Shown: positions 1 through 64,000, counted from the first letter of the stretch. The stretch: 64,000 nucleotides of DNA from Myxococcales bacterium (GCA_037445065.1 JBBILD010000002.1:160001-224000), one strand, 5' to 3'. Numbers and translations are program-made. The notes: generated from the letters alone by a model not told the origin.

Positions 1-1697
1 TGATCCTCTGCTCGATGTCGGCGGTTCTCGTTTTGCAAAATCGAACGGCGAACCGAGTCCTCATGCCATTCGTGTCGGCAACGCTACTCGGGGTGGCTTT
101 GTTCTTTTTGTCGCTGCTGAATTTCGTCACGCCTCCTTTCGATCGTCTGCCATTTACCCCGGGAGAAGGGCGCGATTTGAACCCCTTGCTGCAGAATTAC
201 TGGATGACCATTCATCCCCCGTCGCTCTACCTCGGCTATGTCGGTTGTTCCGTTCCGTTCGCGTTCGCGCTTGCTGCGTTGATTACTGGACGCCTTGATG
301 ATCATTGGATTCGCAGTACGCGGCGCTGGACACTGTTTGCCTGGTTTTTCCTGAGCCTCGGAAATTTGTTTGGTGCGCTCTGGGCGTATCGGGTTTTGGG
401 ATGGGGCGGTTACTGGGCATGGGATCCGGTGGAGAACGCGGCCCTTATGCCTTGGCTCACCTGCACCGCGTTTCTGCACTCGGTCATGATCCAAGAAAAG
501 AAAAACATGCTGAAGGTCTGGAACATGGCGTTGGTGATCCTGACCTTCCTGCTCACCATCTTCGGCACCTTCTTGACGCGCAGCGGCGTCATTTCCTCGG
601 TGCATTCGTTCACGCAGTCTGGCCTCGGCCCGTTTTTCATTGCTTTTTTGTTGCTGGCGGCGGCTTTGTCCGTTGGCTTACTTTTGTACCGGTTGCCGCT
701 GCTCCGCAGCGAGAACGAGTTGGATTCCATTTTGTCGCGCGAGGCCGCTTTCTTGGTGAACAACCTGGTTTTTGTGGCGATCGCTTTCGCGGTCTTTTGG
801 GGAACGATTTTTCCGGTGATCTCGGAGGCCGTGCGCGGTGTAAAGATCACTGTGGGGCCGCCGTTCTTCAATCGGGTCAACGCTCCACTGGGACTGTTGT
901 TGCTGTTTCTGATGGGGGTGGGTCCGCTGATTGCTTGGCGAAGAGCCTCGTGGAGCAGCCTGCGCCGGAGTTTCCAGTGGCCGGCAGTCGTAGGGGCTGG
1001 TTGTGTGGCGGCCTTGCTCGCGATGGGCGTGTGGCACGCTTGGGCGTTGGTTTCCTTTAGTCTTTGCGCGTTTGTGACTGCCACAATTGTGCAGGAATTT
1101 TGGCGTGGGGCGCGCGCTCGTCAGTCGATTGTGGGGGAATCGTTCGGACAAGCGCTGGCGCGTTTGGTGGGAAAAAACCGTCGCCGGTACGGCGGGTATA
1201 TCGTGCATTTGGGTGTCGTCTTGGTCTTTCTAGCGATCACCGGCACCTCGGCGTTTCGGATCGAGCAGCAGGTTGTGGTGAAACGGGGAGAAGCCTTCCG
1301 CATTGGCGACTACCAATTGCGTTTCGACGGGGTGCGAGCCTGGCAGACCGACCACTCCGCGCACCTCGCTGCGGACATCGCCGTGCTGCGAGACGGCCGG
1401 ATGGTGGATGTGCTGCACCCGGAAAAGCGGCTCTACAAAAAGCCGGAGCAGCCGGCCACGGAAGTTGCGATCCGTTCGCGCTGGGGCACGGACCTCTACG
1501 TCGTGCTGGGTAGTTTCGACGAAAAAAGCGGCAGTGCGACGATCCTCGCTTACATCAATCCACTGATCGGCATGTTAGCGTGGGGAGGTCTGGTCTTGGC
1601 TGCTGGCACGTTGATCACGATATGGCCGCAGAGAAGGGCACGGGCGGTGGAAAGCTGGGCTGCAGAGCACCGGGGTCAGAGATCGGCAGAGGGCTGA
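1..1697 (+). CDS. ccmF: Cytochrome c maturation heme lyase CcmF (5'-truncated by window edge)
   Basis: IHPP-LYLGY, WGGYWAWDPVENA (WWD domain), GTFLTRSG, VGPPFFN; frame open upstream of ATG 15. Confidence 0.95.
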   Translation, partial: ILCSMSAVLVLQNRTANRVLMPFVSATLLGVALFFLSLLNFVTPPFDRLPFTPGEGRDLNPLLQNYWMTIHPPSLYLGYVGCSVPFAFALAALITGRLDDHWIRSTRRWTLFAWFFLSLGNLFGALWAYRVLGWGGYWAWDPVENAALMPWLTCTAFLHSVMIQEKKNMLKVWNMALVILTFLLTIFGTFLTRSGVISSVHSFTQSGLGPFFIAFLLLAAALSVGLLLYRLPLLRSENELDSILSREAAFLVNNLVFVAIAFAVFWGTIFPVISEAVRGVKITVGPPFFNRVNAPLGLLLLFLMGVGPLIAWRRASWSSLRRSFQWPAVVGAGCVAALLAMGVWHAWALVSFSLCAFVTATIVQEFWRGARARQSIVGESFGQALARLVGKNRRRYGGYIVHLGVVLVFLAITGTSAFRIEQQVVVKRGEAFRIGDYQLRFDGVRAWQTDHSAHLAADIAVLRDGRMVDVLHPEKRLYKKPEQPATEVAIRSRWGTDLYVVLGSFDEKSGSATILAYINPLIGMLAWGGLVLAAGTLITIWPQRRARAVESWAAEHRGQRSAEG

Positions 1698-1701
1698 CAG
1701 G

Positions 1702-2190
1702 ATGCGTTGGCTGAGCGCCGCTTTGTGCGGGGTTGCCCTCCTGGTGGCGGCGCCTTCGAGTTACGGGAGTGCGCGGCCGCCCAGTATCCAGGACCTCGAA
1801 GAATCGCTGACCTGCCAGTGCGGTTGTGGGCTCACCGTACACAGTTGTAATCACGTTGACTGCAGCTCGGCGATTCCGTTGCGCAAAGAAATCCGCGAAC
1901 AACTGGAAGCCGGGAAAAGTCGGGAGCAGATTTTGCGGCATTTTGTTGAGAAGTACGGGGAAAAAATTCTTTCCGCGCCGACGTTCCAAGGCTTCAATGT
2001 GCTCGCATGGACGACGCCATTCTTGATGCTGGCGCTGGGTGGCTTGGGGCTGGTCGTGATCTTGAGGCGTTGGGGCAGACAAGAGCGTAACAGAAGCTCA
2101 GCCGGGCCTCTGGAAAGTACCCGTTCCACCCTTGTCGAACGTTACCAGCGCAAGCTGGAAGACGAACTCAAACGTTTCGAGGAAGTATAA
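1702..2190 (+). CDS. ccmH: Cytochrome c maturation protein CcmH/CcmL
   Basis: Signal peptide, LTCQCGC motif, FVEKYGEKILSAP, LAWxxP transmembrane helix; directly after ccmF. Confidence 0.88.
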   Translation: MRWLSAALCGVALLVAAPSSYGSARPPSIQDLEESLTCQCGCGLTVHSCNHVDCSSAIPLRKEIREQLEAGKSREQILRHFVEKYGEKILSAPTFQGFNVLAWTTPFLMLALGGLGLVVILRRWGRQERNRSSAGPLESTRSTLVERYQRKLEDELKRFEEV

Positions 2191-2589
2191 GTGGCCACGG
2201 AATTTGTGTTCGGCTTGATTCTAGCGCTTGCCGCGGGGGGATACGCGGTTTTGCCTCTTTGGCGGTTGCAGTCACGACCGGAGCAGCCTGGGGATGGGGT
2301 GGAAAAGGAGTGGGAAGCGCGCAAACGCGAAGCTTTGGCTGCGATCAAGGAGGCCGAGTTCGACTTCGCGATGGGCAAAATGACCGCCGAGGACTTTGCG
2401 CAGATCAAGGGCAAGTACCTGGCCCTGGCCGCCCGAGCGGAGGCAGCGCTCGAGCAGAGTCGAGTCCGGTCAAGTCCCGTTGGCGACCGGGCCCAAGTAT
2501 TGCGGCCGCGTTTTTGCCCCCTGTGCGGTGAGGCGCAACCGGTAAGCGGCCGTTTTTGCGCCCATTGCGGTGGGTCGCTTGCTGCCTGA
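2191..2589 (+). CDS. CcmI/CycH N-terminal-like membrane protein with C-terminal zinc ribbon
   Basis: N-terminal TM helix, IKEAEFDFAMGKM segment, FCPLCG...FCAHCG; abuts ccmH stop. Confidence 0.7.
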   Translation: MATEFVFGLILALAAGGYAVLPLWRLQSRPEQPGDGVEKEWEARKREALAAIKEAEFDFAMGKMTAEDFAQIKGKYLALAARAEAALEQSRVRSSPVGDRAQVLRPRFCPLCGEAQPVSGRFCAHCGGSLAA

Positions 2590-2632
2590 TCGGGCGGAGG
2601 CTCGCTTCGGGGCTCGCTTGGCTGCTGCGTCC

Positions 2633-2686
2633 AGGCAGGGTTGCTTGGCAAAAGCCGTGCGCCTGGTTTCAAACCCTGCCTTTTTT
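2633..2686 (+). terminator. Putative intrinsic terminator/attenuator after the ccm operon
   Basis: 10-bp inverted repeat AGGCAGGGTT/AACCCTGCCT followed by a T run; loop unusually long. Confidence 0.45.
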
Positions 2687-2734
2687 AGCGAACGCTTGCA
2701 ACGAAACAGGCATTGCAGCATTGTCATAAGGACC

Positions 2735-3715
2735 ATGCGACGTGAACGAGGACCCGTATCGCAATTCTTGGAGAGGCATTTTTTGCACTTCAACGCCGCG
2801 ACACTGGTCGACGCCGCGCGGGCGTATGAGGATCTGGTGGAACGGGGCGGTAAAATGCTGGTGGCTCTCGCTGGAGCGATGAGCACGGCCGAACTAGGGC
2901 GCAGCCTTGCCGAGATGATCCGCCAGAAGAAAGTGCACTTGATTTCGTGTACGGGTGCCAACCTTGAAGAAGACGTGATGAACCTGATCGCGCATTCGCA
3001 CTACAAACGGATTCCGAACTACAGAGAGTTGACGCCCGCAGACGAACTGCAGCTGTTGCGCCAGCAGTACAATCGGGTGACCGATACGTGCATCCCGGAA
3101 GAGGAGGCGTTCCGGCGGTTGCAGGCTTTGTTACTGGATGTCTGGACGCGGGCGCGGGACCGGGGGGAGCGGTTTTTCCCCCACGAGTACTTTTTCCAGC
3201 TCATTCGCGAGCGGCGGTTGGAGCCGTATTACGAAATCGATCCGCGCGATTCTTGGGTGGTGGCTGCGGCGGAGCACGATGTCCCGATGGTCGTTCCAGG
3301 GTGGGAGGACTCAACTTGTGGAAACATCTTTGCCGCCTACGTGATGAAAGAGGCTCTGCCAGTGGAAATCGTTCGCTCGGGCATCGAATACATGGTGTGG
3401 CTGGCGCTCTGGTACTCGCAGAATGCGCAGCCCCCCGGAGTTGGTTTTCTCCAAATCGGCGGTGGAATCGCTGGCGATTTCCCGATTTGCGTGGTCCCAT
3501 TGCTTCATCAGGACTTGGGGAAGCGAAACGTGCCCCTGTGGTCGTACTTTTGCCAGATCAGTGACTCGACCACGAGCTATGGTTCGTACTCAGGAGCGGT
3601 GCCCAATGAGAAAATCACCTGGGGCAAACTCGGTGTTGACACTCCTCGCTTCATGATCGAGAGCGATGCGACCATAGTGGCGCCTCTGTTATTTGCCTGG
3701 GTACTGGGCTGGTGA
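2735..3715 (+). CDS. Deoxyhypusine synthase-like protein (probable homospermidine/polyamine synthase)
   Basis: LAGAMSTAELG, SCTGANLEED, YNRVTD, IGGGIAGDF, SYSGAVPNEKITWGK; ATG 2735 follows AGGA. Confidence 0.9.
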   Translation: MRRERGPVSQFLERHFLHFNAATLVDAARAYEDLVERGGKMLVALAGAMSTAELGRSLAEMIRQKKVHLISCTGANLEEDVMNLIAHSHYKRIPNYRELTPADELQLLRQQYNRVTDTCIPEEEAFRRLQALLLDVWTRARDRGERFFPHEYFFQLIRERRLEPYYEIDPRDSWVVAAAEHDVPMVVPGWEDSTCGNIFAAYVMKEALPVEIVRSGIEYMVWLALWYSQNAQPPGVGFLQIGGGIAGDFPICVVPLLHQDLGKRNVPLWSYFCQISDSTTSYGSYSGAVPNEKITWGKLGVDTPRFMIESDATIVAPLLFAWVLGW

Positions 3716-3773
3716 GGTCGTGAGGAAGACCGAGAAGAGCTGCGTTGCGGGGAAGGGAAGGCAGGAGGGAGCG

Positions 3774-4937
3774 GTGAAGAGGCAGGTGCGAAGGCAAACG
3801 AGGACAGGCCGGATCGGGATGGTACTGTCGGGCGGAGGCGCACGGGGAGCGTTTCAAGTGGGGGTGTACGAACGGTTGCTCGCTGATCCACGGTTTGCCC
3901 GTGGACCGGTGGCCCTTTCTGGTACCTCCGCGGGGGCGATCAATGCTGCACTAATCGCGGCTGGGCGCTCACCCAAGGAGATGATGGAGTTCTGGAACTC
4001 GATCGCAGACAACCCTCCGGCAACAGTCAGCCGAGTGTTTTTTTCCTCGGCTCTGCGCACGTTTGTGACGCTTGCCGTTCGAGAAGGCATCCGCTCTCTG
4101 GTTCCCGGACGCCGCTGGACCTCCTTCTGGCAGCGATTGCGAAACCACATGCCCCCTAGGCCGGGAGATCTCCTCGCTTTTTGGGTGGAGTACCTGCTCG
4201 CCGTCCGCTTTGAACTTGTGAGCGACTTGCTATCGGGAATCCGCGAGCCGTTTCTTGCTGACACCCGCGAACTTCGTTCCCGACTCATTGAGTTCATTGG
4301 CTCCGAAACGGTTCCCACTGGTCGTGTGGACTTGGCCATTAACACCGTGGACGCGCACACGGGGCGGGTTGTGCGCTTTGTCACGAAGCGAACGCCTCTG
4401 ACTCGGCCCCCCGACTACCACATCGTTGATGCGATCACGGTGGACATGATCATGGCGAGTTGCTCCATTCCTCTACTGTTCCCCCCGGTTCGACTCGGGC
4501 CCCATTTGCTTTGGGACGGTGGGTTGCTCGTGAACACGCCGTTGGCCCCCGTCGTTGCGCTTGGCGCGGATGAGATTATCCCGGTGTTGGTTACCGAACC
4601 ACCAGAGGCAGAACTTCTGCCTTTAGGCCATTTTGGTCGCGCAGTGGAGCGGACGGTCGACAGCCTTCTGGAAAACGCATACAACGTGGACCGTAAGCTG
4701 CTCCTCGAGCGGAATCGTCTGGCCGCGTTGGATCCGGGCACGTATCGTACGGTGACGTTGTACGAGGCTGTACGGCCTGCGCGTGACGGCTTGTTTAACG
4801 CAGGCTCGTATTTGTACTTCGAGCGCTCGGTGCTGGCCGCTATGCATGGCGCCGGAGTGAAGGCTGCGGAGGCGTGGCTGGCCCGCGGCCCGGTCATTGA
4901 CCATCTCGAGGAGAGCACCGCCGGGGCCGCCGCGTAG
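3774..4937 (+). CDS. Patatin-like phospholipase
   Basis: LSGGGARG, GTSAG nucleophile, DGG motif; GTG start with GGAGG RBS (estimated). Confidence 0.9.
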   Translation: MKRQVRRQTRTGRIGMVLSGGGARGAFQVGVYERLLADPRFARGPVALSGTSAGAINAALIAAGRSPKEMMEFWNSIADNPPATVSRVFFSSALRTFVTLAVREGIRSLVPGRRWTSFWQRLRNHMPPRPGDLLAFWVEYLLAVRFELVSDLLSGIREPFLADTRELRSRLIEFIGSETVPTGRVDLAINTVDAHTGRVVRFVTKRTPLTRPPDYHIVDAITVDMIMASCSIPLLFPPVRLGPHLLWDGGLLVNTPLAPVVALGADEIIPVLVTEPPEAELLPLGHFGRAVERTVDSLLENAYNVDRKLLLERNRLAALDPGTYRTVTLYEAVRPARDGLFNAGSYLYFERSVLAAMHGAGVKAAEAWLARGPVIDHLEESTAGAAA

Positions 4938-4998
4938 AGCAGGCCTTCTCCCATCCGGCTCGCTTGCGGTTGCGACGTGCTTGGGCCATGCAAGCGGC

Positions 4999-6147
4999 AT
5001 GCGCCGTGAAATTTTCAGTCACGAACACGAGCTTTTTCGATCCCAGTTCCGCCGTTTCGCGGAGCGCGAGGTCGTACCGAAGATCGCGCGCTGGAACGCG
5101 CAAGGGATGAGCGACCGCGAGACGTGGCGGCGAGCCGGCGAAGAGGGCTTCCTGGGTGCCAACCAACCCGTCGAGTACGGAGGGAGCGGAGGCGACTTCC
5201 TGTACGATGCGATCATTATGGAAGAGATGGCGGACTTGCGCGCACACGCCATGATGATCTCACTCCATTGTGACATTTGCATGCCGTATTTGGTCTCGTA
5301 CGGTTCCGAAGAGCAGAAACTGAAGTACTTAGCGCCCGCGATTCGTGGCGAAATCATTCTCGGCATCGCGATGACGGAACCGGGCGCCGGCTCTGACCTG
5401 GCTGGTATTCAAACAAGAGCAGAGCGCCGGGGCGACCATTACGTGTTGAACGGAACCAAAACCTTTATCTCGAACGGGCAAATCGCTGATCTGTTCATCG
5501 TCGTTGCCAAAACGGATCCTGCGGCAGTGCCACCACACCGGGGCATTAGCCTGTTCTTGGTGGAGGCGACGAGCCCGGGATTCCGGCGTGGCCGGCGCCT
5601 GGAGAAGTTGGGCTTACGCGGCCAAGACACCAGTGAAATCGCTTTTGAAGATTGTGTCGTGCCGCGCGAGAACCTCCTCGGTGAGGAAGGGAAGGGCTTC
5701 CGCATGCTCATGGAGAAGCTGCAGCAAGAGCGGCTGTGTATCGCGGTTGCGTCCCTGGCTTCCAGTCGGCGCGCGCTCTTGGACACGATGGAGTACGTGA
5801 GACAGCGCCGCGCGTTTGGTCGAGCCATCGCGTCGTTTCAGAATACGCAGTTCAAGCTGGCTGAACTGGCCACTGAGGTGGAAATCGGGCAGGCCTTCAT
5901 TGACAAACTCCTGCTAGCACACGTTCGAGGGGAGGACTTGGTGACCGAGGTCAGCATGGCGAAGTGGTGGACCACGGATTTGCAAAAGCGCCTCACGAGC
6001 GAGTGTTTGCAGTTACACGGCGGCTACGGTTTTATGTTGGAGTACCCGATCTCCATGGATTACGCGGATGCTGCGGTGCAAACGATTTACGCTGGTTCCA
6101 ACGAAATCATGAAAGTGATCATCGCGCGCCGGCTGGGTTTGGAGTGA
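4999..6147 (+). CDS. Acyl-CoA dehydrogenase (long-chain type)
   Basis: AMTEPGAGSD, NGTKTFISNG, RRAFG, LQLHGGYGFMLEY, IYAGSNEIMK. Confidence 0.95.
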   Translation: MRREIFSHEHELFRSQFRRFAEREVVPKIARWNAQGMSDRETWRRAGEEGFLGANQPVEYGGSGGDFLYDAIIMEEMADLRAHAMMISLHCDICMPYLVSYGSEEQKLKYLAPAIRGEIILGIAMTEPGAGSDLAGIQTRAERRGDHYVLNGTKTFISNGQIADLFIVVAKTDPAAVPPHRGISLFLVEATSPGFRRGRRLEKLGLRGQDTSEIAFEDCVVPRENLLGEEGKGFRMLMEKLQQERLCIAVASLASSRRALLDTMEYVRQRRAFGRAIASFQNTQFKLAELATEVEIGQAFIDKLLLAHVRGEDLVTEVSMAKWWTTDLQKRLTSECLQLHGGYGFMLEYPISMDYADAAVQTIYAGSNEIMKVIIARRLGLE

Positions 6148-6383
6148 AGGACGCCACGGGAGTGGAGAGCTGCGGTTCATCGCGGCGCCTGAACCCAGGG
6201 GGCTCCTTTGGGAAAGAAAGAATGTGGCGCCTCGCTCGTCGAACCAAGGCCCGACCCTCCGCCTGCCGGTGGGTTTCATGCCGGCTCTCAGGCCCGTTTC
6301 CGAATAAACGAGTGCCTCTCGCTTGCTTCGAACAAGTTTGCGGTGATGCTAGAGCGCGCTTTGGGGGCGCTCGTCACGAAAAG

Positions 6384-6456
<73 letters not shown>

Positions 6457-6577
6457 TTGCGTGCCGAGACAGGTACCCAAGGAAGGCAGCGTGCGCAAGG
6501 GGACCCTTTCTCTGTCAGGCTAGAATGGTCGCCAGTACGTGGCGCGAGCTGCCGGGCCTGTGGTACACCTAATCCCT

Positions 6578-8263
6578 GTGCAAGAGGCAGAGTTTTTAGT
6601 GATCGGCAGCGGGCTTGCAGGCCTCACCTTTGCCCTCAAGGTTGCTCCGTACGGGCGGGTCCATGTGGTCACCAAGGATCGGTTGCCCGAAAGCGCGACC
6701 GAGTATGCGCAAGGGGGCATTGCCTCTGTGTGGAGCGCGGAGGATTCTTTCGCGGATCACGTCCGCGATACGTTGGCAGCAGGTGCCGGTCTTTGCCATG
6801 AGGAGATTGTGGAAATGGTCGTGCGGGAGGGGCCGGACCGGGTGCGCGAGCTGATTGCTTTAGGCACGCGCTTTTCGACTCGCGGAGGATCGGAGGACGA
6901 GTACGACCTGGGGCAAGAAGGCGGCCATAGTCACAGAAGAATTCTCCACGCCTCCGACGCCACCGGGCATGAGATCATGCGCGCCTTGGTGGCCGCGGTG
7001 CGGTCCCAGCCAAACATCAGGTTGTTCGAAAAGCACCTCGCGGTCGATCTCCTGGTGGATGCGAAGTTTGGGCGCCAGGCGGACGGGCCCAACTGCTGGG
7101 GCGCGTACGTGCTGGATTTGAACCACGGGGGAGTGGAACGTTTTCAAGCGAAGGTAACGTTGTTGGCAACGGGCGGTGCCGGCAAGGTGTACTTGTATAC
7201 GAGCAATCCAGATGTTGCGACCGGCGATGGGATCGCCATGGCGTACCGGGCCGGAGTGCCGATCGGAAACATGGAGTTTTTCCAGTTCCATCCCACCTGC
7301 CTGTACCACCCGCGGGCCAAGTCCTTTCTAATCAGCGAAGCCTTACGTGGTGAAGGTGCCGTTCTGCGGGCACCCAGCGGTGAGGCGTTCATGCGGAAGT
7401 ACGACCCGCGCGGAGAATTGGCCCCGAGAGACGTGGTCGCGCGCGCGATTGATCACGAGATGAAGGTCCACGGGTACGACTGTGTCTTCCTCGACATCAC
7501 TCACCGGCCAGCCGAGTTTGTGCGCCAGCGCTTTCCGCTCATTTATGAGCAATGCAAGCGCTATGGGATCGATATTACCTCGGAATGGATCCCGGTCGTG
7601 CCAGCGGCGCACTACTGCTGCGGGGGTGCAATCACCGATGCCGATGGGCGAACAGAACTGCCCCGTCTGTTTGCCGCTGGTGAAGTGGCCATGACGGGTC
7701 TCCACGGCGCGAATCGGTTGGCATCGAACTCCTTGCTCGAGGCCCTTGTGTTTGGTCATCGTGCTGCAATGGCTGCCAGGGAGTGGGTTGCGTCGGATCA
7801 CCAGCCCCTGCCGGAGCTGCCGGATTGGAACCCAGGCAATGCAGTCAACAGTGACGAAATGGTTGTGGTGAGCCAAAACTGGGACGAGATCCGGCGCGTG
7901 ATGTGGAACTACGTGGGCATCGTGCGGTCTAACCGCAGGTTAGCGCGGGCTTACAAGCGCATCCGCCTACTGCAGGAAGAGATCCAGCAATACTACTGGG
8001 ATTTTCTCATCACGGGGGATCTAATCGAGTTGCGCAACATTGCCTTGGTTGCCGAGTTGATTATTTGTTCGGCAATTTTGCGCAAGGAGAGCCGGGGGTT
8101 GCACTTCAATTTGGACTACCCACAGCGCGACGACATCCACTGGAGACGCGATACGGTGTTACGACTCGGCGAGCCGCTGCCCATCGACTTGCCTGAATTG
8201 TTCGGTGTCGCTTCCGTGCGAGCAGGGGCGGCGAATCCCACACCGCTCTCGGTGGGCGGCTGA
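6578..8263 (+). CDS. nadB: L-aspartate oxidase
   Basis: IGSGLAG, YAQGGIA, EGGHSHRRILH, QFHPT, SEALRGEG, HGANRLASNSLLE, ESRGLH; start estimated. Confidence 0.95.
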   Translation: MQEAEFLVIGSGLAGLTFALKVAPYGRVHVVTKDRLPESATEYAQGGIASVWSAEDSFADHVRDTLAAGAGLCHEEIVEMVVREGPDRVRELIALGTRFSTRGGSEDEYDLGQEGGHSHRRILHASDATGHEIMRALVAAVRSQPNIRLFEKHLAVDLLVDAKFGRQADGPNCWGAYVLDLNHGGVERFQAKVTLLATGGAGKVYLYTSNPDVATGDGIAMAYRAGVPIGNMEFFQFHPTCLYHPRAKSFLISEALRGEGAVLRAPSGEAFMRKYDPRGELAPRDVVARAIDHEMKVHGYDCVFLDITHRPAEFVRQRFPLIYEQCKRYGIDITSEWIPVVPAAHYCCGGAITDADGRTELPRLFAAGEVAMTGLHGANRLASNSLLEALVFGHRAAMAAREWVASDHQPLPELPDWNPGNAVNSDEMVVVSQNWDEIRRVMWNYVGIVRSNRRLARAYKRIRLLQEEIQQYYWDFLITGDLIELRNIALVAELIICSAILRKESRGLHFNLDYPQRDDIHWRRDTVLRLGEPLPIDLPELFGVASVRAGAANPTPLSVGG

Positions 8264-8297
8264 TTGTGAGGATATCGGCGAGCGAAGGGTTCAGGGT

Positions 8298-9458
8298 ATG
8301 AAGCGGCTCAGTATCCTTGGCAGCACCGGGTCCATCGGTGTGACCACCTTGGACTTGGTGGGGCGATTCCCAGACCGCTTTGCGGTTGTGGGCCTGGCAG
8401 CAGGCAGTCGGGTCGAGCGGGTGATTGAGCAGGCCCGGCTGTTCCGGCCAGAGCTGGTTGCCCTGGGGAGCGAGGAGGCTGCTCGAGAGTTCCGGCAAGG
8501 GTTTCCTGGGTTTCGCGGTGAGGTGCTGAGTGGACCCGAGGGGCTGGTGGCGGTAGCAACGGCGCCGGGCGTGGACCTGGTCGTCTCTGCCCTGGTCGGA
8601 GCCGCAGGTCTCATGCCTACCCTCGCTGCTTTGCAGCGGGGCACTGCGGTTGCCTTGGCGAACAAGGAGGTTTTGGTGGTCGGCGGGGACCTGGTGACGC
8701 GTACGGCGCGTGCCTCTAACGCCCCGCTCATTCCGTTGGATAGCGAGCACAGTGCTTTGTTGCAGGCACTGGACGGACAGCCCCGGGAGGCGGTGCGCCG
8801 TCTCATCCTCACCGCTTCTGGAGGTCCTTTTCTCCACACCCCCAAGGCGGAGCTCGCGCATGTCACGGTAGAGCAGGCATTACGGCATCCCACTTGGAAG
8901 ATGGGCAGTAAAATCACGGTGGATTCGGCTACGCTCATGAACAAGGGCCTCGAGGTAATCGAGGCGCACTGGCTTTTTGGATTTCCGCCGGGACAGATTG
9001 ACGTAGTCGTGCATCCGCAGAGCATTGTGCACTCGCTGGTCGAGTACGTTGACGGGTCTGTACTTGCCCAGCTTGCCGTTCCGGACATGGCGATCCCAAT
9101 TGCCTTTGCCTTGTCTTACCCGGAGCGACTCTCCCTCGACCATCTCCCTCGCCTTCGCCTCGAGGAGGTGGGGCGACTCGAGTTCCTCACCCCGGATGTC
9201 GAGCGCTTTCCGTGCCTGGGTTTGGCATACGAGAGTTTGCGTCTCGGGGGGACTGCCCCGGCCGTGTTAAACGCCGCCAACGAGGAGCTTGTGTCGGCTT
9301 TCCTAGCGGGCCAGATCCCGTTTTTGGCGATTCCGGCGGGCATTGAACGAGTACTGGCGCGTCACTCGCCGCAACTAGCAAGCTCGCTCGAAGTCTTGCT
9401 TGCAGCTGACCACTGGGCTCGCGAGGAGGCGCGGAACTTCGTTCATGTACGAGCGTAG
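8298..9458 (+). CDS. dxr: 1-deoxy-D-xylulose-5-phosphate reductoisomerase
   Basis: LGSTGSIG, LANKE, PLDSEH, LTASGGPF, WKMGSKITVDSATLMNKGLE, NAANE. Confidence 0.97.
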   Translation: MKRLSILGSTGSIGVTTLDLVGRFPDRFAVVGLAAGSRVERVIEQARLFRPELVALGSEEAAREFRQGFPGFRGEVLSGPEGLVAVATAPGVDLVVSALVGAAGLMPTLAALQRGTAVALANKEVLVVGGDLVTRTARASNAPLIPLDSEHSALLQALDGQPREAVRRLILTASGGPFLHTPKAELAHVTVEQALRHPTWKMGSKITVDSATLMNKGLEVIEAHWLFGFPPGQIDVVVHPQSIVHSLVEYVDGSVLAQLAVPDMAIPIAFALSYPERLSLDHLPRLRLEEVGRLEFLTPDVERFPCLGLAYESLRLGGTAPAVLNAANEELVSAFLAGQIPFLAIPAGIERVLARHSPQLASSLEVLLAADHWAREEARNFVHVRA

Positions 9459-9517
9459 AAGCGCCTTTACTGTGAGCACAATCCTGTGCTAGCGCGTCTG
9501 AGCGAGGGTGAGGACGC

Positions 9518-9883
9518 GTGGAACAGTCTGAGTTGGAGGTCTTCCGCAGTCTGTTGATGAGCCGGAGGGATGCAATCCTAGCGGAAGCGGGTCGTACTGT
9601 GGGTGGCATGAGCCGCTCCCGTGAAGACGTGTTCGACGATATTGACCTCGGCAACATGGAGGTAGAGCGCGCCCCCCTGCTGCGGATTCGGGAACGAGAA
9701 CGCAAGCTGCTGGGCAAAATCGAAGCGGCCTTAGCGCGCATCGAGGCGGGGACATATGGCGTGTGTGAACGGTGCGGCGGGCCGATCGGAGTGGATCGCT
9801 TGCGAGCCCGGCCGGTGACCACGTTCTGCATCGCGTGCAAGGCAGAGCAAGAAGAGCAAGAGCGCCGCAAAGGTGCCCGCTAA
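9518..9883 (+). CDS. dksA: DksA/TraR family C4 zinc-finger RNA polymerase regulator
   Basis: Coiled coil with DDID tip, YGVCERCGGPI...RLRARP...CIACK. Confidence 0.85.
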   Translation: MEQSELEVFRSLLMSRRDAILAEAGRTVGGMSRSREDVFDDIDLGNMEVERAPLLRIRERERKLLGKIEAALARIEAGTYGVCERCGGPIGVDRLRARPVTTFCIACKAEQEEQERRKGAR

Positions 9884-10041
9884 AGCGGGGTCTTTGTAAA
9901 GGACCTAGCGAAGTGGGCGTTGTGCTCGGGCTGAGTCCCAGTTACTTGCAGAAAATCCGCTTTGCTCGGCGGTCGCTGTGTGCTACAAGCGCCGCGTATC
10001 TAGCTTGGGCCGCCGGCTAGTAAGAACGAAAGGAAAGCGGC

Positions 10042-10476
10042 TTGACTACTGTTCTGGACAAGCAAATTTTGCAGGAGATTGTTCGGGTTGTTCAAGCCGA
10101 GGAGCGCGTCCCGACTGTGGTTCAGGTGAACGGTCAGCGCTACGTGCTGACATACCTCGAGGATCATGACCGTCGCATGCAAGATGCCCTCGCGAACCGC
10201 GACCCGAACCTCCTGAGCATGTTGTTTGGCCAACTTGCCAGTAAGGTGAAGTACCAACTGTTTGTGCCCCAGGTGGTCAAACCGAGCAAGGACGTGAGGA
10301 AGCCTGAGGCGGGGCCGAGAGAGGCCAAGCGGAAGAAAGCCGCCGCCAAAACTCCAGCCCGTGTGCGGGGCCAGCGTGCCGCAAAGGGATCACAGCGCGA
10401 CAAGGCGCGCGCGAAAAAGAAGGCCAAGGTTGCCAGCAAACGAGCAACTCGGCGCGCGGGTAAAAAAACGAGGTGA
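10042..10476 (+). CDS. Hypothetical protein with Lys/Ala/Arg-rich histone-like C-terminal tail
   Basis: TTG start after AAGGAAAG; globular N-terminal half, very basic low-complexity C-terminal half. Confidence 0.65.
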   Translation: MTTVLDKQILQEIVRVVQAEERVPTVVQVNGQRYVLTYLEDHDRRMQDALANRDPNLLSMLFGQLASKVKYQLFVPQVVKPSKDVRKPEAGPREAKRKKAAAKTPARVRGQRAAKGSQRDKARAKKKAKVASKRATRRAGKKTR

Positions 10477-10505
10477 CCTGAGTCTCGCCGCATCGAAACC
10501 CGGTT

Positions 10506-12068
10506 GTGAGAATCGGGGTAAGCATCGGCCCGCGGGGCAAGCGCGGAATTCAGGCTGTTGCCGTTGTCGGCGGACTCACCGCCGGTATCTGCGCTCTTTT
10601 CCTTTACGCGTATGGCGACTGTCTGGCTGCGTTCTTTCACTTCGATGATTTCTGGGTCCTCGGCAGGGTAGCGGCCATTGAAGAAGGACTGCCGGCAAGT
10701 TGGTACCGGATCTTCGAGCCGGTTCATGGCTTCCTCCTGTACCGGCCCTTGTCCACTGTGGCCTATTTTCTGGCTCTCAGGTTGACCTTTGGGAATGATC
10801 CCGCCGGGTACCACGCTGTGCAACTGGCGTTCCAGGTGGCGAATTCGCTCTTGGTCTTTGCGCTTGCTTGCGGGGTGTTTCGTGCGTATGCGCCCGCCCT
10901 AGCAGCTGCGCTGTGGTATGCGACTGCCCCAGCGCTAGGCATTGGAGCTTGTTGGAACTCTCTGTTCACTGCAACCGGGGCGTCCTGCGCTATCTTTGTG
11001 GGCGTTCTCGTTTGGATGCGTTGGCCAGGTCGGTGGGGACGGGCCGTGACCTTGGTTTGCTTCGTGTTTGCGTTGCTCGCATCTGAGCACGGCGTGACGT
11101 TTCCCCTTTGGTTGCTGGCGAGCTGGCGGCTTCTGGGAAGTAGGTGGTCCGAAGCAGGCAGTAGGCGGCTCCTGGCACTCGCGATAGCGGTGTCGGTGGC
11201 GTACTCCGCCGCAAAGTTGGCTTACCTGCGCTGGGGACTCGAATGGAGATTTCCAGACCCCGCAGAACGTGCCTTTGTCCTCCATGGGTATCAACCGGAT
11301 TGGCATCCCTCGATAGGCCTCACAGCGATCGGAACGTACTTGGGTTATGCCGGTGCACCATTGCTCTTTTTAACCGATCTATCTGCGCCGTGGCGTTTGG
11401 CCGTCGGGTCGCTCCTCCTGCTCGTGGCGGTGGGTAGCGTCGTCTGGGCGCTACGAACGGAGCCAGAAGCTATGCAAGTTCGAGCGGTTGCCTTTGGGCT
11501 GACTTGCTTTCTGGCCTCGATCTTACCTGTGGCGTTCCTTCCCAGGCACGTCGCTTCGTATTACGCGACCGCCGGTGCGGCAGGGGTCGCGATTGCAACG
11601 GCGGCGATTTTTTCTCTCTCGACGCCTTACCGGAAGATCGGGGCGACCCTGCTTTCGGTGGCTGTACTCGGTGCATTTTTGGGGAATCAGCCAAAGGTCC
11701 AGGCTTCTGAAGAGTTCGCGTTCTTTCGCAACTTTACTTGGGCGGCGGAACGGTGGCTGCACAGTGTGGCCGACATCGGGAGTTGGGGGCAGGTCCAGCG
11801 GGTTGTGGTTCCGGATAGTGTTTTAGCGCAACTTGTGTTCGAGCAAGGGCGAGCTCATCAAGTATTGCTTTGTTCTCCGCTCGAACTGGAAGTGGCCAAG
11901 AACCTGGAGGACATCCCAGAGCGCCCGGGCCAGGTGATCTTACGGCAGCCGTTTTTATATCCAAGAAACGAAGGTCGAAGGCGGGCATGGCTGCCGAATC
12001 GGTGTGCTGCCCCCTCGCTAGCGCCGTTACCTTCTCCGAGCGCGCGTCGCGGAGCCAACGGTGGCTAG
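10506..12068 (+). CDS. Polytopic membrane protein, GT-C/TMTC-like glycosyltransferase candidate
   Basis: TM1 followed by FHFDDF, then YRPL, GYHAVQL, ALLASE; roughly 10 hydrophobic segments. Confidence 0.6.
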   Translation: MRIGVSIGPRGKRGIQAVAVVGGLTAGICALFLYAYGDCLAAFFHFDDFWVLGRVAAIEEGLPASWYRIFEPVHGFLLYRPLSTVAYFLALRLTFGNDPAGYHAVQLAFQVANSLLVFALACGVFRAYAPALAAALWYATAPALGIGACWNSLFTATGASCAIFVGVLVWMRWPGRWGRAVTLVCFVFALLASEHGVTFPLWLLASWRLLGSRWSEAGSRRLLALAIAVSVAYSAAKLAYLRWGLEWRFPDPAERAFVLHGYQPDWHPSIGLTAIGTYLGYAGAPLLFLTDLSAPWRLAVGSLLLLVAVGSVVWALRTEPEAMQVRAVAFGLTCFLASILPVAFLPRHVASYYATAGAAGVAIATAAIFSLSTPYRKIGATLLSVAVLGAFLGNQPKVQASEEFAFFRNFTWAAERWLHSVADIGSWGQVQRVVVPDSVLAQLVFEQGRAHQVLLCSPLELEVAKNLEDIPERPGQVILRQPFLYPRNEGRRRAWLPNRCAAPSLAPLPSPSARRGANGG

Positions 12069-13844
12069 GTCGGGTAGTGTTAAGTGGAAAGTCGTGCCCA
12101 TCCCTGGCCTACTTTCCACCGCGATCTCTCCGTGCAGTAGCTCGACAAACCTTCGCACGATGTAGAGACCTAGACCTACGCCCCTCGTTACCACGTTCGG
12201 CCGTTGGACCTGGTAAAACATGTCGAAGATACGGCCTAAGTCCTGACTTGGGATCCCAATTCCGGTGTCCGACACTGTAAATTCAATCTTACCGTTGGTG
12301 CGCGCGCTGGCGTGTAGGCGTACCTCGCCCGTGGGGGTGAATTTCAATGCGTTACCGACCAGGTTCCGCAAGATGATGGCGACCTTGGCTGGGTCGGTCT
12401 CGATCGTGCTGTCTCCGTCCACCCCGACGACCAGCCGCGTTTCGGGGAGGCGCGGCAGGCGCTCCAGCTCGACCGACAATTCATCCACGAATCGCCGCAG
12501 TTCCAGCGGTGAGCGCTCGACAGGCAGCCCTTTGGACTCCAGGCGGTTGACGTCCAGGGTCGCTTGCACCAGGCGCAGCAGCTCGCGGGATTGTTCGGCG
12601 ATGCGCTCGACCGCCTCACGCGCGGGCTCGTTCAGGTGTCCGAATTCTTCCTCTTTGAGTAAATCCGCGTACCCGATAATGATATTAAGCGGAGTCCTGA
12701 GTTCGTGGGACATGGTCGCTACGAACTCTGACTTGAGCTGATTGGCGGACCGCAATTCGGCAACTAGTTGTGCATTCTCGATCGCCGCAGCGGCTTGTGT
12801 GGCGGCGCCACGCAGGATCCTCTGGTCCTTTGCCGGGAAGGCTGTGGGGCTTCGCCCCCGTCCGACGGCCAACAGACCAACGATCCTACCTCCCCGAACC
12901 ATGGGCGCTACCATCATCGAGCGTATGCGGAAGTAGGCCATGATGGCCTCCCACTGCGGGTCGGGAACCACACCGTTTGGGATTTCAACCAGACCCTCCT
13001 TGTCGCGAAGTGGCTGGAGGGGGAGGTAGTCCCGGAGGCGTACCTCGATGCCTCGAGCCTCTTGCAGCAGATCGGGGCGCAGAGCATCCCCGGTGGCAAC
13101 ACGGAAGCAGTCTTCCTCTCCGGTGGGAAGGAGAATCACGCACCATTCGGCGTCTGAGAGCAGTTGGCGTGTCGTTTTCGCGACGACGCCGAGGACCTGC
13201 TCCCAATTCGATGTGGAATCCAGAGCGTGAGAGAGGGAGAGGAGTCCGCGCGTCACCTCCGCTTCTTCGTCTTTCGCCTGGATTTCTCGATAAATCGCGA
13301 GGCGCTGCAGGTCCATTTGCTCGGCGATCCACACTGAGGCGACCGCTCCAGCAAACAGCAGAGCCGCAGCATAGGCGGGCGGTAGGGCAGGGGACTCGTG
13401 AACAAAAAGGAGCATGCCGAAGGAGAACAGGGCGGCAGCGCTGACTGCAGTCTGCTTCTTCCAGTTCCAGGGTAACAGCGCCGACTCGACTAACAGTAAT
13501 CCCACCAATACCGTGGCGATCACCAGGGGTTCTGCCCGCGTGGTTCTCCCGTATGCAACCAGGACGACGAAAAACGCAGAGACAGCCACTGCAACCAGGT
13601 TGCGCAGTTGGCCGCTGCGTAAGGCGGCACGGCGAAGGGCGAGCAGTACTGTGCTGAGGACAGTGCCAACGCCCAGAACAGACAGTGCAGGGATCAACCT
13701 TCCTGGACTGATTAGAGAGTCGACCAGTACGAAGACGCCGCCACCGATTGCAAAGGTGGCGAGAAACAAGCCAAGCCGTTGTGCCAGCAAGAGTTCCAGT
13801 TCCCGCTGGTAACCATGTGGGCCGAGTTGGTTGGCTTCCTGCAT
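12027..13844 (-). CDS. Membrane GAF-domain sensor histidine kinase
   Basis: About 6 TM helices, GAF domain, H-box ATMSHELRTPL, N-box NLVGNALKFT, DTGIGI, GVGLGL; start estimated. Confidence 0.93.
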   Translation of the reverse strand: MQEANQLGPHGYQRELELLLAQRLGLFLATFAIGGGVFVLVDSLISPGRLIPALSVLGVGTVLSTVLLALRRAALRSGQLRNLVAVAVSAFFVVLVAYGRTTRAEPLVIATVLVGLLLVESALLPWNWKKQTAVSAAALFSFGMLLFVHESPALPPAYAAALLFAGAVASVWIAEQMDLQRLAIYREIQAKDEEAEVTRGLLSLSHALDSTSNWEQVLGVVAKTTRQLLSDAEWCVILLPTGEEDCFRVATGDALRPDLLQEARGIEVRLRDYLPLQPLRDKEGLVEIPNGVVPDPQWEAIMAYFRIRSMMVAPMVRGGRIVGLLAVGRGRSPTAFPAKDQRILRGAATQAAAAIENAQLVAELRSANQLKSEFVATMSHELRTPLNIIIGYADLLKEEEFGHLNEPAREAVERIAEQSRELLRLVQATLDVNRLESKGLPVERSPLELRRFVDELSVELERLPRLPETRLVVGVDGDSTIETDPAKVAIILRNLVGNALKFTPTGEVRLHASARTNGKIEFTVSDTGIGIPSQDLGRIFDMFYQVQRPNVVTRGVGLGLYIVRRFVELLHGEIAVESRPGMGTTFHLTLPDLATVGSATRARRR

Positions 13845-13964
13845 CGCTTCTGATGCTAGCACCAAGGGTACACTGAAGCGCCCAGAAACTTGCCCCACGG
13901 TCGTTTATGTGTGGAAAGCGCAACCTTTGCGAAGCAATGGCGTTTGCAACAGCGAGGTGAAGAA

Positions 13965-14558
13965 TTGGAGCCTCAAGACGATCCGGATGTGGAACTCATG
14001 ATGCGAGTCAAAGGTGGAGACCGCGCGGCATTTTCGACCTTATTCGAGCGGTATTTTCCTCCCGTCGTACGCTTCATCACCTTCATGCTCCGTGATCGGT
14101 CACGGGCGGAGGAACTTGCCCAAGATGTCTTCCTCAGCCTCTACCGGTCGCGGCACCGTTACGAGCCTCGCACGCGATTCCGAAGCTTTCTGTTCCGGCT
14201 CGCCATGAATATTACAATCACGGAGCACCGCAGCCGAAAGCGAGAATGGCGGGCGAGAGGGAATCAGCGGTCTTGGCGGGCGGGCAGCACAAGCCAGCCG
14301 GTTTTGATCGAGGACGCGGTTCGACAGAGCCGGTCGGAAGAGACCGTGCTTTTAGAAAAGGAAGAAATCATCCGCCTTTATCAAGCCTTGGGCGAGCTTC
14401 CGGAGCGGCAGCGTGCGGCCATCCTGCTCGCGCGGGCGGAAGGAATGTCTTACGAGCAAGTTGCTGAGGCTCTTGGGGTTACCGTGTCCGCCGTAAAAAG
14501 CCTTGTTCATCGAGCCACTGTGTACATCCGCAACCGTTGCCGGGAGGGAGAGCCATGA
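13965..14558 (+). CDS. ECF RNA polymerase sigma factor
   Basis: GDRAAFSTLFERY, AEELAQDVF, LPERQRAAILL, MSYEQVAEALG-VKSLVHRA; start estimated. Confidence 0.92.
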   Translation: MEPQDDPDVELMMRVKGGDRAAFSTLFERYFPPVVRFITFMLRDRSRAEELAQDVFLSLYRSRHRYEPRTRFRSFLFRLAMNITITEHRSRKREWRARGNQRSWRAGSTSQPVLIEDAVRQSRSEETVLLEKEEIIRLYQALGELPERQRAAILLARAEGMSYEQVAEALGVTVSAVKSLVHRATVYIRNRCREGEP

Positions 14559-15094
14559 GAGTGTTTTGCCGTTGGGTCGAGCGGGAAGTGACCGCCTTCC
14601 TGGACCAGGAGCTGCCAAGCTGGCGGTGGCGGTTGGTCTCTCACCATCTGGAGAGGTGTGAGCACTGTCGTTTCGTTGCCGCAGAGACCGCGCGAGTGAT
14701 TGAGGCCCAGCGCATTGCCTTCTGCGACGCGGCGGAAGAGTTCTCGGTGCCGGTCTCGACGAACTTAGACTCCCTGTGGAAGAAACTGGAAGACGAAGTG
14801 TTTGCGGATCCACTGCCTCTCGGGTTGCGACTCGGCTGGCCGATCAAGCGGATTGGCTACGCTATTGGAGTAGCCTTGTTCTTAGTGGCCGCGGGGTACG
14901 CTGGCCGGGATTTCGATGTCGTGGAAAGAGCCTTGATGGCCATCGGCGTCGTGGACCCACCGCCGGAGGTCGTGCAGAGTGCTGAATTTTTTTGCAACTA
15001 CCCAGTGATCGAAGAGTTGGACGTATTGGAACACTGGGATCGCCTCTCCCAAGGGCTTCCCGTGTCTGCGACCCCCGAAAATGGGCATAGTTAG
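14555..15094 (+). CDS. Zinc-binding (zf-HC2) transmembrane anti-sigma factor
   Basis: HLERCEHC (HxxxCxxC), one TM helix; ATGA overlap with the sigma stop. Confidence 0.85.
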   Translation: MRVFCRWVEREVTAFLDQELPSWRWRLVSHHLERCEHCRFVAAETARVIEAQRIAFCDAAEEFSVPVSTNLDSLWKKLEDEVFADPLPLGLRLGWPIKRIGYAIGVALFLVAAGYAGRDFDVVERALMAIGVVDPPPEVVQSAEFFCNYPVIEELDVLEHWDRLSQGLPVSATPENGHS

Positions 15095-15401
15095 ATCCAT
15101 TATCGCCACGGGGGTGGTTTTCACTGTCAGTGCTGGGGGCCTGGCGCGGCTCTGCCCGGCGCAGTCTTGGCGGGAGCTTTCGCCGCGCGAGCGTTACGAA
15201 GTGCTGCGCCGCTACGAGCGGTACAAGCAAGAGCCCGAGCAGCGGCGAGAAAGACTCGAGGAGAATTACCAGCGCTGGCAGCAACTGCCCCCGGAAGAGA
15301 AAGAAAAGCTCCGCCGCCGCTTGGAAAGTTGGCAAGAGCTCCCGCCGGACAAACGGGAGGAACTCAGGCGGAGGTTTCAGGATCGACAGGGGCAACCCTG
15401 A
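15081..15401 (+). CDS. DUF3106-like exported protein
   Basis: Signal peptide; repeats WRELSPRER, WQQLPPEEK, WQELPPDKR. Confidence 0.8.
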   Translation: MGIVRSIIATGVVFTVSAGGLARLCPAQSWRELSPRERYEVLRRYERYKQEPEQRRERLEENYQRWQQLPPEEKEKLRRRLESWQELPPDKREELRRRFQDRQGQP

Positions 15402-15418
15402 CCATCCCGACAAGAGGG

Positions 15419-15637
15419 CTAACTACTCCGGTAGACGATCAGTCCGTGCGACGGATCGTACGGCGAAACCGCCACTGTCACCCGATCCCCAGGAATGACC
15501 CGAATATGGTTGCGGCGCATGCGGCCGCTGATTTTAGCGTGGAAAATCTGACCGCGATCCGATTCCACTTTGAACTGGCCTCCGGCCAGTACTTCCTTCA
15601 CAGTCCCTTCGACGTGAATCAGGTCTTCGCGAGCCAC
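15419..15637 (-). CDS. infA: Translation initiation factor IF-1
   Basis: 72 aa; ISGRMRRNHIRVIPGDRVTVAVSPYD; GGAGGAGG RBS. Confidence 0.95.
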   Translation of the reverse strand: MAREDLIHVEGTVKEVLAGGQFKVESDRGQIFHAKISGRMRRNHIRVIPGDRVTVAVSPYDPSHGLIVYRSS

Positions 15638-15737
15638 AAATGCAAACCTCCTCCTTGGTGAGAGAAATTCGAAGTCCAGAATAGCAACTGTCCTTCACCC
15701 ATCCAAGCAAAGCTACTCGCTGCGACGGGTTGCCGTT

Positions 15738-16721
15738 TCACGCCGCTGAGCGGCGCAGCCAGCGTGCTGCAGCCGCGGCGAAATAGGTCAGGATGAAGTC
15801 GGCACCGGCGCGCCGGATTGCCGTCAGCGTTTCGAGTACCACCGACCGTTCGTCAATCCAGCCATTCGCGGCGGCAGCTTTGATCATGGCGTACTCCCCA
15901 CTCACTTGGTAGGCAGCGAGCGGGCAACCAAAGGTGTCTTTCGCGCGGCGCACAACGTCGAGGCATGGAAGTGCTGGTTTGACCATGACGATGTCCGCCC
16001 CCTCCTCGAGGTCGAGTTCGATCTCCCGCAGCGCCTCGTCGGAGTTTGCCGGATCCATCTGGTAGCCACGGCGGTCGCCGAACTGGGGTGCGGACTCGGC
16101 GGCTTCTCGGAACGGGCCGTAAAACGCCGAGGCGTACTTGGCAGCGTACGATAGGATCGGGACCATTTCGAACCCTTCGGAGTCGAGCACCTCGCGAATC
16201 ACCGCCACACGGCCGTCCATCATGTCCGACGGCGCCACAATATCTGCGCCAGCGCGGGCGTGGGAAAGCGCCTCTTTGGCGAGCAGCTCAATAGTGGCAT
16301 CGTTGTCCACCTCGTTCCCGGTCAGCACGCCGCAGTGGCCATGATCCGTGTACTCGCACAGGCATACGTCGGTAATGACGAGCAGCTCCGGCGATGCCTG
16401 TTTGATCGCGGCCACGGCTCGCTGCACCACTCCGTCCGCGCGAAACGCTGCCGAGCCAGTAGCGTCTTTGTGTTCCGGAACCCCAAACAAAATCACTGCC
16501 GGAATCCCGAGATCGGCGATGCGGCGGCATTCGTCGCCTAGCAAATCCACCGAATAGCGGTGCACACCAGGCATGCTGCGTACGGGTTGTGAAATCCGGG
16601 TTCCTGGCACCACGAAGAGGGGCAGGACAAGGTCGTCCACGCTGAGTGTGGTTTGCCGGACCAGCCGGCGGATTGTTTCTGACCGCCGCAGGCGGCGCAT
16701 CCGAGTTTCAGGGAACGGCAT
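15738..16721 (-). CDS. hemB: Porphobilinogen synthase
   Basis: [41 protein letters not shown]. Confidence 0.97.
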
Positions 16722-16723
16722 CG

Positions 16724-18253
16724 CTAGGCTCCCCCGCATTGGCGGAAAAACTCGACGATGGCATCGGCGAGAGCGTCTACAACATAGCGACTCGGTTGCA
16801 CAACCACGTTGAACTTCAACGTTCGAGCGGTCTCGGCGGTAATCGGTCCGATCGCCGCGGCCGCGAGTCCTTCGTGAGCCACCCCATGGCTCGCGAGCAG
16901 GCTCGCAAAGTTCTGAACCGTACTGGAACTCGTAAACACCACCAGGTCTACCTCTCCCCGGCGGACGGATTCGAGCACAATTGCGAGCTGAGGAATCCTG
17001 CGGGGCAGAACGCTCCGGTACACGCAGACCTCTTCGACGGTTGCGCCGTGGCGCGAGAGCTCCTCGGGGAGCACGGCCCTCGCGTTTGCAGCGCGGGGCA
17101 GTAGAATCCTTTGCCCTTTCACTCCTCGCGCAATCAGTGCCTCAACAAGGCCCTCTGCACGGTAATCGCTCGGAACGAGGTCCACCCGAAGGAAACAACG
17201 CCGCAGCTCCGCAGCCGTTTCGGCTCCAATGGCCGCAATCTTTACCCGGTGCCAAGCCCGCAAATCCAACCCCAAATCGCGTATCCGCTGCAGGAAGGCA
17301 CGGACCCCGTTGCTACTGGTAAACACGACCCAGTCGTAGTTCCGGGGGTGCTGCAAGGCCGTGTCCAAGGCTGCGTACGACTCGGGTGGGACGATCTCGA
17401 TCGTCGGGCATGGCAGCACCTGTGCCCCATCGACCTGGAGTCGTTCAACCAGACCGGAGGCGGTGTGCCGTGGACGTGTAACCACGATTTTCTTGCCGAA
17501 CAGCGGTTTGCACTCGAACCACCGGAGGTGAGGGTGCAGTGCCGCCACCTCGCCAACAACTGCCAGTGCGGGCGGACGAATGGCAGAGCGCTCTGCGCGG
17601 TCGGCCACGTCGGCGAGCGTTCCCAAAACCACGCGTTGCGCGGCCAGCGTCCCGGATTGGATCACAGCTACAGGCGTCTGGGGGTCGCGACCGGCACGTA
17701 AGAGTTTTTCCATGTTCCGGCGAAGCTGGCGCTGGGTCATCAAAATGACCACCGTGTGCCCGCGATCGACGAGTCGCTCCCAGTGTACGGCGGCGTTCTC
17801 CTTTTCTTCGTACTCGTAGCCGGTAACGAACGAAACCGCAGATGCCCACTCGCGGTGTGTCAGCGGGATCCCAGCATATGCGGGTACGGCAATGGCGGCC
17901 GTAACGCCGGGTACAACTTCCACTTCGATCCCTGCGTCAATGGCTGCCTGCATTTCCTCTCCTCCCCGGCCGAAGAGGAAAGGATCCCCGCCTTTCAAGC
18001 GAACCACAATTTTGCCCAGGCGAGCCTTGTCGACGAGGAGGCGGTTGATATCGTCCTGTTCAACTCTTGGACCACCTCCGTGTTTCCCGGCTAGATACAA
18101 CTCAGCGTGCGCCGGCGCATATTCGAGCAGCACCGGATTCGCTAGATAGTCGTAAACGACGACGTCTGCCCTTTCGAGCCACCAGCGGCCGCGAATGGTG
18201 ATCAGACCGGGGTCTCCGGGACCTGCGCCGACAAGAACGATCTTGCCCGCCAT
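16724..18253 (-). CDS. cobA: Uroporphyrinogen-III C-methyltransferase / uroporphyrinogen-III synthase fusion (CobA/HemD)
   Basis: [28 protein letters not shown], then [25 protein letters not shown]. Confidence 0.95.
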
Positions 18254-18255
18254 GT

Positions 18256-19182
18256 TCAGTCCTGCTCCAGCGCGGCAGCTTCGAGGAGTTCCTGGCCGCC
18301 GTTTGCTAACAGTTCCTCTGCCAACTCTTTGCCCAACCTTTCAGCCTGGTCTCGGGGACCGCGGCGGAGACCTCGGACGACTTGCTTGCCGTTTGGGTGG
18401 GCAATGAGGCCGTGAAGAGCCAGGATGCCGCCGGTGATTTCCCCGCGTGCCCCCAACGGGGTGTGACAAGATCCGCTGATCGTTTCCAGGAAGGCGCGTT
18501 CGGCGCGAACCGCATCGGCGCTGTCTCGATGCTCGAGGCACCTCAACGCGTCGAACCAATGATCTCTTCGGGTCTCGATTGCGAGGGCTCCTTGCCCAAC
18601 CGCGGAGAGAAACAGCCGGGAGTCCAGCACCTCAGCCTTTGAAAAGCTTTGACGCAGTCGCGTGAGCCCTGCGGCAGCCAAAACGATCGCATCGACGCCG
18701 CCTGCGGCCAATCTGCGCAAGCGCGTATCGACGTTGCCGCGTAGCGGCACCACCTTTAGATCCGGACGAAGCCACTTGAGCAAAGCTCTGCGCCGCGGAC
18801 TACTCGTGCCAACGCTTGCCCCTCGTGGCAGGTCGGCGAGCGTTACTCCGTCGCGCGTCAGCAGTACGTCCGCGGGTTCTTCCCGCTCGGGTACAGCCGC
18901 GAGCACAAGCCCAGGCGTCAGTTGCGCGGGTAGGTCTTTGAGGGAGTGCACAGCGCAGTCGACCTTGCCTCGCGCGAGAGCTTCTTCAAGTTCTTTAACG
19001 AAGAGGCCTTTGCCCCCGACGGACGCAAGCGGGCGATCGGTGAAGCGATCGCCACTGGTTCTGATCGGAACCAACTCGGTGGTTAGCTCAGGGTATGTTG
19101 CTTCGATCCGCGCGGCCACCCAACGGGCTTGGGTGATGGCGAGCGCACTACCTCGTGTCCCAATTCGGATCGTACCTCTCAC
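18256..19182 (-). CDS. hemC: Hydroxymethylbilane synthase
   Basis: IGTRGSALA, GKGLFVKE, VHSLKD, GTSSPRR, LRGNVDTRL, SCHTP. Confidence 0.97.
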   Translation of the reverse strand: MRGTIRIGTRGSALAITQARWVAARIEATYPELTTELVPIRTSGDRFTDRPLASVGGKGLFVKELEEALARGKVDCAVHSLKDLPAQLTPGLVLAAVPEREEPADVLLTRDGVTLADLPRGASVGTSSPRRRALLKWLRPDLKVVPLRGNVDTRLRRLAAGGVDAIVLAAAGLTRLRQSFSKAEVLDSRLFLSAVGQGALAIETRRDHWFDALRCLEHRDSADAVRAERAFLETISGSCHTPLGARGEITGGILALHGLIAHPNGKQVVRGLRRGPRDQAERLGKELAEELLANGGQELLEAAALEQD

Positions 19183-20465
19183 TCTCCCTCTTCCTCTTCA
19201 GGATCCATGCCGAACAAACGCCGAGCGGCGGCAACGTAGAGAGCGTGGTGCCGAGCCGAGTCTTTTTTAAGGTGCGTAATCGGTTCGTGGAGAATCTTAT
19301 TCACCAGCCGCCGCGTCATGCCCTCCAGCGCTTGTCGCAGTTCGGGGTTCGTGCTCGGGAGCGAGCTGATGAGCTTGTCTACTTCGCTGCGCCGAATCGC
19401 CTCCACACGCTCGCGCAATGCGACAATCGTGGGTACGGTTTGCAACGAACGCAGCCAGCGGACAAAGGCGGCGACCTCCGCTTCCACGATGGTTTCAGCC
19501 TTCACTGCCTCCCGTTGTCGCGCCTCGCGATTCTCCTGGGCGACCGCAGCGAGGTCGTCAATGTCGAACAGGTAGACGCTGTCAACGTTGCGAATTTCGG
19601 GGTCGAAATTCCGCGGCACTCCCAGGTCAATCAAAAACATCGGGCGAAACTTGCGATTCCGCAGTGCCTCGCGCACGGCAGGCGCTCCGAGGACGAAATC
19701 CTCGGCGGCAGCAGAGCCGATCACCACGTCTGCTACGTGCAGAAAGCGAGTTAGCTCTTCGAATGGGAGCGCTGTACCACGGAATTCTCTTGCGACCTCC
19801 AGGGCACGATGAAAAGAACGGTTGGTGACCATGAGACTCCGCACGCCGTGAGCCAACAAGTGCCGCGCTGCCAACTGGCCCATTGTCCCGGCACCAATCA
19901 GGAGAGCTGCCTTGTCTTCCAGGGTTTCGAACACTTTCGACGCGAGTTCAACGGCCGCAGAACTCACGGACACCGATTTGCTTCCGATCCCAGTCTCGCT
20001 ACGAATCCGCTTGGCCACGGCAAAGGCCTTGTGCAGGCAGCGGTGCAATACGACGCCGACCGTGCCCGCCTGCACCGCGTCCCGGTAGGCTTGTTTGATC
20101 TGCCCCAGGATCTGCGGCTCACCCACGATGAGGGAATCCAGCGCTGCGGCCACGCGAAACACGTGGCGAATAGCTTCTCGGCCTCGGAACACGACCAAGT
20201 GCTGCGTTACCGCTGGGGCATCCTGCGGCCACTGCTCCGCGAAAAAGGCGAAAAGGTGTTCGATCGAGCGGTCCGCATCCCGCACCAGGCTGAGCACCTC
20301 CACCCGGTTGCATGTGGAGAGCACCATCACCTCATCCACTCCTGGCTGGCGGGCGAGCCGGGTGAGCACGGAACCGACATCCGGTGAGGCGACTGCCAGC
20401 CGCTCTCGGAGTTCGACCGGAGCGGAACGATGGTTGACTCCGACAACCACGAGTTCGGCTTCCAT
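19179..20465 (-). CDS. hemA: Glutamyl-tRNA reductase
   Basis: GVNHRSAPVELRE, LSTCNRVE, GEPQILGQ, IGAGTMG, DLGVPRN; start MEAEL. Confidence 0.97.
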   Translation of the reverse strand: MEAELVVVGVNHRSAPVELRERLAVASPDVGSVLTRLARQPGVDEVMVLSTCNRVEVLSLVRDADRSIEHLFAFFAEQWPQDAPAVTQHLVVFRGREAIRHVFRVAAALDSLIVGEPQILGQIKQAYRDAVQAGTVGVVLHRCLHKAFAVAKRIRSETGIGSKSVSVSSAAVELASKVFETLEDKAALLIGAGTMGQLAARHLLAHGVRSLMVTNRSFHRALEVAREFRGTALPFEELTRFLHVADVVIGSAAAEDFVLGAPAVREALRNRKFRPMFLIDLGVPRNFDPEIRNVDSVYLFDIDDLAAVAQENREARQREAVKAETIVEAEVAAFVRWLRSLQTVPTIVALRERVEAIRRSEVDKLISSLPSTNPELRQALEGMTRRLVNKILHEPITHLKKDSARHHALYVAAARRLFGMDPEEEEGE

Positions 20466-20470
20466 AGATG

Positions 20471-21271
20471 TTACATCCCGTGGCGGCCGGGGAAGAACAG
20501 GTTTACGGTGACGAAAGACGCGAGTAGGAACACAAAGGACGCGATGGTGAGCTGCGCCGCGCGGCGCCCTCGCCAGCCGACGGTGCGAGCTTGGAGCAAT
20601 CCCGCGTACATGAGCCAGGTGACCAGGGACCAAATTTGTACCGGCTCCCAAGACCACATCGAGCCCCAGGTCCTTTGTGCCAGCACGGCCCCGGTCACGA
20701 TACCGAGTGTAAACAGGACAAATCCCCAAACCACGAACCGGTGGTTGAGGTGGTCCAGAGTCTCGAGCGGCGGTAAGCGGCGAAACAATGAGCCTCGGGG
20801 ACGTCCCTTCAACTGGGACTCCTGAAGCAAGTAGATCAAGCTCAGGAATGCCGCGAGGACCAAGACAGCGTATCCGAGGAGCGCGGGTGCGATGTGAATC
20901 GGGAGCCAGACGTTATCGGAAGAAGTTGTCGGTAGCGGGCCCACTTCGAACGCATAGGCAGAGAGCACGGCCACCCAGCCGAGAGGGGCCACCAATGCGC
21001 CAAGGACCGCTACAGGTGCGCGTGGCGAGAACAGGAGATACACGAACACAGCCAGCCAGGCGATGGCCGAGAGTTGCTCCGGCAAGGGAGCGAGGCCACG
21101 AAATCCCAATTCGCCCACGCGCGTTGCCAAAGTGACGGCGTGGCTCAGTGCCGCGATTCCGAGGCAAGCCTGTGCGTAGAACCGGGATTTGCCGGCTAGC
21201 AAGTGCAGGAGGAACATCAGCGTAGCGAGCGCGTACGCTCCGGCTGCTAGTAGAAGCATGGCCTGGGTCAT
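20471..21271 (-). CDS. ccsA: CcsA/HemX-family membrane protein
   Basis: About 8 TM helices, WLPIH, LPPLETLD, TWGSMWSWEP; typical position before hemA. Confidence 0.85.
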   Translation of the reverse strand: MTQAMLLLAAGAYALATLMFLLHLLAGKSRFYAQACLGIAALSHAVTLATRVGELGFRGLAPLPEQLSAIAWLAVFVYLLFSPRAPVAVLGALVAPLGWVAVLSAYAFEVGPLPTTSSDNVWLPIHIAPALLGYAVLVLAAFLSLIYLLQESQLKGRPRGSLFRRLPPLETLDHLNHRFVVWGFVLFTLGIVTGAVLAQRTWGSMWSWEPVQIWSLVTWLMYAGLLQARTVGWRGRRAAQLTIASFVFLLASFVTVNLFFPGRHGM

Positions 21272-22011
21272 GCAGAAGTGGTGCTGGGCGAAGCAGGGGA
21301 AGGCGGGTTTTCAGGGGCAACCGCGGCGGGAGGGATGCCAAAACTCTGGCGGTCCGGGATATCCAGGTTTGCGAGCGACAGCGGACAGCCGGCCACTTCG
21401 CTCAGGACGCGATTGACCGTCGCCCAGTCCCGCGCTCGAATTGCGGGCAGAAGCGGACCGTGAAAAAGCGAGTCGAAACGCCGTTGTCGCTCATTGAGAG
21501 GCACGCCAGCGGCTTGCCAGCGAGAACGCAGCGCCGCAAAAATGCGCAAGGCCAGAGGATACTCGGGGCCCAGGATGTCCGTGAGCCGATCCCGAACGAG
21601 CCGGGCAAATCCCGGACACAGTCCGTTGGTCGAGACCGCTACGGTTAGGTCATCTGCGGTAAAGATGGCCGGCATGATGAAGGTGCAAAGTTCCGGCCGA
21701 TCCACCACGTTACACGGGATCCCACGCTCGCGGGCATCGTGCGCAACTCGTTGTTGCACAGCAGGGTCGCCGGTTGCTGCCACCACCAGGCAGTGACCGT
21801 CCAGGTCCGTTGCTTGGTACTCGCGCTCGATCGCATCCACCATTCGGTAAGGGGTCCAGGCGGTGATCAAGGGATCAACGCTGGGACTAACCACCGTGAC
21901 GCGCGCCCCTGCGTTGAGCAACACGTTGATCTTTTGCACCGCCACCTGCCCACCACCTACCACAAGACAGCGCCGCCAGCGCACATCGAAGAAGATCGGA
22001 AGATACTTCAT
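21268..22011 (-). CDS. Precorrin-2 dehydrogenase/sirohydrochlorin ferrochelatase (SirC/CysG N-terminal)
   Basis: YLPIFF, VVGGGQVA, NVVDRPELCTF, AVSTNG. Confidence 0.92.
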   Translation of the reverse strand: MKYLPIFFDVRWRRCLVVGGGQVAVQKINVLLNAGARVTVVSPSVDPLITAWTPYRMVDAIEREYQATDLDGHCLVVAATGDPAVQQRVAHDARERGIPCNVVDRPELCTFIMPAIFTADDLTVAVSTNGLCPGFARLVRDRLTDILGPEYPLALRIFAALRSRWQAAGVPLNERQRRFDSLFHGPLLPAIRARDWATVNRVLSEVAGCPLSLANLDIPDRQSFGIPPAAVAPENPPSPASPSTTSA

Positions 22012-22048
22012 GCGCCAGCCTCTTTCCGTGCCGACCAGCTAACCGAGG

Positions 22049-22420
22049 TTACACGGAAAAGGACGAGCCACACCCGCAGGTTCGGCTTGCGTTCGGGTTC
22101 ACAAACTTAAATCCGGCGCCATGTAGCCCTGCGACGTAGTCAATGGTGGTTCCTCGCAAGTACGGTAAGCTTCCTTCGTCGATCACGATCCGTACCCCTT
22201 GATCCTCGAAAACTAGATCTCCCGGCTTTGCTTCGCGGTCGAGTTTGAGCGAGTATTGCATCCCGGAACAGCCGCCCCCCACGACTCCGACTCGCAGGTA
22301 GCCGGTGGTGGCAATTCCCTCTCGCTCGAGGACGAGCCGTGCCTGTTCGGCTGCCTTGGCCGTCAGTTTGACCGGTGCCTCACTACGCCCGTGGCCTTCC
22401 TGTATTTGCATTTCTTGCAT
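22049..22420 (-). CDS. iscA: A-type Fe-S carrier (IscA/ErpA/HesB)
   Basis: GGGCSG, NPNASRTCGCGSSF. Confidence 0.93.
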   Translation of the reverse strand: MQEMQIQEGHGRSEAPVKLTAKAAEQARLVLEREGIATTGYLRVGVVGGGCSGMQYSLKLDREAKPGDLVFEDQGVRIVIDEGSLPYLRGTTIDYVAGLHGAGFKFVNPNASRTCGCGSSFSV

Positions 22421-22653
22421 CGTAACTCACCTCCGAAGGATTCCTAGTAACTCCCAACCTTGCGCTTAGCAGCCCGATGCGCCCAACCAGGCTAGCGGAA
22501 CAAAAGCAAAATGAAGTTTCGCTCACTTGAGACGTCACGGCAAGGGACCCACGGTGTGGTAAGCAAAGAAAGGAAGCGCCTGTGCAGCTGGCTCAGATCT
22601 TGGTTGAAGCAAGTCGCAGGCTTCGTCTATAGAGCGCGCAGTCCAAACTCGGC

Positions 22654-23586
22654 ATGAAGCTCTCACCGCGGCACCTCGTGTGGGTCAATCTCGCTCTCTT
22701 AACGGTAGTCGCCTACTTGGCTGCCGCGGCAGTAAGCAGGGCTGTAGCGGCGCGCCTCGTTCCACCCCCGGTGGTTCGGCTGTCGCCTCCGCCGCCGCCC
22801 ATTGCAAAACCACCGAAACGACCCTTGGTCGCATACGCGGCGATCAGCACGCGAGATATCTTCAACCCGGCCAAGCCGGTTGAGGAGGCCAGGATCGAGG
22901 CTCCACCGCCCCCGACGAAACTGAATCTCAAGTTGTGGGGTGTTTCCATTCATTCCCAAGGACGGTCCCATTGCGTGATCGAAGATCTGTCGACCAGGAA
23001 GCAAGAAGTCTATCGGATCGGTGACACAGTGCCGGGTCCCGCTGTGGTGAAGGCAATCGAGTGGGAACGAGTCATCCTGGATCGGGGAGGCTTCGAGGAA
23101 ATCTTGGAGCTCGCGCAGCCAGCGGGAACAAGTGGAGTTGCCACTTCTGGGGCAGCGCGGCCGGTTCTCACTGCTTCTTTACCTCCGCCCGCCACGGACG
23201 CGGCGGTCACCGGCAGTCCCGGCGGCGCGGCCGTATCGGTCAATCCACGCATCCAACAGGTTTCGGAGAATGAGTACCACATCGACCGTGCGGAAGTGGA
23301 ACAGCAGTTGGACAACATGAACCAGCTTTTTACGCAGATCCGCGCGGTGCCCCATTTCGACGGCGGGAAATCTACGGGCTTCCGTCTCTTCGCGATCCGG
23401 CAGGGAAGCGTGTTCGATCAGCTCGGCCTGCGCAATGGAGACATTATCCAAAGCATTAACGGCCAGGAGCTTACGGATCCGGCAAAAGCGTTGGCGGTCT
23501 TCCAACAATTGCGTGATGCCACCGAGATCAAGGTGAGTGGGGTTCGAAATAAGCAGCCATTCGAGACGGTGTACCGAATTCGCTGA
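22654..23586 (+). CDS. gspC: Type II secretion protein C (HR + PDZ domains)
   Basis: N-terminal TM, RDIF, LKLWG HR domain, PDZ GLRNGDIIQSING; first gene of the cluster. Confidence 0.9.
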   Translation: MKLSPRHLVWVNLALLTVVAYLAAAAVSRAVAARLVPPPVVRLSPPPPPIAKPPKRPLVAYAAISTRDIFNPAKPVEEARIEAPPPPTKLNLKLWGVSIHSQGRSHCVIEDLSTRKQEVYRIGDTVPGPAVVKAIEWERVILDRGGFEEILELAQPAGTSGVATSGAARPVLTASLPPPATDAAVTGSPGGAAVSVNPRIQQVSENEYHIDRAEVEQQLDNMNQLFTQIRAVPHFDGGKSTGFRLFAIRQGSVFDQLGLRNGDIIQSINGQELTDPAKALAVFQQLRDATEIKVSGVRNKQPFETVYRIR

Positions 23587-23594
23587 GTCAGGGG

Positions 23595-26441
23595 ATGATA
23601 GGGATGGGCATGGGGAAGCTGTTGGCGACATACAAGAACATCGGGATGCTGGTGGCTGCTGCTTTGCTTGTTTTGACGCCTGGGCTTGGCGCCCAAGAGA
23701 CCCCGCCGGGCGGGGAAGAAGACAGCGCCAAGATCACGATGAACTTCCAGGACGTGGACATTGCCGTTTTGGTCAAGTTCATCAGCGACATCACCGGGAA
23801 GAACTTCATTGTGGATGAAAAAGTTCGCGGCAAAGTGACCATCATTTCACCCGGCAAAATCAGTGTGGACGAAGCGTACCTCGTCTTCCAGTCCGTTTTG
23901 CAGGTGAAGGGATTCACCACCGTACCGTCAGGGTCGATTATCAAGATTCTCCCGACAAAAGACGCAAAAACTTCGACCATCGACACCGTTCTTCCTGAAG
24001 CACGCCCGCAACCGCGGGACGAATACATCACGCGTTTGATTCGGCTGAAGTACGTGGACGCGAACAACATGGTGGCCATCCTGCAGCCACTAGCGTCACC
24101 TGACGGCTTGCTGGCGGCATACACGCCCACAAACACTTTGATTTTGATTGACACCGCCGCGCAGACCGATCGCTTGGCCAAGATCCTGAGCCAACTGGAT
24201 GTGGAAGGACAACAGCAGGAAATCGAAGTTGTGCGGCTGAACTATGCCTTTGCCGGGGATATCGCCGCTTTGTTGCAACAGTTACTGGAGGAGCCGACCG
24301 CGCCCGCGACGGGTGCGGCTCCTGCGACCCAACCCGGAGCGGCACCCGACGCGAGGTTGCGCCGTGGCACGGCCCCCCGGACTGGGGGCGCGGCAACGGG
24401 TTCCGCAATCAGTGGCGGTGTGACGCCGGAAAGGGCGTTCAAGATCATCCCTGACGAACGGACGAACTCGTTGATCTTAGTGGCTGGGCCGGCGGAAGCT
24501 CGGCGGATCAAGGACCTCATCGCTCGCCTGGACGTGCCCTTGCCATTAGGCACTGGGCGGATTCACGTGTACTATCTCAAGTACGCCAATGCTTTCGAAT
24601 TGATTCCTGTTTTGGCCTCTTTGGTGGGGGGAACCGGAGGAGGAATCGGCGGGTTCAGTCCGTTCGGTTTTGGTGGAATCGGTGGGCTCCGGGGAGGTTT
24701 TGGAAGTTTCGGGGGGGTGCGCGGTGGCTTCGGAGGGATCGGGGGTCTTGGCCGCTTCGGAGGAAGTAGCTTGGGGTTTGGAGGGTTTGGTGGCGGAGCA
24801 TTCGGCGGGTTTGGGGGTGGCCTCGGTTTTGGCGGAGTCGCGCCAGGCGTGGGGCTCGGTCTCGGGCAAACCGGGTTTGGCACGGCCGGGGCGTTAGCTG
24901 GGCGCCGGCCCGGACTCGCTGGTGCTACTGGTGCTGCTGGGACGGGTGCGGCGGCGGGTCAGCAAACTGAGTTCGAGGGGCAGGTTCGGATTAGTGCCGA
25001 TCCTGCAACCAATGCGCTGATCATTAACGCTTCCCCTCAAGACTTCGAGACGCTGCGCGAAGTGATCGAGAAGCTGGATGTCCGGCGTCGGCAGGTGTAC
25101 GTGGAAGCAATTATTGCCGAGGTGTCGCTTGATCTCACTCGGGAGCTGGGCATCGAGTTACAAGGTGCAACGGAAATTCCCAACGGCGTGGGTTTTGGCC
25201 GCACCAACTTGCGTGGTGACATCAATCAGCTTTTGAACCCCACCAACTTATCTGGCTTAGTGCTAGCGGCGGCAAGCTCCCAAACCGTCACGGTTAACGG
25301 AGTCACCATTCCTGCACAGCAGGCTCTTTTGCGCGCGCTGGAAAGCCGCTCCGACGCAAACATTTTGTCCGCGCCAACGGTGCTGACAACGGACAATCAG
25401 CCAGCGGAAATTGTTTCTGGACAGAACGTGCCCTTCATCGCGAGTCGGGCCACCAGTGACGTGAACTTGAGCAACACCTTTGCGACCATCGAGCGGCGGG
25501 ATGTGGGAATTACGCTGCGCCTCACTCCTCAGATCTCGGAGGGGGGGCAGGTTCGGTTGGACATCTTCCAAGAAGTCTCCGACGTGATTTCCAACGACCC
25601 GCAACTCGGCCCAACGACCACCATCCGGTCCGCCACCACAAGTGTGGTCACGCGAGACGGCCAGACGGTGGTCATCGGCGGTATCATGTTCGAAGCACGA
25701 GGGAAGAATGTGAGTAAAGTGCCCTTCTTGGGCGACGTCCCAGTGTTGGGGAATCTCTTCCGAACAGACTCCACGCGAAACCGCAAAACGAACCTGTTGA
25801 TCTTTCTGACCCCCCACATCATTCGTAACGAACGCGATCAGCGCAACGTGGCGGTAAACGAGCGGGAGCGCTTGTTGCGTCGCCCATTCGAAGAGATGGG
25901 CCAGCGACCACCCAACTGGGAACAGCTCAATACCCCGTCTTGGGAAGTTCGCCCGTCCATTGACGCTCCGGCTGAGCCTGAGGGGGAGAGCGAGAAACGG
26001 TCGCGTATTGAGATCCACCGCCCAAGTTCTGGAAACGGGGCAGGGGAGAGCACCAGGTCAAGAGCTGAAGAAAGAGGTTCTGCCAGTTTGAATTCCTCTG
26101 CGATTAGCGCGGCCCCACACAACCGTTATGTGTTGCTGGCGACGGTCTCGTCGAGCGGCAGCCCGCCGCAAAGCCTGGAAGGGAGTAATGGCCTTTTGGC
26201 GCTAGCCGTCCCCGCCTCGCTGCCACTTGCGCGTAGCTTCCAGAAGGGCCGCGTGTACCGATTCGTTGGCAATGGCTTCACGGCGAGCTACGTGTGTTTG
26301 GAGGTCTTTGAGGGTCCCAACGAGGCTTTCGCCGTGTATCCAGAGGGAATGCAAGTCAGCACGAACCCACCTAGCTTTCTGCATTGGCGTGAGCCAGTGG
26401 AGGCTTCTGTGCTCGATGACGCAAATTGGAGTGCCGGGTAG
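23595..26441 (+). CDS. gspD: Type II secretion secretin with Gly/Phe-rich N3 insert and C-terminal extension
   Basis: ITMNFQDVDI, DERTNSLI, ADPATNALII, QVYVEAII, KVPFLGDVPVLGNLF, LLIFLTPHII; exact start uncertain. Confidence 0.96.
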   Translation: MIGMGMGKLLATYKNIGMLVAAALLVLTPGLGAQETPPGGEEDSAKITMNFQDVDIAVLVKFISDITGKNFIVDEKVRGKVTIISPGKISVDEAYLVFQSVLQVKGFTTVPSGSIIKILPTKDAKTSTIDTVLPEARPQPRDEYITRLIRLKYVDANNMVAILQPLASPDGLLAAYTPTNTLILIDTAAQTDRLAKILSQLDVEGQQQEIEVVRLNYAFAGDIAALLQQLLEEPTAPATGAAPATQPGAAPDARLRRGTAPRTGGAATGSAISGGVTPERAFKIIPDERTNSLILVAGPAEARRIKDLIARLDVPLPLGTGRIHVYYLKYANAFELIPVLASLVGGTGGGIGGFSPFGFGGIGGLRGGFGSFGGVRGGFGGIGGLGRFGGSSLGFGGFGGGAFGGFGGGLGFGGVAPGVGLGLGQTGFGTAGALAGRRPGLAGATGAAGTGAAAGQQTEFEGQVRISADPATNALIINASPQDFETLREVIEKLDVRRRQVYVEAIIAEVSLDLTRELGIELQGATEIPNGVGFGRTNLRGDINQLLNPTNLSGLVLAAASSQTVTVNGVTIPAQQALLRALESRSDANILSAPTVLTTDNQPAEIVSGQNVPFIASRATSDVNLSNTFATIERRDVGITLRLTPQISEGGQVRLDIFQEVSDVISNDPQLGPTTTIRSATTSVVTRDGQTVVIGGIMFEARGKNVSKVPFLGDVPVLGNLFRTDSTRNRKTNLLIFLTPHIIRNERDQRNVAVNERERLLRRPFEEMGQRPPNWEQLNTPSWEVRPSIDAPAEPEGESEKRSRIEIHRPSSGNGAGESTRSRAEERGSASLNSSAISAAPHNRYVLLATVSSSGSPPQSLEGSNGLLALAVPASLPLARSFQKGRVYRFVGNGFTASYVCLEVFEGPNEAFAVYPEGMQVSTNPPSFLHWREPVEASVLDDANWSAG

Positions 26442-26450
26442 GTAACCGGA

Positions 26451-28163
26451 ATGGCGGTCGCAGTCAGCTCTTTGGAGTCGTTCTTACTCCAATACGGGCA
26501 CGTCAGCGCGGAAACGCTCGAGAAAGCTAGAGAGCGGCAACGGGACGGGAAAAACCTCGGCGACGTCCTGCTTGAGATGGGCGCCATTGATGGGGCGACC
26601 TGGGCGCGCGTGGTGGCGGACCATTACGGCCTCCCATTCTGCGACCATCTACCCGATGAGACAGCTGTGCTCGACTTGATCGAGCAGGTACCGATCAATT
26701 TTGCCAAGCGCTACTCGGTGCTGCCGGTGGCTCGCGAAGGGGACACCGTCGTGGTCGCGTGTGCAGACCCGAGTCAGATCGGCGCTTTGCACGACCTCCG
26801 CATTTTACTTGGCTGCCCGTTACGCGTGGTGGTAGCACCGGCGCAGGCAATCATCGATGCGATCAACCGAGCGTACGACACGATTACGGCTGGATCGGCA
26901 TCCGAGTTGATGGACGACCTGGATACCGAGCGGCTCGATTTGGAACTCGCTGACCTCGAGGAACCTAGGGACCTGCTCGATGCGGACGAGGAAGCACCCA
27001 TCATCCGGCTCGTGAACCAACTGATCTTCCAGGCGGTGAAAGACCGAGCAAGCGACATCCACATCGAGCCGTACGAACGGGATTTACACGTGCGCTTTCG
27101 AATCGACGGCATTCTTTACGACATCTTGTCGCCCCCGAAGCGTTTTCATCCGGTAATCATCTCGCGTGTGAAAGTAATGTCGGGGTTGAACATCGCGGAG
27201 AAGCGCCTGCCCCAAGATGGAAGAATTCGGATTCGGTTGGCTGGGAAGGACATTGATATTCGGGTCTCGATTGTACCCACCGCGCATGGGGAACGCGTGG
27301 TCATGCGGCTGTTGGACCGCGCCAGCACGTTGTTGCATCTTGAAGATTTGGGCCTCACGGGAGCGAAACTAGAAACGGTGAACCGACTCATCCGGCAGAG
27401 CCACGGCATCATCCTGGTGACAGGCCCGACCGGAAGCGGAAAAACGACGACGCTCTACGCCTGCTTGTCGAAAATCAACACGGTCGACAAAAACATCATC
27501 ACCATCGAGGATCCGGTCGAATACCAGCTAAAAGGGGTTGGCCAGATCCAGGTAAATCCGAAAATTGACTTAACGTTCGCCAGTGGGCTCCGTTCGATTC
27601 TCCGGCAGGACCCGGACGTGATCATGGTGGGCGAGATCCGCGACGTGGAAACTGCCGAAATTGCGATCCAGGCAGCGCTGACCGGTCACCTTGTATTCTC
27701 CACCCTGCACACGAACGATTCTTTCGGTGCAATGACCCGGCTGCTGGACATGGGAATCGAGCCATTTCTCGTTTCCTCCTCGGTCATTGCGGTGATGGCG
27801 CAGCGGCTCGTGCGGCGCGTGTGCGAGAACTGTCGCGTTGCGTATCGGCCCACCCGCGAAGAGATCGAAGAGATTGGCATTACTCCCCAGCAGTTAGGCG
27901 GACGAGAACTCTTCCGGCAAGGGCCCGGGTGCAGCCAGTGCAAAGGGAAGGGATATCGTGGGCGGACGGGGATTCATGAGTTACTGGTCGTGGACGACGA
28001 AATCCGTTCTCTGGTCATGAAAAACGCAGACGCGGCGTCCATTCGCCGCACTGCAACCGCGCACGGCATGAACACGCTCCGCCAAGACGGAGCAGATAAA
28101 GTACTAGCCGGAATCACTACAGTGGAGGAAGTGTTGCGCGTGACCCAGGACGATATCGTTTGA
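26451..28163 (+). CDS. gspE: Type II secretion ATPase
   Basis: ASDIHIEP, Walker A GPTGSGKT, TIEDPVE, LRQDPDVIMVGEIRD, CxxC...CxxC. Confidence 0.97.
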   Translation: MAVAVSSLESFLLQYGHVSAETLEKARERQRDGKNLGDVLLEMGAIDGATWARVVADHYGLPFCDHLPDETAVLDLIEQVPINFAKRYSVLPVAREGDTVVVACADPSQIGALHDLRILLGCPLRVVVAPAQAIIDAINRAYDTITAGSASELMDDLDTERLDLELADLEEPRDLLDADEEAPIIRLVNQLIFQAVKDRASDIHIEPYERDLHVRFRIDGILYDILSPPKRFHPVIISRVKVMSGLNIAEKRLPQDGRIRIRLAGKDIDIRVSIVPTAHGERVVMRLLDRASTLLHLEDLGLTGAKLETVNRLIRQSHGIILVTGPTGSGKTTTLYACLSKINTVDKNIITIEDPVEYQLKGVGQIQVNPKIDLTFASGLRSILRQDPDVIMVGEIRDVETAEIAIQAALTGHLVFSTLHTNDSFGAMTRLLDMGIEPFLVSSSVIAVMAQRLVRRVCENCRVAYRPTREEIEEIGITPQQLGGRELFRQGPGCSQCKGKGYRGRTGIHELLVVDDEIRSLVMKNADAASIRRTATAHGMNTLRQDGADKVLAGITTVEEVLRVTQDDIV

Positions 28164-28238
28164 GCGTTGCGCGCGGACGATCCCTTGGAGTTACGGCGAG
28201 TTTTTCGAGAGAAGTTTCGCAGAGCTGGATGATCGGCC

Positions 28239-29477
28239 ATGCCGGTGTATGCGTATCGCGGGTTTAACGCGGCGGGTCGGGCGATCGGAGGCATCGTTGA
28301 TGCGGACACGCCGAAAGGAGCCAGGCAAAAGCTCCGACGCGAGGGGATTTTCCCAACCGAACTGGTCGAGCAACAGCGACAAGTACCAAAACGTGCGGCG
28401 ACCGAGTCAACCACCTGGCAGTCTTTTACCCGTTATTTCGAGCGAATTTCTCCGGAAGAGCTGGCCCTCTTAACCCGGCAACTAGCAACCCTGGTGGGTG
28501 CCCGGGTTCCTTTGGTAGACTCGCTCTCGGCGCTCATCGAGCAGTCAGAGCACGCTCGCACAAAGCGCATCCTCTCCCAAGTTCGCGAGCAGGTGACCGA
28601 GGGCTCGTCACTTGCGGATGCTCTGAAGGCACACCCGCGGGTGTTCAGCGACTTGTACGTAAACATGGTGCGAGCCGGCGAGGCGTCGGGTGCCCTCGAG
28701 GCGGTCCTTTTGCGACTCGCGGATTACACGGAAAGTTACGCCCAACTCCGTTCGAAAGTGCGCTCGGCACTCACGTATCCGACGCTCATGGCAGTAACGG
28801 GAGCGGCGATTCTCATGTTTTTGCTAGCCTACGTCGTTCCGAAGATCACGAAGATTTTTGCCGAGAATCAGGCAACGTTGCCTCTCATGACGCGCATTCT
28901 GCTGGCGGTGAGTGGCTTTGCCCAGGAGTACTGGTGGCTGATGGTTTTTGTCCTGCTGACGGCAGGGGTCTCGGTGCAGATGAGCCGGCGCACGGAGGCC
29001 GGGCGCTTGCGATTCGACCGCTACATGTTGGCCATCCCATACCTGGGGACGCTGTTTAAAAAGGTGGCTCTTGCGCGCTTTGCGCGGACGCTCGCCACGC
29101 TTCTGAAGAGCGGTGTCAATTTGCTTACGGCGCTGGACATCGCGAAGAATGTCGTAAACAATTCCCTTCTGAGTCGGGCGATCGAAGAAGCGCGAGAAAG
29201 TATCCGGGAAGGACAAAGTATCGCGCCGCCGCTCAAGAAGAGCGGCCTGTTCCCGCCCATGCTGGTGCACATGATCGCGGTCGGGGAAAGAAGCGGGGAG
29301 CTCGAAAACATGCTGAGTAAGGCCGCCGAGGCATACGACAACGACGTATCCACTTCGGTTGCGACCATCACGAGCGTGCTCGAGCCGATGATGATTTTGT
29401 TCGGGGGGGCGGTTGTGTTGTTCATTGTGCTCGCCATCCTGTTGCCGATTTTCGAGATGAACCAGTTGGTTCGTTGA
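28239..29477 (+). CDS. gspF: Type II secretion inner-membrane protein F
   Basis: TRQLATL, MVRAGEASG, ALTYP, VGERSGEL, LEP. Confidence 0.96.
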   Translation: MPVYAYRGFNAAGRAIGGIVDADTPKGARQKLRREGIFPTELVEQQRQVPKRAATESTTWQSFTRYFERISPEELALLTRQLATLVGARVPLVDSLSALIEQSEHARTKRILSQVREQVTEGSSLADALKAHPRVFSDLYVNMVRAGEASGALEAVLLRLADYTESYAQLRSKVRSALTYPTLMAVTGAAILMFLLAYVVPKITKIFAENQATLPLMTRILLAVSGFAQEYWWLMVFVLLTAGVSVQMSRRTEAGRLRFDRYMLAIPYLGTLFKKVALARFARTLATLLKSGVNLLTALDIAKNVVNNSLLSRAIEEARESIREGQSIAPPLKKSGLFPPMLVHMIAVGERSGELENMLSKAAEAYDNDVSTSVATITSVLEPMMILFGGAVVLFIVLAILLPIFEMNQLVR

Positions 29478-29572
29478 CCCGTCAGGCGTTGAAGGACCCA
29501 TGTCGGCTGTTAGCCTAGCGCTCGCAATTCGTCGGTCCGTAAGTAAGGTTTCACAAGGAGGGCGAAAGGGAA

Positions 29573-29986
29573 ATGCGTCGGCTGTCCGGTTCTGCTGGCT
29601 TCACCTTGATCGAAATCATGGTGGTAGTGTTCATTCTGGGCCTGTTGGTCACCCTGGTCGCGCCGAGGATCATCGGGCGGACCGACGAGGCACGCCGAAC
29701 CAAGGCGGCCGCGGATATCAAAGCCATCGAGCAAGCGTTGAACCTCTTTAAGCTGGACAATGGGTTCTATCCAAGCACCCAGGATGGCCTGCAGGCTCTC
29801 GTCCAGCGCCCGGCAAACGCTCGCAACTGGAACCCTGACGGTTACCTGGACCAGATTCCGGTGGATCCGTGGGGCAACCCCTACGTGTATTTCTCCGACG
29901 GCACGCACATCGTGATCAAGTCATACGGGGCAGACGGTCAGGAGGGCGGCGAAGGCAAGAATGCCGACATTGACAACCGCGGCTGA
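29573..29986 (+). CDS. gspG: Major pseudopilin
   Basis: G|FTLIEIMVV, FKLDNGFYP, DPWGNPY, SYGADG. Confidence 0.97.
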   Translation: MRRLSGSAGFTLIEIMVVVFILGLLVTLVAPRIIGRTDEARRTKAAADIKAIEQALNLFKLDNGFYPSTQDGLQALVQRPANARNWNPDGYLDQIPVDPWGNPYVYFSDGTHIVIKSYGADGQEGGEGKNADIDNRG

Positions 29987-30539
29987 CACCCGGGCTGGTT
30001 TCCGAGCGGTATGGAAGCGGGCGGACGATCGCGGTTTCACGCTCCTGGAAATCTCGTTGATCCTCTTGCTCCTGTCGGTGGTACTGGTGGTCGTGGTGCC
30101 CCGGTTCCGCGATCGCAGTCGGGTGGAGCTGTTCGCTCACGCCAACCGCTTGCAGTTGACCTACCGGCTGCTGCGTAACCAGGCCGTCCTCGACGGGGTT
30201 GCGTACCGGCTGTACTTCGATTTGGACCAGCAGCGGTACTGGGTGACGCCGGACGAACCCGGCGCCATCGAGCTGCGGCAGTTCGTTGCAAACCTTGGAT
30301 CGCTCGCACGGGGGGTGGCGCTGGAAGGGGACGTGCAGCTCTTGGACGTCAGCCTCCCGCTGGACGGAGTCAAGCTGGCACAGGGCTCCTTGTATGCCAT
30401 TTTTTACGCCGATGGCTCGGTTGATCCCACCGTGGTTCACCTGGGAACAGCGCAGGAGGCTTACACGTTGTGGTTCGACCCGCGAGCGCAAAAACTGCGG
30501 GGTCGCCTTGGTTACTGGGAGCCGAGTTATGGGCGCTGA
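29961..30539 (+). CDS. gspH: Minor pseudopilin H
   Basis: RG|FTLLE prepilin motif; position in cluster. Confidence 0.8.
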   Translation: MPTLTTAADTRAGFRAVWKRADDRGFTLLEISLILLLLSVVLVVVVPRFRDRSRVELFAHANRLQLTYRLLRNQAVLDGVAYRLYFDLDQQRYWVTPDEPGAIELRQFVANLGSLARGVALEGDVQLLDVSLPLDGVKLAQGSLYAIFYADGSVDPTVVHLGTAQEAYTLWFDPRAQKLRGRLGYWEPSYGR

Positions 30540-30924
30540 TGGTGGTTGGCGAGATCGGCCGACCGGCTTCACATTACTGGAGGTCCTGGTCGCCCTTGCC
30601 GTGGTCGCCATCGCGTTCGTGACCTTACTCGGTTGGCATGCGCGTAACATTCGAACGATCGCGTACAACCAAAACCTATCTCGCGCCGTGTTGCTCACCC
30701 GCGAGCGCGCTAGCTTGGTCCAGTTCCGGGTTTTGCAAGATGGAATCGAGGGGGCCAGAAACGAGGCGGGGCCGATCGACGGCTATCCGGGTTTTTACTT
30801 TGACCAGGAGGTCTTCCCTACCGGAATCGAAGAGCTACGCCAGGTCGTGGTGCGTGTGTACTGGGACCCGCGCAATCCGTCTGCATGTGAGGTGATGTTC
30901 TTTGTTCGCGACCCGATGTTCTGA
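30529..30924 (+). CDS. gspI: Minor pseudopilin I
   Basis: G|FTLLEVLVAL, LRQVVVRVYW; position in cluster. Confidence 0.85.
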   Translation: MGADGGWRDRPTGFTLLEVLVALAVVAIAFVTLLGWHARNIRTIAYNQNLSRAVLLTRERASLVQFRVLQDGIEGARNEAGPIDGYPGFYFDQEVFPTGIEELRQVVVRVYWDPRNPSACEVMFFVRDPMF

Positions 30925-31666
30925 ACGCGCTTGCGCAGGATTCACGTTGCTCGAGCTGTTGCTGGCGATCACGATCTTCGCGATTTTCGCCACCGCGATT
31001 TATGGCGTGCTTGCGCGTACCTTAGAGGGCAAGGAACGGGCCGAAGCGAAAGCGGAGCTGTTCGCTGCGGGTCGCGATGCAGTGATGCGAATCGCAGACG
31101 ATCTAGAGCGTGCCCTTCCGCCTCTGCCGGGTAATCGCAATCAGGTTTGGTTGATTGGGGTCCCAGGGAATGACGCTGTTCCTACCGACCAAATCGGCTT
31201 TGTCATGGACGTGCGCCGAGAGCGGAGTGCGAGCGGCCGCAGAGGTGGGCGGGTGTTCGTGTCGTACCTGCTGGAACCGATGCCGGACATACCCCGTGCG
31301 TTCGCGCTGTTGCGTCACGAGGAGTTACTGCTGGATCCGCTCGCACAAGCAATGGCTGAGGGTGAAGCGGGAGCAGAAAACCAAGACACTTCTCTCGTGA
31401 ACGAGGTCTACCTGGTAGATCGCGTTGCGGGGCTGCGCTTCCGTTATTTGGATCCCGCTTCCGGCGAGTGGGTGAACGCCTGGGACACCACTGCGGCAGT
31501 TCAACCGGGTGAAGCTCCCGTCCCTCTTCCTCCGGTGGTCGAAGTGCAGCTCTTCTTGTTCGACGACACGGGAGGATATGTGGACTTCAGTACACGGGTC
31601 GATCTGCCACTGTACTCGCCACCGCCCACCCCCGCTCCAGGAGGAGTGCGTGCACCGTTGGGGTGA
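30902..31666 (+). CDS. gspJ: Minor pseudopilin J
   Basis: AG|FTLLELLLA, RIADDL, WVNAWD, LPPVVEV. Confidence 0.85.
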   Translation: MFATRCSERACAGFTLLELLLAITIFAIFATAIYGVLARTLEGKERAEAKAELFAAGRDAVMRIADDLERALPPLPGNRNQVWLIGVPGNDAVPTDQIGFVMDVRRERSASGRRGGRVFVSYLLEPMPDIPRAFALLRHEELLLDPLAQAMAEGEAGAENQDTSLVNEVYLVDRVAGLRFRYLDPASGEWVNAWDTTAAVQPGEAPVPLPPVVEVQLFLFDDTGGYVDFSTRVDLPLYSPPPTPAPGGVRAPLG

Positions 31667-32873
31667 GCACAAGCGTGACAACGAGCGTGGGGCGGCTTTG
31701 CTGCTTGCGATCGCGGTGGTGGCTTTACTGACCATCACCGTCTCGGAGTTTTTCTTTTCGGCAGAGGTGGACTCGCGCATGGCGCGCAATTCCGTGCACA
31801 GCCTGCAAGCGTCTCTTCTGGCTCGATCCGGGATTGCCATCGGCGAGGCACTCCTTGCGAAGGATGAGGATCCAGTAACGGACTCGTTTCTAGAAGAGTG
31901 GTGCCCGGCACAAGCGAGAGAGGGCATGGCGTGTCAGATCGAAGACGGTGCCGGGCTGGTGCAGATTCCGGAGGGAATGCGCCTACGCGTCGAGATTTGG
32001 GACGAGAGCGCAAAAATTAACGTGAATCTCACGCGACCCCAAAATCAAAACGAGTGGCGCTTGGGGAATATGGCCGCGGACCCCCGTTCTGCGCCGCAGC
32101 GGTATCAATCATGGCTCTTTGCTCTAGGTAGGGTGCTGCAAGCGCGAGGGATTGGAGAGGATCTCATTCTCGCGTTAGACCAATACTGGAGCCAACTGTA
32201 TGAAGTGTACTTTGGGCCCTTGTCTCCCGCGGGTAGCGGCTCTGGAGCCGCTGCGACACCGACCCCACCCTCCCTCGCCGCTACGCCAGGAGCGACGCCT
32301 CCGCCCTTGACCACGCTGTATTTCAGTTCCCTAGACGAGCTTGTAGCGGTAAACGGCTTTCTGCGTAGCTCCGATCTACCGCGGATTCGTTCTGTGGTGA
32401 CGGCAATCGGCTGGCCGTTTCAAGCACAAATTAACGCCAACACCGCTTCCCGCGAGGTCTTGCAGGCCATCATTGGGGATAGCGAAGTGGTAGAAACCCT
32501 GATTGCAGAGCGGCAAAATCAACCGCTGACAGCAGCCACGGTCGTGACCATGCTGAACAGCAGTGGGACGCTGCAAGACCCCCAATATCGGAACTCTCGG
32601 GTGATGGTTGGCGCGCGCAGCAATGTCTTCTGGATTCGAGCCAGTGCCGTCGTCAACATCGATCCCGTGACTGGCATGGGTGGCGTGAGCCGAAGTGCAG
32701 AAATGGTGGTCCGGCGTGAGCCGAGGCCGGTGCAACAAGGCGCTGGAACGCTTCATCGGTGGAAGCTAACGCGTCTCTACTGGCAGAAGTCGGGTGGTGC
32801 GATTCTGTTTCGCCCCGATCCTGGCGATAGCGGTGAGGCAAGTGGTGAACGGAGCTCAGACGTTCGGTTCTGA
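31650..32873 (+). CDS. gspK: Minor pseudopilin K
   Basis: ERG|AALL, DESAKINVN, INANTA; GTG start after GGAGGA. Confidence 0.88.
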   Translation: MHRWGEHKRDNERGAALLLAIAVVALLTITVSEFFFSAEVDSRMARNSVHSLQASLLARSGIAIGEALLAKDEDPVTDSFLEEWCPAQAREGMACQIEDGAGLVQIPEGMRLRVEIWDESAKINVNLTRPQNQNEWRLGNMAADPRSAPQRYQSWLFALGRVLQARGIGEDLILALDQYWSQLYEVYFGPLSPAGSGSGAAATPTPPSLAATPGATPPPLTTLYFSSLDELVAVNGFLRSSDLPRIRSVVTAIGWPFQAQINANTASREVLQAIIGDSEVVETLIAERQNQPLTAATVVTMLNSSGTLQDPQYRNSRVMVGARSNVFWIRASAVVNIDPVTGMGGVSRSAEMVVRREPRPVQQGAGTLHRWKLTRLYWQKSGGAILFRPDPGDSGEASGERSSDVRF

Positions 32874-32891
32874 AAACACGACGGAAACATT

Positions 32892-34409
32892 ATGCCACAG
32901 CGAGTCTTAGCGCTCGACATCGAGCCTACGGCGATCAAAGCCGCGGTGGTCGAGACATCGTTCCGTGAGTTTCGCATCGCTGGCTTCTACCGAGTGCCTG
33001 TTCCGCCTGGGCAGCCTGTTGCGGATGTGCTGCGCAGCTTTGTGGCGAACAATGGGCTCGAAGGGTGCGTGGTGCTTTCGGCCCTATGTGGGGAGAAGGT
33101 CACATGGCGCACCTTGTTTCTGCCGTTCCGGGACCGCAAGCGGCTCGACCAGACCGTTCCGTTTGAACTGGAAACCCAGGTACCTTTCGACCTGGATGAT
33201 GTCGTGATCACGTATCAGCTCTTGCAGCGAGATAAAGCAGGCAGCACGGTTTTGGCTGCCTTGGTGCAGCGCAAAGACCTGCAAGATCACTTGGACCTGT
33301 TACAGGGCGCCGGTCTCGATCCGAAGGTTGTGGACCTCAGTCCCCTCGTTTGCCTAAATGTTCTCGACTTACTCGCGCCGGAGCCTCCACCCACGTGCGT
33401 CTTTCTTTGTGGCGACCCACACGAACTAACCGTGGCACTGCGGCGGGACGGCACCTTGGTTGGCATTCGAACAATCACTCCCGCGCTAAAGGTGGAAGAG
33501 CCGAGCGCGGAGCAATCCGCTGATAACGGACATGCCGTGGTGGCATCGCAGTGGGCGGAAGAGGTGACTCGAGAAGTTCGCTGGACATTGCTCGCACTCA
33601 ATGGGGCGCCGCTCGAGCCAGGAACCCCCTGCGTGGTGGCAGGAGAGGGAATTTACTTTGACTGGTTGGGAAACCGGCTTGCGGCGCTCGAGTTGAGCGT
33701 GCAGCGCCTCGAGCAAGGGGCGATGCGAATGGTCTCCAGCGAGGTGCTAGGCGCGGTGTCTGCGTTTGTAACGCCTCTCGGCTTGGCACTCCGTGAAATC
33801 CAGCCAGAGCGTGCTTTTGGGGTGAATTTCCGGCAGGGGGAATTCGCGTACCAGCGCGGAAGAGAAGAGGTCCGTAGCGCGCTCGTGCGAACCGGTACGA
33901 TCGCCTTCGCGGCGGTCGTGCTGTTGCTGGCGAACGCCTACCTGGAGTACCGGGGGCTACAGGCCCGGCTCGACGCGGTCAATGCCCAAGTTCGATTTGT
34001 TTTTCGCGAGACGCTGCCTGATGTCCAGCGGATCGTGGATGAGCGCAGGCAACTGCAAGAAGAGATTGATGCGGTGGAAAAGCGACTCAAGTTGCTCGGC
34101 AGTGTTGCTCCACCCAGCGGGGCGACTGCGATCGACGCTTTGCACGCGATCAGTGCGGCGCTCCCCGAGACTTTGAAGTTAGAAGTGGACGAATACGTGA
34201 TGGATACACAGGAAATCAAGATTCGCGCGCACACGGATTCGTTAGACACGCCAAACGCCATTCGCGAGGCAATTGCTGGCAGTAGGTACTTCGCCGATGT
34301 GCAGGTGAAAGACATCAAGTCCGCGCCGGATGGGCGAGTCGATTTCCGCATGATTCTGGTGCTCAATCGCGGCGGTATCCCAGCGCCGCTTCCCTCAGGT
34401 CGGTTATGA
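32892..34409 (+). CDS. gspL: Type II secretion protein L (PilM/PilN-like)
   Basis: LALDI actin-like N-terminus, LPFRD-VPFELE, NFRQGEF, TM helix, periplasmic domain. Confidence 0.88.
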   Translation: MPQRVLALDIEPTAIKAAVVETSFREFRIAGFYRVPVPPGQPVADVLRSFVANNGLEGCVVLSALCGEKVTWRTLFLPFRDRKRLDQTVPFELETQVPFDLDDVVITYQLLQRDKAGSTVLAALVQRKDLQDHLDLLQGAGLDPKVVDLSPLVCLNVLDLLAPEPPPTCVFLCGDPHELTVALRRDGTLVGIRTITPALKVEEPSAEQSADNGHAVVASQWAEEVTREVRWTLLALNGAPLEPGTPCVVAGEGIYFDWLGNRLAALELSVQRLEQGAMRMVSSEVLGAVSAFVTPLGLALREIQPERAFGVNFRQGEFAYQRGREEVRSALVRTGTIAFAAVVLLLANAYLEYRGLQARLDAVNAQVRFVFRETLPDVQRIVDERRQLQEEIDAVEKRLKLLGSVAPPSGATAIDALHAISAALPETLKLEVDEYVMDTQEIKIRAHTDSLDTPNAIREAIAGSRYFADVQVKDIKSAPDGRVDFRMILVLNRGGIPAPLPSGRL

Positions 34410-35005
34410 GATTCGACTGGAATCTTCTCGCCCGGTACATTGATCGTCTTGCACCGCGGGAAAAGCTGCTGCTGCTCGTCGCAGCCGCGGTCACCGTCCT
34501 TATCCTCGGCTACTCGTTTGTTTGGGACCCGTTGCAGGCTGGCGCCGCACAATTGTCCCGAAGGATCAGTTTGCGGGAGCGAGAATTGGAGGAAATCCTG
34601 CGCCAGCGGGAACAATACCTCGAACTGCTCCGCCAGTTGGAAGCGTACGGCGACATTTCCGAGATGGACCCGAATTTCAATTTGTTGGGTTACTTGCAGG
34701 GCGTTGTGACTGCAGCCGTGAGTCGCGAGAAAATCACGTCTCTGAACCCGACCACGCGGCCAAAGGCAGAGGCTCCTGAATTCGTCGAGGAAATGGTCGA
34801 GATCAAACTAGCGGGGGTATCGCTCCCACAGATTGTGGATCTGTTGCATCGGGTGGAGAAAGGAGAGCACCCGCTGCATTTTAGCCGGGTGTCCATTAAG
34901 AAGCGCGTTAACGATCCGTACTCCTTTGACGTGCAGGCTACCGTGGCGGTGCTCAAGCACGCCGAAAAGCCCGCGGAAAAAGCCGTGTCGCGAGGAGAGA
35001 GCTGA
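34406..35005 (+). CDS. gspM: Type II secretion protein M
   Basis: LAPREK + TM + WDP, coiled coil; ATGA coupling to gspL. Confidence 0.85.
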   Translation: MRFDWNLLARYIDRLAPREKLLLLVAAAVTVLILGYSFVWDPLQAGAAQLSRRISLRERELEEILRQREQYLELLRQLEAYGDISEMDPNFNLLGYLQGVVTAAVSREKITSLNPTTRPKAEAPEFVEEMVEIKLAGVSLPQIVDLLHRVEKGEHPLHFSRVSIKKRVNDPYSFDVQATVAVLKHAEKPAEKAVSRGES

Positions 35006-35928
35006 TGCGGGCTCCACAGTTGCGGCTGCCTTGGGCAACGTGGTTTTCTTCACGCTGGGTCCCTGATTTCTTGCTGCGGCGCAGCACGTGGTTGTACCTG
35101 TCGTACACGTTTGCAGTGTTTCTAATCGCGCTGGTCGTCACCTTCCCGCACGACTTGTTGATCCAGCGGGCGGTCCGGCACTTGGACCGCGGGCCGTTGG
35201 CGTTGCACGTCAATGGAGCCGGCGTTTCGCTCTTGCGCGGATACTGCGTTAGCGGCGTGCGGTTGGGAAACAGTGACGGCAACCGCCCGCCGCTACTCGA
35301 GATCTCGACGGTGTGGGCCCGCCCGAGCATTCGCGAATGGTTGCGGGGGAATTTTTATGCGGCGGCAGTAGGCGCTGAACTCTACGGAGGAGCCCTCCAA
35401 GGAAGCGTCCTGTACCAAGACGTCGGCTTGTCAGGTGCAGTCGAGTGGCACGGACTTCAGCTCGGACGTTACCGGACACTGCAGAGCCAGCTGGAAGAAG
35501 GTCAGATTACGGGCGTGGTTTCCGGTGACTTGGCCTTCGAAATCCGCGGGCAGAATTTCCAACAGGGGCAAGCCAACGGTGAAATCGTGATCGAGTCCGC
35601 TGCCTTACAAGACGTGAAGTTGGGCGGCTGGCCCATTCCGAACGTGCAACTGAAGCAGATCAAGGCCAAGATCAAGGTCGTTCCTGGACGGATCGAACTT
35701 GCCGACTTGGTGGCGACCGGCGACCTAAGCGTTCAGGGTGGGGGCCAGATCACGGTGCGCGAACCGTTTGGTGAAAGCGCGCTCAATCTTCGTCTGACAA
35801 TTGCCCCGACACCCCAAACCCCAGATACCCTAAAAGCTGCGCTGGCGCTACTACCGCGCCCAGCGGGAGGGAAGCCGGACAGTCCGATCACGATCGCCGG
35901 TACGTTGCTCAAGCCGAAGCTGCGCTAA
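35005..35928 (+). CDS. gspN: Type II secretion protein N
   Basis: TM-TFP, AELYGG, beta-rich body, C-terminal ITIAGTLLKP. Confidence 0.8.
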   Translation: MRAPQLRLPWATWFSSRWVPDFLLRRSTWLYLSYTFAVFLIALVVTFPHDLLIQRAVRHLDRGPLALHVNGAGVSLLRGYCVSGVRLGNSDGNRPPLLEISTVWARPSIREWLRGNFYAAAVGAELYGGALQGSVLYQDVGLSGAVEWHGLQLGRYRTLQSQLEEGQITGVVSGDLAFEIRGQNFQQGQANGEIVIESAALQDVKLGGWPIPNVQLKQIKAKIKVVPGRIELADLVATGDLSVQGGGQITVREPFGESALNLRLTIAPTPQTPDTLKAALALLPRPAGGKPDSPITIAGTLLKPKLR

Positions 35929-35963
35929 GCTCCGATGCTTCAGCCTTCCCGCGGCGGTGCCAC

Positions 35964-37232
35964 CTAGCGGCGAATCTGTTCCGTGTCCATGTACGGCTGC
36001 AGGACTTCCGGAATGCGGACGGAGCCGTCGGGCTGCTGGTAGGTTTCAACTAGCGCGATTAGCAAACGGGGGAGGGCAAGGCCGCTTCCGTTCAGTGTAT
36101 GGACGTATTCTGGCTTTTTGCCGGGGCCTCGCCGGAAACGGATGTTTGCACGCCGTGCTTGATAGTCCGTGCAGTTGCTGCATGAACTTACCTCGAGCCA
36201 TTCCGCACAGCCCGGCGCCCATACCTCGAGATCGAACTTCTTTGCCGCCACAACTCCCAGATCGCCGGTGCAAATGGAGACCACTCGGTAGAGCAGACCG
36301 AGGCGGCGCAACAGGTCTTCCGCGTCCGCCACGATCCGCTCGAGCGCGGCCGGCGAGTCCTCCGGAGCGGTGATCTTGTACATTTCGACCTTGTCGAACT
36401 GGTGCCCCCGCTTGATGCCCCGTACATCCCGGCCGGCGGACATTTTTTCCCGGCGAAAGCAGGCCGTGTATGCCACGTACGAGATCGGCAGAGTTTCAAC
36501 GTCGAGGATCTCGTCGCGATGGAGGTTCGTCAACGGGATTTCGGCCGTGCCGATCAGCCATAGGTCGTCCTCAGCATCATGGTAGATGTTGTCAGCGAAG
36601 CGTGGCAGTTGACCTGCTCCGTACAGGCACTCTTGCTTGACCAAGTATGGCGGGTAAATCTCGAAGTACCCATGCTCCCGAGTGTGGACCTCGAGCATCC
36701 AGGCGATGAGGCTACGCTGTAACTTGGCCCCGGCCCCTTTGAGAATGTAAAAGCGAGAACCCGAAATTTTCGTCCCACGTTCGAAGTCGATTAGGTCCAG
36801 CTCGGGGCCGAGCTCCCAGTGGGGCCGTGGCTGGAACGAGAAAACCGGTTCTGTCCCTACGGTGCGGATTACTTGATTGTCGCGCTCGTCGTGGCCAACG
36901 GGAACGGACGGATCCGGTAAGTTGGGAAGCATGAGCAGGCGTGCGCGCAGTTCCTGCTCAACCTTTTCTAAGCGTTGCTCTAGCTCGGTTAAGCTTCCAA
37001 CGATTTGGCGTACGATTTCCTTCTTCGCTTCTTGCTCTTCGCGGGGCAAAGACGGGATTTCTCGCGAGATACGCGTACGGCGCGCTCGCAGCTCCTCCAC
37101 CTGGCGCAGCAAGGAACGGCGCTCCTCGTCGGCAGACAGCACCGCGTCCACCTCTTCAGGAGCGGTCCCGACCTTTGCCAATTCTGCTTTGACAAAATCC
37201 GGCTTCTCGCGGATCAGGTGCAGATCGAGCAT
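35964..37232 (-). CDS. serS: Serine--tRNA ligase
   Basis: MLDLHLIR, GTAE, CFRRE, RGHQFDKVE, EVSSCSNC, HTLNGSGLA. Confidence 0.97.
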   Translation of the reverse strand: MLDLHLIREKPDFVKAELAKVGTAPEEVDAVLSADEERRSLLRQVEELRARRTRISREIPSLPREEQEAKKEIVRQIVGSLTELEQRLEKVEQELRARLLMLPNLPDPSVPVGHDERDNQVIRTVGTEPVFSFQPRPHWELGPELDLIDFERGTKISGSRFYILKGAGAKLQRSLIAWMLEVHTREHGYFEIYPPYLVKQECLYGAGQLPRFADNIYHDAEDDLWLIGTAEIPLTNLHRDEILDVETLPISYVAYTACFRREKMSAGRDVRGIKRGHQFDKVEMYKITAPEDSPAALERIVADAEDLLRRLGLLYRVVSICTGDLGVVAAKKFDLEVWAPGCAEWLEVSSCSNCTDYQARRANIRFRRGPGKKPEYVHTLNGSGLALPRLLIALVETYQQPDGSVRIPEVLQPYMDTEQIRR

Positions 37233-37287
37233 GCGCGCGCGGTTAGCACGCTGCCCCAAGGGCAACAAGCAAACGCAACGGTCACAC

Positions 37288-37665
37288 TCACTCGTCGCGG
37301 AACGCGTCGCGCAGCAACTGGTACTCGAAACCACCGCTGTTCACAAAAACGCACACAACATCGAAACGAACGGATGCGCGGGCATGCTCCGAATGGCAGG
37401 CGAGAAAGTGCCGTGCGGCACGACGAATCCGCTCGCGTTTACGGCCATCAATCGCTTCCCACGCCGCCCCTTGCCAGCGGCGAGAGCGAGTTTTGACTTC
37501 GATAAACGCCAGTACAGGACCGTCATAAGCAATCAGGTCGATTTCGCCCCCCGGGCAGCGGTAGTTTCGTTGAAGGAGTCGGTAGCCGTGGGCTTCTACC
37601 AGGTACTCGATCGCCAGCGTTTCCCCGCTGCGCCCTCGGTGGGGTGCCTGCTGCGAACTCCGCAC
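37288..37665 (-). CDS. yraN: YraN (UPF0102) family predicted endonuclease
   Basis: GRSGE-LA, NYRCPGGEIDLI, FIEVKTR, RFDV. Confidence 0.9.
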   Translation of the reverse strand: MRSSQQAPHRGRSGETLAIEYLVEAHGYRLLQRNYRCPGGEIDLIAYDGPVLAFIEVKTRSRRWQGAAWEAIDGRKRERIRRAARHFLACHSEHARASVRFDVVCVFVNSGGFEYQLLRDAFRDE

Positions 37666-37776
37666 GAACGCAATGTATCGCCTTTTGCTCCCGGCGCGAA
37701 GAGGGGAGGAGGGCCTGGACCGGAGAGAACGGTAGTGAATTGAAGGGAGCGGGCGGCTGTGTTAACCGCGGCGCCG

Positions 37777-38064
37777 ATGGGCTTGGACCGAAACAAGGTA
37801 CGCGAAATTGCAGCCTTGGCCCGCCTCGCACTGAGCCCGCAGGAAGAGGAGTCACTCACCACACAACTCGAGCGCATCCTGTCGTATTTTTCACGCCTTT
37901 CGGAGGTGCCTACCGAGGATGTCCCCCCGGCCACCGAGGCGCTTACTCGTTCTTTCCATTCGCGGGACGATGCCGTGACCAATACACCGCGCGTAGAGGA
38001 GTTCCTCGAAAGCGCTCCGCAGCGGCGCGGAAACTTTTTTGTCGTACCCAAAATCATTGAATGA
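37777..38064 (+). CDS. gatC: Asp/Glu-tRNA amidotransferase subunit C
   Basis: IAALARL, RDD, AP...FFVVPKIIE. Confidence 0.93.
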   Translation: MGLDRNKVREIAALARLALSPQEEESLTTQLERILSYFSRLSEVPTEDVPPATEALTRSFHSRDDAVTNTPRVEEFLESAPQRRGNFFVVPKIIE

Positions 38065-38127
38065 TTGGGCCCTTGCTTCCGAGAACCGAGTGCTGCTGGG
38101 GCAGCCTGCAGCCGGTGGGTGCACTGC

Positions 38128-39588
38128 ATGGTTGAGGTGTTGAAGCTCTCCATCACTCGTTTGACAGAACTGCTCCGCTCCCGGGCCGTGAGTGCGCGCG
38201 AAGTCACCGAGGCCTGCTTGAAACGCATCGAGGCCGTCGAGCCGCAACTCTCGGCGCTTTTGACCATTTGTCCCGAACTGGCTTTGGCCCAGGCAGACGA
38301 AGCAGATCAGCGGCGGCGGAAAGGTGAGGATACGCCCTTGTTGGGTGTGCCCCTCGCCCTGAAAGACGTGATTGTGACGCGCGGCGTCCGTACGACGGCG
38401 GCGTCGCGCATTCTGGAGCACTACGTTCCGCCCTACGATGCGACTGTGGTGGAGAGACTGAGGGCGGCCGGAGCGGTGCTGCTGGGCAAGCTGAACTGTG
38501 ATGAGTTCGCGATGGGTTCATCCACGGAAAACTCCGCCTTTTTCATCACGCGCAACCCTTGGAACCTGGAGCGCGTACCTGGCGGATCGTCGGGGGGGTC
38601 TGCCGCCGCGGTTGCGGCCGGAGAGTGCTTCGGATCTTTGGGTTCGGACACAGGCGGGTCGATTCGTCAACCAGCAGCTTGCTGTGGTATCGTGGGACTC
38701 AAGCCAACGTACGGTCGTGTGAGCCGGTACGGCCTCATCGCGTACGCTTCTTCTTTGGACCAGATCGGCCCGATGACCCGCACAGTGGCGGATGCGGCCG
38801 TACTTCTAGAGGCCATCGCAGGCTGGGACCCAGCGGACGCGACGTCGTCTCCATTGCCTGTGCCCTCCTATTCTGCCGCGCTGGCGGTCGAGGTCAAGGG
38901 CATACGCTTAGCGCTGCCGAAGGAATTTTTCGGGGAAGGCCTTGACCCCGAAGTGCGGGGTGCCGTTCTACAGGCGGTTGACCTGCTGCAAAAACAGGGA
39001 GCACTTGTGCGAGAAGTGTCTCTGCCTCACACCGCGTACTCGATTCCGACCTACTACATGATCGCAACTGCGGAAGCGAGCTCGAACCTAGCGCGCTTCG
39101 ATGGCGTTCGGTACGGCTTGCGAGTAGGGGAGGAGGATCGCGTCCAAGAAATGTACGCACTGACACGCGCAAAGGGCTTCGGGGCAGAAGTGAAGCGGCG
39201 AATTATGTTGGGAACGTACGCGTTGTCTGCCGGGTACTATGATGCGTACTATCTCAAAGCGCTGAAGGTGCGAACGTTGATCCGGAGAGACTTCGAGGCC
39301 GCATTTGAGGAGGCAGACCTGGTGGTGACACCGACTGCGCCAACCACGGCGTTTCGCTTAGGTGAGAAGGCAGGAGACCCCCTCCAAATGTACCTTTCCG
39401 ACGTATACACGATCGCTGCAAATTTGGCAGGCCTCCCGGCACTTTCGCTGCCGTGTGGCTTCGACTCACAAGGGCTGCCAATTGGCGTGCAACTCATCGG
39501 CCAGGATTTTCAGGAGCAGCGGTTGCTCAACGCGGCACACGCACTCGAGCGAGAATTGGGCGTGAGCGAGCGGTGGCCACCGCTTTGA
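38128..39588 (+). CDS. gatA: Asp/Glu-tRNA amidotransferase subunit A
   Basis: [48 protein letters not shown]. Confidence 0.97.
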
Positions 39589-39624
39589 AGGTTCGTGGGC
39601 GCACGGGAGGTCGGATCGGGGCTC

Positions 39625-41070
39625 ATGGAATTCGAAGCAGTCATTGGTCTCGAGGTTCACGCTGAGCTCCTGACCGAGTCGAAGATGTTTTGTGGATGCT
39701 CGGCTCGGTTCGGTGCGCCGGCGAATGAGAATACCTGCCCCGTCTGCCTCGCCTTGCCGGGAGCGCTGCCCGTTGCGAATCGGCGGGCTGTCGAGTTCGC
39801 GATTCGTTTGGGCCTGGCAACGGACTGTAAGATCGCACCTTCCAGCCAATGGGCACGTAAGAACTATTTTTACCCGGATCTTCCCAAGGGGTACCAGATC
39901 AGCCAGTACGAGTTGCCCATTTGTTCGGGAGGCCGCATCACGATTGAGACGGAAGCTGGGCCTCGGGTGGTGCGTCTCCATCGAATCCACATGGAGGAAG
40001 ACACTGGGAAGAGCATCCACGATCCGCAGACGGGTGTCAGTCTGATTGATTTCAATCGCTGCGGTGTGCCGCTTTTGGAGATCGTCAGTGAGCCGGATTT
40101 GCGTTCCGCGCAGGAGGCAGCCAGCTATTTGCGGAAGCTTCGCCAGATCCTGCAGTACCTGGAGATTTGTGACGGCAACATGGAGGAGGGGAGCTTCCGT
40201 TGTGACGCCAATGTCTCTGTTCGCCGCAGCGGAAGTACAGCGCTGGGTACGAAAGTGGAAATCAAGAACATGAACTCCTTTCGCCACGTCGAGCGGGCAC
40301 TCGAATACGAGATCCAACGCCAAGTCGAATGCCTCGAACTCGGCGAACCGATCGTGCAGGAAACGCGGCTTTGGGATGCGGAGCAAGAGATCACACGCCC
40401 AATGCGTTCCAAGGAGTATGCGCACGACTACCGGTACTTTCCGGAGCCAGACTTGCCCCCCGTCGTCGTGGACGATGCTTGGATTGCCCGTATCGCGGCT
40501 TCCATGCCCGAACTACCTGATGCGCGCCGCCGGCGCTTCGTTGAACAGTACGGCCTTCCGGCTTATGACGCCGAAGTGCTCACTTCGCGGCGGGACCTGG
40601 CCGAGTACTTCGAGCAAGTCGCGGCAGGTGGCGTGGCGCCGAAAAGCGCCAGCAACTGGGTGATGAGCGAACTCCTCCGCGTCGTTCGGGAACGCGGCCT
40701 CGATCGGGAACTGCGGATTGAATCCTGGCCGCTGTCGCCCAAACAGCTCGCGGAACTGATTTCTCTCGTCGAAAGCGGCACGATCAGCGGAAAAATTGCC
40801 AAGATGGCCTTTGAGGCTCTCCTCGATACGCAGACATCTCCGGAAACCCTGATTCGCGAACGGGGCTGGGTACAGATTTCGGACGATGCCTTCCTCACAG
40901 AGGCGGTGGACGCCGTCATTTCGGAGCACCCAGACAAGGTCGCCGATTTCCGGGAGGGGAAAACCAAACTGTTGGCCTTCTTTGTCGGTCAAGTAATGCG
41001 CAGGACCGGCGGGAGGGCAAACCCACAACGGGTCAACGAGCTGCTCCTGGAGCGCCTGGGGAGGGGTTGA
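39625..41070 (+). CDS. gatB: Asp/Glu-tRNA amidotransferase subunit B
   Basis: IGLEVH, RKNYFYPDLPKGYQISQ, EEGSFRCDANVS, DYRYFPEPD. Confidence 0.97.
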   Translation: MEFEAVIGLEVHAELLTESKMFCGCSARFGAPANENTCPVCLALPGALPVANRRAVEFAIRLGLATDCKIAPSSQWARKNYFYPDLPKGYQISQYELPICSGGRITIETEAGPRVVRLHRIHMEEDTGKSIHDPQTGVSLIDFNRCGVPLLEIVSEPDLRSAQEAASYLRKLRQILQYLEICDGNMEEGSFRCDANVSVRRSGSTALGTKVEIKNMNSFRHVERALEYEIQRQVECLELGEPIVQETRLWDAEQEITRPMRSKEYAHDYRYFPEPDLPPVVVDDAWIARIAASMPELPDARRRRFVEQYGLPAYDAEVLTSRRDLAEYFEQVAAGGVAPKSASNWVMSELLRVVRERGLDRELRIESWPLSPKQLAELISLVESGTISGKIAKMAFEALLDTQTSPETLIRERGWVQISDDAFLTEAVDAVISEHPDKVADFREGKTKLLAFFVGQVMRRTGGRANPQRVNELLLERLGRG

Positions 41071-41130
41071 GGAAGCGGAAGAGGCCGGAGAGAGTGCTTG
41101 GGGGGTAAAGGCGAGGCGGAACCGGAGTCA

Positions 41131-41158
41131 ATGTCCGATAAGATATGTTCCGTTACTT
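41131..41158. other. dif-like XerC/XerD site (candidate; XerD arm degenerate)
   Basis: 11-6-11 layout ATGTCCGATAA-GATATG-TTCCGTTACTT; AT-rich patch between convergent genes. Confidence 0.4.
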
Positions 41159-41203
41159 AGACCCTGGAGCGGTTTTCCCCCCAATCGATTCGAGCGCTCA
41201 CCC

Positions 41204-41860
41204 TCACGGCTCGCGTAATAGCACCCGCGCACGCCGCAGTTCTGCGGAGTTGGCATCCTCACGCTTCAGGGATTCGAGGAGGCTGCGTGCCCGGTTCGCG
41301 TCTCCTTGTTGCACTGCAACGCGGAGTTGCTCGTACCGGGCAACGGTCGTGTACGGACCGCCCTGTTGCTCGGCGCGCTCGAAGGCTGTCGAGGCCTCGT
41401 CGAGCTTGCCTGCCGCCTCGTGGGCGTAAGCGACCCCAAGAGCGGCCGCCTGCCTGAGCGGCGGTGGCAAGTTGGAGTCATTGACGAGGTTGGCGAGCAA
41501 CTCCGAAGTCCGGTTCGGTTCATTCACGCGCAGGGCCGCGTGGCCGGCCAGTACGGCCGCTAGTTTGCCTGGAAGTCGGTTCTGCCAACGTTGCGCCACC
41601 GCGGCGAGTTCCGATGCGGCTTCCGGGTACTTGGCGGCCCGATACTGTCCCAGAGCCGCCGTCAGCTCCTCATTGGCATGCTCCAATGCTCGCTGCTGGT
41701 ACGTGACCAGCGCCCCCACCAAAACTAAGAACGCGAAAAGAACCGAAGCCGCGATTCCTACTTCGCGGCGGTGGGCTTGCGTCCATTGGAGAACTTGTCT
41801 TCCGAGGGAGACGAACTCATCTGGGCGCTTCAGGTCTTTTCGTCGCGGCTGCAATTTCAT
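41204..41860 (-). CDS. YfgM-like membrane-anchored TPR protein
   Basis: RKDLKRPDEF N-terminus, single TM, Ala-rich TPR-like helices. Confidence 0.75.
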   Translation of the reverse strand: MKLQPRRKDLKRPDEFVSLGRQVLQWTQAHRREVGIAASVLFAFLVLVGALVTYQQRALEHANEELTAALGQYRAAKYPEAASELAAVAQRWQNRLPGKLAAVLAGHAALRVNEPNRTSELLANLVNDSNLPPPLRQAAALGVAYAHEAAGKLDEASTAFERAEQQGGPYTTVARYEQLRVAVQQGDANRARSLLESLKREDANSAELRRARVLLREP

Positions 41861-41925
41861 GGTTCAGTAGCTTTCCCTTGCGGCGGTTCTGCAGAGCAAT
41901 GGGCCGGCGCGTCCCGAATCGCGAG

Positions 41926-42444
41926 CTACATCTTATACTTGAAGTCATCCGGGTTCATTTTTTCTAGGATTTCGGCCCACTTGTCACGGGAAACTCCAGA
42001 TAGATCCGGGGTGGCAGCTTCCTCTCCACCTTCTTGCAGAACGCTGGATGCTTCCAGGACCTGGCGGTGAACAAAGATCGGGCTCTTCAGACGCAACGCC
42101 AGGGCGATGGCGTCACTGGGGCGCGAGTCAATCACCAACACTTGGTCGCCCAGCCGAAGGTGGATTGCTGCGTAGTAAGTGTTGTCGCGCAAGTCAGTAA
42201 TTTCTACCCGGTCGACAGATGCGCCAACCTGCCCGAGGATGTTACGCAAGAGGTCGTGGGTCATGGGCCGGGCCATTTTGATCCCTTCGAGTTCGGTGGC
42301 AATCGCTGTAGCCTCGAGGAGCCCGATCCAAATTGGCAAGGCGATCTTGTTGTCCTGATCGCGCAAGAGGACAATCGGAGTCTTGGTCACCGGGTCCAAG
42401 GTGAGGCCGCCAACTGTCATTTCGATTGCGTTTTCCGCCGTCAT
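41926..42444 (-). CDS. Bifunctional nuclease family protein (DUF151)
   Basis: LPIWIGLLEA, RPMTHDL, DSRPSDAIALA. Confidence 0.93.
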   Translation of the reverse strand: MTAENAIEMTVGGLTLDPVTKTPIVLLRDQDNKIALPIWIGLLEATAIATELEGIKMARPMTHDLLRNILGQVGASVDRVEITDLRDNTYYAAIHLRLGDQVLVIDSRPSDAIALALRLKSPIFVHRQVLEASSVLQEGGEEAATPDLSGVSRDKWAEILEKMNPDDFKYKM

Positions 42445-42500
42445 CTCCGTAACTCGTGAAGAGGGATTTTGCGCAAAAGCTTCTCAGCGGTCAATCTTTC

Positions 42501-43946
42501 TTAGCGAACAAGTCGGTCAATCACACGGTAGAGCTGATTTAGATTCCGGCATTCCTCGACAAGGTCGCAGTAAGGCATGTAGCGATCCATCTCGCTGTCT
42601 CCAAAGCCCCAGGTCAATCGGTTTTCCGGGTTCAACCAGATGACTTGCTTGGCCCGTTGCTTGATCTCTTTCAAGGTCCACTCGTGGGGCAGATTGTAGT
42701 TGTTCCTCGCATCACCCAAGATCAACACGGTGGTCCGCTTGTTCACCGCGCTCAAGTAATCGCGGTGGAAGGCACGGAAGGCACGTCCGAAATCCGAGTG
42801 GGCAAACACGTTAACGACTTGACCGCTCAGGGACTGCTCGATCGCTGTGTGAATATCTTGCTCTTCGAACAGTCGTGTCACTTCCCCGAGTTCGCTGACA
42901 AAGACGAAACTTCGCACTCGAGCATAAAGGTCCTGCAGCGTGTACACGAACTGCAGCATGAAGCGCGAGACGTTGCGAACAGAGTCGGAAACGTCGCACA
43001 GGACAATGATTTGCGGCTTGTCTTTGACCCGCCGGTCGAACCGCAGCTTGAAAGGCACGGCGCCGTATTGGAGGTTCGTGCGCAGGGTTGCTTTTACATC
43101 GAAGCGGCCGCGCTTGGCGCGCTTTCGCCGCAAAGCCACCACGTTTTTGAGGCGCTCGGCGAGCTTGGTCACCGCCTCTTTCATTCGCCGAATCTCGTCC
43201 TCCGTGAGGTAGTAAAAACTCTTCTCCCCTAGCGGGTCCAGCCGCTGGGATTCTCGCTGGGTAGGGTCCTGCTTCTCCAACTCCATCCGCACCGTGCGCT
43301 TGATCAGTGCGGTTAGGTCGGCCAGGCGCCGCTCAATCCAGCGCTGCAGGAGATCCTTTTCCTCGTCCGCGAGGTTGCTGCCCCGGACGGCTTGCTTGAG
43401 CAGTTCCAACTCCGCGGAAATTCCCGAAAGGCCAAGGGCTTGCGCGAGACTGTGTGCGTACCTCCCCTCTTGAAACGGCCGCTCGATCTGATCGAGACCG
43501 ATCTGACTAGCCGCCTGAGCGAGGAGCCGCTGCAGTTCGCCTGAGTTCCCCAATAGCAAGTGGCGGGCGAGATCAGAGAGTTCGATGTTCCACTCTGCCA
43601 ATTGGTCGGCGAGCTGCTCGAGCAGAGCTTGGTAGTCCGGGTCGGCGAGGTGTAGCGCTTCCTTCAGGGCTGTCTCTTGTATCTTCCACTGGGTGCTCAG
43701 ACCGCGGAAGAACAGCTCGAACAGCTCGTCAAAAGCGGGCTCGTCCACCTTGCGCTTGACCAAGCAAGCCTTGAGCGCTTCCCGGAAATCGCTACCTTGC
43801 TCGATACCGACGGAGGCTACCGCCGCTAAGCCGTCGAGGGTTTCGGCGACGGTGACCCTCACGCCATTGCGTCGCAGCAATCCCACGAACTCGAGAATCT
43901 TTTTCTCGAAGCCTGAACCGAGCATTGCAGATGGATCGTGGGGCAT
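42501..43946 (-). CDS. VWA domain protein, CoxE-like
   Basis: FVGLLRRNG, MIDAS DVSDS, SDFG, LGDARNN, WLNPE. Confidence 0.9.
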   Translation of the reverse strand: MPHDPSAMLGSGFEKKILEFVGLLRRNGVRVTVAETLDGLAAVASVGIEQGSDFREALKACLVKRKVDEPAFDELFELFFRGLSTQWKIQETALKEALHLADPDYQALLEQLADQLAEWNIELSDLARHLLLGNSGELQRLLAQAASQIGLDQIERPFQEGRYAHSLAQALGLSGISAELELLKQAVRGSNLADEEKDLLQRWIERRLADLTALIKRTVRMELEKQDPTQRESQRLDPLGEKSFYYLTEDEIRRMKEAVTKLAERLKNVVALRRKRAKRGRFDVKATLRTNLQYGAVPFKLRFDRRVKDKPQIIVLCDVSDSVRNVSRFMLQFVYTLQDLYARVRSFVFVSELGEVTRLFEEQDIHTAIEQSLSGQVVNVFAHSDFGRAFRAFHRDYLSAVNKRTTVLILGDARNNYNLPHEWTLKEIKQRAKQVIWLNPENRLTWGFGDSEMDRYMPYCDLVEECRNLNQLYRVIDRLVR

Positions 43947-43995
43947 GGAGATGGATGCGACCGCTCGGAATCACGCGGCCAATTCAGCAAGCCGC

Positions 43996-44979
43996 TCAGT
44001 GGAGCAAATCTTTGTCCTCCGTCGCCGCTCCCGGCGCTTGCGCCTCGGCCCGCTTTCTGGCCACGTAGTCCTTGAGTTCTTCTTGTGCTTTGCGCAGATC
44101 ACCCTCGTACTTCGCAATTGCACTGAGCGTTTCCCGCACCGTCTCTCCATCCAAGAAATCCGCATTCAAAACCGTCAGAGCGCGCGCCCAATCGAGCGTT
44201 TCGCTAATGCTCGGAACCTTCTTAAGGTCCAGTTTCCGCACGCGCTGGACGAACTCCACCACTTGCGCGGCTAAGGTGCGGTTGATTCCGGGCACTTTGA
44301 GGTTCACGATCTCCAGCTCTTGTTCCAGGGACGGAAAATCAATGAAGAGGTGTAAACAGCGGCGCTTGAGGGCATCGGACATTTCACGCGCGTTGTTGCT
44401 GGTGAGCACCACAAATGGAATCTGCCGTGCTTTGAGCGTGCCGAGTTCTGGCACGCTGACTTGGAAGTCGCTCAAAACCTCCAACAAAAACGCTTCGAAT
44501 TCCGGGTCCGCCTTGTCGATTTCGTCGATCAACAAGACGACCGGCCGCTGTGCGGTAATGGCGCGCAGCAACGGCCGCGGCAGGATGAAGCGGTCCGAGA
44601 AAAACACGTCGTCTTCGCGAGCGATCCGGTCCACAGCCTCGCGTAAGGAAGAGGCTCCGCCAATGACTTCGCCGATCTTGTCCTTCAAAATCTGTGTATA
44701 CAGAAGCTGCTTGGCGTACTCCCACTCGTACAAGGCCTTGGCCTCATCCAGGCCCTCGTAACACTGCAGCCGGATGAGTTCGCAACCCGAGGCTTCAGCG
44801 AGAACTTTTGCGAGTTCTGTTTTGCCGACCCCCGCGGGCCCTTCGACCAAGATCGGTTTCTGTAAGCGAGTTGCCAAGTACACAACTGTGCCGATGCGCC
44901 GACTACAGATGTACCGCTGCGCAGCAAAACGGTCGATTACCTCATCCACAGAGGAGAAGGGAAAAAAGTCCGGAGACAT
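43996..44979 (-). CDS. MoxR AAA+ ATPase, CoxD-like
   Basis: EGPAGVGKT, RLQCYEGLD, LLIDEIDK, DALKRRC, PSISETLDW. Confidence 0.93.
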   Translation of the reverse strand: MSPDFFPFSSVDEVIDRFAAQRYICSRRIGTVVYLATRLQKPILVEGPAGVGKTELAKVLAEASGCELIRLQCYEGLDEAKALYEWEYAKQLLYTQILKDKIGEVIGGASSLREAVDRIAREDDVFFSDRFILPRPLLRAITAQRPVVLLIDEIDKADPEFEAFLLEVLSDFQVSVPELGTLKARQIPFVVLTSNNAREMSDALKRRCLHLFIDFPSLEQELEIVNLKVPGINRTLAAQVVEFVQRVRKLDLKKVPSISETLDWARALTVLNADFLDGETVRETLSAIAKYEGDLRKAQEELKDYVARKRAEAQAPGAATEDKDLLH

Positions 44980-45086
44980 GGCCGGACGCTAACATAGCCG
45001 GTTGGTACCCACAATTGACGAGGCTGGCCTTTGCAAGGCTGCGCACCTCTCGGTAGGTTACGCCCGGAACGCCCTCTGGAACGAGC

Positions 45087-45869
45087 ATGTGCACGCTAGT
45101 TGTCTACGTGGACCCGCACCCTGCTCTGCCTCTCCTCATTGCAGCCAATCGCGACGAGTTCCTCAGCCGCCCTACTGCCGGAGCACAGGTCGTTGCGAGG
45201 CCGACCCGACTACTTGCCGGTGTGGATCTGGTGGGCGGCGGAAGCTGGCTCGGGATCAACGAATACGGTGTGGTGATCGGCGTGCTCAATCGGAGGACGG
45301 GAGAAGGTCGAGACCCAAGCAAGCAAAGCCGTGGCCTGCTCTGCACAGAGGGGCTGCGTTTTAGGAGCGCTGGCGCAGCAAAGAGCTGGTTCGCTTCTCT
45401 GCCCGCCGGCGACTTTAACCCTTGCAGCTTGCTGCTCGCCCGTGCGGGCGAAGGAGCCTGGGTGATGGCCAATGCCGCCTCCGGTTGGCGTGAGGCGTCC
45501 CTCGGATCGGGGGTGCATGTGCTCACGAACCGCCCGTTCGAGGACCTCGAGTGCCCGCGCCGCGCCCGCGCCGTTCAGCGGTTCGAGCAGTTGCTGCCGC
45601 TGGTGGCGACGGGCTGGTCGGACCGTCTCCTGCCCTCGCTTCGCGAAGCCCTCGCTGATCACGGCGGAGAAGACGGCTACGTAGCCCGGGTTTGGGACGA
45701 AACGTTGTGTGTGCACTTGGAGGGATACGGAACACGCTCAGCGAGCGTTCTTGCGGTGCTGGGCGGGCCTGAGGGGAAAAAGCGTGCGTTGCTCTGGGTG
45801 AGTGGCGGACCGCCTTGCACGCACGACTTCGACACTTGCCTCTCCGTGGACTTGCAAACAACTCCCTAG
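45087..45869 (+). CDS. NRDE/TANGO2 family protein
   Basis: N-terminal MC, AANRDE, GGSWLG, SRG, YGTRS. Confidence 0.92.
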   Translation: MCTLVVYVDPHPALPLLIAANRDEFLSRPTAGAQVVARPTRLLAGVDLVGGGSWLGINEYGVVIGVLNRRTGEGRDPSKQSRGLLCTEGLRFRSAGAAKSWFASLPAGDFNPCSLLLARAGEGAWVMANAASGWREASLGSGVHVLTNRPFEDLECPRRARAVQRFEQLLPLVATGWSDRLLPSLREALADHGGEDGYVARVWDETLCVHLEGYGTRSASVLAVLGGPEGKKRALLWVSGGPPCTHDFDTCLSVDLQTTP

Positions 45870-45903
45870 ACAGCACCTCAGCCCAGGGGTAAGAAACGCG
45901 TTC

Positions 45904-46776
45904 GTGCCTCATCATGCTTTCGGCTGTTGGCGGGTGCAAGCCGCGTGGGCGCTCCTTTTGAGCGCGAGTCTCATGGTCGCTTGCGCGTCGCGCCGCCCGG
46001 AGCCGTACGGACCGGAGTCTCACGCGGGAGACCGCGCCGCTTCCTCAGTGGCACTCCCCGATGATGGGCTCCCTGTTCCAGGTGCCGAGCTGGCGGTGCA
46101 AGTGCGCGAACTACAGGCGCGCTTGCAGGAGAAGGATGAAGAACTGAAAGCCGCGCTCAAGGAACTCGACGCCCTTCGGGCCAGCAACTCGGGTCGAGGG
46201 GGGGACGGCAACGATGCCGCGCAAGCCGCGGCTGTCCGTTCGCTTCAGGAAGAGTTAGCCGCAGAGCGAGCGCGGCGAGAAGCACTGGTTCGGGAACTGG
46301 AAGAGTTGCGCCGCGAGGTGGCTTCGCCCTATGGGGAGAATCGCGTGCCCGAGTCAGAGTATCTGGCAATCAAACAGGAGCTGGTCGACCTCCGGCGACG
46401 GTTGCAAACGTTAGAGGAGGATCGCCGTTCACTCATGGCGGCGGCGGACAGATCAATGTCGGCTGGAGCAGGCGAGCAGGAGCGTTCCCTATTCCGGGAA
46501 CAAGAGCGACTGGCAGCGGACGTTGCAGGTGAACTGGACGCGACCCGCGCTCGGGTGTTGCAGTTGGAACAGCAGTTGTCCGAGAGCCGCGCCCTGCTTC
46601 AAAGGAGCGAGAGCATCGCACAAGAAAACTCTGCGTTGCGCGAGCAGCTTGCTGAGGAGAAACGGCGAGCGGAAGCTTTGGAAGCCAAGCTCAAAGTCGC
46701 GGCACGTGTGACCGAACTCATCTTCCGGATGCGTTCCGAGGCCGGGCGGAGTGTGGCTCCGGAGGGTGGCCGTTAG
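45904..46776 (+). CDS. Putative coiled-coil lipoprotein
   Basis: Hydrophobic stretch ending LMVA|C, then long E/L/R/A heptad repeats; start uncertain. Confidence 0.6.
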   Translation: MPHHAFGCWRVQAAWALLLSASLMVACASRRPEPYGPESHAGDRAASSVALPDDGLPVPGAELAVQVRELQARLQEKDEELKAALKELDALRASNSGRGGDGNDAAQAAAVRSLQEELAAERARREALVRELEELRREVASPYGENRVPESEYLAIKQELVDLRRRLQTLEEDRRSLMAAADRSMSAGAGEQERSLFREQERLAADVAGELDATRARVLQLEQQLSESRALLQRSESIAQENSALREQLAEEKRRAEALEAKLKVAARVTELIFRMRSEAGRSVAPEGGR

Positions 46777-48337
46777 TAATCTCGATGCGTACCCGCCCAA
46801 CCCGCGGTGGGCGCCACGGGTGCAGGCGAAAACCGGCCACTCGGGATTGGACCAACACGAAGGTGCTGGGATGGAAGAGGAAGATCCACGGCGCATCCTC
46901 GATGATCGCTTGCTCCGCTCGATACAAAAATTGGATGCGAGCAGAAGCAGAGAGTTCCCTGGCGGCTGCCTCGAGTAAAGCGTCCACGGCAGGGTTGCGG
47001 TATTCCGTATGGTTGTTCGCGCCGACTTGCCGGGAGTGAAACAGCACGTCGAGAAAGTTGCTTGCATCCGGGAAGTCGGCCTCCCAGCCGAGCAGAAACA
47101 TCGGCACCCTCCCCGGTTCCCGAATTGCTTCTAGGAACACTCCCCAAGCGAGCGGCCTCAGTTTGACGTGGATTCCGACCCGCAGCCAGTCTTGTTGCAG
47201 AGATTGGGCAATGCGCATCGCCGTGGGGTCGTTTCGCAACCAAAGCGTGGTTTCGAATCCCGCAGCGTACCCCGCGGCTCGGAGCAGTTGTTCCGCACGA
47301 TGTGGATCGTAAGGGTAAACCGGCGCGCGCTCTGGGTAGCTCGGCAGATTTGGGGGCACGACGCCAACCGCAGCCACCGCTCGTCCGTTCAGCAAGCGCA
47401 CCAGTTTTTCCTTGTCCGTCGCGTAATTCAAAGCTTGGCGGACACGCCGATCGTGGAACGGGGGCACCGAACAGTTCAGCCCGACGTACTGGGTGCGCAG
47501 CGTGGTGATTGTGTGGATCCGCTCCCGCCAGCGCGGGTCTCCTCGCACGTGCAAAAAATCCGCTGTCGGAATCCCAGTGACATCGAGTTGTCCGGATAGG
47601 AACTGCATCCACGCGAGTTCCTCCCCTACTCCGGTTTGCCGCAGGATTCCCGCAAGGGACGGTGGCTGAGCGCCCTCGTAGTAGGGATTTGGCTCGAGCC
47701 ACAGATATTGACCAGCACGCCACTCCCGCAGACGGTACGGGCCGCTGCCGGTCGGGTTGCGGCTAAAGGTTGCGCCACGTTCGCGCACGATTTCTTCCGG
47801 CAAAGCCGCGGCAAACGGAAGGGCCACCTTGTGCAGGAAGAGAAGGTCGGGCGTCTCCAACCGAAAAATCAGTAGATCGGGCTCGCGCGCCTCGATGCCG
47901 GGAACATCGCAGGCGGTGCTATCGCACTCCCGAGCCCCCAGGAGGCCAAGATAAAAGTCCCGCCCTGGGGATTGTGTACTCGGAAGCAAAACGCGCCGCA
48001 CCGCGTACGCAAAGTCTCCCGGTCGAACGCTACGCCCGTGACTGAAGCGGCTGGGCCGCAGCATAAACCGAAACTCGCGGAAATCGGCCGACGCGCTCCA
48101 CGACTCCGCGGCCTCTCCCACCAAATCACCTTTGTCGTCGTAGTCGAGCAGAGTCTCAAAGATCAGGTCCTCGAATTGCCAGGAGGCGGTGTCATAGCCG
48201 CGCGCCGGATCGAGAGTCGGTATCTCGTCCTGATCGGCCAGGCGGAGCACGTGGTCGCTGTCGCTTGCTGGACCGGGAGATTGCTGCCGGCAGGCTAGAA
48301 CAAGCAGAGTGCAAAGAAGGAAAAGACGCGACCTCAT
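46718..48337 (-). CDS. Peptide/nickel ABC substrate-binding lipoprotein (family 5)
   Basis: LVLA|C lipobox, TLDPA, PTGSGPY, RVRQALNYA, GWEADFPD. Confidence 0.92.
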   Translation of the reverse strand: MRSRLFLLCTLLVLACRQQSPGPASDSDHVLRLADQDEIPTLDPARGYDTASWQFEDLIFETLLDYDDKGDLVGEAAESWSASADFREFRFMLRPSRFSHGRSVRPGDFAYAVRRVLLPSTQSPGRDFYLGLLGARECDSTACDVPGIEAREPDLLIFRLETPDLLFLHKVALPFAAALPEEIVRERGATFSRNPTGSGPYRLREWRAGQYLWLEPNPYYEGAQPPSLAGILRQTGVGEELAWMQFLSGQLDVTGIPTADFLHVRGDPRWRERIHTITTLRTQYVGLNCSVPPFHDRRVRQALNYATDKEKLVRLLNGRAVAAVGVVPPNLPSYPERAPVYPYDPHRAEQLLRAAGYAAGFETTLWLRNDPTAMRIAQSLQQDWLRVGIHVKLRPLAWGVFLEAIREPGRVPMFLLGWEADFPDASNFLDVLFHSRQVGANNHTEYRNPAVDALLEAAARELSASARIQFLYRAEQAIIEDAPWIFLFHPSTFVLVQSRVAGFRLHPWRPPRVGRVRIEITNGHPPEPHSARPRNASGR

Positions 48338-49152
48338 TGCCGCTCGGCGAACGGGCGCCCAAGTCCGCTAGCAATGAGCTGAAAAGCGAGCACTGCAAAG
48401 CTCAACGCCGCTCCGGGGAACAGCATGAGCCAAGGAGCAGCACGGTAGTACGTTTGGCTTTCGCTCAACATTCGGCCCCAACTCGGCACCGGTGGGGGAA
48501 CCCCAAGGCCGATAAAACTCAGCCCAGCGTCAATCAGTAATGAGTGGCTGGCGGTGACGGCCGCCAAACCAAGAATGCTCGCCCGCAAGTTCGGGAGAAT
48601 GTGCTTGCCCAGGATTCTGCGATTCGTTGCCCCGATTGCCCTTGCTGCCACGACGAACTCTCGCGCGCGCAAGGAGCGAACCTCAGCGCGTACGGCACGG
48701 GCCACGGGCGTCCACCCCACCGCTCCAATGACCGCAAGCAGCAGGTAAGGGCTCGGCTCGAACAAAGCCGCAAGTGTGATCGCCAGCAAAAGCATCGGTA
48801 CGGCGAGTAACACTTCGGTGAACCGCATGAAGAGCGTGTCCACCCACCCTCCGAAGTAGCCAGCGAGTAGACCCACCCCTACCCCGACCCCCAGGCAGAT
48901 TGCTGTTGCGGAGATTGCGATCGCCAGGGAGACCTGGCCAGCGACCAGGATTCGCGCGCAAACGTCGCGGCCGAGTTCGTCCGTTCCGCACGGGAAGGTG
49001 CGCTGGGGCGCAAGCGGCTCACCGATCGCATCAGTGACGGGTAACAGAGGGTCCCGGTTCAGCCAGACGGGAGCGATGGTGGCCACAGCCAGCATCAGCA
49101 CCAGCATCGCGATTCCCGTTGCCAGGGTTCGGTTGGGAGCGGAGCGCCTCAC
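48334..49152 (-). CDS. Peptide ABC permease, DppC/OppC type
   Basis: GTDELGRD, EFVVAARAIGA, HILPN, LSFIGLG, PSWG; real start well inside the 633-aa ORF call. Confidence 0.92.
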   Translation of the reverse strand: MRRSAPNRTLATGIAMLVLMLAVATIAPVWLNRDPLLPVTDAIGEPLAPQRTFPCGTDELGRDVCARILVAGQVSLAIAISATAICLGVGVGVGLLAGYFGGWVDTLFMRFTEVLLAVPMLLLAITLAALFEPSPYLLLAVIGAVGWTPVARAVRAEVRSLRAREFVVAARAIGATNRRILGKHILPNLRASILGLAAVTASHSLLIDAGLSFIGLGVPPPVPSWGRMLSESQTYYRAAPWLMLFPGAALSFAVLAFQLIASGLGRPFAERQ

Positions 49153-49154
49153 CT

Positions 49155-50090
49155 TTACCCCTCCCCCTCCGCCTGGCGCACCCGAGGGTCGATCCACGCG
49201 TGCAGCAGATCGGCGATCGCGTTGAGAGCCACCAAGATTACGGTGGTCACTAACACCACGCCCATCAGCATGGGGAGGTCCTGGTTGAAAACCGCCTCGA
49301 CCGCGAGTCGCCCGAGCCCTGGCCAATGAAAAACTGTCTCGGTAAGAGTCACGCCGCCTAGCAGACCTGCAAGATCGAGAGCCAGGAGAGTCACTACGGG
49401 TAAGATCGCGTTCCGCAGTGCGTGTAAAAGAACCACCCGTGACGGAGGCAATCCTTTTGCGTGCGCTGCCTGGATAAACGGCTGCGCGAGGACCTCCCGT
49501 AAATTGGCTTCCAGGATGCGGTAGTACGCAGCCGCCATCCCTGCGGCCAGCGCGCACGCCGGCAGCACGACGCCAAGTGCGCTGTATCCGCCCAGAGGAA
49601 ACAGCGGCCAGTAAAAGGCAAACGCGTAAAGGAGGAGAAGACCAAGCCAGAAGGGAGGAATGGCGAGCCACAAGCTGGAGCTTGCGAACAAAAGAGGTTG
49701 CCACGACCGACGCATCGCACCGAGGCAACTGAAGCACACCCCTAAAACCAGCGCGATGCACCAGGCGGTGAGTGCAAGAAGAACGGTTGGCGCGAGCCGT
49801 TCGCTGATCGCCTCGGATACTTGTTGTTGGGTTACGAACGAACGGCCCAAATCCCCGCGCAGAAGGCGCTTGAGATAGAGTCCGTACTGTACCCAGACGG
49901 GACGGTCCAGGCCGAGGTCCTGTCGGATTTGGCGGCGGGTTTCCGGCGAGACTTTGATCCCTGCAATCGCCGCTACTGGGTCGGCCGGCATCAGAAAAGT
50001 CAGTGCAAAGGTGAGGAACGAGACTCCGAAGCACACCACTGCGGCTTCTGCCAAACGCCGGAAGACCGCTACCCAAAACATACTCAGCAT
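49155..50090 (-). CDS. Peptide ABC permease, DppB/OppB type
   Basis: LGLDRP, GDLGRS, AHAKGL, HALRNA, ETVFHWPGLG. Confidence 0.93.
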   Translation of the reverse strand: MLSMFWVAVFRRLAEAAVVCFGVSFLTFALTFLMPADPVAAIAGIKVSPETRRQIRQDLGLDRPVWVQYGLYLKRLLRGDLGRSFVTQQQVSEAISERLAPTVLLALTAWCIALVLGVCFSCLGAMRRSWQPLLFASSSLWLAIPPFWLGLLLLYAFAFYWPLFPLGGYSALGVVLPACALAAGMAAAYYRILEANLREVLAQPFIQAAHAKGLPPSRVVLLHALRNAILPVVTLLALDLAGLLGGVTLTETVFHWPGLGRLAVEAVFNQDLPMLMGVVLVTTVILVALNAIADLLHAWIDPRVRQAEGEG

Positions 50091-50254
50091 TTGTCGTGTG
50101 CAAACGCGCCGCGCAAGCCAGGCTTCGCCCTTCCGCTCCTTCTCCGCAAATGCTTGTTTTGCCTCCGGCCATCTGGCAGAGAGGATCTGCTGCGGACGAT
50201 TGAGGGCGGCGACGAACAGCTTGGGGTGCCTGCATCTGTGCGGACGAAGATGGA

Positions 50255-51166
50255 GTGGTAGCTGTGGCCCTACCGAAGCTTCCCGCGGCCGGGACTGCCG
50301 GCGGAAAACCGGTAAGGTTGTTTACAACGGCTCAAGTGGCCCGGTTGCTTCGCACAACGCCACATGAGATCCGCCGGGTGATCCGCGCGGTGGGCTTGAA
50401 AGTTCAGCGTCGGCGGCGTCGGATTTTCGTCACGTTCCGCGATCTTGTCGTGCTGCGGGCGGCGTTGAAGCTGCGCCGCCAATCTGTCCCGTTACGTCGC
50501 TTAGGAGTAGCGTTGCGGAAGCTGCGCCAGGAACTGCCGCAAGAGCAATCGGTCAGTGGCGTGCGCTTGTGGGCGCAGGGGGACGAAGTACTCGCCCAGC
50601 GAGGGCCGTCATTTTGGAGCGTGGAGTCCGGCCAGCTCGTTTTCCCGTTTGCGGTCGAACCGAGAAACGCTCATACCCCATCCTCTGTTGCCACCCTCGC
50701 TGGAACGACGGGAGCCGATCCGGAGCGGGCTGCGCGAGCAAGCGAAGCGGCTGCAGAGCGTTGGTATTCCTTGGCGGTGGCGCGTGAAGAAGCAGGCGAC
50801 CTGGCGGGCGCTCGCCAAGCCTACCTACGCGCCTTGCGCTACGACCCCAATTTGTCCGACGCGTGTGTGAACCTTGGTCGCCTGGCGCATCAAGCCGGCC
50901 GCTTTCAGCAGGCCGCCGAATGGTACCGTCGTGCCTTGCAGTCCAGTCCCGACGATCCCATTGCACACTACGACTTGGCCATTGCTCTCGAAGACCTCGG
51001 CGACTTTGCGGCAGCGATTCGCGAGTACCAGCGCGCGCTGCGCGCGAACTGGGACTTCCCAGAGGCGCACTTCAATTTGAGTCGGTTGTATCGGGCCACG
51101 GGAAGGGTTCTCGAGGCAGCACGCCACTTGCGGATATATCGGCGGCTCACTGGTAAGCCGAGCTAA
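50255..51166 (+). CDS. MerR-like HTH + tetratricopeptide repeat protein
   Basis: FTTAQVARLL...TFRDLVVLR HTH, GQLVFPF, about 4 TPR motifs (NLG, AHYDLA, AHFNL); start uncertain. Confidence 0.8.
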   Translation: MVAVALPKLPAAGTAGGKPVRLFTTAQVARLLRTTPHEIRRVIRAVGLKVQRRRRRIFVTFRDLVVLRAALKLRRQSVPLRRLGVALRKLRQELPQEQSVSGVRLWAQGDEVLAQRGPSFWSVESGQLVFPFAVEPRNAHTPSSVATLAGTTGADPERAARASEAAAERWYSLAVAREEAGDLAGARQAYLRALRYDPNLSDACVNLGRLAHQAGRFQQAAEWYRRALQSSPDDPIAHYDLAIALEDLGDFAAAIREYQRALRANWDFPEAHFNLSRLYRATGRVLEAARHLRIYRRLTGKPS

Positions 51167-51529
51167 AGCTGGTTGCGGATCGGTTCTCGACTGGTCTGCC
51201 CTCTTCCCATTTTGGGGGGATTTCGGAGGCTCGGGAGGTTCTTTGACTTCCGTATCGCCTTGGCAGACGGCTCGAACCGTATAAATGTTGCGCGCTTTGA
51301 CGATCTACCTGATCTACAGTCCTAGCCCGGAGGCGCAGCGGTCGCATTTGGTGGCTTCTGCGCTTCATCCGGCGTGGCGGGCGCGGTGGGCAGGAATGGG
51401 TCGGAGTAGGGAACGGCGTTTCCTGCCAGATCGGCAAAGGGAGGCCGTTCTCGTGTTGCAAAGGCTCCCTCACTGCTTCGCTGCTCTGGGTACACAAGTA
51501 AGCACTGGAGCTGGGCCAAGCCGTGCTCC

Positions 51530-52465
51530 TCACTCGGAAGCAGAGGTCTGCGTACGCGGTGTTCCGAAGTGGCAGATGGCGCAAGCTTCTTGCCGATACC
51601 CGATGATCGGCGGATCGTTACGCGGGTCGCCGTCTCTGTACAGCTCAACGCGGGTCGGCAATGTTCGCAGCCGCTCGTCAATCAAGTCGCGAAAGCGCCA
51701 CGGTTCGTCGCTAAATGGAGTTTTCGCCAAGCGGTAAAAACCGGCGGCTCGTTCCGTGTCTCCCGCCTTCGCGAATAGGTCACCGAAGAGGACCAATGAT
51801 CCCTCGATGTTGTGGGGGGCTTTGCCTGCGTTACCGCAGATTTCGGGCTGCGAAAACGGCGAGCAAGCAGCATTGAGCGGGTCGCCGACGTATTCGAGCA
51901 CCTCCAGATAGAGCGGGTCGTCCGCGGAAACGGTGGGCGCCACCACACCGATAAAGCTGAAGCTATTGAACTCGGGGTACAACTGGATGGATTCGCGCAG
52001 TTGCCGCAAGCCGAGCTCGCGCAGTCCTTCCTCCTGAAACACAACGCCGCGCATGTATGTAGCGGCACCACGGAACCCCGGGACACGCCGATCCTCAGGG
52101 AGTAACGGTACGGCGCGCTCGAGGGCTTCGTGGGCGCGGAGGATCTCGGCTTTGTCGGCCGGCGAAGGGTCAAAGAAGTCCTCGATTTGCTGAGAGAAGC
52201 GGAACAGGTGCATCATCCCGAGCAAAAAGAAGGAGCGCCCATCTGTGGGGTCCAGACGCGTCGCGAGGCGCAACTGCTCGATTGCTTCGGCACTCCTGTC
52301 TTCGCGGCCAAAGAGGGTGTCCCAAAACGCGGCCTGTCCCGCAGTGGCAAATTCACGAGCGTTCCCTCGTTCGCCGTCATCGCCACATGCAGCGAGACCG
52401 AGCGCGAGAGCACAAACTACAGATCGAAGCGTTTTACCCACAATCCTCCCCGTGATCATGACCAT
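51530..52465 (-). CDS. Helical (TPR-like) lipoprotein with single C-terminal CxxCH heme-binding motif
   Basis: LAA|CGDD lipobox; CAICH at 51569-51583. Confidence 0.7.
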   Translation of the reverse strand: MVMITGRIVGKTLRSVVCALALGLAACGDDGERGNAREFATAGQAAFWDTLFGREDRSAEAIEQLRLATRLDPTDGRSFFLLGMMHLFRFSQQIEDFFDPSPADKAEILRAHEALERAVPLLPEDRRVPGFRGAATYMRGVVFQEEGLRELGLRQLRESIQLYPEFNSFSFIGVVAPTVSADDPLYLEVLEYVGDPLNAACSPFSQPEICGNAGKAPHNIEGSLVLFGDLFAKAGDTERAAGFYRLAKTPFSDEPWRFRDLIDERLRTLPTRVELYRDGDPRNDPPIIGYRQEACAICHFGTPRTQTSASE

Positions 52466-52508
52466 AAGACGCTAAGGGAAGTGCTTGCTCGAAGCAAGGA
52501 AAAAGTCG

Positions 52509-53030
52509 GAGGTCATGCCAATACGTGTGTAGACGAGATCAGGCGGCGAGGCTTCCTCTGACATCGTTTGCCTTTTTCACAGCAACTGCACCGACGAACT
52601 GCTTTCCCTCCCAGACTTCCTGCAGCAATCTGGGGCGTTCAGACGCCGGAACTTCTTCTCCGCCATCATCAGGGTCTTCCAGATCAACACCATCGCACTC
52701 GCCGCCTTCGTGAATCGTTTGGCCGCCGCGGTGCGCAGGCGCGAAGCGGCGAAAGGGGACTCCACCAGGTTGGTAGTACGCAGGTCGCGCCAGTGGTCGT
52801 TCAGGAAGCCGTAGAACGCCACCAACCGCTCCCAGTCTGGACACAAGGTCTCGGCCGCCATCGGGTCGGCGTTGCCGTACCGCGCCACGAACTGACCCTG
52901 CCGCCGCTCCCACTCAGGGCCCGTTTCCGCGGAGGCGATCAGCCTGAGCAGCTCCCAGGCCTCGGCCCACAGCTCCTTCGGGAGCTGATCGGTGACCTTG
53001 ATGTTCCGACGGAACTTGCGCGCATATACG
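52509..53030 (-). mobile_element. IS256-family remnant: 3' part of transposase (frameshifted) plus probable terminal inverted repeat
   Basis: HWRDLRTTNLVESPF, AEKKFRRLNAP, frame change to LLQEVWEG...AA*; end sequence GAGGTCATGCCAATACGTGTGTA at 52509. Confidence 0.85.
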
Positions 53031-53054
53031 CATGGAGGATGCTGCGCTGAAGCC

Positions 53055-56000
53055 TCAACTCCAGCTGCCACTCGGCGCGTTGTTCTTGGCAGCCACAAAT
53101 TTGGAGATTGTGACGTTCTGGCGCGCTTCAGCCGCTAGCTGCGCACAGGGCACCGCGTCTGCGTGGCCGAGGGCGATGTTCATCATCATGACGAGCGCGT
53201 CAACCGTTATCACGGCGTCGCCGTTGCAGTCGCCCAGGCAGGTGGCCGGCCTCGCTCTATGCAACACTGGAGTGGGCGGCAGGGGCTACGTTGGCAGCGG
53301 GGTCGGACCACGGAGTGGGGACTCCGCGCACGTCGTGAGGCAACAGGCTCGGAAGAACTCGGTCGGGGTTGCGGTTGGACCCCTCCAGGCGTGGGCGAAC
53401 TCGGCGGGGAAGCCGGTCCGACGAACCGACCGACCGCGTGCTGGATTCCCCGAGGGCCGTGCCGGCGGGGCTGAATCCCCGGGCAAAGACGTTCCAGTTC
53501 TTGCCCCGGCATCGTTGACTGTGCCGGTCCACGTGAGACGAAGTTGTCGTCGGAATCGGTGGCCAGGCCGACGCGGGCCTGACGTTGGGCCCCAGCGGCA
53601 GGCCCGGGGAAGCACTGACCAGTACCTGGTTCTCGATGGGTGAGAGCGTGGCGTTGTTCCAGAACATGCGGCGGTAGATCCCGTCGGGCTGCGTGCCGTC
53701 GCACTGACGTTCCAACCACGGGGCGATCACGGTGCAGGCGTCGCAAGTCCGCCCACCCGGACAGTCGGCGCTGGTCGTGCACGTCCGGTTGGCGACGCTA
53801 CACCAGCGCGCGTTGCTGGTCGCCAGCGCCACTTCGTGGCCTTCGGTCGGCGGGCTGGTCAGGGTGTTCACCTGGATCGTCGCAATCGTCGTACCCGTTG
53901 GGTCGGACTTCCGAAGCATGATACTGCCGTTGCTGCGCGTGTCGAACTGCTCCCGGGCGACGAAGCCGTTGCTGCTGGCGTCCGACGCAACGGTGGGAGT
54001 GGTCGCATCGGCAGTTGATGCGTTGAGCTTGCACTGAACACCGCCCGCGCAGCAGTCCGTCCCGATGGGTGATCCGGACGAGTTGTAGAATCGGGCGAGG
54101 ATGTCGTAGAGCGTGCTGCCGGCGGTGCGTTCCGCCTGCCACGCGACGGCGAAGCCGAGATTCTGCTGCCAGGTGATCTCTGGGTATGTGGCGTTGATGT
54201 TCGTCGCGTGCGTGTCGGCGCGCTGGTCGGGCCAGGGCATGTAGCCGTCGCTCCCGACGTACTTGAAGTAGACCCGCTGGTTGACGGTCGGGTTGAGGCG
54301 CTCATCGTGCCAAGCAACTAGGCTGTCGTAGTAGGCGAGGTTGGCCTGCGTGGGGTGCCCCGCGAGCGCGACATCCTGGGCCACGGGAATGCTCCCGCCG
54401 TTCACCTTCAGATCCGTCGCCACCGGCTGCCCGCTCACGTCATACTTGTAGGCGCGGTGGTAGAGGTGCCAGTTGTGCGCCCCCACGCGGTCGTCGATCC
54501 ACGCGAGAACGTAGTTTTGCCCAGTGTTGTCGCTCGTGATGGGCCGCGTTGTGCAAGGTCCCGTCACGCCGCTCACTGTGTTCCCCTTGTGGTCGGAATT
54601 CGCGGCCGTCACGACGGTGGCTCCCAGGCGCTCCGGCCGTAGCTCCACGCTCGCCATAGACCGACGTCGGCGTGAGAAGCGATCAATCGAGTGTCTGCCA
54701 CCACAGGGAGCCGGTTGGTGAAGGCCCCCACCTCCACGATGAGCCGTTATCGGTCCCCTGGTAGATGCCCATCGCCGCGGCCAAATCGAGTGTGGTCGTA
54801 CGGGTGGGGTGAGGGGCCGTGGAGTAGGCGGGAACGTTCGGGCGGTTATAGCTGATGTTCTGCCAGGTCTGACCAGCGTCGGTGCTGCGGAAGACGTGAC
54901 CCGGCATAGCGCCGTTGAACCCGTCGGTGCTTACGTAGCGCGTGCACGCCGACGGTGTGCAGGTCGCACCGGGTAGATAGGCGAAGCGCGTGATGTTCCG
55001 GGCGGTCGGCAGCCCACCGATACTCTGGGTCTAGGTGCTCGCCGTCGTCGTTCGTCACACCCCGCTCTGGCAGCCGGCGGCGAAGGCGAGCGTCGAGGGA
55101 GGGCTTGCCGAGGGAGCGACCGCGACGGTGATGAACGTCGGGAGCAAGGCGTTCGACCTGATGGACTGCCAGCAGGCGTCGCTCGGGTTGGTGGTCGTGG
55201 CATTGGTGGTGCGGTACACCTTGTGCGTACTGTCGGAGTAGGCAATCAGCACGTTGTTGCTCCCAGGGGCCATGGCGACTGGGAACCTCGCTTACGGCAG
55301 GTGCAGTGGGAAGACGCGAGCGGCGTTGAAGTTGTGCGCGATCGAGTAAAAGCGGCCACTGCCGTCCGTGCTGCGCATGAGAGCCTCGCCGCGCAAATCG
55401 TCAGTGTAGATCACGTTCTAGTTCTTGGGGTCGAGGAAGCGACCCGAAGCCGTCGCCGCCGTACAGCTGGTGCCAGACAGTAGTGTTCCCGCCCTTGGTC
55501 TTGCCGTTGTCCTGCATGCCGCCGACCGGCTCGCTGTGGTTCGAGGGCGCAAGCGCGCCGCGGTGGTAGAGCCTGTTCGCCATGTCCCCATTCATGTTCT
55601 CGAACGACGGCGTGACGTTCTAGTTAACGAAGTTCGGGCTCTCCCAGACGCTGCCGTCCGTGCCGATGAATAAGGCGAGCCCATTGGAGGCGAACGTGAC
55701 GTCGTTTGTGTCTCCGTGGAAGCCGTTCACGCCGCGTCCGTACCGCATGGAATTCCCCCCGACGCAAATCTGCCCACTCGGGCAATCGCTGTACTGCGTG
55801 CAAGGCTGGTTGTTCACGCTGCACCCGCCGCCACCAGTGGTCGAGCGGTAGAGGAGCTCCAAGCCGAGCGCGACGGGTTCTCGTCTGTAGGACTGATGGC
55901 AAGGCTCCGCGAGAAGATCCGGCAGTCCGGTGCCGGTTGGCAGCAGCCGTTGGTACAAGCACAGTCCACTTTGCAACAGTCCGCCGCTGTCGTGCACTGC

Positions 56001-57503
56001 TTGTTCGAAGTCGTTCGCGCCCACCCGGTGAACGAGCTCCCGAACTTGAGCTTATAGAGCAGCTAGCCGCCGGACTTGCTCGGACACGCGGCTGGGGCGG
56101 GATGGATGGGGCGCTGACAATCGCGTACAGCACATCTTGGTTGGCAGTGCTCGGGTGCGGGGTGAGGACCAGAACTTCCAGCGGCCCGTCGTTCGGCAGC
56201 GTGAAGCTGCCGATGCCGTTGGTCCAGGTGCTGCTGTTCGTGGACCGGCATACGCCGTTGTTGCCGGCGGACTCCACGCCAGGCTGGCGTACAAGGTCGC
56301 GTTGCTTTGGGCGCCGACCCGCATACCCGTGACGATCTCTGGATTTCCATCGGGGCGCATTGGGAGGCCCGTCGAACTGTACGGGGAGTTGCTCAGCGGC
56401 GTCCGCGTGACCCCGTTGCAACTCGTTGCCGTTGAGTCGGTGGTGTAGAAGAGTCCGCGGTCGGTGGCGGCGTACAGCTTGCGCAAGGAAATCGAAAACG
56501 AGCTTGTAGACCGCGACACTGCTCGTGTCGTTGGCAGATCCAGGCGGCCACGCGGGACCGATCTTTCACGAAGAACCCGCCGCGCCCGACTGGAGGGACC
56601 GGAAGACACCGGCGGGACGATCGATCCGCGTGATGAAACCTGTTCTGCTTCCCCGGAAGACGGCGCTCGTAACCGTGGGTTGGATCAAGACCTTCCGGAT
56701 GCGCGGCTCGGCTTGACCGTCGGTGACTGGCGTCCAGGGTTTACCACCATTCGTTGTCTTGAAGATTCCTCCCGAGGTACCGGCGAAGAGACCGTTCATG
56801 TTTGGGTCACCAGGAACGATGGCGATCTCGCGCCGGCCAATCCCGGGTTCGCGTTGGTGCCGGACAGCAATGGCGGCGGGCCAATTTGTATCCATTGGTA
56901 GGATTGCGCCCACGGTGCGCTCGAGCCAACGGCCTCCCACAGTGAGGCGAACCAGCGTTCGAGAAGGCAGAGCCACGAGCCGGGTTCCTCAAGTGTCTCG
57001 TTAGACGGCGGCTCGGCGGCAGGCATCTTCTGGATCTACTCTCACGCCTTCTGCCATGCCCCTCCCGGCACGTTGCCGCGCCGCTCGTTCTCCAGGTCTT
57101 GGATGATGTCGAGGAGAACGTGTTCCGCGCGCTTGAGACGGCCGGTACAACGATCGAGCCGAGGGGCGGTGTTGTCGAGATGCGCTGACGAAGCGTGGGC
57201 GGCCACCTCCGATTCGGCAGGAGACTCGCTGACCTCCGATGTGTCGGGTGGATGCTCCGCCGGTTGCGACGGCGTTGATTCCACGCCATCGAGTGGTGCG
57301 GGCGGCAGCGGAGGCAAGTGGCCAAAGTACAACTCCTCTGAGTCCGGGGCCGCGGATGTCCAAGGATCACGGATGTCGCCGTCCACTTGAAGCAACTCGT
57401 CTTCGCTCTCCTGCGCGAAACCGGTCGGCGGTCCGGCTGAAGAATTCCCAGCGGTGGCGAATGAGAGCAACGCAAATGCGAAGAGTCCGCCATGGTCCTT
57501 CAT
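53055..57503 (-). pseudogene. Decayed large secreted protein: BNR/VPS10-like propeller, Cys-rich repeats, QVN-type repeats, PT linker, dockerin-like tail
   Basis: Collinear fragments in different frames: signal peptide, GIFKTTNGGKPW, AATDRGLF, GGMQDNG, GGDG, VFRSTDAGQTW, CLGDCNGD; many stops and frameshifts. Confidence 0.8.
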
Positions 57504-57600
57504 CGCTGTTCCCTTTCCCACGCCCACGACGCACGTTATCGAGGATACACAGAGACCGACGGCAGACCTCTCGACTGACGCTCATCATTGACGACTGTCG

Positions 57601-57702
57601 TCATCCTATTCTTGGAAGAGAACTCGCGGCCCGGTCAGATTCTTGCCCCTTCTCCTCCCTGCGTCTCGACCGACGCCGCTCCGCTCTGCTTTGTTCTTTC
57701 AT
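57601..57702 (-). CDS. Possible small basic ORF (33 aa) or gene remnant
   Basis: Strong AGGAGG RBS before ATG; MKEQSRAERRRSRRREEK... Confidence 0.3.
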   Translation of the reverse strand: MKEQSRAERRRSRRREEKGQESDRAASSLPRIG

Positions 57703-57815
57703 GGTGGTGTCCTCCTGCGGGCTAGATTGTTCGGGCACCGTTTTGGTCAACGGGAAGGCCGACACCGCTTTCTCTCCGTTTACAGAGCAGTTGATCTTGC
57801 CTCCAAGTGGTCCTC

Positions 57816-58280
57816 TCAGCGACTCTTGATCAGGGCGGCGCACTCGGGCGAACCGAGTAAGCGCGTGACCCGCCGGGAGATGCGCCACTCCGCTCCTTGC
57901 CGGACCAACTCGAAGCGGTTGAGACTGAGCCGCCACAACACGATCTCCTCATTTTGAACCACGTAAAGGCGGCTGTAACCCCGGGCTGTGGCACGCTCCC
58001 CTTGGATGTCCACAGCTACTGGCCCGATGGTGTGCGCCGCCATCGGGTGGACTGCACCGTGCTCACCGGAGAACACCGCTTCCACAATCGCTGCCCGCCC
58101 AACGATGCGCAGCGTGTCCAGCTCGTAGACGGCATCCTCCGCCAAGAGTTCGGAAAAGGCAGTGCGGTCGCCAGCATCCACTGCCAGACCGTACTCGACT
58201 AACAGGCGCTGAACCGCAAGCTCGTCCTCGACACGACGGAGCCGATTCGCAATTTCCTCGATCGTTTGCGGTGGACTCAT
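57816..58280 (-). CDS. SnoaL/NTF2-like protein
   Basis: RLRRVEDELAV, YGLAVD, GRAAI, H, WRISRR. Confidence 0.85.
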   Translation of the reverse strand: MSPPQTIEEIANRLRRVEDELAVQRLLVEYGLAVDAGDRTAFSELLAEDAVYELDTLRIVGRAAIVEAVFSGEHGAVHPMAAHTIGPVAVDIQGERATARGYSRLYVVQNEEIVLWRLSLNRFELVRQGAEWRISRRVTRLLGSPECAALIKSR

Positions 58281-58289
58281 GCGGACTCC

Positions 58290-58781
58290 TCACAGGTCTT
58301 GGGTCTCATCACGCAACGGTCGCCACAAGGGCAACACAACCTCACTTGTGAGCCTCTTGAACACGACCTCGACACGCATACCGAACCGCACGGTTTCTGC
58401 TGGGCAGTCGACCAGGTAGCTGACCAGGCGCGGCCCCTCGTCGGTTTCCACAATGGCTAAGATCAAGGGCAAGAGGTGCTGGAATGCGGGCAAAAACGGC
58501 TCGTGCGCGACGACAAAGCTAAACACCCGGCCCAGGCCAGTGGCCTCGAACCATTCCAGTTCTCCCCCGGCCCAGTAATGCGGTTTTGGTGGCCAATGCA
58601 CGATACCCGCACACCGGTCCCGCTGGAACACAAGCTTGCCCTCACGGGCCGCCGACCAAAACGGTCGCATGACCGGATCGTCGAGGTCCGGGAGCGGGTA
58701 GTCGGGATGCAAAGCGCCTTCCGCATTTACCCAGCGTGTTCCTCTTGCGAAGCCCATGCTCGGGATCACCTCCTCTTTCAC
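58290..58781 (-). CDS. DUF35 OB-fold thiolase partner with degenerate Zn ribbon
   Basis: PFWSAAREGKL, WPP, GRVFSF, ETDEGPR, GMRVEVVF. Confidence 0.88.
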   Translation of the reverse strand: MKEEVIPSMGFARGTRWVNAEGALHPDYPLPDLDDPVMRPFWSAAREGKLVFQRDRCAGIVHWPPKPHYWAGGELEWFEATGLGRVFSFVVAHEPFLPAFQHLLPLILAIVETDEGPRLVSYLVDCPAETVRFGMRVEVVFKRLTSEVVLPLWRPLRDETQDL

Positions 58782-59956
58782 GGTGCGCGCAAAATCATCG
58801 CGCTGGTTGCGACGGGAGAAGCTCCAGTTACCAGGACCGCTTGGCAGTTCGGTACTTGATTCCAGGCTGTTCCCCGAATTTGGCGGACCCCTTCTAAAAT
58901 CAGATTAAAGCCGTGCACGTATGCTTCCGATAGGCCTCCGCCCGAAGTTAAGACCGGCAGCTCGCCTCCGATTTCGATCCGTCCGTTTTCCGTGAACGGC
59001 CCGCCCTCGCCTTTTTTGCAAAAACCGTAGTCCTCGAGACCCATGATCACGAGTGGCGTGAAGGCATCGTAAATCTGCGCGCAGTCAATATCTGCCGGTT
59101 TCAGGAGCGAGCGCTGCCAGAGAAGCCGGGCACAAAACGCGGCCGTCATCTCCGCATCTGGCGTGTTGTTGAAATTCACCAGGTGCACCGGGTTGGGCCC
59201 CGAAGCTTGGGCGACGCTGTGCACCAGCACGGCTCGCTGGCGCAAGTCTCTGGCTCGCTCCGCTGAGGTAACGACGCAGGCGAGCGCACCATCGGTCTCC
59301 AAACAGCAGTCGTACAAGGTGAGGGGGTAGCTGATGACGCGTCCCCCAAGGTACGTCTCCATGTCGAGCGGCCGGCCACGCATCATCGCGTAAGGGTTTT
59401 GTTGTGCGTGTTTCCGTGCCGCAATGGCCACGTTTCCGAAATGCTCGCGCTTCGTCCCGTAGACGTGCATGTGCCGGTGAGCATACAAGCCGACGATGTC
59501 TACCGGACGGATGAGGCCCCACGGCAGATAGAGGGACTTATCTCCTTGCGCGATTCCACGCTCTTGTGCCCAGGGGCGCGAGCTTTTTGCCCCCCGGTTC
59601 CGCGCTCGGTGGCAGACGACGACCGACGCCAACCCGCAGGCGATGGCCGCGGCCGCGTGCATAATCGTTGCCGCACCTGCCCCGCCTCCGTAGGCCACCT
59701 TGTCCCACCAGCGGAGATCCCGCACACCGAGGCGGCGCGCAATCGTGACTTCTTGCGTCGCTTCCATTTCGTACATGCTGAGGCCGTCCACATCTTCGGC
59801 AGTGAGACCGGCGTCTGCGAGGGCGAGCTGGATTGCCTCGATGGCTGTGTCGGCAATTGGGCGCCCGATGTTCTTGGCGAACGGCAGGTGGCCGATTCCG
59901 ACGATTGCCACGCGATCGCGAATCCGCTCGAACAGGTCGCGATCGAGTCCGTCCAT
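58778..59956 (-). CDS. Ltp2-like thiolase-superfamily protein (probable retro-aldolase)
   Basis: DCCLETDG, YDAFT, GGGLSEAYVHG, EGVRQIRG; no N-terminal catalytic Cys. Confidence 0.85.
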   Translation of the reverse strand: MDGLDRDLFERIRDRVAIVGIGHLPFAKNIGRPIADTAIEAIQLALADAGLTAEDVDGLSMYEMEATQEVTIARRLGVRDLRWWDKVAYGGGAGAATIMHAAAAIACGLASVVVCHRARNRGAKSSRPWAQERGIAQGDKSLYLPWGLIRPVDIVGLYAHRHMHVYGTKREHFGNVAIAARKHAQQNPYAMMRGRPLDMETYLGGRVISYPLTLYDCCLETDGALACVVTSAERARDLRQRAVLVHSVAQASGPNPVHLVNFNNTPDAEMTAAFCARLLWQRSLLKPADIDCAQIYDAFTPLVIMGLEDYGFCKKGEGGPFTENGRIEIGGELPVLTSGGGLSEAYVHGFNLILEGVRQIRGTAWNQVPNCQAVLVTGASPVATSAMILRAP

Positions 59957-60035
59957 GGCGAATCTCCCCGAACTTCTTTCGCTCCGCTACCGCTTTCTCC
60001 CGAACCCCATGTTCCGGGGGCTGTGTGCTTGCGGT

Positions 60036-60842
60036 TCAGGGATCGGAGAATTCTGGGGTGCGCTTCTCCAAGTTGGCCCGGACTGCCTCCATTTGGTTGG
60101 CGGAGCCAATCAGGCGCAACTGCGTTTCTTCCTCCAGGCGGAGCCCAGTAGCTGTGTCCACCTGAACGGCGCGGTTCCAGAGTTGCTTTGCGGCACGCAC
60201 TGCATCCGGTGACTTTTGCGCGATTTCCTCGGCTAGCTCAAAGGCGTGCTTCAAAGGATCCGGTGCACAACGAGTCACCAGTCCCAACGCGCATGCTTCC
60301 TCCCCGGAAACAATGCGGCCAGTGAAGGTCAGTTCCTTGGCCACGTCCAGGCGCAGCAGGTGCCGTAATGTTTGCGTGCCGCTCATGTCAGGGATGAGTC
60401 CCCAACGGATCTCCATGATCGAAAGGCGCGCATCCGGAGCCGCAATGCGCAGGTCCGCCCCGAGCGCGATTTGCAGTCCGCCGCCAAAGGCAACCCCGTG
60501 GATGGCGGCGATCACCGGCACTGGCACTTCTTGCCACACGAGGGCAACGCGTTGTGCGAGGTTCCCAAGCTTTCCCTCGCGGCGCTCGAGCAGGTTCGGC
60601 CGATGCGGGGACTCTTGAGCCATCTGCATGAAGGCGGCAAAGTCCAGTCCAGCGCAAAAAGCCCGCCCGGACCCAGACAAAACCACGGCGCGGGTGCCGG
60701 CTGGATCAGCGGCAAGAGCTTCGCCTGCCGCCAGCAGCGCTTCGAACATGGCGCCATCGAGTGCATTGAGCTTTTCAGGGCGGTGCAACTCCACATGAAC
60801 CACCTTGCCTTTGCGCGACACTTGCACTCGTTGTTCCGCCAT
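60036..60842 (-). CDS. Enoyl-CoA hydratase/crotonase family protein
   Basis: RPEKLNAL, FCAGLD, AFGGGLQIAL, MEIRWGLIPD. Confidence 0.93.
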   Translation of the reverse strand: MAEQRVQVSRKGKVVHVELHRPEKLNALDGAMFEALLAAGEALAADPAGTRAVVLSGSGRAFCAGLDFAAFMQMAQESPHRPNLLERREGKLGNLAQRVALVWQEVPVPVIAAIHGVAFGGGLQIALGADLRIAAPDARLSIMEIRWGLIPDMSGTQTLRHLLRLDVAKELTFTGRIVSGEEACALGLVTRCAPDPLKHAFELAEEIAQKSPDAVRAAKQLWNRAVQVDTATGLRLEEETQLRLIGSANQMEAVRANLEKRTPEFSDP

Positions 60843-60933
60843 TTGTCTCTCCTTTCGTGTGGTGCAGCAATGAACCATTCTCGCAGGTGACACAAGCCCA
60901 GCGACCCGAGCTGCGCGCGTGCAGGCACCCTGC

Positions 60934-60950
60934 TTGACGAACAAGTGTTC
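60934..60950. promoter_or_regulatory. Palindromic operator candidate overlapping a TTGACG -35-like element
   Basis: TTGACGAACAAGTGTTC contains GAACA-AG-TGTTC; lies in the divergent intergenic region. Confidence 0.45.
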
Positions 60951-60971
60951 ACTGCAGTACGGAACGGCCTC

Positions 60972-61415
60972 ATGTCGGAAATTCGCAAGACCCGTATTCC
61001 GGTGAAGCCAGGCTATTTCACTGTGCCCGAAGATCCGAACGAGCCACCCAAACTACTCGGCAGCCGCTGTAACCGTTGCGGCGAGGCGTACTTTCCGCGC
61101 CGAGCAATCTGTGCGCGTGCCGAGTGTTTGAGCGAGGATCTGGTGGACATCACGCTCGGCCCCGAAGGCACGCTGTATAGCTACACCTTCGTGCACATGC
61201 CTTTGTTCGGCTCGAGTAACCTGGAACACATGGATGGTTACGGGGTGGGTCAAATTGACCTTCCGGAAGGACCTCGCGTGCAGCTTCCGCTCGCCGGAAA
61301 ACGGGAGGACTTCTTCATCGGGCAACGGCTCTTGGCAGAACTCGATAAGATGCGGGAGGAAGGGAACAACGAAGTTGTGATCGTGCGCTTCCGGCCGATC
61401 GAGGTGAAGGGATGA
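60972..61415 (+). CDS. DUF35 Zn-ribbon/OB-fold protein
   Basis: LLGSRCNRCG-YFP-IC...EC, GTLYSYT, LPEG. Confidence 0.9.
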   Translation: MSEIRKTRIPVKPGYFTVPEDPNEPPKLLGSRCNRCGEAYFPRRAICARAECLSEDLVDITLGPEGTLYSYTFVHMPLFGSSNLEHMDGYGVGQIDLPEGPRVQLPLAGKREDFFIGQRLLAELDKMREEGNNEVVIVRFRPIEVKG

Positions 61416-62554
61416 AGGACGTAGCGGTTCTTGGTGTGGGGATGTACCGCTTCGGCATGTGGGACGTGCCGAATGCGGTGATGGCCCGCGAAGCGGGTAT
61501 GGCGGCGCTGCGTGATGCGAATCTCTCGTTTCGCGATGTCCAGGCGGCGTACGTAGGCCACATTTTTGCTCCCGTGATGAGCGCTGTGCGGGTGATGAAG
61601 GAGTTTGGGCTTACAGGCCTTCCCGTCCAGCACGTGGAGAACGCCTCTGCCACTGGCTCGGCGGCGTTTCGGGAAGCGTGCTTGCAGGTAGCCTCTGGTG
61701 AGTACGACGTGGTGATGGTCTTAGGCTTCGACAAGATGACGACCATGATCCAGCAGTCGGCCCAGTCCACTTCCGCCGAGTACATGGAGGATGCCATCTT
61801 GCCCGCCGCTTTCTTCGCGTTGTGGGCCACTCGCCGCATGCACGAGCGGGGGATGAAAGCGGAGCACCTGGCGCGCATCGCCGCGAAGAACTGGAACAAC
61901 GGTGCCTTGAACCCGATGGCACAGCGCCAGCCTCGGGAGCGAACAACGGTGGAGCGAGTGCTCCAGTCGCGGATGGTGGCTTGGCCGCTGACCACGATGA
62001 TGTGCTGCCCCATGGGTGACGGCGCGGCCTGCGCGATCGTTGGAAGAGCAGACCTCGCAAAGAAGCTGAATCCGGGGCGCCCGGTTGTGAAGGTGGTGGC
62101 CTCCGCGCTGCAAACGGAAAAATACGCTCCCGGCCACCTATTCATTGGACCCGTGGTAGGACCCGCGCAAATGACCATCGACACTTCGCGCCAAGTGTAC
62201 GAAGAGGCGGGGTTGGGTCCCGAGGACTTGGACTTGGTGCAAGTCCACGATGCTTTCGCCATCGAAGAACTGGAATACTACGAGTTGCTGGGACTCTGCC
62301 GGCCCGGAGAAGCAGAAAAATGCATCGAGGAGGGGGACTTCGAGTTGGGTGGCAGGGTGCCGGTTTCGACCGATGGAGGGCTGATCGCTCGTGGCCACCC
62401 GGGCGGACCCACCGGGCTGGCTCAGATCTGGGAGACAACGCTGCAATTGCGCGGTGAGGCGGGCAAACGGCAAGTCGAGGGGGCTCGCGTCGGCTTGTGC
62501 CACATGATGGGCGGGGGCAGTGTGTGCGTGATCCACATCCTGCAGCGCGACTGA
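61412..62554 (+). CDS. SCP2-type thiolase family protein
   Basis: VENASATGS, CCPMGDGA, VHDAF, GHPGG; ATGA-coupled to DUF35. Confidence 0.9.
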   Translation: MKDVAVLGVGMYRFGMWDVPNAVMAREAGMAALRDANLSFRDVQAAYVGHIFAPVMSAVRVMKEFGLTGLPVQHVENASATGSAAFREACLQVASGEYDVVMVLGFDKMTTMIQQSAQSTSAEYMEDAILPAAFFALWATRRMHERGMKAEHLARIAAKNWNNGALNPMAQRQPRERTTVERVLQSRMVAWPLTTMMCCPMGDGAACAIVGRADLAKKLNPGRPVVKVVASALQTEKYAPGHLFIGPVVGPAQMTIDTSRQVYEEAGLGPEDLDLVQVHDAFAIEELEYYELLGLCRPGEAEKCIEEGDFELGGRVPVSTDGGLIARGHPGGPTGLAQIWETTLQLRGEAGKRQVEGARVGLCHMMGGGSVCVIHILQRD

Positions 62555-62563
62555 GCTCGGACG

Positions 62564-63391
62564 ATGCCGCCCTACTTTGGCGGAATTCCCCCCAAGACTC
62601 CCGCGAGCCGTGACGAAATCGCCGCGTTCCAGCGGCACCTGCCGCCAAAGCGCTGGCACGGCCTCGATCCGCCTCTCGTACGCTGCGGGGTGATTGGCCA
62701 AGGCGCCGGACTGGTAGTGGCCGCCTGGACAGCGGCTTCCCTCACGGAGGAAAAGAACGCCGGTGTGCAAATGTTCCGTTCTTTTGGCGTTGCCGCCACG
62801 ATGCGAGTCGTACAAACCCTGCCGGGGGCGCTTACGACGCCAGGGAGCCTCCTTGTCGGCGACGTGCTCGAGGAATTGGGTGCGCTCGATGCGCCCTTTG
62901 GTCCGGTGCGAAACGAGAAAGACCTTCAGGGTTTTTGGGATGCAGTCGCCTCACTGGGAGCAGAGGTTTTCGTAACCGACGAGAACAGCGGGCGGCGGCT
63001 GCTTACAGCAGCGACTCCAGCCGGTGCGACCGGCAACCTGAAAAAGTGGATTTGGGTGAGCGGCTCCCCGAGGTTCCGCCCTCCTCCCCTACCCCGCTGG
63101 GCTTCGATGGTCGAGTGCCACGTGTGGTTCACAGCTCCGGAGGCAGAGAGCTTTTTTGCGTTTCTCTGCCCACAGGGCCGTGTCCACCTGCGCCTGCCGG
63201 AACGGGTGCGCCTGGCGCAAGAAGGGCGCGCCCAAGCCACCTGCTCCGGTTTGATCGTCAACTGCAAGGAAACCGCCGGCTTTGACGTGCTGGTGCAATG
63301 GCCGGTACGCGGCATCACAGCCTGTGCGTGCGGGAAGAAGGGCGCGCTCGAATTGACGCAACCGCAGGAGAATGTATGGACCTACGACTGA
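62564..63391 (+). CDS. Hypothetical protein, degenerate phenylacetate-CoA ligase (PaaK)-like
   Basis: WTAASL...FGV...RVVQTLPG...LEELGA and C-terminal CACG resemble the PaaK core; operonic. Confidence 0.5.
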   Translation: MPPYFGGIPPKTPASRDEIAAFQRHLPPKRWHGLDPPLVRCGVIGQGAGLVVAAWTAASLTEEKNAGVQMFRSFGVAATMRVVQTLPGALTTPGSLLVGDVLEELGALDAPFGPVRNEKDLQGFWDAVASLGAEVFVTDENSGRRLLTAATPAGATGNLKKWIWVSGSPRFRPPPLPRWASMVECHVWFTAPEAESFFAFLCPQGRVHLRLPERVRLAQEGRAQATCSGLIVNCKETAGFDVLVQWPVRGITACACGKKGALELTQPQENVWTYD

Positions 63392-64000
63392 CTCCCGAGC
63401 AAGAACAGTTTCGCGCTTCCGTTCGGCGTTGGTTGAGAGAAAACCTGCCAGCGGGCTGGGGGACACCCGCGTACCAACCTCCTGCCACTGCCGAAGAGCA
63501 AGTGGCCTTTGCACGCTGGTGGCAACGAAAACTCTACGAAGGTGGTTGGGCAGGGCTGACCTGGCCGCGGGAGTATGGCGGAAGGGGCGCGTCGCTCGTC
63601 GAGCAACTCCTCTACAACGAAGAATACGCGCGTGCGGCGGCCCCCGACATTTTGTGCCTGAAGATCGGTTTGAGCTTGGTGGGTCCCACCCTGATCGCGT
63701 GCGGGAGCGAATGGCAAAAAGAGTTCTTCCTGCCAAGGATTCTGACGGGCGAACACATTTGGTGTCAGGGTTTTTCCGAACCGAATGCCGGATCGGATCT
63801 TGCAGCCGTGCGTACCCGCGCGGAGCGACAGGGAGACACCTTCCGCGTGACGGGGCAGAAGATTTGGACCAGCGTGGCTCGTTACGCGGATTTTTGCATG
63901 CTGGTTGCGCGCACCCGCTTCGATGGCCCGAAGCACCGAGGACTCACGTTTTTCCTTGTTGACATGAGGAGTCCGGGAATCACCGTACGCCCTCTTCGGG
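63376..64000 (+). CDS. Acyl-CoA dehydrogenase (3'-truncated by window edge; absent from ORF track)
   Basis: MDLRLTPEQEQFRASVRRWL, WPREYGGRG, WCQGFSEPNAGSDLA, GQKIWTS. Confidence 0.93.
   Translation, partial: MDLRLTPEQEQFRASVRRWLRENLPAGWGTPAYQPPATAEEQVAFARWWQRKLYEGGWAGLTWPREYGGRGASLVEQLLYNEEYARAAAPDILCLKIGLSLVGPTLIACGSEWQKEFFLPRILTGEHIWCQGFSEPNAGSDLAAVRTRAERQGDTFRVTGQKIWTSVARYADFCMLVARTRFDGPKHRGLTFFLVDMRSPGITVRPLR

Follow-up and report, generated by a model that had tools for sequence, protein, structure and literature searches.

A predicted disordered, glycine/phenylalanine-rich expansion of the N3 loop in a bacterial type II secretin: a candidate soft plug of the secretion channel

The question raised by this locus is why the secretin of a type II secretion system (T2SS) should carry a 113-residue, glycine-rich tract in a loop which spans about 20 residues in solved GspD proteins. 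The window, a 64,000-nucleotide stretch from a Myxococcales bacterium (GCA_037445065.1 JBBILD010000002.1:160001-224000), contains the gspD gene at 23595..26441 (identified as an ORF and by Pfam and NCBIfam; all features described here are on the + strand), which codes for a 948-residue protein. It is directly preceded by gspC (22654..23586), whose product has T2SSC and PDZ domains (PF11356, PF17820), and followed by the rest of the T2SS operon: gspE, F, G, minor pseudopilins (I/J/K-like), L, M and N (26451..35928). The downstream genes were assigned by Pfam matches to T2SSE, T2SSF, T2SSG, N_methyl, T2SSJ, T2SSK, T2SSL, T2SSM and T2SSN, those to T2SSJ, T2SSK and T2SSN falling under Pfam's own cut-offs.

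The identity of the host protein as GspD is supported by the operon context, by the order of the domains (N0, N1-N3, barrel) and by NCBIfam model TIGR02517, which it matches over residues 49-752 with 576.9 bits, above the curated cut-off of 351.35. The Pfam scan placed N0 (PF21305) at 49-118, followed by three Secretin_N (PF03958) stretches, the third of which covers residues 324-500, and the secretin beta-barrel with the gate domain (PF00263, E 1.6e-49) at 581-744 (25335..25826). This order is consistent with the AlphaFold2 secondary structure, and among PDB entries its best relatives are 5wln, 5wq7 and 6hcg, GspD/PulD assemblies of 15 chains. The C-terminus consists of a helix, a disordered linker (residues 796-839) and a clade-specific beta-rich domain (residues 843-947, 26121..26435), which was delimited by conserved columns and fold prediction. 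Folded alone, this domain had a pLDDT of 93.3 and a pTM of 0.84; it had no Pfam match, and PDB fold searches gave no clear match (best Foldseek E 0.55; best VIA-align Z 4.1, among tied rows).

The insert lies at 24627..24965 (residues 345-457), bounded by LIPVLASLV and TEFEGQVRISADPATN. It is inside the N3 ring domain (residues 322-494, 24558..25076), because the third Secretin_N stretch spans 324-500. In the AlphaFold2 model, which was based on a 127-sequence alignment, N3 consists of a strand (322-327), a helix (333-344), the insert, two strands (465-469 and 474-479) and a second helix (481-494). The flanks of the insert have pLDDT values of about 87-92, whereas the insert itself is at 31-48 and is predicted to be coil over 348-457, the coil continuing to 464. 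The insert thus follows the first helix and precedes the second strand of N3, where the variable loop of secretins is located (PMC6155069). GspD proteins in the PDB align on both sides of it with about 20 residues between, e.g. from 264 to 287 in 5wq7. On the strength of the model, the insert is a predicted disordered expansion of the variable N3 loop, 113 residues long versus about 20 in solved GspDs, and the placement in the N3 loop of a T2SS secretin, which had been proposed from the sequence alone, was borne out by Pfam, TIGR02517 and the predicted secondary structure. A hidden folded domain, such as one with polyglycine-II packing, was rejected, since with 127 sequences AlphaFold2 gave coil of low pLDDT. 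A second, smaller loop with pLDDT below 50 (residues 235-268, 24297..24398), rich in Ala, Pro, Thr, Gly and Arg, occupies the helix1-strand2 position of N2, which is equivalent to the position of the insert in N3.

A recount reproduced exactly the length, the twelve FG dipeptides and the lack of acidic residues given in the original prediction. The 113 residues comprise 54 Gly, 13 Phe, 12 Ala, 8 Leu, 5 Thr, 5 Arg, 4 Ser and 3 each of Ile, Pro, Val and Gln; there is no Asp, Glu, Lys or His, and the five charged residues are all Arg. All 13 Phe (positions 354 to 428), the 12 FG dipeptides and three RGG motifs are in an FG core (residues 354-429, 24654..24881), which is closed by a GQTGFG motif and followed by a Phe-free tail rich in Ala, Gly and Thr that contains RRPG (residues 430-457, 24882..24965). 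In 10,000 shuffles of the residues the mean number of FG dipeptides was 6.2 (p = 0.0003 for the observed 12); GF dipeptides were not enriched (9 observed versus 6.2 in the shuffles, p = 0.09). The view that the codons are varied and that the tract is not a slippage repeat also held: Gly is encoded by 17 GGG, 14 GGA, 14 GGT and 9 GGC codons and Phe by 7 TTT and 6 TTC, and Tandem Repeats Finder (minimum score 30) detected no repeat under the FG part, which rules out an origin by slippage or tandem duplication. The sole repeat in the insert is a weak one (9 nt x 2.4) in the Ala/Gly tail at 24919-24940. GGC makes up 17% of the Gly codons in the insert versus 41% in the genome.

To place this composition in the context of the genome, we scanned the 27,089 stop-to-stop ORFs of at least 80 amino acids in the 3.79-Mb assembly (GC content 62.9%). 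A single ORF, namely this gspD, contains 50 consecutive residues that include 20 or more Gly and 4 or more aromatics, and the insert also holds the most Gly-rich 40-mer of the whole set. The genome's second secretin lacks a Gly tract. A genome-wide bias towards Gly or GC was ruled out, as no other of the 27,089 ORFs has a similar tract.

The loop is kept in all 120 close homologues, which belong to the Binatia class and have 49-99% overall identity to the query. An assembly artefact was ruled out by these independent homologues together with a gap-free contig from a second sample. The homologous loops are 87-136 residues long (median 110), with median contents of 51% Gly and 0.9% Pro. Lys is absent from all 120, Asp and Glu are absent from 66, and Arg accounts for 3-11%. 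At non-Gly positions the identity of the loop to the query falls as low as 14-33% in proteins whose remainder is 54-76% identical. It had been proposed that the F/G pattern would be conserved among orthologues while the primary sequence diverged; conservation of composition and divergence of sequence were indeed found across the 120 homologues, whereas Phe itself was not retained, being swapped for Tyr, Leu, Ile or Met. What the loops have in common is single F, Y, L or M residues set apart by glycines. Tyr replaces Phe in the GGYGG arrays of P0015, P0043 and P0052, and Binataceae relatives have loops rich in Gly, Met and Phe, with Met among the stickers. At least 4 Phe plus Tyr residues were counted in 113 of the 120 loops and at least 8 in 69; seven loops have fewer than 4 aromatics, and the enrichment is modest (median F+Y+W content 7.3% in the loops versus 5.5% in the remaining protein). 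Gly follows 896 of the 1015 aromatics.

The spacing of these residues is not random. Adjacent hydrophobics occur in the loops at an observed/expected ratio of 0.12 and adjacent aromatics at 0.0, and there are protein-level preferences for spacings of 3 and 5, a spacing of 5 between aromatics being enriched 2.5-fold. The linker between aromatics has a median length of 4.5 in the query and of 6 (IQR 4-11) in the 120 homologues. RGG was found in 107 of 121 loops, GQ[TSMG]G[FLIM]G in 63 and [FAS]RGG[RQG]LGQ[RQ] in 25. From a survey of the loops at 77 loci we left out L003, L005 and L053 (no upstream anchor), the fragments L006, L013, L037 and L047, and the mis-anchored L070 and L071.

A contig from a related strain covers 24300-25300 without any gap and with 55 substitutions. 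Among the 40 substitutions listed (out of the 55), 27 are inside the insert and affect 26 codons, of which 21 changed synonymously and 5 non-synonymously (S>G, I>A, G>S, L>F and A>G); these five are identical to those seen in protein P0002. Both the length and the composition of the insert are conserved, and the loop is under purifying selection.

Could the loop nevertheless be a tolerated low-complexity expansion without function of its own, which drifted to its length and Gly content in a GC-rich lineage? The range of the loop in distant secretins is in keeping with this. Among 150 representatives taken from 48,153 secretin matches, 143 were usable (P0133 and P0197 had no anchor, and in P0157, P0188, P0212, P0242 and P0268 the loop as delimited swallowed a whole N domain). 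The N3 loop, the most variable part of secretins, had 11 to 112 residues of very different make-up in these 143, with at most 35 residues in 79 of them, and on a tree of 249 secretins built with FastTree there were 14 or more switches of the Gly-rich state; in model organisms, short loops suffice. Outside the close clade, GspD loops are mostly short or rich in Ser, Thr, Asn and Arg, so that the finding named beforehand as counter-evidence to the original prediction, Ser/Thr/Asn-rich loops in orthologues, is partly present among distant GspDs. When the insert alone was looked up with a language model, it fell among Secretin_N clusters, most commonly from Verrucomicrobiota, with scores of 0.77-0.81, which are below the 0.9 lead threshold. 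Drift is opposed by the excess of synonymous changes in the loop, by the narrow length range and fixed composition in 120 homologues, from whose loops Lys is missing altogether and Asp and Glu nearly so, and by the non-random spacing of the hydrophobic residues. The other 27,088 ORFs of the genome have no similar tract, no DNA repeat is present to drive growth, and GGC is less used in the loop than in the genome. We consider a functionless expansion very improbable.

The reading to which we give the most weight, with about an even chance of its being right, is that the loop is a selected disordered expansion of N3 and acts as a soft, cohesive and compressible plug or gasket in the secretin vestibule. 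It is built on analogy of composition with known cohesive chains. Gly makes up about half of the chain, single hydrophobic or aromatic stickers (here Phe) follow one another at intervals of 2-5 residues, a few Arg stand in RGG motifs, and Asp, Glu and Lys are missing. As homology to solved secretins suggests, whose own loops lack resolved density, the chain would leave and re-enter N3 on the side facing the channel, so that, as secretins are 15-mers, 15 loops with a total of about 146 kDa of chain would sit in the periplasmic vestibule below the central gate. There they would most likely form a densely packed filling that coheres with itself yet can be compressed, in effect an enlarged 'N3 constriction', a term which reportedly goes back to Yan et al. 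2017 (NSMB). The filling could plug the idle channel and close like a gasket around the pseudopilus or the cargo pushing through. The legend of a review figure states that N3 constriction sites open when the substrate passes (PMC9251779).

The dimensions suggest that the 15 loops would overlap. One insert has a mass of 9.7 kDa, and the volume of 15 copies (146 kDa) is about 169,000 cubic angstroms, which is 1.13 times that of an N3 lumen of 74 x 35 Å (phage-secretin diameter, assumed height) and hence too much for it. Confined to larger parts of the vestibule, the chains would reach 460-630 mg/mL, with phage-secretin diameters and assumed heights. A filling so dense might hinder the export of folded proteins, which speaks against a plug, as do the reliance of some homologues on Leu or Met, the modest aromatic enrichment, the five Arg of each loop, and the fact that most GspDs manage with loops of 35 residues or fewer.

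The excess of loop volume over the assumed N3 lumen would also fit a different arrangement, in which the loop of the working machine acts as a structural strap that leaves the lumen between the rings of the N domains and either steadies their stacking or binds to GspC, to peptidoglycan or to adjacent subunits. The InvG variable loop behaves in this way with the needle present: in the open state, its residues 217-227 and 252-267 are lodged between N3 and N1 of adjacent subunits (PMC6155069). The two longer motifs conserved in a part of the homologues look more like docking sites than bulk. A strap would, however, need neither 87-136 residues nor evenly spaced stickers, and it is at variance with a Gly content of about one half, with the AlphaFold2 prediction of no ordered element in the loop and with the fast divergence at non-Gly positions. 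On balance, we regard it as quite unlikely.

The same composition that underlies the plug or gasket could instead produce a selective meshwork of the FG/YG type, which would exclude bystander periplasmic proteins and admit only cargo or a pseudopilus tip with matching hydrophobic or aromatic patches, such as nuclear transport receptors and PEX5 carry. The loops contain Arg and never Lys (120/120), and Arg-aromatic pairs are the cohesive ones in phase separation. Phe and Tyr interchange among the homologues, as they do among PEX13 homologues in the portions of PMC9795577 used here. Substrate recognition by the T2SS has been described as unexplained (PMC9251779). With its force-driven piston and its hard gate, the T2SS has no need, however, of a passive selective phase, and the extension of the stickers to Leu and Met favours generic cohesion or elasticity over specific FG recognition. 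Moreover, the estimated density of at least 270 mg/mL (assumed dimensions) exceeds that of the PEX13 gels described in those portions (PMC9795577). Selective permeation, taken as analogy of composition suggests it, appears unlikely. Unlikely, too, is the wider proposal that in Binatia, and convergently in several environmental phyla, the 15 loops form a sticker-and-spacer condensate that seals the channel and passes only folded cargo driven by the pseudopilus.

Self-associating low-complexity chains increase local concentration, and cohesive loops might gather monomers in the periplasm and so promote assembly of the 15-mer or its insertion into the outer membrane, in a lineage whose GspD seems to lack the classical pilotin-binding S-domain of the Klebsiella/Vibrio types. 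The GspD C-terminus is replaced by the clade-specific domain without a known fold, and this domain and the loop co-occur through the close homologues. Ring building is, however, already a property of N3, which has a hydrophobic interface (PMC6155069), and a role as an assembly aid is in our judgement highly unlikely.

A loop of such length and composition has probably not been described in a secretin in the literature found. Full-text searches, with most subscription journals outside their coverage, returned no paper on Gly/aromatic secretin loops and none on Binatota and type II secretion, and the paper on slime and GspD of myxobacteria and cyanobacteria does not mention N3 loops or Gly tracts. 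The feature appears to be confined to poorly studied environmental lineages and absent from model proteobacteria, which would explain this silence. It is still debated how a secretin can remain tight and nevertheless let folded proteins 5 nm wide through. If the soft plug or gasket is real, a soft-matter element would join a gate that has so far been described by rigid hairpins alone, and ideas from the nuclear pore and the peroxisome would gain a small, genetically tractable bacterial system; a condensate gate, if that reading is true, would mean that the principle of the nuclear pore and PEX13 had been invented independently a third time.

Comparison with known systems shows how far these analogies reach. 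Abductin, the compressible elastomer of the scallop hinge, has the repeat GGFGGMGGGX with 58% Gly and 1% Pro, as given in the section of PMC9999432 considered here. Di- and tri-Gly blocks split by a single Phe or Met occur in both, and the median Gly and Pro contents of the loops (51% and 0.9%) are close to these values (PMC9999432, same section). The decapeptide array does not occur in the insert, which has no DNA tandem repeat under its FG part, so the likeness is one of composition only; the loop, in addition, is not a secreted material and has no evident cross-linking residues.

With FG-nucleoporins the insert shares FG dipeptides (12) in a disordered, low-charge chain (pLDDT 31-48; 5 charged residues of 113) and, as far as its lumenal place can be deduced by homology, a position in a channel for folded cargo with many copies per pore. 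It is not homologous to them or part of a nuclear pore: the host is a bacterial GspD, and the nearest clusters of the insert are Secretin_N, with weak scores. Its linkers are much shorter and almost pure Gly, the pore is far smaller, and no transport receptors are known. According to the part of PMC9795577 drawn upon here, the linkers of FG domains exceed those of YG domains in length.

The YG domain of PEX13, as presented in excerpts of Gao et al. (2022, PMC9795577), has Gly/Ser linkers that set its aromatics about 4 residues apart and lacks charged residues; it tolerates exchange of Y for F, is inactivated by Y to S, and gels at 40 mg/mL. Judged by these excerpts, it resembles the insert in being a disordered aromatic/Gly tract fixed to the wall of a passage through which folded proteins travel, with aromatics variable in number and position, linkers of about 4 small residues (median 4.5 in the insert), no acidic residues and interchange of F and Y (PMC9795577). 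The likeness to FG/YG barriers claimed in the original prediction is therefore close with regard to the make-up of PEX13, and it fails for the charge-free linkers: there are five Arg in the insert and 3-11% Arg in the 120 homologues, a departure from both PEX13, as excerpted, and the GLFG pattern (PMC9795577). The Pfam and NCBIfam scans of GspD gave no sign of homology to PEX13 (amphipathic helix, TM, SH3). The insert also differs from PEX13 in lying in the bacterial periplasm, in being tethered at both ends, in its Arg (RGG) and, in some relatives, Leu or Met, and in serving a system in which transport is driven by a piston and gated by a separate hard gate.

The closest known counterparts are the N3 loops of solved secretins (PulD 288-303, InvG 217-267 and pIV), which are disordered or unresolved, like the predicted coil of the insert. 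Such loops point to the pore centre or have been proposed to form the periplasmic constriction, according to passages in PMC6155069 and PMC9251779. These known loops have about 16-51 residues, as compared with 113 here, and the insert stands apart from them by its content of about one half Gly, its evenly spaced Phe, its lack of acidic residues and Lys, a composition conserved throughout the class, and a mass that would amount to about 146 kDa per channel.

The Gly/Phe-rich insert of the T2SS (type II secretion system) secretin GspD lies exactly where the original prediction had placed it, between LIPVLASLV and TEFEGQVRISADPATN, and comprises residues 345-457 (nt 24627-24965). The gspD ORF (23595..26441, + strand) codes for a 948-aa product and is part of a complete T2SS operon (22654-35928) with the order gspC-D-E-F-G-(minor pseudopilins)-L-M-N. 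The 948-aa protein scored 576.9 bits with the NCBI GspD equivalog model, whose cut-off is 351.35, and its Pfam domains are N0 (49-118), three Secretin_N stretches and the secretin barrel (581-744). Named homologues with 79-81% identity were from 'Candidatus Binatia' MAGs and from 'bacterium HR30', which places the organism in, or close to, the class Binatia.

The 113 residues of the insert include 54 Gly, 13 Phe, 12 Ala, 8 Leu and 5 Arg, with no Asp, Glu, Lys or His. FG dipeptides occur 12 times, compared to 6.2 expected from shuffles (p = 0.0003). The claim that this is not a DNA slippage repeat held: the codons of the insert are mixed, and Tandem Repeats Finder detected no repeat under the FG part. 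The share of GGC among Gly codons was 17% in the insert, 39% elsewhere in gspD and 41% in the long ORFs of the genome, and the corresponding TTT shares were 54, 24 and 38% (the last for the genome); for the Gly codons the departure from the genome gave, by hand calculation, a chi-square of ~13 (3 df). One possible cause of this skew, at the level of a guess, is avoidance of repetitive DNA. The 3.79-Mb assembly (62.9% GC) was scanned for 50-aa windows with a minimum of 20 Gly and 4 aromatic residues. Among its 27,089 ORFs with a length of 80 aa or above, gspD alone had such a tract, and this uniqueness rules out a compositional accident as its origin. The second secretin of the genome, a PilQ-like protein of 755 aa (contig C31, + strand, frame 0, stop-to-stop ORF with amino-acid offset 5915), has a short N3 loop and lacks a Gly tract in the N3 region, as judged by visual inspection with weak anchors; thus the glycine expansion of N3 is specific to the T2SS secretin.

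AlphaFold2, supplied with a 127-sequence alignment, predicted confident N3 elements flanking the insert (strand 322-327, helix 333-344, strands 465-469 and 474-479, helix 481-494) and coil for residues 348-457 (pLDDT 31-48). Solved GspDs align either side of the insert with ~20 residues between, residue 264 being followed by 287 in the 5wq7 chain. The insert corresponds to the variable loop already described for secretins. The phage pIV work describes disordered N3 loops directed to the pore centre and a lumen 74 Å wide at N3 (PMC8563730), and a review states, in a figure legend, that substrate passage opens the N3 constriction sites (PMC9251779). An alternative course of the chain, suggested by analogy with InvG, would be that of a strap threading out between the rings. 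The N2 domain has a disordered loop of its own (aa 235-268, window 24297-24398), rich in Ala, Pro, Thr, Gly and Arg. Like the N3 insert, it is located between helix1 and strand2, so that floppy chain would reach the lumen from two stacked rings.

A word-indexed search yielded 120 homologues (49-99% identity), all of which carry the loop at the same place (87-136 aa, median 110). Median Gly content was 51% in the loops versus 7% elsewhere in the protein, and median Pro was 0.9%. All 120 loops lack Lys and 66 lack Asp and Glu; Arg amounts to 3-11%, and RGG is present in 107 of 121 loops. At least four Phe plus Tyr were counted in 113 of the 120 loops and at least eight in 69, and 896 of the 1015 loop aromatics are directly followed by Gly. 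Hydrophobic residues are seldom close neighbours (observed/expected 0.12 for spacing 1, 0.22 for spacing 2), and aromatic residues are over-represented 2.5-fold at spacing 5. Non-Gly positions fall to 14-33% identity to the GspD of the window where the rest of the protein has 54-76%. Phe itself is not fixed, being replaced by Tyr arrays in three homologues (P0015, P0043, P0052) and mostly by Leu, Ile or Met in others. Of the predicted F/G pattern persisting through sequence divergence, the Gly-rich make-up was retained and the Phe was not. Members of sub-clades have two short motifs in common, GQ[TSMG]G[FLIM]G (63 of 121 loops) and [FAS]RGG[RQG]LGQ[RQ] (25 of 121), and such short conserved motifs in an otherwise drifting loop may be specific contact sites. 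In the sub-clade of the present GspD, GQ[TS]GFG is about two-thirds along the loop (FG core, window 24654-24881); in a more distant one FRGGRLGQ[RQ]GG is close to the loop start.

In a second sample from this study, a contig covers 24300-25300 with 55 substitutions and no gaps. Among the 40 substitutions listed, 27 are inside the insert, where they hit 26 codons (21 synonymously, 5 non-synonymously), and all 13 outside it are synonymous. The five replacements (S371G, I382A, G384S, L385F and A444G) match precisely those found in the loop of P0002, a near-identical strain-variant GspD that differs at 12 of 948 positions. Because dN/dS of the insert, estimated by rough site counting, is ~0.1-0.15, the loop is, as judged from these comparisons, under purifying selection, and more tolerant of change than its flanks. 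A functionless expansion is, in view of these selection data, the weakest of the alternatives.

When 1.84 billion cluster representatives were searched exhaustively with HMMER, 48,153 matched, and the best 150 of these were analysed. Among the 143 of these with cleanly extracted loops (median length 31 aa), 79 loops were 35 aa or shorter, 24 were Ser/Thr/Asn/Gln-rich, 26 were of other types and 14 combined length (60 aa or more) with a high Gly content (35% or more). The same best 150 include giant secretin-like proteins, P0204 (5532 aa), P0212 (5131 aa) and P0268 (1666 aa), with 45, 37 and 9 matched stretches, respectively, in which long stacks of N-type domains are followed by a C-terminal secretin barrel. 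In named genomes of Binatia/Binataceae, 9 of 14 loops are 98-116 aa long with at least 37% Gly plus Phe, Tyr or Met, the remaining five being 63-94 aa and Arg/Ser-rich or mixed. Loops measured 17-25 aa in all nine Nitrospirota-type sequences, 69-88 aa in Bdellovibrionota and 23-40 aa in Myxococcales/Polyangia. A look-up of the insert alone with a language model returned Secretin_N clusters, commonest in Verrucomicrobiota, with weak scores (0.77-0.81).

When 249 secretin cores were placed on a FastTree tree from which the loop columns had been omitted, the Gly-rich state required 14 changes, whereas shuffled labels averaged 70. Gly-rich rows form a pure clade of 47, including the relatives of the present GspD, and three Binataceae-type clades of 10, 7 and 5 members; 15 are scattered singly. 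Since the tree is unrooted and was made by a quick method, it does not distinguish gains from losses. A locus of an 'uncultured proteobacterium' (L015:3001-3915 region), placed among Binataceae loci, has a nearly pure Gly/Met loop, with 28 Met in 120 aa and GMGMGGMG arrays, and the corresponding loop is also Gly/Met-rich at four other loci (L020, L021, L026, L034). What is conserved is therefore glycine together with a hydrophobic, flexible side chain, and not phenylalanine. The secretin family and its variable loop are already known; in the full-text literature searched, largely that outside subscription journals, no description was found of a Gly/aromatic-rich version of 100+ aa conserved across a class.

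At its C-terminus, after a disordered linker (25980-26111), GspD has a compact, beta-rich domain that is specific to the clade (aa 843-947, window 26121-26435). This domain, predicted with a pLDDT of 93.3, occupies the place of the pilotin-binding S-domain of classical GspDs and is kept in close homologues, with W931, W945 and Y915-P916 near-invariant. It had no Pfam match and no clear fold match in the PDB (best Foldseek E 0.55, best VIA-align Z 4.1). Alternatively, the loop could help assembly in this lineage, which lacks the classical S-domain.

A loop has a mass of 9.7 kDa, and 15 loops 146 kDa and ~169,000 cubic angstroms. With diameters from the phage pIV work (PMC8563730) and assumed heights, this volume is 1.13 times that of an N3 lumen of 74 x 35 Å. 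It would take up 0.44 of a chamber below the gate (assumed 90 x 60 Å) and 0.32 of the N1-N3 vestibule (assumed 75 x 120 Å), and in either of these larger spaces the confined loops would reach ~460-630 mg/mL. Wherever exactly they are located, 15 loops would have to overlap, and cargo in transit would have to push them aside. Liquid-like cohesion is considered to be promoted by Arg-aromatic pairs and by even aromatic spacing, and in water polyglycine collapses. From a conserved disordered loop at the constriction we infer, by analogy, a cohesive plug, because of the crowding and the make-up resembling the PEX13 YG domain and abductin. Most likely, the loops would fill the vestibule with soft, cohesive and compressible material, acting as a plug in the idle channel and as a gasket in the engaged one.

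The insert is half Gly, with single, evenly spaced hydrophobic or aromatic residues, Arg without Lys and no acids, a pattern resembling that described for the PEX13 YG domain. The YG domain gels at 40 mg/mL and keeps large probes out (PMC9795577), and by this analogy the loops could instead form a truly selective phase of the FG/YG type, as originally predicted. Phase separation has been reported for a tick glycine-rich protein (PMC11794139). The Gly and spaced hydrophobic pattern of the insert also resembles that of abductin, a compressible elastomer, and the Gly/Met loops of the L015 type recall the abductin repeat GGFGGMGGGX (PMC9999432).
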